From Elusimicrobiota bacterium (GTDB lineage: Bacteria > Elusimicrobiota > UBA8919), in contig JBDRIG010000007.1 in NCBI GenBank assembly GCA_043816185.1, positions 1 through 24,196 on the forward strand: a stretch of DNA of 24,196 nucleotides. Reading direction: 5' to 3'. The notes below the pieces were generated by a model. It was not told the DNA's origin. It did no database searches and worked only from the letters and a program-made list of their open reading frames with translations. How positions within the stretch are numbered: the stretch's first letter is position 1; every line of letters starts with the position of its first letter. The position numbers were made by a program, and so were the translations under genes. Positions 1 to 24,196 of the stretch are shown in pieces.

Positions 1-1
1 T

Positions 2-892
2 GGCAGTGCAAATTTTAGTGCTTCTGCTTCGTCTATGGCAACGCAAGTGCAGTTTTATGTGGACAATGTGCTGAAAAATACAGATTATGGTTCACCATAC
101 AGTTGGTCTTGGAATACAACCACATATTTAAATGGCACACACACACTCAAAGTGATAGCGGTTGATAGCTCAAGTCAAACGGCAACAGACCAGATTTCGG
201 TTACGGTTTTAAATAGCAGTGGTACGGTTGATAATAGTAGTGGTACGATTGACAATCTGCCGACGGTGGCTATTTTAACGCCTGCTAATGGCGCTACGGG
301 TTCTGGTAATATATATATTGCTGCCACTGCTTCTGATGATATTGGAATAATTCAAGTTGCGATATATATTGACGATGTACTGAAAAAGACATATTATGGT
401 CTTAACATCACAAGTGCACCATATAGTTATTCTTGGAATACAACGGCATATTCAAATGCAGCACACACACTCAAAGTGATAGCGGTTGATAGTTCAAGTC
501 AAACGGCAACAGCACAAATAAATGTAACGGTTTCCAACAACTACACAATCATAAGTTCAACGCCAACAGATATTGGAATTAGTGCAGAAATTAGTCCAAC
601 TAAAACCGTTATTAATCCTGAAAAAGGGCAGGAGACAAAAATTAATTTTGAGGTAGGAGGAACAACCACCACCACTCAATCGGGTGGGATAGTTCATGTT
701 ACAATAGCAATATACAATGCAAGAGGCGAACTTGTTAAAACGCTTATTGACCAAGATATGCCTGTTGGTGGGTATCAAGCGATGTGGAATGGTAGAAATT
801 TTGAAGAAGATATTGTAGCAAGTGGTGTCTATATAGTTAGATTAAGAGCGGGGAATTCTTCGGCAAGTAAAAAAATTGTGGTTATTAAATAG
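2..892 (+). CDS. 5'-partial secreted protein with tandem bacterial Ig-like domains and a C-terminal FlgD-Ig / T9SS-sorting-like domain
   Basis: Frame is open from base 2 (GSANFSASASSM...), so the true start lies upstream. Two Ig-like repeats (PYSWSWNTT..NGTHTLKVIAVD). C-terminus VTIAIYNARGELVKTL...WNGRN...VASGVYIVRL...KKIVVIK is typical of FlgD-Ig/CTD. Confidence 0.8.
   Translation, partial: GSANFSASASSMATQVQFYVDNVLKNTDYGSPYSWSWNTTTYLNGTHTLKVIAVDSSSQTATDQISVTVLNSSGTVDNSSGTIDNLPTVAILTPANGATGSGNIYIAATASDDIGIIQVAIYIDDVLKKTYYGLNITSAPYSYSWNTTAYSNAAHTLKVIAVDSSSQTATAQINVTVSNNYTIISSTPTDIGISAEISPTKTVINPEKGQETKINFEVGGTTTTTQSGGIVHVTIAIYNARGELVKTLIDQDMPVGGYQAMWNGRNFEEDIVASGVYIVRLRAGNSSASKKIVVIK
93..512 (+). 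repeat. Intragenic near-identical ~96-bp direct repeat (93-188 vs 417-512, offset 324 nt), plus a 21-bp tandem duplication at 212-253
   Basis: caccata...cacacactcaaagtgatagcggttgatag.tcaagtcaaacggcaacag occurs twice. NSSGTVD/NSSGTID is encoded by two adjacent 21-mers. Confidence 0.9.
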
Positions 893-898
893 GGAGGA

Positions 899-949
899 AA
901 AAAAAGGGACGGAGGAAAATTAGTATTACTTTCCTCTGTCCCCTTTTTT
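899..949 (+). terminator. Probable intrinsic terminator or attenuating hairpin, possibly bidirectional
   Basis: aaaaagggacggaggaaa...tttcctctgtcccctttttt: long imperfect stem, A-tract before and T-tract after. Confidence 0.6.
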
Positions 950-958
950 GTTAATCTT

Positions 959-2569
959 ATGAAAAGGTTTTTGCTGATTATTTTTTTTGTTGGGTTTTAC
1001 TCAAATGTCTTTGCTTCAAGCATAAGTGGAGGAACGCTACTGAAACAATTTGTTGGTGGCCGTGCCTCATCAATGGGTGAGGCATTCGTAGCAATATCCG
1101 ACGACCTGTACGGACTTCATTACAATCCAGCAGGAATGGTTAATTTGAAACGGGATTTTACTGCCACATATTTTCAGGAGCCAGATATTGGTTTTAATTA
1201 TGGATTGTTTGGTTATGGGCAGAGTTTTAAGAAATTAGGTGTACTTGCTGGCAGTGTGTATATGTACGATGCAGGAACAATTGATTGGGAAGATGAAAAC
1301 GGGAATGCATCAAAATTAAATGTCCAGCGAGATTATCTTTTTACTTTTGGATATTCAAAAGAAATTTTAGAGGACTTTTCAGTAGGAATTAATACTAAAC
1401 TTTTTTCTTCCACAATAATAGAAAAATATCACGCTACGGCATATGGAATGGATATAGGGGGATTTTATAGTACTCCCATAAATGGACTAACTACTGGAAT
1501 AGTTATGCAGAATATAGGTACTCCAATCAAATATATAAAAAAAGCAGACCCGATGCCTACAACTTTCCGAGCGGGTATAGCATATCGACTAAGTATGCCA
1601 AGAAAAAGTAAATTAACGGTTGACTTAGATGTTGTAAAGCCAAACGATAGTGATACTAAAGAAAATGTTGGTTTTGATTACTGGGTAAATGATTTATTGA
1701 GTGTAAGAGGTGGATATAAATTTGGTTACGATTTAGAAAGTTATAGTTTGGGTTTTGGAATAAAATTGTCTGCAATTCAAATTGATTATGGTATTGTATC
1801 ACGAAAAGATTTAGGTTTTCTTCATGTTGTTTCGGTAAGTTTAGGGGAGCCGATAAAAAAAGATAGAAAAAAAACTTCATCTGCTGATGTTACAACAGCT
1901 GCATTAGAATATGTTGATATTGTAGTGCCTCCACCAGAAAAAACACGAAAAGAAAAAATAAAATTTTTGCTTGATAATGTTGACGATTTATGTAAAAAAG
2001 GATTGTATTTGGATGCATTAAAAAAAGTTAACGAATTGCTTGAGATGGATTCTACCGATAGCAACTGGCAAAAGTTAGAAATACAACTTAAAAAAATTGC
2101 TGAAATTATTCCATTTGATATAGAAAGTGGTAAGGTTCATGATTTAGTTAGGAAAAGTATTTCTGCATATTTAGGCAAAGAACAAGATGGGCGAATTGCT
2201 GTGTTAGCAATTTGTTATGCTTGGCAAACAGAACCAGAAAACAAAATTGTAATAGAAGTATTACAATTTATGAAACGAGAATATCCGAGTATGGCAAAAG
2301 AAGAAATGGCAACAGAAAAGGAAACGATTGTTGACCAAAAACTTGATTGGGCACTTGATTACACACACAATGGTGAACATAGGAAGGCAATCGCGGAATG
2401 TGAAGATATATTGGTGTTGGAGCCCGACAATGATTTAGCATTCAAAATGGCTGGTTCGGCATATTTTGCTTTGGGAAACAAGACCATGGCACGAAAAATG
2501 TGGCAACGAGCCAGAAGAGTAAATCCAAAAGACCCCGAAATAAATGGGCTTTTACGAGAAGTAAAGTAG
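959..2569 (+). CDS. PorV/PorQ-family outer-membrane beta-barrel fused to C-terminal TPR repeats
   Basis: Signal peptide, GGRASSMGEAFVAISDD..GLHYNPAG PorV-like N-terminal motif, alternating beta-strand pattern, then helical TPR-like repeats (AFKMAGSAYFALGNKTMARKMWQRA). Confidence 0.75.
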   Translation: MKRFLLIIFFVGFYSNVFASSISGGTLLKQFVGGRASSMGEAFVAISDDLYGLHYNPAGMVNLKRDFTATYFQEPDIGFNYGLFGYGQSFKKLGVLAGSVYMYDAGTIDWEDENGNASKLNVQRDYLFTFGYSKEILEDFSVGINTKLFSSTIIEKYHATAYGMDIGGFYSTPINGLTTGIVMQNIGTPIKYIKKADPMPTTFRAGIAYRLSMPRKSKLTVDLDVVKPNDSDTKENVGFDYWVNDLLSVRGGYKFGYDLESYSLGFGIKLSAIQIDYGIVSRKDLGFLHVVSVSLGEPIKKDRKKTSSADVTTAALEYVDIVVPPPEKTRKEKIKFLLDNVDDLCKKGLYLDALKKVNELLEMDSTDSNWQKLEIQLKKIAEIIPFDIESGKVHDLVRKSISAYLGKEQDGRIAVLAICYAWQTEPENKIVIEVLQFMKREYPSMAKEEMATEKETIVDQKLDWALDYTHNGEHRKAIAECEDILVLEPDNDLAFKMAGSAYFALGNKTMARKMWQRARRVNPKDPEINGLLREVK

Positions 2570-2599
2570 TGCGATTTTATAACGAACAAGTTCAATGTG

Positions 2600-2962
2600 T
2601 TAGTGCAACACCGTGTCTATTTTTTTGCTCACAGTACACTTGCCTTCAAGAACAGCACCTTCCTGAATAGAGAGCGTTTGTGCTTCTATATTGCCTACAA
2701 CCCTGGCAGTTGAAAAAAGTTCAAGTGTATTTAAGACAGTAACATTACCAGAGACCTCGCCACCAACTGCAACATCTTCAGCGTTCAGATTGCCTCCAAC
2801 CTTTCCAGTTTTTCCAACGATAACTCCGGTGGCTTTCAATATGTGCCCGAGAATTTCACCGTCCACACGAATGGTTCCATCGGATGTGATATCGCCTTCC
2901 ACTTTAGTACCTTTTGCGATGATGGTTTCAATTTTTCCGATTGTTTCTTTTTTCCCGAACAT
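2600..2962 (-). CDS. Bactofilin (polymer-forming cytoskeletal protein, CcmA family)
   Basis: TIIAKGTKVEGDI..DGTIRVDGEILG...V.GNI....LSIQEGAVLEGKC beta-helix pattern; GGAGG SD upstream. Confidence 0.92.
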   Translation of the reverse strand: MFGKKETIGKIETIIAKGTKVEGDITSDGTIRVDGEILGHILKATGVIVGKTGKVGGNLNAEDVAVGGEVSGNVTVLNTLELFSTARVVGNIEAQTLSIQEGAVLEGKCTVSKKIDTVLH

Positions 2963-2974
2963 TTTTACCTCCGG

Positions 2975-3054
2975 ATAGAGTTTATAGAGTTATTGGGTTG
3001 TAGAGTTGTCCGTGGTTTTAACTCAACAAACTCAACAAACCCAATAACCCTACA
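2975..3054. repeat. Inverted tandem array of degenerate 8-9-mers
   Basis: atagagttt atagagtt attgggtt gtagagtt faces aactcaaca aactcaaca aacccaat aaccctac. Confidence 0.75.
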
Positions 3055-3060
3055 TCGCTT

Positions 3061-3972
3061 TTATTTTAATATTGCTTCTGTTAGATATTTTTCCGGATTT
3101 TGTGCACGACCATTTTTCCATATTTCATAGTGAATATGAGGAGCTGTTGCACAACCAGTAGAACCGACGAGCCCAATTGTCTGACCTCTTTTAACTTTCT
3201 GCCCATGTTTTACAAGAATCTTTGAGCAATGTCCATATCTCGTAATAAAACCACATCCGTGCTCAACAACAATAAGTTTCCCGTAGCCCGGCTGCCAATC
3301 GGCAAGTTTTACCTCACCGTCGGCGGGAGATTTTATAGGGTCGCCTCTGTCCGCGGCAATATCAATAGCAAGATGCATTTCTTTATATCCATTTATCGGG
3401 TGAATACGGGGACCGAAATTGCAGGTTATTCTTCCATAACAGGGCCATCGGCTTGGTGTTGCCAACCATCTCGATTTTTCAGATTTTATGAACTCGCTTG
3501 AGTTGTCAAAACTTTTTTTGAGTTCCTGCGTTTCTGCCGTGAGGGCAAATAGATGCTGATTGAACTCTTGCGGAGTGATTGAAGGTTTTTTTTCAGATAG
3601 ATATTTTGTGATTCTCTCAAGTTCGCCGACGGTAGGCCCACCTGACAGAATAATCGCTTTTTTGCTTTTAAGCCCGAGCATTTTTCTTATTTCCCTGTCA
3701 ATCTCTCTCAAATTGTCAGCCATCTGTCTTGTCTGAAGCATTTCTTTTGCAAAATATTCCGTCTCTTTTATGAGAATCTTGTTTTCCGTTTTCATCGCCC
3801 AGTAGTCAATCTGTTTGTGAATAATAACTCCAGCCCAAACCACAATCCCCAAAAAAATAAAAAACAGCGAGGCAAGAAACTCTTTTGAAACATCAAAAGT
3901 AATCGTCTTTGATGCTGAATGTGGCACTATCATCACCGTCAGCATTTTGTGTCTTGTTTTTTTTATTCTCAT
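3061..3972 (-). CDS. M23 family metallo-endopeptidase with N-terminal TM helix and coiled coil
   Basis: HLAID (HxxxD) and PHIHYE (HxH) zinc motifs, GYGKLIVVEHG..FITRYGH, TM segment near the N-terminus. Confidence 0.93.
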   Translation of the reverse strand: MRIKKTRHKMLTVMIVPHSASKTITFDVSKEFLASLFFIFLGIVVWAGVIIHKQIDYWAMKTENKILIKETEYFAKEMLQTRQMADNLREIDREIRKMLGLKSKKAIILSGGPTVGELERITKYLSEKKPSITPQEFNQHLFALTAETQELKKSFDNSSEFIKSEKSRWLATPSRWPCYGRITCNFGPRIHPINGYKEMHLAIDIAADRGDPIKSPADGEVKLADWQPGYGKLIVVEHGCGFITRYGHCSKILVKHGQKVKRGQTIGLVGSTGCATAPHIHYEIWKNGRAQNPEKYLTEAILK

Positions 3973-4010
3973 AAAATCCTCCGATAAAAGATAAATCGCT
4001 ATCCATTACA

Positions 4011-4039
4011 AGTATAAAAAAAAATTTCTGTTTTGTCAA
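4011..4039 (-). promoter_or_regulatory. sigma70-type promoter for the M23-bactofilin operon
   Basis: Minus strand reads TTGACA-17 bp-TATACT. Confidence 0.7.
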
Positions 4040-4048
4040 GAATTTTTG

Positions 4049-4077
4049 TTGATTTTTGTAAAGAAAACTGATAAAAT
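4049..4077 (+). promoter_or_regulatory. sigma70-type promoter (extended -10) for valS
   Basis: TTGATT-17 bp-TAAAAT preceded by TGn; ATG follows after 8 nt. Confidence 0.55.
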
Positions 4078-4085
4078 ACAATATC

Positions 4086-7052
4086 ATGGAAATTTCTAAA
4101 ATTTACGAACCGAAAGAAGTAGAAGCAAAATGGCTGAAAGAATGGGAAGAAAAAAAACTTTTTCATTCAGAGATAGATAGCCAAAAAATTCCATTTACTG
4201 TTGTCATTCCGCCACCGAATGTTACTGGCTCACTTCACATCGGACACGCCTTAAACAATCTTTTGCAGGATATAATTATTCGTTTCAAAAGAATGAATGG
4301 TTTTAATGCTTGCTGGGTACCCGGTACTGATCACGGTGGAATCGCCACTCAAAATGTTATTGAAAAGGAATTAAAAAAGAACGGCAAAAAACGAGATGAT
4401 TTTACAAGAGAAGAATTCACAAAAATTATGGTGGATTGGGCGCAAAAAACCAGCAGCACAATTTTAAGTCAATTAAAAAAAATGGGATGCTCGTGCGACT
4501 GGGATAAAACCGCATTTACGATGGACGAAAAGCGGGCAAAAGCAGTTAATTATGCATTCATCAAACTTTATGAAAAAGGACTAATTTATAGAGACACCAG
4601 ATTTGTTGATTGGTGTCCAAGATGCGAAACGGCATTAAACGAAAGTGAGGTTGAGCAGGAAGATGAAAAAGGCAAACTTTGGTATATTAAATATCCGATA
4701 GAAGTGGGATGTAGCGGTGAGATTGCTATCCCATCTTTCTTACACGATTTTATCACTGTCGCTACAACCCGCCCTGAAACAATGCTTGGCGACACTGCTG
4801 TCGCCGTAAATCCAAACGACGAAAGATATAAAGATCTTATAGGCAAAAATGTCATACTGCCATTAGTCAATCGCATAATTCCGATAATTGCTGACGAAAC
4901 GGTTGATATGAAATTCGGAACCGGAGCAGTAAAGATTACGCCTTCACACGACCTCAACGACGACGCTATGGCAAAAAGGCATAATCTCATCTACATAGGT
5001 GTAATTGACAAAAAAGCAAAAATCACATCAAATATAATGCTTGATTTAAAAAAGGAGTTGATAAAAGATAGTGAGGTCGCAGACATAGTTGGAAAAGACA
5101 GAGACGAAGCAAGAAAAATTCTAATAGAGCGATTAGAAGAAAAACAATTTTTAGAAAAAGAAGAAAATTACACGGGTCCCAAAAAAAGATGTTATCGTTG
5201 TAATACAATTGTTGAATCGTTTAATTCCGAGCAATGGTTTCTGAAAATGTCAGATATGGCAAAGAGGGCAATAGATGCTGCGAAAAATGGGGAAACAAAA
5301 TTTTTTCCAGATAAGTGGCTGAAACCATATCTTTTGTGGCTTGAAAACTTAAAGGACTGGTGCATTTCTCGTCAGATATGGTGGGGGCATCGGATACCGT
5401 TATGGTACTGTTCACGAGCGAAGTCATTGCTCGTTGTTGTAGCGGCGGATGTAAATCCGCTGTCATTGCGAGAGCAAATCCCGAAGCAATCTTGTTGTTG
5501 TAGCGGCGGATGTAAATCCGCTGTCATTGCGAGAGCAAATCCCGAAGCAATCTCATTTTGTTCACCAATACCTTCTGTAGAAAAACCGGAAAAATGTCCA
5601 AATTGTGGTGATACTAATTTAACACAGGATTCAGATGTATTGGATACTTGGTTTTCGTCGGCACTTTGGCCAATGTCCGTTTTCGGCTGGGCATGTACAG
5701 ACGAGAAAGTTCGGAGTAGTGGCAAGGTTCCCATGTCTGACAGTCCCGATACATCGGGGCAACTACCAACTGATTTATCTTACTATTATCCAACAAATGT
5801 TTTAGTTACAGGGCATGAAATACTTTATCTATGGGTTGCGCGAATGATAATGATTGGGCTGGAGTTTGAAAATCAAGTGCCTTACAGTGATGTTTATATT
5901 CACGGAATTGTCAGAGATTCGCACGGCAAAAAGATGTCAAAATCGCTTGGGAATGTAATTGATCCTCTGACAATTATGGAAAAATACGGAACCGACGCTT
6001 TAAGGTTTGCTCTTGCATACCAAGGAATACCCGGCAGAGACATGCAAATTGCCGACGAAAATTTTGTAATGGCAAGAAATTTTACAAACAAACTTTGGAA
6101 TGTTTCAAGATTTGTTCTGATGAATATTGGTAACGGTTTAGAGTTTAGAGAACTTAGTTTAGAGAAAAATCAAGTAGTTATCTCTCAACTCTCAACTCTC
6201 AACTCTCAACTTGAATTAACCGATAAATGGATTTTATCAGAATTAAACCTAACAATAAAAAATGTTACGCAGGCAATAGAAAATTATAATTCAGCGGAGG
6301 CATCACGGCTTTTGTACGAATTTATCTGGTCAAAATATTGCGATTGGTATGTTGAGTTTTCAAAAATTCGGTTATACGGAACTGACGAAAAATCAAAATT
6401 AGTAACGCAAAAGGTTCATTCCGAAGTTATTGAAAACATATTAAAGCTTCTCCATCCGATAATGCCATTTATCACGGAGGAGATTTTTCAGAGTTTGCCA
6501 GGACAGAAAAAAAACATTATGGTTTCCGATTATCCGAAACTTGACGAAACAAAAATAAACGAAATCGCAGAAAGAGAAATTCAAAAAGTGATAGATATAA
6601 TCACTGCTATACGAAACATCCGTTCCGTTATGAATGTAAAATTATCAGACACTGTGGATATTGTAATAAAAATATCTTCAGAAGAAACAGAAAAAATTAT
6701 TTCTGAAAACAGACAATACATAAACTCACTCGCAAAAGTAAAAGATATAGCGTTTGTAAAAGGAGTCCATTCGGAACAAAAACCCGAACTATCAGTATCA
6801 GCGATTGTAGGAGATGTAGAAATTTTTATTATACTTTCAGGGAAAATTGACATTGAATTAGAAAAAAAACGGCTTGGGGCACAGATACTAAAAATGGAGC
6901 AGGAACTGAAAATATACGAAACCAAATTGTCTAATAAAAATTTTGTAGAAAAAGCGGATCAGAAAGTAGTGGAGGAGATTAAATACAAATATCATGAAGC
7001 GAAGGAAAAGAAAAACAAAATCGAGATAATTCTCAAAAATCTTGGAGGTTGA
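4086..7052 (+). CDS. valS: Valine--tRNA ligase with in-frame repeat-derived insertions
   Basis: PPPNVTGSLHIGH, VATTRPETMLGD, DWCISRQIWWGHRIP, DVLDTWFSS, KMSKS and a C-terminal coiled coil. Confidence 0.98.
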   Translation: MEISKIYEPKEVEAKWLKEWEEKKLFHSEIDSQKIPFTVVIPPPNVTGSLHIGHALNNLLQDIIIRFKRMNGFNACWVPGTDHGGIATQNVIEKELKKNGKKRDDFTREEFTKIMVDWAQKTSSTILSQLKKMGCSCDWDKTAFTMDEKRAKAVNYAFIKLYEKGLIYRDTRFVDWCPRCETALNESEVEQEDEKGKLWYIKYPIEVGCSGEIAIPSFLHDFITVATTRPETMLGDTAVAVNPNDERYKDLIGKNVILPLVNRIIPIIADETVDMKFGTGAVKITPSHDLNDDAMAKRHNLIYIGVIDKKAKITSNIMLDLKKELIKDSEVADIVGKDRDEARKILIERLEEKQFLEKEENYTGPKKRCYRCNTIVESFNSEQWFLKMSDMAKRAIDAAKNGETKFFPDKWLKPYLLWLENLKDWCISRQIWWGHRIPLWYCSRAKSLLVVVAADVNPLSLREQIPKQSCCCSGGCKSAVIARANPEAISFCSPIPSVEKPEKCPNCGDTNLTQDSDVLDTWFSSALWPMSVFGWACTDEKVRSSGKVPMSDSPDTSGQLPTDLSYYYPTNVLVTGHEILYLWVARMIMIGLEFENQVPYSDVYIHGIVRDSHGKKMSKSLGNVIDPLTIMEKYGTDALRFALAYQGIPGRDMQIADENFVMARNFTNKLWNVSRFVLMNIGNGLEFRELSLEKNQVVISQLSTLNSQLELTDKWILSELNLTIKNVTQAIENYNSAEASRLLYEFIWSKYCDWYVEFSKIRLYGTDEKSKLVTQKVHSEVIENILKLLHPIMPFITEEIFQSLPGQKKNIMVSDYPKLDETKINEIAEREIQKVIDIITAIRNIRSVMNVKLSDTVDIVIKISSEETEKIISENRQYINSLAKVKDIAFVKGVHSEQKPELSVSAIVGDVEIFIILSGKIDIELEKKRLGAQILKMEQELKIYETKLSNKNFVEKADQKVVEEIKYKYHEAKEKKNKIEIILKNLGG
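5433..5553 (+). repeat. Tandem duplication (period 61 nt) of a composite GTAG-REP plus GTCATTGCGAG element inside valS
   Basis: gttgttgtagcggcggatgtaaatccgctgtcattgcgagagcaaatcccgaagcaatct is identical at 5433-5492 and 5494-5553. Confidence 0.95.
6136..6210. repeat. Inverted heptamer tandem array inside valS
   Basis: gtttaga x2, gaactta, gtttaga ... ctctcaa x4. Confidence 0.9.
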
Positions 7053-7059
7053 AAAAAAA

Positions 7060-7638
7060 TTGTCAAAAAAAATTAATATTGTTCTTGCGACTCAAAATAA
7101 AGATAAAATCAAAGAAATTGAAAAGATTCTTGGCAATCAATTTACAATCATCAAATTAAAAAAATTTCCAGACATAACTGAAGACGGAGAAACACTTAAA
7201 GAAAACGCTATAAAAAAAGCAAAAGCAATTTTCGAAATTACAAAAATAACGACACTTGCCGACGATAGTGGATTGGAAGTTAAAGCACTTAAAGGAAAAC
7301 CCGGTGTCCGTTCGGCAAGGTTTGCCGGAGAAAACTGTAGTTATGCCGATAACAATAAAAAACTTCTTAAACTCTTGAAAAATGTTCCATACAAAAAACG
7401 AAAAGCAAAATTCAGGACGGTCGTTGCCATAATTTTTCCTAATGGCAGAATAAAAACAACTGAAGGTTCTGTTTCCGGCTACATCACGGTAGAAACGAAA
7501 GGCAAAAACGGTTTTGGTTACGATCCCATTTTTTATTATCCAAAATTAAAAAAAACTTTTTCTCAACTTACAACGGCACAGAAAAACGAGATAAGTCATA
7601 GGGCAATTGCCTTCAAAAAAGCAAAAAAAATAATATAG
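7060..7638 (+). CDS. rdgB: Non-canonical purine NTP pyrophosphatase (RdgB/HAM1)
   Basis: LATQNKDKIKE, ENAIKKA, ADDSGLEV, PGVRSARFAG, GFGYDPIF, SHR motif. TTG start at 7060 behind GGAGG; the ORF track starts at 7042. Confidence 0.95.
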   Translation: MSKKINIVLATQNKDKIKEIEKILGNQFTIIKLKKFPDITEDGETLKENAIKKAKAIFEITKITTLADDSGLEVKALKGKPGVRSARFAGENCSYADNNKKLLKLLKNVPYKKRKAKFRTVVAIIFPNGRIKTTEGSVSGYITVETKGKNGFGYDPIFYYPKLKKTFSQLTTAQKNEISHRAIAFKKAKKII

Positions 7639-7664
7639 ATGAAGTAGGATAGGGGTCATCTAAA

Positions 7665-8069
7665 ATGCTTCAGAGAAAAAATGTTCGTGTAACAATTTTA
7701 ATACTTGCAGAGGTCTATGAACCGACGACCAACGAACTGATAGCAAAAGGAAGATTCATTGATTTAAGTGCTGGTGGTGCACTTTTTAAAAGTGACAAAC
7801 CGATAGAAAAAGACCATCTCTATACCTTTAAGTTTGAAGTAAAAGACAGATACAAATTTATGTTTTCAGGAAAAAGCACATACTCAAAAGAAATCCCTGA
7901 TAATAGAGTCGTTGCAGGTGAAAAAAAGTGGATTACTGGCATACAGTTTCAATGCACACCACTCGAAAAAGAAAAGATGGAAAGGATAGTGGACAGTATT
8001 CATATGAATTCTTTCACCGACTTAGAAAAACTTGGTGTTTATTGGCATTTCATATTTTTTTTTGGATAA
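7665..8069 (+). CDS. Single-domain PilZ (c-di-GMP-binding) protein
   Basis: QRKNVR (RxxxR) and DLSAGG (DxSxxG) motifs, GIQF strand. Confidence 0.8.
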   Translation: MLQRKNVRVTILILAEVYEPTTNELIAKGRFIDLSAGGALFKSDKPIEKDHLYTFKFEVKDRYKFMFSGKSTYSKEIPDNRVVAGEKKWITGIQFQCTPLEKEKMERIVDSIHMNSFTDLEKLGVYWHFIFFFG

Positions 8070-8168
8070 TGATATGTGATTGAAAGTTTAACTCGTGAAC
8101 TCGTGAACACAGGAACGCACTTTTTCAGTTTTGGATGCCGTTGTCATGCCGTGTCATAATCCAAAAAT

Positions 8169-8285
8169 GTAGTTGCCGAGCTTGCTCGGCGGTAGTTGCC
8201 AATCTTGATTGGCTTTACCATCTTTTTATTAGCCGACCAAGGTCGGCAACTACAATATTATTAGCCGACCAAGGTCGGCAACTAC
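8169..8285. repeat. Cluster of four GTAG-type REP palindromes (two forward, two reverse)
   Basis: GTAGTT-GCCGAG-CTTG-CTCGGC (8169-8190), GTAGTT-GCCAAT-CTTG-ATTGGC (8192-8213), and reverse-strand GTAGTT-GCCGAC-CTTG-GTCGGC at 8232-8253 and 8264-8285. Confidence 0.9.
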
Positions 8286-8306
8286 AATTGCGACACAGTC
8301 TGTGTT

Positions 8307-8380
8307 CGGGGTGTAGCTCAGTTGGCTAGAGCGCTTGCTTTGGGAGCAAGAGGCCGCAGGTTCAAGTCCTGTCACCCCGA
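8307..8380 (+). tRNA. tRNA-Pro (TGG)
   Basis: Acceptor CGGGGTG/CACCCCG, anticodon arm CTTGC-TT TGG GA-GCAAG, GGTTCAA T-loop; CCA not encoded. Confidence 0.97.
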
Positions 8381-8583
8381 TAAAAACAGCAGAACTTGGT
8401 ATGCTAACAAAATGAAAACATTAAAATGTGTGATTAGATATAGTTTAATTTGGTTTAAATATCTATTAATCGTTGGTTTTATCTTTTTAAGTAATTCAAC
8501 AAGTTCAATGTGTTAGTGCCCGCCACTGAACCGTCGGCGAGGCAGGCAACACCCTGATTGAAAAACTGTTACAATAGGCAGAT

Positions 8584-10239
8584 ATGAAAAAAAAATGTTT
8601 TAGCATATATTTTGTTCTTGGAACAATTTTTGTATTAATTGTTATTATTACATCTGCTACGATTGGTACAATTTTGTTTGTTAATATGCGGAAAGCGATG
8701 CGAAATGATCTCGCAACACGACTTCATGATGTGGCATCTATTGGGGTAGGAAAGATTGATGCGGATATACACGCAACATTGAGTAAGCCCGAGCAAGAAT
8801 CTAGCATAGCGTATAAAAAAATAAAAAAAACATTGCAAGAAATAAGAGATAGTGGAACAGATATTAGATATGTGTACACTATGCGACGCATTAGTGCCAA
8901 AAATTATGTATTCGTTGTTGATGCCGAGGAAGATCCTAAAAATATCAGTCATTTAGGTGACTTATATGAAGACGATGATATTGAACCTGCCTTTAATAAA
9001 ACAAATAAAGTATGGGTTAATAGAGAATTTTCGACCGATAAATGGGGCACATGGATGTCTGGTTATGCTCAGATATATACAAAAAGTGGTAAATTTGATG
9101 GTATTATAGGAATTGATATTGCTGCAAAAATCATATTAGAACGCGAGAAAAAAGTTCTTTTTAACATTATTTTTGTTGTAATAGTTGTAATTTTTATTTT
9201 TGCCAGTGTGGGCGTAATTATATCCAAAAAAATTGCAGAGCCACTTACATTATTAGAAAAAGATATGTCGCAGATAAAAGAACTCAACATGGATACAAAT
9301 ATAGAAATTAAAACACGGTTTAAAGAAATTATAAGCATGAAAAATGTTGAGGATAGTATGAAAATTGCTCTGCGTTCATTTAAAAAGTATGTTCCATCTG
9401 ATTTAGTTACTCGTCTTATCCGTCTTAATAAAGAAGCCGTTCTTGGAGGAGAAAGAAAAAATCTTACAATATTTTTTTCAGATATTGCAGATTTTACAAA
9501 TATATCAGAAAAGATTGCATCTGATCAAGTTGCTAATTATATGAAAGAATATTTTGCTGGTGTGACAAACATTATAATGAAACATATGGGGACAGTAGAT
9601 AAATACATAGGCGATGCAGTGATGGCTTTCTGGGGTGCACCAAGTGATATTACGGATCATGCCTATAAAGCTTCACTTGCCGCATTAGAGTGCCAGGAAT
9701 TTCTGCTTAAAATGAATAACAATCTGGAAAAGGCAGGTAATCCTGTGTTAAACACAAGAATTGGAATTAATACTGGGGAAGTAATTGTTGGGAATTTTGG
9801 ATATGAAGAGCGGTTTGACTACACCGTTTTTGGAGACAATGTAAATATAGCAAGTAGGATTGAAGATCTTAATAAAATTTATGGAACAAAAATCATTATA
9901 AGTGAAAGTACATATAAATTGGTAAAAGACAGGATTGTTACAAGAAAAATAGATATAGTATCTGTTAAAGGAAAAAATATATGCATACCTATCTATGAAC
10001 TTGTATGTTTAAATAGTTCGCTTTCAGAAGAGAAAAAATATTTTCTTGATTTGTTCAATCAAGGCATGGAATTGTATATTCATAAGGAATGGAATGAAGC
10101 GATTATATCTCTTGAAAAAGCCAAGAAACTTGATCCGAATGATAAACCGACGAAGATTATTATTGAACGATGTAAGGATTTTATCATAAATCCTTCTTCT
10201 GACAACTGGCAAAAAATAGTAGTTTTAAGAGAAAAATGA
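8584..10239 (+). CDS. Membrane-bound class III adenylate/guanylate cyclase (Cache-like sensor, HAMP, cyclase, TPR-like tail)
   Basis: Two TM helices, FFSDIADFT, VDKYIGDAVMAFWGAP, RIGINTG, DYTVFGDNVNIASRIE. Lys in DKYIGD suggests ATP specificity. Confidence 0.93.
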   Translation: MKKKCFSIYFVLGTIFVLIVIITSATIGTILFVNMRKAMRNDLATRLHDVASIGVGKIDADIHATLSKPEQESSIAYKKIKKTLQEIRDSGTDIRYVYTMRRISAKNYVFVVDAEEDPKNISHLGDLYEDDDIEPAFNKTNKVWVNREFSTDKWGTWMSGYAQIYTKSGKFDGIIGIDIAAKIILEREKKVLFNIIFVVIVVIFIFASVGVIISKKIAEPLTLLEKDMSQIKELNMDTNIEIKTRFKEIISMKNVEDSMKIALRSFKKYVPSDLVTRLIRLNKEAVLGGERKNLTIFFSDIADFTNISEKIASDQVANYMKEYFAGVTNIIMKHMGTVDKYIGDAVMAFWGAPSDITDHAYKASLAALECQEFLLKMNNNLEKAGNPVLNTRIGINTGEVIVGNFGYEERFDYTVFGDNVNIASRIEDLNKIYGTKIIISESTYKLVKDRIVTRKIDIVSVKGKNICIPIYELVCLNSSLSEEKKYFLDLFNQGMELYIHKEWNEAIISLEKAKKLDPNDKPTKIIIERCKDFIINPSSDNWQKIVVLREK

Positions 10240-10243
10240 GAGT

Positions 10244-10317
10244 GTCCCTGTAGCTCAGATGGATAGAGCATCTGCCTTCTAAGCAGAGGGTCGCCTGTTC
10301 GAATCAGGCCAGGGACG
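10244..10317 (+). tRNA. tRNA-Arg (TCT)
   Basis: Acceptor GTCCCTG/CAGGGAC, anticodon arm TCTGC-CT TCT AA-GCAGA, GTTCGAA T-loop. Confidence 0.96.
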
Positions 10318-10378
10318 CATGAAATAGCATATAGCAAATGGATATGGCAAATGGTAATTTGAACTATCTGTCGTTAAT

Positions 10379-10455
10379 GGTGGGTGTAGCTCAATGGTTA
10401 GAGCGCTTGGCTGTGGCCCAGGAGGCTGCGGGTTCGAGCCCCGTCACTCACCCCA
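10379..10455 (+). tRNA. tRNA-His (GTG) with G-1 and encoded CCA
   Basis: G-GTGGGTG/CACTCAC-C-CCA, anticodon arm CTTGG-CT GTG GC-CCAGG. Confidence 0.96.
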
Positions 10456-10533
10456 CAGAAAATTGTTTATTATATTGGATTCAATTTATTAGCAGTAGAA
10501 ATAAATCTATCGCAAAAAATGGAGGGTATTTAA

Positions 10534-10803
10534 ATGATTGCCAAACCGGAAAAAAAGAAAATCATAGAAGAAAACAAGATTCATCCAACAGATACTGGTT
10601 CGCCAAGTGTTCAGATTGCTATTATGACGAAAAGAATTAATTGTCTTGTCGAAGAGCACTTCAAAAAATATCCAAAAGATCATGCATCTAGAAGGGGGCT
10701 TTTAATGCTGGTCAGTAAAAGAAGACAACTTTTAAATTATCTAAAAAAGACCAACACTGAAGGCTACTCGGCTGTTATAGAAAAATTGAATTTGCGAAAA
10801 TAA
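10534..10803 (+). CDS. rpsO: 30S ribosomal protein S15
   Basis: [46 protein letters not shown]. Confidence 0.98.
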
Positions 10804-10900
10804 AGAGAAAAAAAGGAGCCATAGAATCATAGATTAGTATAAAGTGAGGACGAATCTGTGCAGTCGTTTTTAATAATCTATGTAATTTGTGTGTTAAAAA

Positions 10901-12964
10901 ATGAAAGAAATTAAAATTGATATGGAAGGTAAAACACTTACTTTGAAAACTGGTGAGATTGCAAAACAGTCGCAAGGAGCTGTAACTGTCCAGTATGGTG
11001 ACACAGTGGTTCTGGCTACAGTAAACACTTCCATATCTCCGAGAGAAGGGGTAGATTTTCTTCCTCTGACTGTTGATTATAGAGAGAGAACTTATGCTGC
11101 TGGAAAAATTCCTGGTGGATTTTTCAAAAGGGAAGGACGCCCTCGCGAAAAAGAAATACTTACATCTAGAATTGTTGACAGAACTATTAGACCACTTTTT
11201 CCAGATGGCTATCACTACGATACACAAGTAGGTATCACACTTCTTTCTTCTGATATTGAAAATGACTCCGATGTTTTGTCTGTTATTGGTGTATCAGCAG
11301 CATTATTGCAATCCAATGCTCCATTTACAACACCAGTTGCGGCGGTAAGAGTCGGACGGTTAAACGGTGAGTTTGTGGTAAATCCAACTTATACTCAAAG
11401 AGAAACTTCCGATATAGATGTCATAATTTCTGCAACCGAAAAAGGTATTGTTATGTTAGAAGGTGGTCCGGATGAAATAGATGAGCAGACGATTATTTCT
11501 GCAATTAAATTTGGCTTGAAATATATACCTCAATTATTAGCATGCCAAAAAGAATTTCTAAATAAAAATAAACCAGTTTTTGAAAATTGCAAAATAGATG
11601 AAAATATAAAATCAGAAATTATTAAAGATTATAAAGAAAAAATTGAACTAGTGGTTCGGATTCACGAGAAAAAAGAACGAGAACAAAAATTTACGGAAAT
11701 AAAAACGGAACTGAAAACAAAATTTCCTGAAAAAGAAAATGATGTTGAAAAAATTGTTGAAGATTTAATGCAGCAGGCAATGAGAAATATGGTGGTCAAT
11801 CAAAAGTTGCGAGCTGACGGGAGAAAGCTGGATGAAATAAGGCCTATCGACTGCAAACTTGGTGTGCTTCCAAGGACTCATGGCTCTGCAATTTTTACGC
11901 GCGGGCAGACGCAGGCACTTGCAACCGCAACACTCGGCACCCCTAGAGACATGCAAATAATGGACGAACTTATTGGTGAATATAAAAAAAGATTTATGCT
12001 TCACTATAATTTTCCGTCGTTTGCAGTTGGAGAAGTAAAACCTGAAAGAGGTCCTGGAAGAAGAGAGATTGGGCATGGTATACTTGCGGAAAAATCGCTT
12101 GAAAAGATTTTGCCGTCGGAAGAAACATTTCCATATGCGATAAGAATTGTATCGGATATACTTGAATCAAACGGTTCATCGTCTATGGCAACAGTGTGTG
12201 GCGGGTCATTGGCTTTAATGGACGCAGGAATTCCAATAAAATCTGCGGTCGCCGGAATTGCAATGGGGCTTATAATTGACGGCGAAAAACATGCTGTATT
12301 AACAGACATCCAAGGACTTGAAGATCATTTTGGTGATGCGGACTTAAAAGTCGCAGGAACCAGAGTTGGTATTACTGGAATACAGATGGACATAAAAATT
12401 AGTTCTATCGAAATGCAAATAATTGAAGAGATGTTGGAAGCGGCAAAAAAAGCACGATTTACAATTCTTGATATTATGGATAAAACTATTTCACAGCCGA
12501 GAACTGAATTATCTACATATGCACCGAAGATGATTATAATAACAGTGAGTATTTCGAAAATAAAAGATGTAATTGGTGCAGGTGGCAAAACAATTAGAAA
12601 AATTATCCAAGAAACTGGAGCCGAGGTAAACGTTGAAGACGATGGTAAGATTTTCATTTCTGCGGAAAACGATAAATCGCTTAATCATGCAAAACAGATG
12701 ATAGAGTATCTTACTGCTGATGTAGAAGTTGATAAACTTTACAATGGGAAAGTCGTGTCAATTACAAACTTTGGTGCTTTTGTGGAAATTCTTCCTGGTA
12801 AAGATGGGCTTGTTCATATTTCACAATTGGATGAAAAACGGGTTGAAAGGGTTGAGGATGTTGTAAGTTTGGGTGATGAAATATGGGTGAAGGTAATAGA
12901 GATAGACAAACAGGGTCGAATCAGCCTCTCGAAGAAGCAAGCAGTTCGAGAAATGGCAAAATAA
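10901..12964 (+). CDS. pnp: Polyribonucleotide nucleotidyltransferase
   Basis: DFLPLTVDYRERTYAAGKIPGGFFKREGRP, RREIGHG, ESNGSSSMA, followed by KH and S1 domains. Confidence 0.98.
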   Translation: MKEIKIDMEGKTLTLKTGEIAKQSQGAVTVQYGDTVVLATVNTSISPREGVDFLPLTVDYRERTYAAGKIPGGFFKREGRPREKEILTSRIVDRTIRPLFPDGYHYDTQVGITLLSSDIENDSDVLSVIGVSAALLQSNAPFTTPVAAVRVGRLNGEFVVNPTYTQRETSDIDVIISATEKGIVMLEGGPDEIDEQTIISAIKFGLKYIPQLLACQKEFLNKNKPVFENCKIDENIKSEIIKDYKEKIELVVRIHEKKEREQKFTEIKTELKTKFPEKENDVEKIVEDLMQQAMRNMVVNQKLRADGRKLDEIRPIDCKLGVLPRTHGSAIFTRGQTQALATATLGTPRDMQIMDELIGEYKKRFMLHYNFPSFAVGEVKPERGPGRREIGHGILAEKSLEKILPSEETFPYAIRIVSDILESNGSSSMATVCGGSLALMDAGIPIKSAVAGIAMGLIIDGEKHAVLTDIQGLEDHFGDADLKVAGTRVGITGIQMDIKISSIEMQIIEEMLEAAKKARFTILDIMDKTISQPRTELSTYAPKMIIITVSISKIKDVIGAGGKTIRKIIQETGAEVNVEDDGKIFISAENDKSLNHAKQMIEYLTADVEVDKLYNGKVVSITNFGAFVEILPGKDGLVHISQLDEKRVERVEDVVSLGDEIWVKVIEIDKQGRISLSKKQAVREMAK

Positions 12965-12990
12965 TAGTAGAACCTGTTAGAGATAACACA

Positions 12991-13452
12991 TTGCATTGCG
13001 ATACTCTTAATAATATAAAAGAGATTGAAGGAATTCTTTCCGCCTTTGAGTTTATGAAAACGGAAGGACTTTCAGAAATTGAGTTTAGTCTCGATGGCAC
13101 AAAAGTTCTCATAAAGCGAAAAATTGAAACACCATCTTTTCTCATAGAACCCATAAAACGAGAACAAAAAAAAGATGAATTTCGTGAAGTCGAAAGAGAG
13201 CCTTGTAAAAAAGATGAAAGTATAAAATCGCCGCTACCTGGGATTTTTTATGCTTCCAGTAAGCCTAATTTCCCTGCTTTTGTTAATGTTGGAGACACGG
13301 TTGATGAAGGTGCAACCTTATGTATAATTGAGGCAATGAAGACCATGAATGAAATAAAGGCAGATAAAAAATATAAAATCTTAAAAGTACTTATAGCAAA
13401 TGGTAAACCTGTAGCAGCAGATGCAGTGCTTTTTTTTGTAAAAGCGTTATAG
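12991..13452 (+). CDS. accB: Biotin carboxyl carrier protein (start uncertain: TTG 12991 or ATG 13054)
   Basis: IKSPLPGIFY, IIEAMKTMNEI biotinylation motif. Confidence 0.88.
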   Translation: MHCDTLNNIKEIEGILSAFEFMKTEGLSEIEFSLDGTKVLIKRKIETPSFLIEPIKREQKKDEFREVEREPCKKDESIKSPLPGIFYASSKPNFPAFVNVGDTVDEGATLCIIEAMKTMNEIKADKKYKILKVLIANGKPVAADAVLFFVKAL

Positions 13453-13492
13453 ATAGAAATGAATTGAAGGTTGTTGGATGGAGGTAAATTTT

Positions 13493-13693
13493 ATGGACAG
13501 TGAAATCGGAATTACCGCTGGACATATTTGGGAGTATCTTGACAAAAATGGCGAGACGACTGCACTAAAACTTAAATCTATCCTAGGCGTTGCTAACACA
13601 GTTCTTTACATGGGAATTGGATGGTTATCGCGTGAAGGAAAGATCAATGTTGTTGAATATACGAAGGGCTATAAAATATCTATAAAAAAATAG
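13493..13693 (+). CDS. Small winged-helix protein (DUF2582-like)
   Basis: IGITAGHIWEYL...LYMGIGWLSREGKI pattern; GGAGGT SD before the ATG at 13493. Confidence 0.8.
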   Translation: MDSEIGITAGHIWEYLDKNGETTALKLKSILGVANTVLYMGIGWLSREGKINVVEYTKGYKISIKK

Positions 13694-13694
13694 T

Positions 13695-13825
13695 CGTTCG
13701 GGAATTGCTTCGCGGAAACGCCTCGCCTTTGAGGGCGGGCTCTCACTCGCACCGCTAAAAGTCATAAGGTGAAAAATAATAGTGTATGCGGTGCTCCGTG
13801 AGGTTCCTCTCAGCAACCCCCTCGC
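13695..13825. other. GC-rich multi-stem element (candidate ncRNA or structured repeat)
   Basis: Nested pairings ttgct/agcaa, ggaa/ttcc, ctcgcc/ggcggg, ctcac/gtgag, gcaccgc/gcggtgc. Confidence 0.5.
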
Positions 13826-14019
13826 TCTGGGATGATATAAGGTGAGAGGCATTAAAGGGCGCTCGGGAATAAGTTTCTTTGAGACGCTCGTCAGAACTCG
13901 CTCTGCAATGAGGAAGATTGTCGTTGCAACAATCTATCATTCAGACTGTGTCGCAATTATTTTAAGTTACCATCGGTGTGCGGATGAAAAAAATCAGCAG
14001 GGAGTCGTTCGAATTTAAT

Positions 14020-14844
14020 ATGATTTCATCAAAAACAAAAATTTTAGGAATATTTGGTTATCCAATAAAACACTCACTTTCTCCTTTAATGCATAACACG
14101 GTGCTGAAAAAAATGTGTTTGGATTTTGTCTATCTGCCGTTTGAGGTAAAACCAGACGATCTTTTAGGTGCCGTGGACGCAATTCGTATTTTGAAAATCG
14201 CAGGCATTAACGTAACAATTCCTCATAAAGAAAATATAATAAAATATCTTGATAAAATCTCCGATGAGGCAAAAAAAATTGGTGCAGTAAATACGGTTAT
14301 CAATAAAAATGGAAATTTATATGGACACAACACGGATTATTATGGTTTCTTAAAATCGATATCTAAAAAAAACAGTTTGATAAACAAAAATATTTTGATG
14401 TTGGGTTGTGGCGGTGTTGCAAAAGCGATTGCCGTTGCGCTTGTTAATTCAAAAATAAATCAACTTACAGTATGCGATATTGATGAAAAAAAAGCAGAGG
14501 TTTTTTTAGATAATAAATTCCCACAAATTAAAATTATAAAAACTCTACAAATTTCTGATGAAATAAAAAAAGTAGATATTTTTATAAATGCTACTAACGT
14601 TGGAATGAAAAAAGGCGATAGTTCTCCAATAGATAAAAAATATTTGAGAAAAGATTTATTCGTGTATGATGTCGTCTATAATACTGAAACGCAACTTTTG
14701 AAAGATGCAAAAAAAACTGGTGCTAAATTTTCAGATGGATTAGATATGCTTGTCTATCAGGGAGCGAAGTCGTTTGAATTATGGACGGGCAAAACTCCGC
14801 CAGTTGAATTAATGAAAAAGGTTTTAGTGGGGGTATTATCATGA
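14020..14844 (+). CDS. aroE: Shikimate dehydrogenase
   Basis: GYPIKHSLSPLMHN, GINVTIPHKE, IGAVNTV, GHNTDYYGF, GLDMLVYQGA. ATG 14020 is the likelier start; the ORF extends to 13978. Confidence 0.96.
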   Translation: MISSKTKILGIFGYPIKHSLSPLMHNTVLKKMCLDFVYLPFEVKPDDLLGAVDAIRILKIAGINVTIPHKENIIKYLDKISDEAKKIGAVNTVINKNGNLYGHNTDYYGFLKSISKKNSLINKNILMLGCGGVAKAIAVALVNSKINQLTVCDIDEKKAEVFLDNKFPQIKIIKTLQISDEIKKVDIFINATNVGMKKGDSSPIDKKYLRKDLFVYDVVYNTETQLLKDAKKTGAKFSDGLDMLVYQGAKSFELWTGKTPPVELMKKVLVGVLS

Positions 14845-16016
14845 TAAGATATGTAACTAGCGGTGAATCACACGGAAGATGTCTTACCACTATATTAGAG
14901 GGTATTCCTTATGGGCTTGAATTAGACGAAGATTTCATAAATTGCGAACTTGCTCGTCGGCAAAAAGGTTTTGGTCGTGGTGAAAGAATGCAGTCAATTG
15001 AAAGTGACAAGGTTTCCATTACTTCTGGTGTTCGTCATGGAAAGACACTTGGCTCGCCTATAGCGTTGACGATTTCAAACAAGGATTGGGAAAATTGGAA
15101 AACAATAATGGCAACTGAGCCATCTGGTATCGATAGTGCTAACAGTGCCGACGAAAAATTAACACGGCCTCGCCCAGGACATGCCGATCTTCCAGGAATT
15201 CTAAAGTTCAATACCGACGATACAAGGGATATTCTTGAGAGGTCTTCCGCGAGAGAAACAGCATCTCGTGTTGCGGTCGGTGCAATTTGTAAAAAATTTT
15301 TAAAAGAATTTGGTATAAGAATAATTTCTTTTACAGAGGAAATTGCAGGTATTTGTGTTCCGTTGACAAAAGTAAAATTTAACGATATTGCTGAGCTCGT
15401 GGAAAAATCAGAGGTTAGATGCTTTGACGATAATCTTTCGCAACAAATGATGAAAGCTATTGAAAAAGCAAAAGAAAATGGCGATACCGTTGGTGGAGTT
15501 TTTGCGGTTATCGTGGAAGGAGTTCCAGTCGGGCTTGGAAGCTACACTCAATGGGACTTAAAACTTGACGGGCGTCTTGCATATGCAGTGATGTCAATTC
15601 AGGCAATAAAAGGTGTTGAAATAGGGCGTGGGTTTGAAATATCCAAAAAATTAGGTTCCGAAATACACGACGAAATTTTTTATAATAAAACAGTTGGTTA
15701 TTGGAGAAAATCAAATAATGCAGGAGGAATTGAAGGCGGGATTTCCAACGGTGAGCAGATAGTTGTTCGCGCTGCGATGAAGCCAATTCCATCACTAAAA
15801 AAACCATTACAGTCGGTTGACATAAAAACAAAACAGTGCTTAGAAGCACAAATTGTTCGCTCAGATGTGTGCGCAGTTCCTGCTGCTGGCGTTATAGGTG
15901 AAGCGGTTGTTTCAATCGAAATAGCAAAAGCATTTTGCGAAAAATTTGGTGGCGATTCAATGATCGAAATAAAAGCGAATTATTCGAATTATATCGATAT
16001 GCTGAAAAATAGATGA
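14841..16016 (+). CDS. aroC: Chorismate synthase
   Basis: TSGESHG, RPRPGHAD, ERSSARETA, AGGIEGGISNG, MKPIPSL, RSDVCAVP; ATGA overlap with aroE. Confidence 0.98.
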   Translation: MIRYVTSGESHGRCLTTILEGIPYGLELDEDFINCELARRQKGFGRGERMQSIESDKVSITSGVRHGKTLGSPIALTISNKDWENWKTIMATEPSGIDSANSADEKLTRPRPGHADLPGILKFNTDDTRDILERSSARETASRVAVGAICKKFLKEFGIRIISFTEEIAGICVPLTKVKFNDIAELVEKSEVRCFDDNLSQQMMKAIEKAKENGDTVGGVFAVIVEGVPVGLGSYTQWDLKLDGRLAYAVMSIQAIKGVEIGRGFEISKKLGSEIHDEIFYNKTVGYWRKSNNAGGIEGGISNGEQIVVRAAMKPIPSLKKPLQSVDIKTKQCLEAQIVRSDVCAVPAAGVIGEAVVSIEIAKAFCEKFGGDSMIEIKANYSNYIDMLKNR

Positions 16017-16032
16017 GTAAAAAGATTAAAGT

Positions 16033-17811
16033 ATGATGTTGAAATTACTGATATGGTTATATGCTGGTATGTTGATATGTGAAAAAATAAAATTACTGAT
16101 ATGGAAAATGATATGGAAAAACAGCATTGTTGTATCATTGTGTCGCCATATTACCGTCGTTGCTCTACATCGTCATATCACCGTTTGTATTTTGTTTATC
16201 ACTTATTGTCTAATACTTGCTACGCACAATCTTCATTCTATTGAGACAAAAATAATCAATATAGTAAAAGAGAATTCAAACATTTCATCGGCTCCACTTT
16301 CGGTTCCACTTTTTTTTGTTCATGAAATGGGATATTTATTTGTTGATGACATTGCAAAAATTTATCATGCAAAAATCAATTGGTTCCCATTATCAAAGAA
16401 AATTGTATTCACGCTAAATAATAAAGAAATAGTTTTTAATATTGATTCGAAAAAAGTTATAGTTGATAAAATAGAACGGCAGATGAACAAGCCAACGATA
16501 ATGTTAGACAACAAACTTTTAGTACCTCTTGAATTTGTGATCGCAAAGTCGTTTGCTGGTGTAACCGAATTTTATACTAACTGGGATAGCAATCATCTAA
16601 CATTGCGACTTTCGATTATTCCGGATATTTTTTTACCGAAATATTATTCTTATAAAGACGGAACACGTCTTATAGTTCAGATGGTTGAAAAAAAAGAGTT
16701 TCAAATTGATTCATCAAAAGAAAAAAAATTTGCAGTAAAAATTTATAAAAGTAAAATTGCGGATATTAAAAAATTTCCAATTACAGTAGATGACGGTGTT
16801 GTTGATACTATTGATGTGGCCAATTTAGAACGAGATGTTTTGTTTACAATAAATCTTAGTACCTATTCAGGGAAAATAGAAACATCTACGCTAACATCTC
16901 CGTTTCGTCTTGTGGTTGATATATTTAGAACTGGCGAGATGTCGTCAAAATTTGTTGGTTCTATATCTGAAATTGCACCGTCGACGACAAGTTTCTTGCC
17001 TAGTAGATTAGTCGCAGGTGAAGTGACAAATATACCGTCAAGTATTTCTCCGGTATTGTCAGATGTTGAAGAAAAAACTCCAGACATTAAAATCAACGAA
17101 ATAAAAAAACCAAAATCAACGAGAGCAGTTTGTAGTCTTAAAAAAATTGTTATCGATGCTGGTCACGGTGGCCATGATCCTGGTGCAATAGGACAAAAAG
17201 CAACAAGGGAAAAGAATATAAATCTTGCTATCGCTAATCAATTAGCATCAATTTTAAAGAAGAATGGTTATGATATTTTTATGACGAGATCAGACGATAC
17301 ATTTGTTCCACTTTCTGAAAGAACGAAGTTTGCCAATAAGGTTATGGCTGACTTGTTTGTAAGTATTCACTGTAATGCCTCTATCTCTACCAATGTTCGC
17401 GGATTTGAAATTTATTTTTTGTCGGAGAAGGCAACTGATAGTGCTGCCGAAGCAGTTGCCAATATGGAAAATTCTGTCCTCGCACTCGAAAAAACCCAAT
17501 TTTCTGCCGAAAAAGATATAAAAAAACTTCTTCTTTCAATGGCGGTAAACGAATTTATAAATGAGTCATCGTTTTTATGTGGAGTTATCAATCAAAAAGT
17601 TTGTAAAAATTTTTCTAATTTGGATGTTAAAAGTGTTAAACAGGCGAATTTTTATATTTTAAGAGGGGCTACAATGCCTGCTATTTTGGTTGAAGTTGGA
17701 TTTCTGTCAAATATTAAAGAAGAAAAACTTCTCAATAATGAAAAATTTCAGAAAAAGATGGCAGAAAATATTTTTAATGGAATAAAAGAATATGAAAAAC
17801 GGCTTAAATAA
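16033..17811 (+). CDS. N-acetylmuramoyl-L-alanine amidase (Amidase_3) with N-terminal stalk/AMIN-like domains; start uncertain
   Basis: IVIDAGHGGHDPGA, REKNINL, FVSIHCNA, PAILVEVGFLSN; PFRLVVDI AMIN-like end. Confidence 0.92.
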   Translation: MMLKLLIWLYAGMLICEKIKLLIWKMIWKNSIVVSLCRHITVVALHRHITVCILFITYCLILATHNLHSIETKIINIVKENSNISSAPLSVPLFFVHEMGYLFVDDIAKIYHAKINWFPLSKKIVFTLNNKEIVFNIDSKKVIVDKIERQMNKPTIMLDNKLLVPLEFVIAKSFAGVTEFYTNWDSNHLTLRLSIIPDIFLPKYYSYKDGTRLIVQMVEKKEFQIDSSKEKKFAVKIYKSKIADIKKFPITVDDGVVDTIDVANLERDVLFTINLSTYSGKIETSTLTSPFRLVVDIFRTGEMSSKFVGSISEIAPSTTSFLPSRLVAGEVTNIPSSISPVLSDVEEKTPDIKINEIKKPKSTRAVCSLKKIVIDAGHGGHDPGAIGQKATREKNINLAIANQLASILKKNGYDIFMTRSDDTFVPLSERTKFANKVMADLFVSIHCNASISTNVRGFEIYFLSEKATDSAAEAVANMENSVLALEKTQFSAEKDIKKLLLSMAVNEFINESSFLCGVINQKVCKNFSNLDVKSVKQANFYILRGATMPAILVEVGFLSNIKEEKLLNNEKFQKKMAENIFNGIKEYEKRLK

Positions 17812-18607
17812 TAATCCCATTGGCATTTTTGATTCTGGCTTTGGTGGTCTTACTGTTCTAAGGGAATTAATAAAGATTTTACCCTCGGAAAACATAATCT
17901 ATTTTGGTGATACCGCAAGAGTGCCTTATGGAACAAAATCAAAAAATGCAGTGAAGAAATTTTCCCAACAAATTACAGAATTTTTAGTCAAACACAATGT
18001 AAAACTTATATTGGTTGCTTGCAATACTGCATCTGCCGTTGCTCTTTCCGATATAAAAAAAATTGCAAAAGACATACAGGTTGTGGGCGTGATAAAAAGT
18101 GGTGCTCGTGCTGCAGTTTCATTAACCACTAATAAAAAAATTGGTGTTATCGGAACCTCTGCTACTATAAAAAGTAGATCGTATCAAAATACCATTAAGA
18201 TGTTAGATAAAAAAATTAAGGTTATCCAAAAACCGTGTCCTCTTTTTGTTCCTTTGGTCGAGGAGGGTTGGATCGATTGTAAAATTACACAAGATATTGT
18301 AAAAATATATTTACAACCATTAAAAAAAGCAAATTGTGATGTTATAGTTTTGGGATGCACTCATTATCCACTACTTAAAAATGTTATTCAGAAAATTGTT
18401 GGCAAAAATATAAAACTTATTGATTCGGCAAAAGAGGTTTCCAAAGATATTAAAAAAATATTGGAAGATTTACATCTAATTAGAACAGCAAAAAGTCATG
18501 GGCATTTAAAATTTTATGTTTCAGATGCTCGCGATAGGTTTTCTAAATTTGGCAAAATGTTTTTGGGAAGGGCTGTGTCTGATATTGAGAAAGTGGACAT
18601 AGAATAA
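17792..18607 (+). CDS. murI: Glutamate racemase
   Basis: IGIFDSGFGGLTV, VPYGTKS, VACNTAS, LGCTHYP. Confidence 0.98.
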   Translation: MKNGLNNNPIGIFDSGFGGLTVLRELIKILPSENIIYFGDTARVPYGTKSKNAVKKFSQQITEFLVKHNVKLILVACNTASAVALSDIKKIAKDIQVVGVIKSGARAAVSLTTNKKIGVIGTSATIKSRSYQNTIKMLDKKIKVIQKPCPLFVPLVEEGWIDCKITQDIVKIYLQPLKKANCDVIVLGCTHYPLLKNVIQKIVGKNIKLIDSAKEVSKDIKKILEDLHLIRTAKSHGHLKFYVSDARDRFSKFGKMFLGRAVSDIEKVDIE

Positions 18608-18655
18608 AATAAATGACTTTGTCGCGACATTGTTGATAGATTTGTGGGTATTTAT

Positions 18656-19189
18656 ATGAAAGTGATAAAAAACTTCAAAATTATTCTGAGGCAGGGATAT
18701 ATTTTTCGAGATTTGAAAAAAAGAGGAATTGAAATTTCAAAGGAGCAACTTTTTGAAAAATTAAATAAGATTCAGGCACACATAAAATCAGCCACTGTTT
18801 ATGAGACATTTAATCCAGATATATTTAGGAAAAAGATTAATTTTGGTAAACCTGTTGTTGTTTCGTTGTTTGTTGTTACGGTTGGTAACGTCGTAGAAAC
18901 CATCGAAAAAGACGAAATTTTTACAACCGCAATAAAAGATGCGTTATTTGTTGCTAAAAACTTTATTTTAAAACTTATACAAAAAGAGGCAGAAGAAGAT
19001 CACTGTGGGCTTACCGAGATTATTGAGGTTGAACCTTCGTATATTTTTGAAAACAGAAAAATTTTAGCAGTGATGGATTTTTCTAAGATAGGCGTGAAGT
19101 TTGAGAATGGGATTGCATTGCCAGAAAATACAAAATTTTTTGTGGTTGGACAAATTCTAAAAACAAATTTAAAAAGGCAAAAAAAATAG
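18656..19189 (+). CDS. Hypothetical protein resembling a divergent stand-alone B12-dependent methionine synthase activation domain
   Basis: SLFVVTVG...LIQKEAEEDHCGLT...DFSKIGVKFENGIALP resembles that family's pattern, but the usual RxSPGY motif is not intact. Confidence 0.45.
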   Translation: MKVIKNFKIILRQGYIFRDLKKRGIEISKEQLFEKLNKIQAHIKSATVYETFNPDIFRKKINFGKPVVVSLFVVTVGNVVETIEKDEIFTTAIKDALFVAKNFILKLIQKEAEEDHCGLTEIIEVEPSYIFENRKILAVMDFSKIGVKFENGIALPENTKFFVVGQILKTNLKRQKK

Positions 19190-19309
19190 TTGGCACGGCT
19201 CTTCAACCGTATATCGTCGTGCGATGTCATCCATTGAAAAGCATGTCAAGTAGAAAATAGCATCCACTGTCAAAAATCAGCATCTTTTGACACGCTTCCT
19301 TCCCACTAA

Positions 19310-19451
19310 AGAGGCTGTCCGACAAATCGTAAAACAGTCATTTTTTTGTAAAATATAGCAGTATTTGGCAACTAATAGCAACAAACAACACATCATTTTT
19401 TTACTGACGCTGTGTCATCGGTAAAGCGGAATAGGTTGTCGGACAGCCTCT
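19310..19451. mobile_element. MITE-like element with perfect 16-bp terminal inverted repeats
   Basis: AGAGGCTGTCCGACAA (19310-19325) ... TTGTCGGACAGCCTCT (19436-19451), no internal gene. Confidence 0.8.
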
Positions 19452-19467
19452 AACGTTGGATGTAATT

Positions 19468-19542
19468 TGTGTAACCTAAAGGTTGTGGCTACAAGTAAAT
19501 CTACCAATAAATCATACTGGTAGTCGCAGGATTTATATTGCG
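19468..19542. repeat. Divergent pair of degenerate GTAG-type REPs
   Basis: Reverse-strand GTAGCCACAACCTTTAGGTTACAC and forward GTAGTCGCAGGATTTATATTGCG (19520-19542). Confidence 0.6.
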
Positions 19543-19655
19543 TTAATTTATATTTATTTTTTATTTTTCGGAGAGAAAATATTTAATATAAAATTATTAA
19601 TAACCGCCTTACTTCTTACCTTAGGAATAATAATTTTTAAAATTATATTTTTTGC

Positions 19656-19683
19656 TTGACATTTTTTTTTATTTTTATACAAT
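19656..19683 (+). promoter_or_regulatory. sigma70-type promoter of the cold-shock gene
   Basis: TTGACA-16 bp-TACAAT with an AT-rich UP region. Confidence 0.7.
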
Positions 19684-19739
19684 TACAAGCGTGTGGCCTT
19701 TAAGGCGACACGGAATGTTTGAAGTAAGGAGTAAAGCAG

Positions 19740-19940
19740 ATGCGTGGTAAAGTAAAGTGGTTCAATGACTCCAAGGGCTACGGCTTCTTGGCGAAAGACG
19801 ATGGTTCGGGTGATGTGTTCGTTCACTTTTCGTCCATCAGCGGCGATGGTTTCAAATCGTTAGCTGAAGGCGATGCAGTAGAATTTGATGTTGTGGATTC
19901 TGATAAAGGTCCTAAAGCAGCAAATGTAAAAAAGGTTTAA
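19740..19940 (+). CDS. Cold-shock protein (CspA family)
   Basis: [14 protein letters not shown] (RNP1), DVFVHFSSI (RNP2), [16 protein letters not shown]. Confidence 0.97.
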
Positions 19941-19960
19941 CGAATATATAAAAACTAAAG

Positions 19961-19993
19961 AATCCATTTCGACACAATCGAGATGGATTTTTT
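19961..19993 (+). terminator. Intrinsic terminator after the cold-shock gene
   Basis: aatccatttcga-cacaa-tcgagatggatt followed by a T-tract. Confidence 0.75.
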
Positions 19994-20086
19994 ATTTATA
20001 TTTTTTTATGTTTATTTGCTGTCAGCAACTGTAACACTACTTCGTTAAATTCAGTTCGTCATTGCAAGTGCTTTTGCCCGTCATTG

Positions 20087-20201
20087 AGATTGTGTCGCAA
20101 TGGGCTAAAAAGTTGCATTTTTATAGAAGATAGCAACTGATGATAAAATATGGTACTGCAATCAAACATTAGATGATAAAAGATGGATTGCGACACAGTC
20201 T
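20087..20201. mobile_element. 115-bp MITE with 15-bp TIRs and apparent CATTG target duplication
   Basis: cattg|AGATTGTGTCGCAAT ... ATTGCGACACAGTCT|cattg, TIRs match 14/15. Confidence 0.85.
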
Positions 20202-20360
20202 CATTGCGAGCGACAGCGAGGCAATCTCGGTTTTCAACACAGGGATTGCCACGTCGTCCCGATTAATTGAGACTCTCACAGTGACCATGAATATAAAATA
20301 GGTTGTCAGTACCCTATACACCTTGTTTACAAATTCAAAAAAATTTTGTAAAATAAAAAT

Positions 20361-23003
20361 ATGATAAATTATATTTTCAGAAAAATTTTTGGCACGAAAT
20401 CGCATAGGGATATAAAAAAAATACTGCCGATCGTTTTTCACATAAATTCATTTGAAGAAGAAATTAAAAAATTATCTGACGATTCTCTTAAACTGAAAAC
20501 GAATGAATTTAAAGATCGTTTTTCACAAGGTGAAACACTCGATCAAATACTTCCCGAGGCGTTTGCTGTTGTTAGAGAGGCTGCGAAACGTGTAATTGGG
20601 CTAAGGCATTTTGATGCTCAGCTCATTGGGGGTGTAGTTCTTTATCAGGGAAAAATTGCCGAAATGAAAACTGGTGAAGGAAAAACGCTCGTTGCTACAC
20701 TTCCAGCATATCTTAATTCCTTAACTGGAGAAGGTGTTCATATTGTTACCGTTAATGATTATTTAGCAAAAAGAGATCGTTTCTGGATGGGTCCTATTCA
20801 TGAGTTTTTGGGTTTAACTGTCGGGTATCTTCAGCATGATATGTCTGACGAAGAAAGGAAACAAATGTATCAGTGTGATATCACATATGTCACCAACTCA
20901 GAAATTGGATTTGATTATCTTCGTGATAATATGAAGCACTCAAAAGAGGAAATGGTTTTAAAAAAACTTAATTATGCAATTATTGACGAGGTTGATTCAA
21001 TTTTAGTTGACGAAGCGAGAACACCATTGATTATTTCTGGGCCTACAGAAGAATCGACGGATAAATATTACATCGTAAATAAAATAGTTCCGCACTTAAA
21101 AGGAAAATTTATAACCGAGTCAGAAGAAATTGACGCCAAGTATAAGGGGGTTGATTTGTCTGTAGGGTTCGACTATATTATTGACGAAAAAAACCACACC
21201 GCTACTCTTACACAGCAAGGTGTGACAAAGTGTGAAAAAATACTTGGCATAAAAAATATTTACGATGATGTTCAGTCGGAATGGGTTCATCATATAGACC
21301 AAGCATTAAAAGCATGTAATCTTTTCAAAAGAGATGTTGATTATGTTGTTAAAGATGGCGAGGTAATGATTGTCGACGAATTTACAGGGCGACTTATGCC
21401 AGGAAGACGTTGGTCTGAAGGACTTCATCAAGCAGTGGAAGCAAAGGAAAATTTAAAAATTGCCGAGGAGAATCAGACACTTGCAACAATTACCTATCAG
21501 AATTTTTTCAAACTTTATAAAAAACTTGCTGGGATGACTGGAACAGCGATGACCGAAGCAGGAGAGTTTTGGCATATCTATAAATTAGACGTTGTTGACA
21601 TTTTGACAAATAAACCGATGATAAGAACAGATTATCCTGATTTGATTTATAGAACTGAAAAGGAAAAATATGAAGCAATCTTGAATGAAATTGAGGAACT
21701 TTATAAAAATGGAAGACCTGTGCTCGTCGGAACACGGTCAATTGAAAAAAATGAGAAACTTTCTGTGATGCTGAAAAAGCGTGGTATTCCGCATCAGTTA
21801 TTAAACGCAAAGTATCATGAGCAGGAAGCGCAGATTATTGCACAAGCAGGCAAATATAAAGCAATTACCGTCGCAACAAATATGGCTGGTCGTGGAACCG
21901 ATATTGTTTTAGGTGGTAATCCTTCAGAAATTTCTGAGCAGGAACGAGTGAAAAAATTAGGTGGACTTCATATACTTGGCACAGAAAGACATGAAGCGCG
22001 AAGAATTGACAATCAATTGAGAGGTCGTGGTGGAAGACAGGGCGACATGGGTTCATCAAGATTTTTCCTTTCACTTGAAGATGAACTTATGCGCCTATTC
22101 GGTTCAGACAGAATTTCTCCCCTTATGGAAAAATTAGGAATGAAAGAAGGTGAGGTTATAGAACATCCGTTTGTAACACATGCTATTGAAAACGCACAAC
22201 GAAAAATTGAGGAAATGAATTTTGAAATAAGAAAAAATCTTTTGCAATACGATAATGTAATGAGCAAACAGCGTGAGGTGATTTACGCTTTAAGAAACTC
22301 TATTTTAGAGGGTGTAGATATTTCTGAAAAAATATGGGAAATGATAGACGAAACAATTGATGAAAAACTTGAGACCTATTGTCCAAAAAAAACATATTCT
22401 GAAAACTGGGAAATAACTACTTTTTTAATTTGGTTTAACAGAATTTTCGGGCTTAGTTTAAAATTATCAAATGAAGAAATAGTTACACTTAATCAAGAAT
22501 CGCTCAAAGAGTTGTTGGTGGATATGGTAAAAAATATTTATCATCAACGGGAAACGGCATTTACAAAAGAAATTCTTGAAAACATAGAAAGACAGGTAAT
22601 GTTTCAAGTTATTGATAATGCGTGGAAAAACCATCTTTATGATTTAGATCAATTACGAAAGGGCGTTGGGCTTCGAGCATATGGGCAAAAAGATCCGCTT
22701 GTTGAATATAAAAAAGAATCACTTTCGCTTTTTATTGCGATGATGGATAGGGTTCGTGAAGAGACGGTTGAATATGTTTTCAGAGTTCAAGTTATGCCAC
22801 AACCAAGATTCAGACCGCAACCAGTTTCAATGTCAAACGAACAACTGCTAACTGCGAAACAATCGTCGCAATCATTTCAGAAACCACAACAGACAGATAC
22901 AAATATGTCTAATCCAGCTGTAACTATGCCTAAAAAAATTGGTCGCAACGATCCTTGTCTTTGCGGAAGTGGAAAAAAATATAAAAAGTGCTGCGGAAAA
23001 TAA
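20361..23003 (+). CDS. secA: Preprotein translocase ATPase SecA with C-terminal SEC-C zinc motif
   Basis: EMKTGEGKT, IIDEVDSILVDEARTPLIISG, NMAGRGTDI, RRIDNQLRGR, GRNDPCLCGSGKKYKKCCG. Confidence 0.99.
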   Translation: MINYIFRKIFGTKSHRDIKKILPIVFHINSFEEEIKKLSDDSLKLKTNEFKDRFSQGETLDQILPEAFAVVREAAKRVIGLRHFDAQLIGGVVLYQGKIAEMKTGEGKTLVATLPAYLNSLTGEGVHIVTVNDYLAKRDRFWMGPIHEFLGLTVGYLQHDMSDEERKQMYQCDITYVTNSEIGFDYLRDNMKHSKEEMVLKKLNYAIIDEVDSILVDEARTPLIISGPTEESTDKYYIVNKIVPHLKGKFITESEEIDAKYKGVDLSVGFDYIIDEKNHTATLTQQGVTKCEKILGIKNIYDDVQSEWVHHIDQALKACNLFKRDVDYVVKDGEVMIVDEFTGRLMPGRRWSEGLHQAVEAKENLKIAEENQTLATITYQNFFKLYKKLAGMTGTAMTEAGEFWHIYKLDVVDILTNKPMIRTDYPDLIYRTEKEKYEAILNEIEELYKNGRPVLVGTRSIEKNEKLSVMLKKRGIPHQLLNAKYHEQEAQIIAQAGKYKAITVATNMAGRGTDIVLGGNPSEISEQERVKKLGGLHILGTERHEARRIDNQLRGRGGRQGDMGSSRFFLSLEDELMRLFGSDRISPLMEKLGMKEGEVIEHPFVTHAIENAQRKIEEMNFEIRKNLLQYDNVMSKQREVIYALRNSILEGVDISEKIWEMIDETIDEKLETYCPKKTYSENWEITTFLIWFNRIFGLSLKLSNEEIVTLNQESLKELLVDMVKNIYHQRETAFTKEILENIERQVMFQVIDNAWKNHLYDLDQLRKGVGLRAYGQKDPLVEYKKESLSLFIAMMDRVREETVEYVFRVQVMPQPRFRPQPVSMSNEQLLTAKQSSQSFQKPQQTDTNMSNPAVTMPKKIGRNDPCLCGSGKKYKKCCGK

Positions 23004-23026
23004 AAATTTATTAAAATTATAGAGAT

Positions 23027-23126
23027 TAGCGCCACTCCGTCAAGTAATTCATTTATATTCATGGTCATTGCGGTGGCGAAGCCCGAAGCAATCTCGAACT
23101 GGACTGAACTTAACGAAGTAGTATTA
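23027..23126. mobile_element. Degenerate TIR-bounded element carrying a GTCATTGCG...GAAGCAATC core
   Basis: tagcgccactccgtcaagt ... acttaacgaagtagtatta imperfect inverted ends; core at 23064-23094. Confidence 0.6.
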
Positions 23127-23156
23127 GATTCTTTATAAAATTGTGAGCAATATTTA

Positions 23157-23870
23157 ATGAATTATAAATCGCTGGAAACGAAAATCGTTAGATGGTTAAA
23201 AAAGAAATTAAAATCGTCAAAAAGAAAAGGATTCATCATTGGGCTTTCAGGTGGGATTGATTCAGCTGTTGTTTCGGTTCTGTGTCAAAAAGCAGTTGGC
23301 ATAAAAAATGTCCTTTGTTTGATGCTTTCATGCCAATCACAAAAAATCGATATTGAAGATGCGAAAAAAGTTGCAAAAAAATTTGGATTAAAAACGGAAA
23401 CAGTAGAACTTACAAAAATTTATGAAAATTTAATTGGGATTTTACCGACGGCTCTACCTGTGGTAGATAAACTTACTCAAGCAAATCTTAAACCAAGATT
23501 AAGAATGCTCACACTTTATTATTTTGCCAATAAATTAAATTATCTTGTTGTAGGAACAGGGAATAAATCAGAATTAACAATTGGTTATTTTACAAAATAT
23601 GGTGATGGCGGAGTCGACATTCTTCCGATAGGCAATCTTTATAAATCCGAAGTTCGTGGATTAGCAAAACATCTTGGGATTCCTGAAGAAATAATAACGA
23701 AACCACCAACAGCAGGACTTTGGACAGGACAGACGGATGAAGGAGAAATCGGACTAACATATGATGAACTTGAATGTCTACTAAAAAATAAAAAATTAAC
23801 TCCAAAATTAAAAAGTTTAGCCACTAACGCAAAACATAAACTTTTCCCTCCCGAAATTTTTAATCAATAA
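23157..23870 (+). CDS. nadE: NH3-dependent NAD+ synthetase
   Basis: IGLSGGIDSAV, NLKPRLRM, GTGNKSE, GYFTKYGDGG, KPPTAGLWTGQTDE; no glutaminase domain. Confidence 0.97.
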   Translation: MNYKSLETKIVRWLKKKLKSSKRKGFIIGLSGGIDSAVVSVLCQKAVGIKNVLCLMLSCQSQKIDIEDAKKVAKKFGLKTETVELTKIYENLIGILPTALPVVDKLTQANLKPRLRMLTLYYFANKLNYLVVGTGNKSELTIGYFTKYGDGGVDILPIGNLYKSEVRGLAKHLGIPEEIITKPPTAGLWTGQTDEGEIGLTYDELECLLKNKKLTPKLKSLATNAKHKLFPPEIFNQ

Positions 23871-23907
23871 AATGTTAAGTAAAGCGTTCTACCTTGTGGG
23901 ATTATTG

Positions 23908-24067
23908 AAACTGTGTCGCAATAGCAAAATGTCCGTTATTGCGAGCGAAGCTAAGCAATCTTGAAATTCAACTTCAACACAGAGATTGCCGCGAGTCCTG
24001 CGTGTAATACTTCACAATTTCTGTGTTTTGGACAAAGACGAGTTTGCTTCGCTGTCGCCCGCAATGG
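23908..24067. repeat. Composite repeat: TGTGTCGCAAT TIR plus GT(C/T)ATTGCGAG palindromic element
   Basis: aaactgtgtcgcaat; gttattgcgagcgaagctaagcaatc; ttcaacacagagattgccgcg; inverted arm gagtttgcttcgctgtcgcccgcaatgg (24040-24067). Confidence 0.75.
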
Positions 24068-24196
24068 TATAATGGAAAAGCAAGCTTCCTTCCGGGGAGG
24101 TCATAAAGTAACGCATAAAAGCGCAGACCTTTTGTGATCTTTTCAAACGATCAAAAGTGGTGTATAATATATACACCGGACTTTAACCTCGGTAAG

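What the first reader, a model, noticed from the sequence alone, without database searches (positions are those of the whole stretch)
4700..6210. Essential valS carries four in-frame insertions from several palindromic repeat families
Seen: four DNA-structured segments lie in valS without breaking the frame. (1) 4700-4740 is a gggatgtagc...gctatccc hairpin. (2) 5416-5558 is a duplicated REP+GTCATTGCGAG unit. (3) 5716-5766 is a GTAGTGGC...GCAACTAC palindrome. (4) 6136-6210 is an inverted heptamer array. Segments 2-4 have relatives in intergenic spacers of this window (8169-8285, 20201-20228, 23064-23094, 2975-3054). Established: these positions fall between conserved ValRS motifs (YP..VATTRPE, WYC..CPxC, GW..YYP, MN..DKWIL), and Rickettsia palindromic elements set a precedent for selfish repeats becoming peptide loops. 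Inference: several non-autonomous families invade one aminoacyl-tRNA synthetase at tolerant loops, a multi-family peptide-creating system that may be undescribed in this lineage.
Basis: partly seen in the sequence, partly recalled or inferred. Interest (0 to 1): 0.85.

Follow-up and report, generated by a model that had tools for sequence, protein, structure and literature searches.

The report
Repeat DNA translated inside valS loops
The valine-tRNA synthetase gene of an uncultured Elusimicrobiota bacterium carries four in-frame stretches of the genome's own hairpin and tandem-repeat DNA in four floppy loops, a Rickettsia-like case of selfish repeats tolerated inside an essential protein.

Summary
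valS (4086-7052, +) is intact, matches the valine--tRNA ligase model and is under purifying selection. It has four extra in-frame segments compared with Thermus ValRS and with empty relatives. An AlphaFold2 model gives pLDDT below 50 in exactly these four segments.

- **Site 2:** a composite of a GTAG-headed REP hairpin plus a CATTGCGAG..GCAATC palindrome, duplicated as a 61-nt unit whose two copies are read in different frames.
- **Site 3:** ends in a clean GTAGTTGCC REP, the same kind as four copies in the spacer at 8169-8285.
- **Site 4:** two imperfectly complementary heptamer arrays.
- **Site 1:** a real 10-aa insertion with a modest hairpin, but no other copy in the genome.

Relatives leave the same loops empty or fill them with other repeats. 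Heptamer and octamer arrays also sit in frame in many housekeeping enzymes, and the sister species has many repeat-derived indels. One REP-associated transposase passes its model cut-off, a second lies just under it; each is flanked by REPs.

This is RPE-like tolerated selfish DNA, not a dedicated system. In-frame REPs and RPEs are in print, and this scan has noted in-frame heptamer arrays in other phyla. The new points are the lineage, the multi-family nesting and the reuse of loops. No RNA or protein data were available to show translation.

The parts
4086..7052 (+). valS, valine--tRNA ligase, 988 aa, intact
   Evidence: ORF. NCBIfam NF004349 1113 bits, cut-off 704. 1GAX E 2.4e-199. Outside the four loops dN/dS is about 0.10 against the same-genus ortholog (dN 0.077, dS 0.784).
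4704..4742 (+). Site 1: about 10-aa insertion with an imperfect hairpin (4706-4732). No family assigned; possibly a decayed remnant.
   Evidence: Loop is 20 aa against 9-10 baseline. pLDDT below 50 at aa 209-219. Fold z -2.9. No other copy in the genome. Relatives carry heptamer or octamer arrays at this exact place.
5412..5558 (+). Site 2: 147-nt (49-codon) composite insert between Cys442 and Cys492 of the zinc-knuckle region
   Evidence: Query 447-488 is unaligned to 1GAX. pLDDT below 50 at aa 446-490. DNA alignment with relatives.
5412..5418 (+). Single TCACGAG unit: apparent remnant of the TTCACGAG 8-mer array that relatives carry at this site
   Evidence: the same-genus ortholog L002, C90 and L009 have 3-4 units at the same position, directly after WYC(KN).
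5433..5553 (+). 61-nt unit in two tandem copies. The copies are read in different frames, giving two unlike peptides.
   Evidence: TRF period 61, 2.0 copies, 100%. Also repeat finder D4 and the translation. A 91-nt public contig spans the unit-to-unit junction.
5439..5460 (+). GTAG-headed REP hairpin (GTAGCGGC + 6-bp stem), copy 1. Copy 2 is at 5500-5521.
   Evidence: Near copies in spacers at C39:18160, C45:19199 and C103:17219.
5464..5491 (+). CATTGCGAG..GAAGCAATC palindrome, copy 1. Copy 2 is at 5525-5552.
   Evidence: 31 strict copies in the genome, 28 of them outside ORFs of 200 aa or more. The window has 4 against 0 expected.
5700..5768 (+). Site 3: 22-aa insert (bounds +/- 6 nt). Degenerate GTAG start at 5716; intact inverted REP at the right end.
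   Evidence: 22-residue gap against 1GAX. Loop is 32 aa against 10. pLDDT below 50 at aa 539-558. Whole-segment fold is not significant, z -0.33.
5745..5766 (-). GTAGTTGCC REP hairpin (6-bp stem) inside site 3
   Evidence: Same head as the four REPs at 8169-8285 and as C87:2345.
6136..6211 (+). Site 4: two imperfectly complementary heptamer arrays (left TTTAGAG-type 6136-6165, right CTCTCAA x4.3 6182-6211), adding about 13 aa
   Evidence: TRF. Fold z -2.35. pLDDT below 50 at aa 688-700. The exact reverse complement of the right arm has stop codons in all three frames, and the left arm is open only in the frame used. The same unit occurs at C50:14299 and C64:8490.
8169..8285 (.). Intergenic cluster of four GTAGTTGCC REPs (two forward, two inverted)
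   Evidence: the repeat finder D13, I6 and I8. Fold z -9.2.
8090..8108 (+). Intergenic AACTCGTG 8-mer array, the reverse complement of the TTCACGAG family
   Evidence: TRF and pattern search.
20202..20226 (+). Intergenic CATTGCGAG..GCAATC palindrome. Further copies at 23066-23093 and 23937-23960.
2975..3044 (+). Intergenic inverted 8/9-mer arrays (ATAGAGTT x4, AACTCAACA x2.8), same architecture as site 4
   Evidence: TRF. Fold z -3.8.

Best explanation
valS is a working single-copy synthetase gene. Four of its surface loops have been colonised by the genome's own short repeat DNA, which is now read through by the ribosome as disordered peptide.

**Shown**
- The four segments are insertions.
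- They consist of, or contain, members of dispersed repeat families: GTAG REP hairpins, the CATTGCGAG..GCAATC palindrome, and heptamer or octamer arrays.
- The frame is kept.
- The rest of the gene is under purifying selection.
- Relatives use the same loops for other repeats or leave them empty.

**Inferred**
- The REP parts were copied in by a REP-associated tyrosine transposase (RAYT), acting on single-stranded hairpins.
- The arrays spread by an unknown copy-and-paste step and then grow or shrink by slippage.
- New repeats tend to land in or beside old ones, giving nesting at site 2. A loop once opened therefore stays a slot whose content turns over.
- Only copies that are stop-free, a multiple of three in total length, and in loops that tolerate extra residues survive.
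- The peptides themselves have no function.
For: **The segments are insertions in disordered loops.**
- Gaps against 1GAX fall at all four places.
- Loop lengths exceed baseline.
- The only four AlphaFold2 segments with pLDDT below 50 are aa 209-219, 446-490, 539-558 and 688-700; mean pLDDT is 81.3.

**The origin is DNA, not protein.**
- The 61-nt unit is 100% duplicated and read in two frames.
- G001's site 4 holds a 32-nt GTAG REP three times, in three frames.

**The repeats belong to dispersed families.**
- 31 strict palindrome copies, 28 of them outside long ORFs.
- 99 GTAG-headed hairpins, against 38-58 for six control tetramers.
- TTCACGAG dimers: 43 in G001 against 1 for the reversed control, 13 against 0 in G000, and 0 against 3 in G003.

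**A candidate enzyme is present.**
- C39 encodes a RAYT (NF047646, 88.1 bits, cut-off 80) flanked by 6 GTAGGGCA REPs.
- C59 encodes a second RAYT-like gene (73.2 bits, below cut-off) flanked by GTAGGGG REPs.

**Loops are reused.**
- 10 of 12 distinct ValRS at 60% identity or more have at least one of sites 1, 3 or 4 expanded.
- Sister sequences L010 and L011 (dN 0.031, dS 0.50) differ by two inserts.
- Sites 1-3 of relatives hold different units.

**Nesting at site 2.** C7 and L002 share a TCACGAG unit, the GTCATTGC start and the GAAGCAATCTCAT end.

**A translation filter is visible.**
- 63 of 72 intragenic arrays have a stop-free consensus on the coding strand.
- Only 36 of 72 do on the other strand; 56% is expected at random.

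**The gene is functional.** dN/dS is about 0.10.

**The pattern is genome-wide.**
- 73 of 98 period-7/8 arrays lie in ORFs of 200 aa or more, against a base-level background of 80%.
- 19 of 20 such ORFs tested have Pfam families, 18 of them ordinary enzymes.
- In G001, 37 of 57 species-specific indel segments have another copy, against 63 of 561 controls.
Against: - No RNA or protein data exist, so translation of the inserts is inferred only from an open frame and stop avoidance.
- Site 1 has no family, and its hairpin is modest.
- Site 3 as a whole folds no better than shuffles.
- The REPs flanking the two RAYT genes have other heads (GTAGGGCA, GTAGGGG) than those in valS (GTAGCGGC, GTAGTTGCC). 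No cognate enzyme is therefore identified.
- No terminal inverted repeats or target duplications could be shown for the arrays. Array units in G000 are very diverse: mostly singletons among 64 strict arrays. That also fits growth in place.
- In G000, only 2 of 57 species-specific indel segments have another genomic copy, fewer than controls at 66 of 565. In this genome valS is an exception rather than the rule for REP-type inserts.
- Low pLDDT is partly expected where only the query has residues in the alignment.
Confidence: 0.69

Rival explanations
1. The repeats grew in place. The four loops are ordinary, loosely constrained linkers. Tandem arrays and small hairpins arise there by replication slippage, template switching and gene conversion, without any transposition.
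For: - Array units in G000 are mostly unique to their locus.
- Even baseline-length site 4 loops of relatives are made of short repeats.
- RibE carries the same 8-mer at the same site in two genera, at 3 against 7.4 units, which looks like slippage.
- No target duplications or defined ends were found.
- An earlier scan note (e1-1319656) reached this reading on another genome.
Against: - Site 2 and site 3 hold GTAG REPs and a palindrome that have near copies in spacers on other contigs.
- The identical TTCACGAG unit sits at three sites of one valS and at about 18 loci of G001, against 1 hit for the reversed control.
- RAYT genes are present.
Confidence: 0.17
2. The structures are kept by selection, not merely tolerated. 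Hairpins in the mRNA or DNA at junctions between ValRS domains slow the ribosome to help folding, or the extra loops give the enzyme a new contact.
For: - All four sites lie between structural blocks of the model.
- They are occupied again and again in relatives by sequences that differ yet mostly form hairpins.
Against: - Close relatives with empty loops exist: L003, L010.
- Neither sequence nor peptide is conserved.
- Hairpins are imperfect and weak, z -2.3 to -2.9, and site 3 is not significant.
- 63 of 72 more distant ValRS have baseline loops.
Confidence: 0.07
3. The inserts are not translated. They are skipped by ribosome bypassing, as in the phage T4 gene 60 gap, or cut out of the RNA or protein.
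For: - Mobile hairpin elements that ribosomes skip exist. I saw only the abstract of bioRxiv 10.1101/2022.08.31.505936, in the listing.
- No expression data are available here.
Against: - All four inserts are multiples of three and stop-free.
- The left arm of site 4 departs from the complement of the right arm, which would carry stops in all three frames, and stays open in the frame used.
- Intragenic arrays are filtered for stop-free units on the coding strand.
- No Rfam intron or other RNA family lies in valS: 3 matches in the window, all tRNA.
- The inserts, 30-147 nt, are far too small for inteins.
Confidence: 0.04
4. Artefact or dead gene. The repeats were placed in valS by misassembly. 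Alternatively this copy is a decaying paralogue, and the second valS of the assembly (contig C90) does the work.
For: - The assembly holds two valS, C7 and C90, at 78% identity.
- Repeats break this assembly: 22 of 81 matches of the 125-nt element lie within 400 nt of a contig end.
Against: - Public contigs identical to the window, spread over three studies, cover site 1, both junctions of site 2 and site 3.
- dN/dS is about 0.10, and every column invariant in the 23-sequence alignment is kept.
- C90 repeats not only valS but also its neighbours, at about 60-80% identity in the longer matches.
- C90 groups with another genus in the tree. It looks like a co-binned relative.
Confidence: 0.03

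Closest known systems
Rickettsia palindromic elements (RPE; Ogata et al. 2000 and 2002, read only as summarised in passages of the review PMC10969869)
   Same: Non-autonomous palindromic repeats from several families, inserted in frame in unrelated housekeeping genes and thought compatible with protein fold.
   Different: - RPEs are about 150 bp and each family encodes a conserved peptide. Here the pieces are 22-61 nt, nested and duplicated, and read in different frames.
- The lineage is different (Elusimicrobiota), and tandem heptamer arrays are involved.
- Four sites lie in one gene, and the same sites are reused in relatives.
Intragenic GTAG- and CGTC-tagged REPs (Di Nocera et al. 2013, PMC3733652, passages read) and REPIN/RAYT systems (Bertels and Rainey 2011, PMC3116915, passages read)
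   Same: - GTAG head plus a short GC-rich stem.
- Mostly extragenic, with a minority wholly inside ORFs.
- Dimers encode 20-30 aa.
- RAYT genes are flanked by REPs.
   Different: - The REP subfamilies in valS are low-copy (about 4-8).
- They are not the ones flanking the RAYT genes found.
- One is fused to a second kind of palindrome and tandemly duplicated.
- That paper reports REPs mainly in replication and repair genes, and did not cover Elusimicrobia (0 occurrences of the word).
Heptameric simple-sequence repeats of Xanthomonas and Nostoc (Rehm et al. 2015, PMC4692102, passages read). Also the small dispersed repeats nested in cyanobacterial heptamers (Elhai et al. 2008), which I did not read: seen only in a reference list and named in an earlier scan note; the paper is not held.
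   Same: Dispersed arrays of about four 7-nt units; lineage-specific units.
   Different: - Those arrays are G-rich, quadruplex-forming and under-represented in coding regions.
- Here they are not G-rich and often come as two imperfectly complementary arms.
- Here they are about as frequent in ORFs (73 of 98) as expected from the 80% of bases in ORFs.
In-frame heptamer arrays noted earlier by this scan in Omnitrophota and Patescibacteria genomes
   Same: The same architecture, in loops of housekeeping enzymes, with different units at the same site in relatives.
   Different: - Another phylum.
- Here arrays are combined with REPs and a second palindrome in one gene.
- Those notes are unchecked AI notes, not publications.

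Membership tests
Rickettsia palindromic elements (RPE) | Repeat inserted in frame in a protein-coding gene | tested here: met
   Four inserts, open frame 4086-7052.
Rickettsia palindromic elements (RPE) | Each family encodes a conserved peptide (as stated in the review) | tested here: not met
   - The two 61-nt copies are read in two frames.
- No other protein shares the peptides; the best other match over aa 425-575 is 56% identical.
Rickettsia palindromic elements (RPE) | Element of about 150 bp with sequence similarity to RPE families of Rickettsia | not tested
   No RPE sequence was compared. The pieces here are 22-61 nt and the host is Elusimicrobiota.
GTAG REP / REPIN mobilised by RAYT | GTAG tetranucleotide at one end followed by a short GC-rich palindrome | tested here: met
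   - 5439-5460, 5500-5521 and 5745-5766 (-) all have 6-bp stems.
- Genome-wide there are 99 GTAG hairpins against 38-58 for control heads.
GTAG REP / REPIN mobilised by RAYT | Multi-copy, predominantly extragenic family | tested here: inconclusive
   - Only about 4-8 copies per subfamily: GTAGTTGCC has 5 other copies; the GTAGCGGC type has 3 near copies.
- The other copies are in spacers.
GTAG REP / REPIN mobilised by RAYT | RAYT gene in the genome, flanked by REPs | tested here: met
   - C39: NF047646 88.1 bits, cut-off 80, with 2 + 4 flanking REPs.
- C59: 73.2 bits, below cut-off.
GTAG REP / REPIN mobilised by RAYT | The RAYT is flanked by the same REP subfamily as the copies in question | tested here: not met
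   - Flanking REPs are GTAGGGCATGGC.. and GTAGGGG... Those in valS start GTAGCGGC and GTAGTTGCC.
- The assembly is 94% complete, so a third RAYT may be missing.
GTAG REP / REPIN mobilised by RAYT | Inverted doublet (REPIN) | tested here: inconclusive
   Site 3 has a GTAG start at 5716 and an inverted REP at 5745-5766. The left half has no stem, and the whole does not fold better than shuffles.
CGTC-tagged REP | CGTC tetranucleotide heading the palindrome | tested here: inconclusive
   Copies of the CATTGCGAG..GCAATC palindrome are preceded by CGTC, TGTC, GGTC or other letters. The valS copies have TGTC.
MITE | Terminal inverted repeats and target-site duplication | tested here: inconclusive
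   A recurrent CTGA(C/T) right flank and GA(C/T) left flank occur at sites 1 and 3 of relatives. Part of this is native sequence of empty alleles. No clear duplication was found.
Phase-variable simple-sequence contingency locus | Repeat-number change switches a dispensable, usually surface or restriction gene on and off | tested here: not met
   The host gene is the only valS of its organism. It is under purifying selection. No length variants appeared in the public contigs (table 4: none).
Intron, intein or bypass element | Recognisable RNA family, or splicing or bypass signals; no need for an open frame | tested here: not met
   - No Rfam match in valS.
- All inserts are in frame and stop-free.

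The most novel reading that the evidence does not exclude
Protein loops act as long-lived landing pads for hairpin DNA. Once a loop of an essential enzyme is opened, new repeats preferentially land in or overwrite the resident repeat. These are REPs, a second palindrome, and a so far undescribed class of foldback elements built from two imperfectly complementary heptamer or octamer arrays. The slot then persists across genera, while its content turns over faster than synonymous sites saturate. The periodic mismatches between the two arms would be the footprint of selection against stop codons. The arrays would be moved by an enzyme not yet identified.
Probability: 0.2. Interest if true: 0.75.

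Novelty: new variant of a known kind. Interest (0 to 1): 0.5.

Why it matters
The finding shows how far an essential, highly conserved enzyme can absorb junk DNA. About 85 extra residues from at least three kinds of repeat sit in four loops, while the rest of the protein stays under strong constraint.

The lineage offers natural filled and empty alleles of the same loops. These can be used to test how insertions are tolerated, and whether repeats target older repeats. They may also show what moves heptamer arrays, which have no known mechanism.

There is a practical side. Such inserts inflate gene lengths, break assemblies and create spurious 'lineage-specific' peptides in metagenome annotation.

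Tried and rejected
**Expression data.** The look-up of sequencing runs listed no RNA holder. Only Logan contigs of DNA runs could be laid, and these cannot show transcript ends or levels. No listed identical contig covered site 4.

**Copies of site 1.** blastn-short found none longer than 17 nt.

**Strict unit families of arrays in G000.** They were mostly singletons, so I could not define element consensus or ends.

**Target duplications.** The recurrent CTGA(C/T) flank is partly native sequence. I dropped it as evidence.

**Perfect-stem test on indels between G000 and G001.** Enrichment was only modest: stems of 8 bp or more in 17 of 114 inserts against 64 of 1126 controls.

**Literature.**
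- 'Elusimicrobia + repeats + insertions + palindromic' gave 1 unrelated paper.
- The STRR/heptamer/ORF search gave 2 unrelated papers.
- Elhai et al. 2008 is not held.

**Readings considered and rejected.**
- Phase variation: the host is an essential gene.
- Intein or intron: the inserts are too small and there is no Rfam match.

**Pfam on C17:144-1559,** which contains a REP doublet, gave nothing. I do not count it as an intragenic case.

**The array at C50:14299** lies at the very start of the stop-to-stop ORF tested, whose only domain is ORF6N. By eye another frame there reads like an amidotransferase, but I did not test it.


Full report
**What the window is.** The window is contig C7 of a 1.44-Mb, 34% G+C assembly of 112 contigs. 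The closest public ValRS genes belong to MAGs named Elusimicrobia or Elusimicrobiota, several with Rifle, Crystal Geyser or UBA-type names. The neighbourhood is ordinary housekeeping. It includes bactofilin, an M23 peptidase, valS, a Ham1 family protein, a PilZ protein, PNPase, shikimate pathway genes, an amidase, SecA, NAD synthase and three tRNAs.

**The gene.** valS runs from 4086 to 7052 on the + strand and encodes 988 aa.
- It scores 1113 bits on NCBIfam NF004349, cut-off 704.
- It matches Thermus thermophilus ValRS (1GAX) at E 2.4e-199.
- Outside the four loops, dN/dS against the same-genus ortholog is about 0.10 (dN 0.077, dS 0.784).

It is therefore a working gene.

The assembly holds a second valS on contig C90, 78% identical. 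C90 also repeats the neighbouring genes, at about 60-80% amino-acid identity in the longer matches. In a tree built without the loops, C90 groups, with weak support, with another genus. I read C90 as a co-binned relative, not a paralogue.

**The four insertions.**
- The alignment with 1GAX is gapped or broken at exactly four places.
- Loop lengths between fixed anchors are 20/74/32/32 aa in the window. The baseline is 9-10/34-53/10/18-19 aa in 63 of the 72 distinct ValRS below 60% identity.
- An AlphaFold2 model built on a 23-sequence alignment has mean pLDDT 81.3. Its only segments below 50 are aa 209-219, 446-490, 539-558 and 688-700, that is, the four inserts.
- Caveat: low confidence is partly expected where only the query has residues in the alignment.

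**What each insert is made of.**

*Site 2 (5412-5558, 49 codons between Cys442 and Cys492).*
- It starts with a single TCACGAG unit.
- A 61-nt unit then follows twice at 100% identity.
- Each unit holds a GTAG-headed hairpin (5439-5460, 5500-5521).
- Each also holds a CATTGCGAG..GAAGCAATC palindrome (5464-5491, 5525-5552).
- Because 61 is not a multiple of three, the two copies give two unlike peptides. The repeat is therefore DNA, not protein.
- The palindrome family has 31 strict copies in the genome, 28 of them outside ORFs of 200 aa or more. The other three are the two in valS and one doubtful match on C45. The window has 4 matches against 0 expected.
- The hairpin has near copies in spacers on C39, C45 and C103.

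*Site 3.* It ends in a clean GTAGTTGCC hairpin on the minus strand (5745-5766). Four hairpins with the same head lie in the spacer at 8169-8285. The left half is degenerate, and the segment as a whole folds no better than shuffles (z -0.33).

*Site 4.* It consists of a TTTAGAG-type array and a CTCTCAA x4.3 array. The same unit occurs in two other places in the genome.

*Site 1.* This is a true 10-aa insertion with an imperfect hairpin (z -2.9), but it has no other copy. Relatives carry arrays at this exact spot, so it may be a decayed remnant. That is a guess.

**Is the assembly right?** Public contigs identical to the window (0 differences), spread over three runs from three studies, cover several parts.
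- One run covers site 1 (4685-4838) and site 3 (5662-6034).
- Contigs of all three runs reach the left junction of site 2 (for example 5308-5462), and one reaches its right junction (5524-5667).
- A 91-nt contig (5433-5523) runs from unit 1 into unit 2.

One of these runs may be the source sample. Site 4 was not covered by a listed identical piece.

**Relatives.** Among 12 distinct ValRS at 60% identity or more, 10 have at least one of sites 1, 3 or 4 expanded. Only the window and its same-genus relative G001 have all three.

The contents differ.
- G001 has TTCACGAG 8-mer arrays, with an imperfectly complementary second arm, at sites 1, 2 and 3.
- G001 also has a 32-nt GTAG REP three times in tandem at site 4, read in three frames.
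- Other genomes use TTCTCAAG, GGAAGTC/CCACTTA, CGAAGTC or other units.
- L003, L004, L010 and L018 have empty sites 1 and 3 that share the same native sequence.

The sister pair L010 and L011 (dN 0.031, dS 0.50) differs by two inserts.

At site 2 the window and G001 share three things: the TCACGAG unit, the GTCATTGC start and the GAAGCAATCTCAT end. This points to one old insertion that was later nested into, trimmed and duplicated.

**Not only valS.**
- Tandem Repeats Finder gives 98 arrays of period 7 or 8 in the genome. Of these, 73 lie inside stop-to-stop ORFs of 200 aa or more, close to the 80% of bases that such ORFs cover.
- Of 20 such ORFs tested, 19 have Pfam families and 18 are ordinary enzymes. 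They include the AICARFT/IMPCHase bienzyme, a class-I glutamine amidotransferase, a family-28 glycosyltransferase (MurG type), TGT, AdoHcyase, a lumazine-binding protein, alanyl-tRNA synthetase and the PheRS beta chain.
- The TTCACGAG family is dispersed: 43 dimer matches in G001 against 1 for the reversed control, 13 against 0 in G000, 10 against 1 in G005 and 0 against 3 in G003.

I sampled 564 kb of G001.
- It gave 272 reciprocal-best ORF pairs with G000, at median identity 78.5%.
- These contain 167 internal indels of 5 aa or more.
- Of the 57 G001-specific segments of 8-60 aa, 37 have another copy in the sample, against 63 of 561 matched controls.
- In G000 the figure is only 2 of 57, against 66 of 565.

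REP-type invasion of genes is therefore heavy in the sister species and light in the window's genome. valS stands out in this genome.

**Signs that the inserts are translated.**
- All four are multiples of three and stop-free.
- Of 72 intragenic arrays, 63 have a consensus that is stop-free in all frames on the coding strand. Only 36 do on the opposite strand, and 56% is expected for random units.
- At site 4 the exact complement of the right arm would carry TGA in all three frames. The actual left arm differs from it and is open only in the frame used. This may explain why the two arms are imperfect complements.
- No RNA or protein data could be had.

**Mechanism.** The genome encodes one RAYT that passes the NCBIfam equivalog cut-off (C39, 88.1 bits against 80), flanked by six GTAGGGCA REPs. 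A second RAYT-like gene lies just below cut-off (C59, 73.2 bits), flanked by GTAGGGG REPs. There is also an IS200-type TnpA on C95.

RAYT-mediated copying is the published model for GTAG REPs (passages of PMC3733652 and PMC3116915). It is my inference for the REP parts. The subfamilies in valS are not the ones beside these genes, so the link is not shown.

For the arrays I found no ends, no target duplication and no enzyme. Copy-and-paste is indicated by identical units at many loci, and slippage by unit-number differences at orthologous sites.

**Comparison with what is known.**
- RPEs of Rickettsia are the functional model (review passages). The defining conserved peptide is not met here, so this is not an RPE.
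- Intragenic GTAG and CGTC REPs encoding 20-30 aa are described in several species. Sites 2 and 3 are new members of that kind.
- This scan has noted in-frame heptamer arrays before, in Omnitrophota and Patescibacteria. Those are unchecked notes, but they show that the pattern is not confined to this phylum.
- My searches found nothing on this in Elusimicrobia.

**Verdict.** The finding is a new variant of a known kind and of moderate interest.

Noticed in passing
G000 contig C90 (locus L103) 1786-7365, against window 2618-7635: A second, syntenic copy of the bactofilin / M23 peptidase / valS / Ham1 block, at about 60-80% amino-acid identity in the longer matches. Its valS is 78% identical and groups with another genus in the tree. 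It is probably a co-binned relative inside a bin rated 0.54% contaminated.
   Followed up: partly
window 20076-20205; partial copies near 13936-13957 and 23901-23922: A MITE-like element of about 125 nt with inverted ends (AGATTGTGTCGCAAT / ATTGCGACACAGTCT).
- 77 copies of 100 nt or more on 56 contigs, median identity 92%; only 2 lie in long ORFs.
- 22 of 81 matches are within 400 nt of a contig end, so it breaks the assembly.
- It is often directly followed by the CATTGCGAG..GCAATC palindrome.
- No Rfam match.
   Followed up: partly
window 16033-16120 (start of the Amidase_3 gene 16033-17811); similar starts on C65:3781, C70:2908, C84:1793, C89:12365: The N-terminal 30-60 residues of several proteins of roughly 450-600 aa are built from 8-mer arrays (TGATATGT and relatives) that encode hydrophobic, signal-peptide-like sequence. 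Other secreted-looking proteins have T-rich heptamer arrays in the same place.
   Followed up: no
G000 C39:19169-19900 (locus L101) and C59:6115-6560 (locus L102): Two REPtron-like loci.
- A 159-aa RAYT (NF047646, 88.1 bits) with 2 upstream and 4 downstream GTAGGGCATGGCTTTAGCCATGC REPs.
- A 167-aa RAYT-like gene (73.2 bits, below cut-off) flanked by GTAGGGG REPs.
   Followed up: partly
G000 C50, minus-strand ORF labelled C50|-|32138|36266 (offsets on the reverse strand): A 364-aa insertion compared with the G001 ortholog. It begins with Cys and ends in His-Asn directly before Ser, so it looks like an intein with an endonuclease part. It was seen only in the indel list.
   Followed up: no
G001 loci L155, L179, L162, L161, L164, L185, L170, L184: The sister species carries the same hairpin elements in frame in many different genes.
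- A 12-bp-stem element read as ..LEMSHRDTVSLTG.. occurs in at least two G001 genes, and a related copy in one G000 gene.
- Another is read as ..NPALPEKTFRKGWV..
- A GTAGGTTCGCC REP is read in various frames.
   Followed up: partly
window 5433-5553: The two 61-nt units are identical, so loss or gain of one unit by slippage would shift the frame of an essential gene. The duplication must be recent. It should impose a mutational load unless it is quickly resolved.
   Followed up: no
G000 C55:18335-19630 against G001 C32 (locus L120): Orthologous glycosyltransferases carry different repeats at the same loop. G000 has a TTACGAC x4.4 array. G001 has TTCACGAG x4 plus a second arm with a nested hairpin. 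This is another reused slot.
   Followed up: partly
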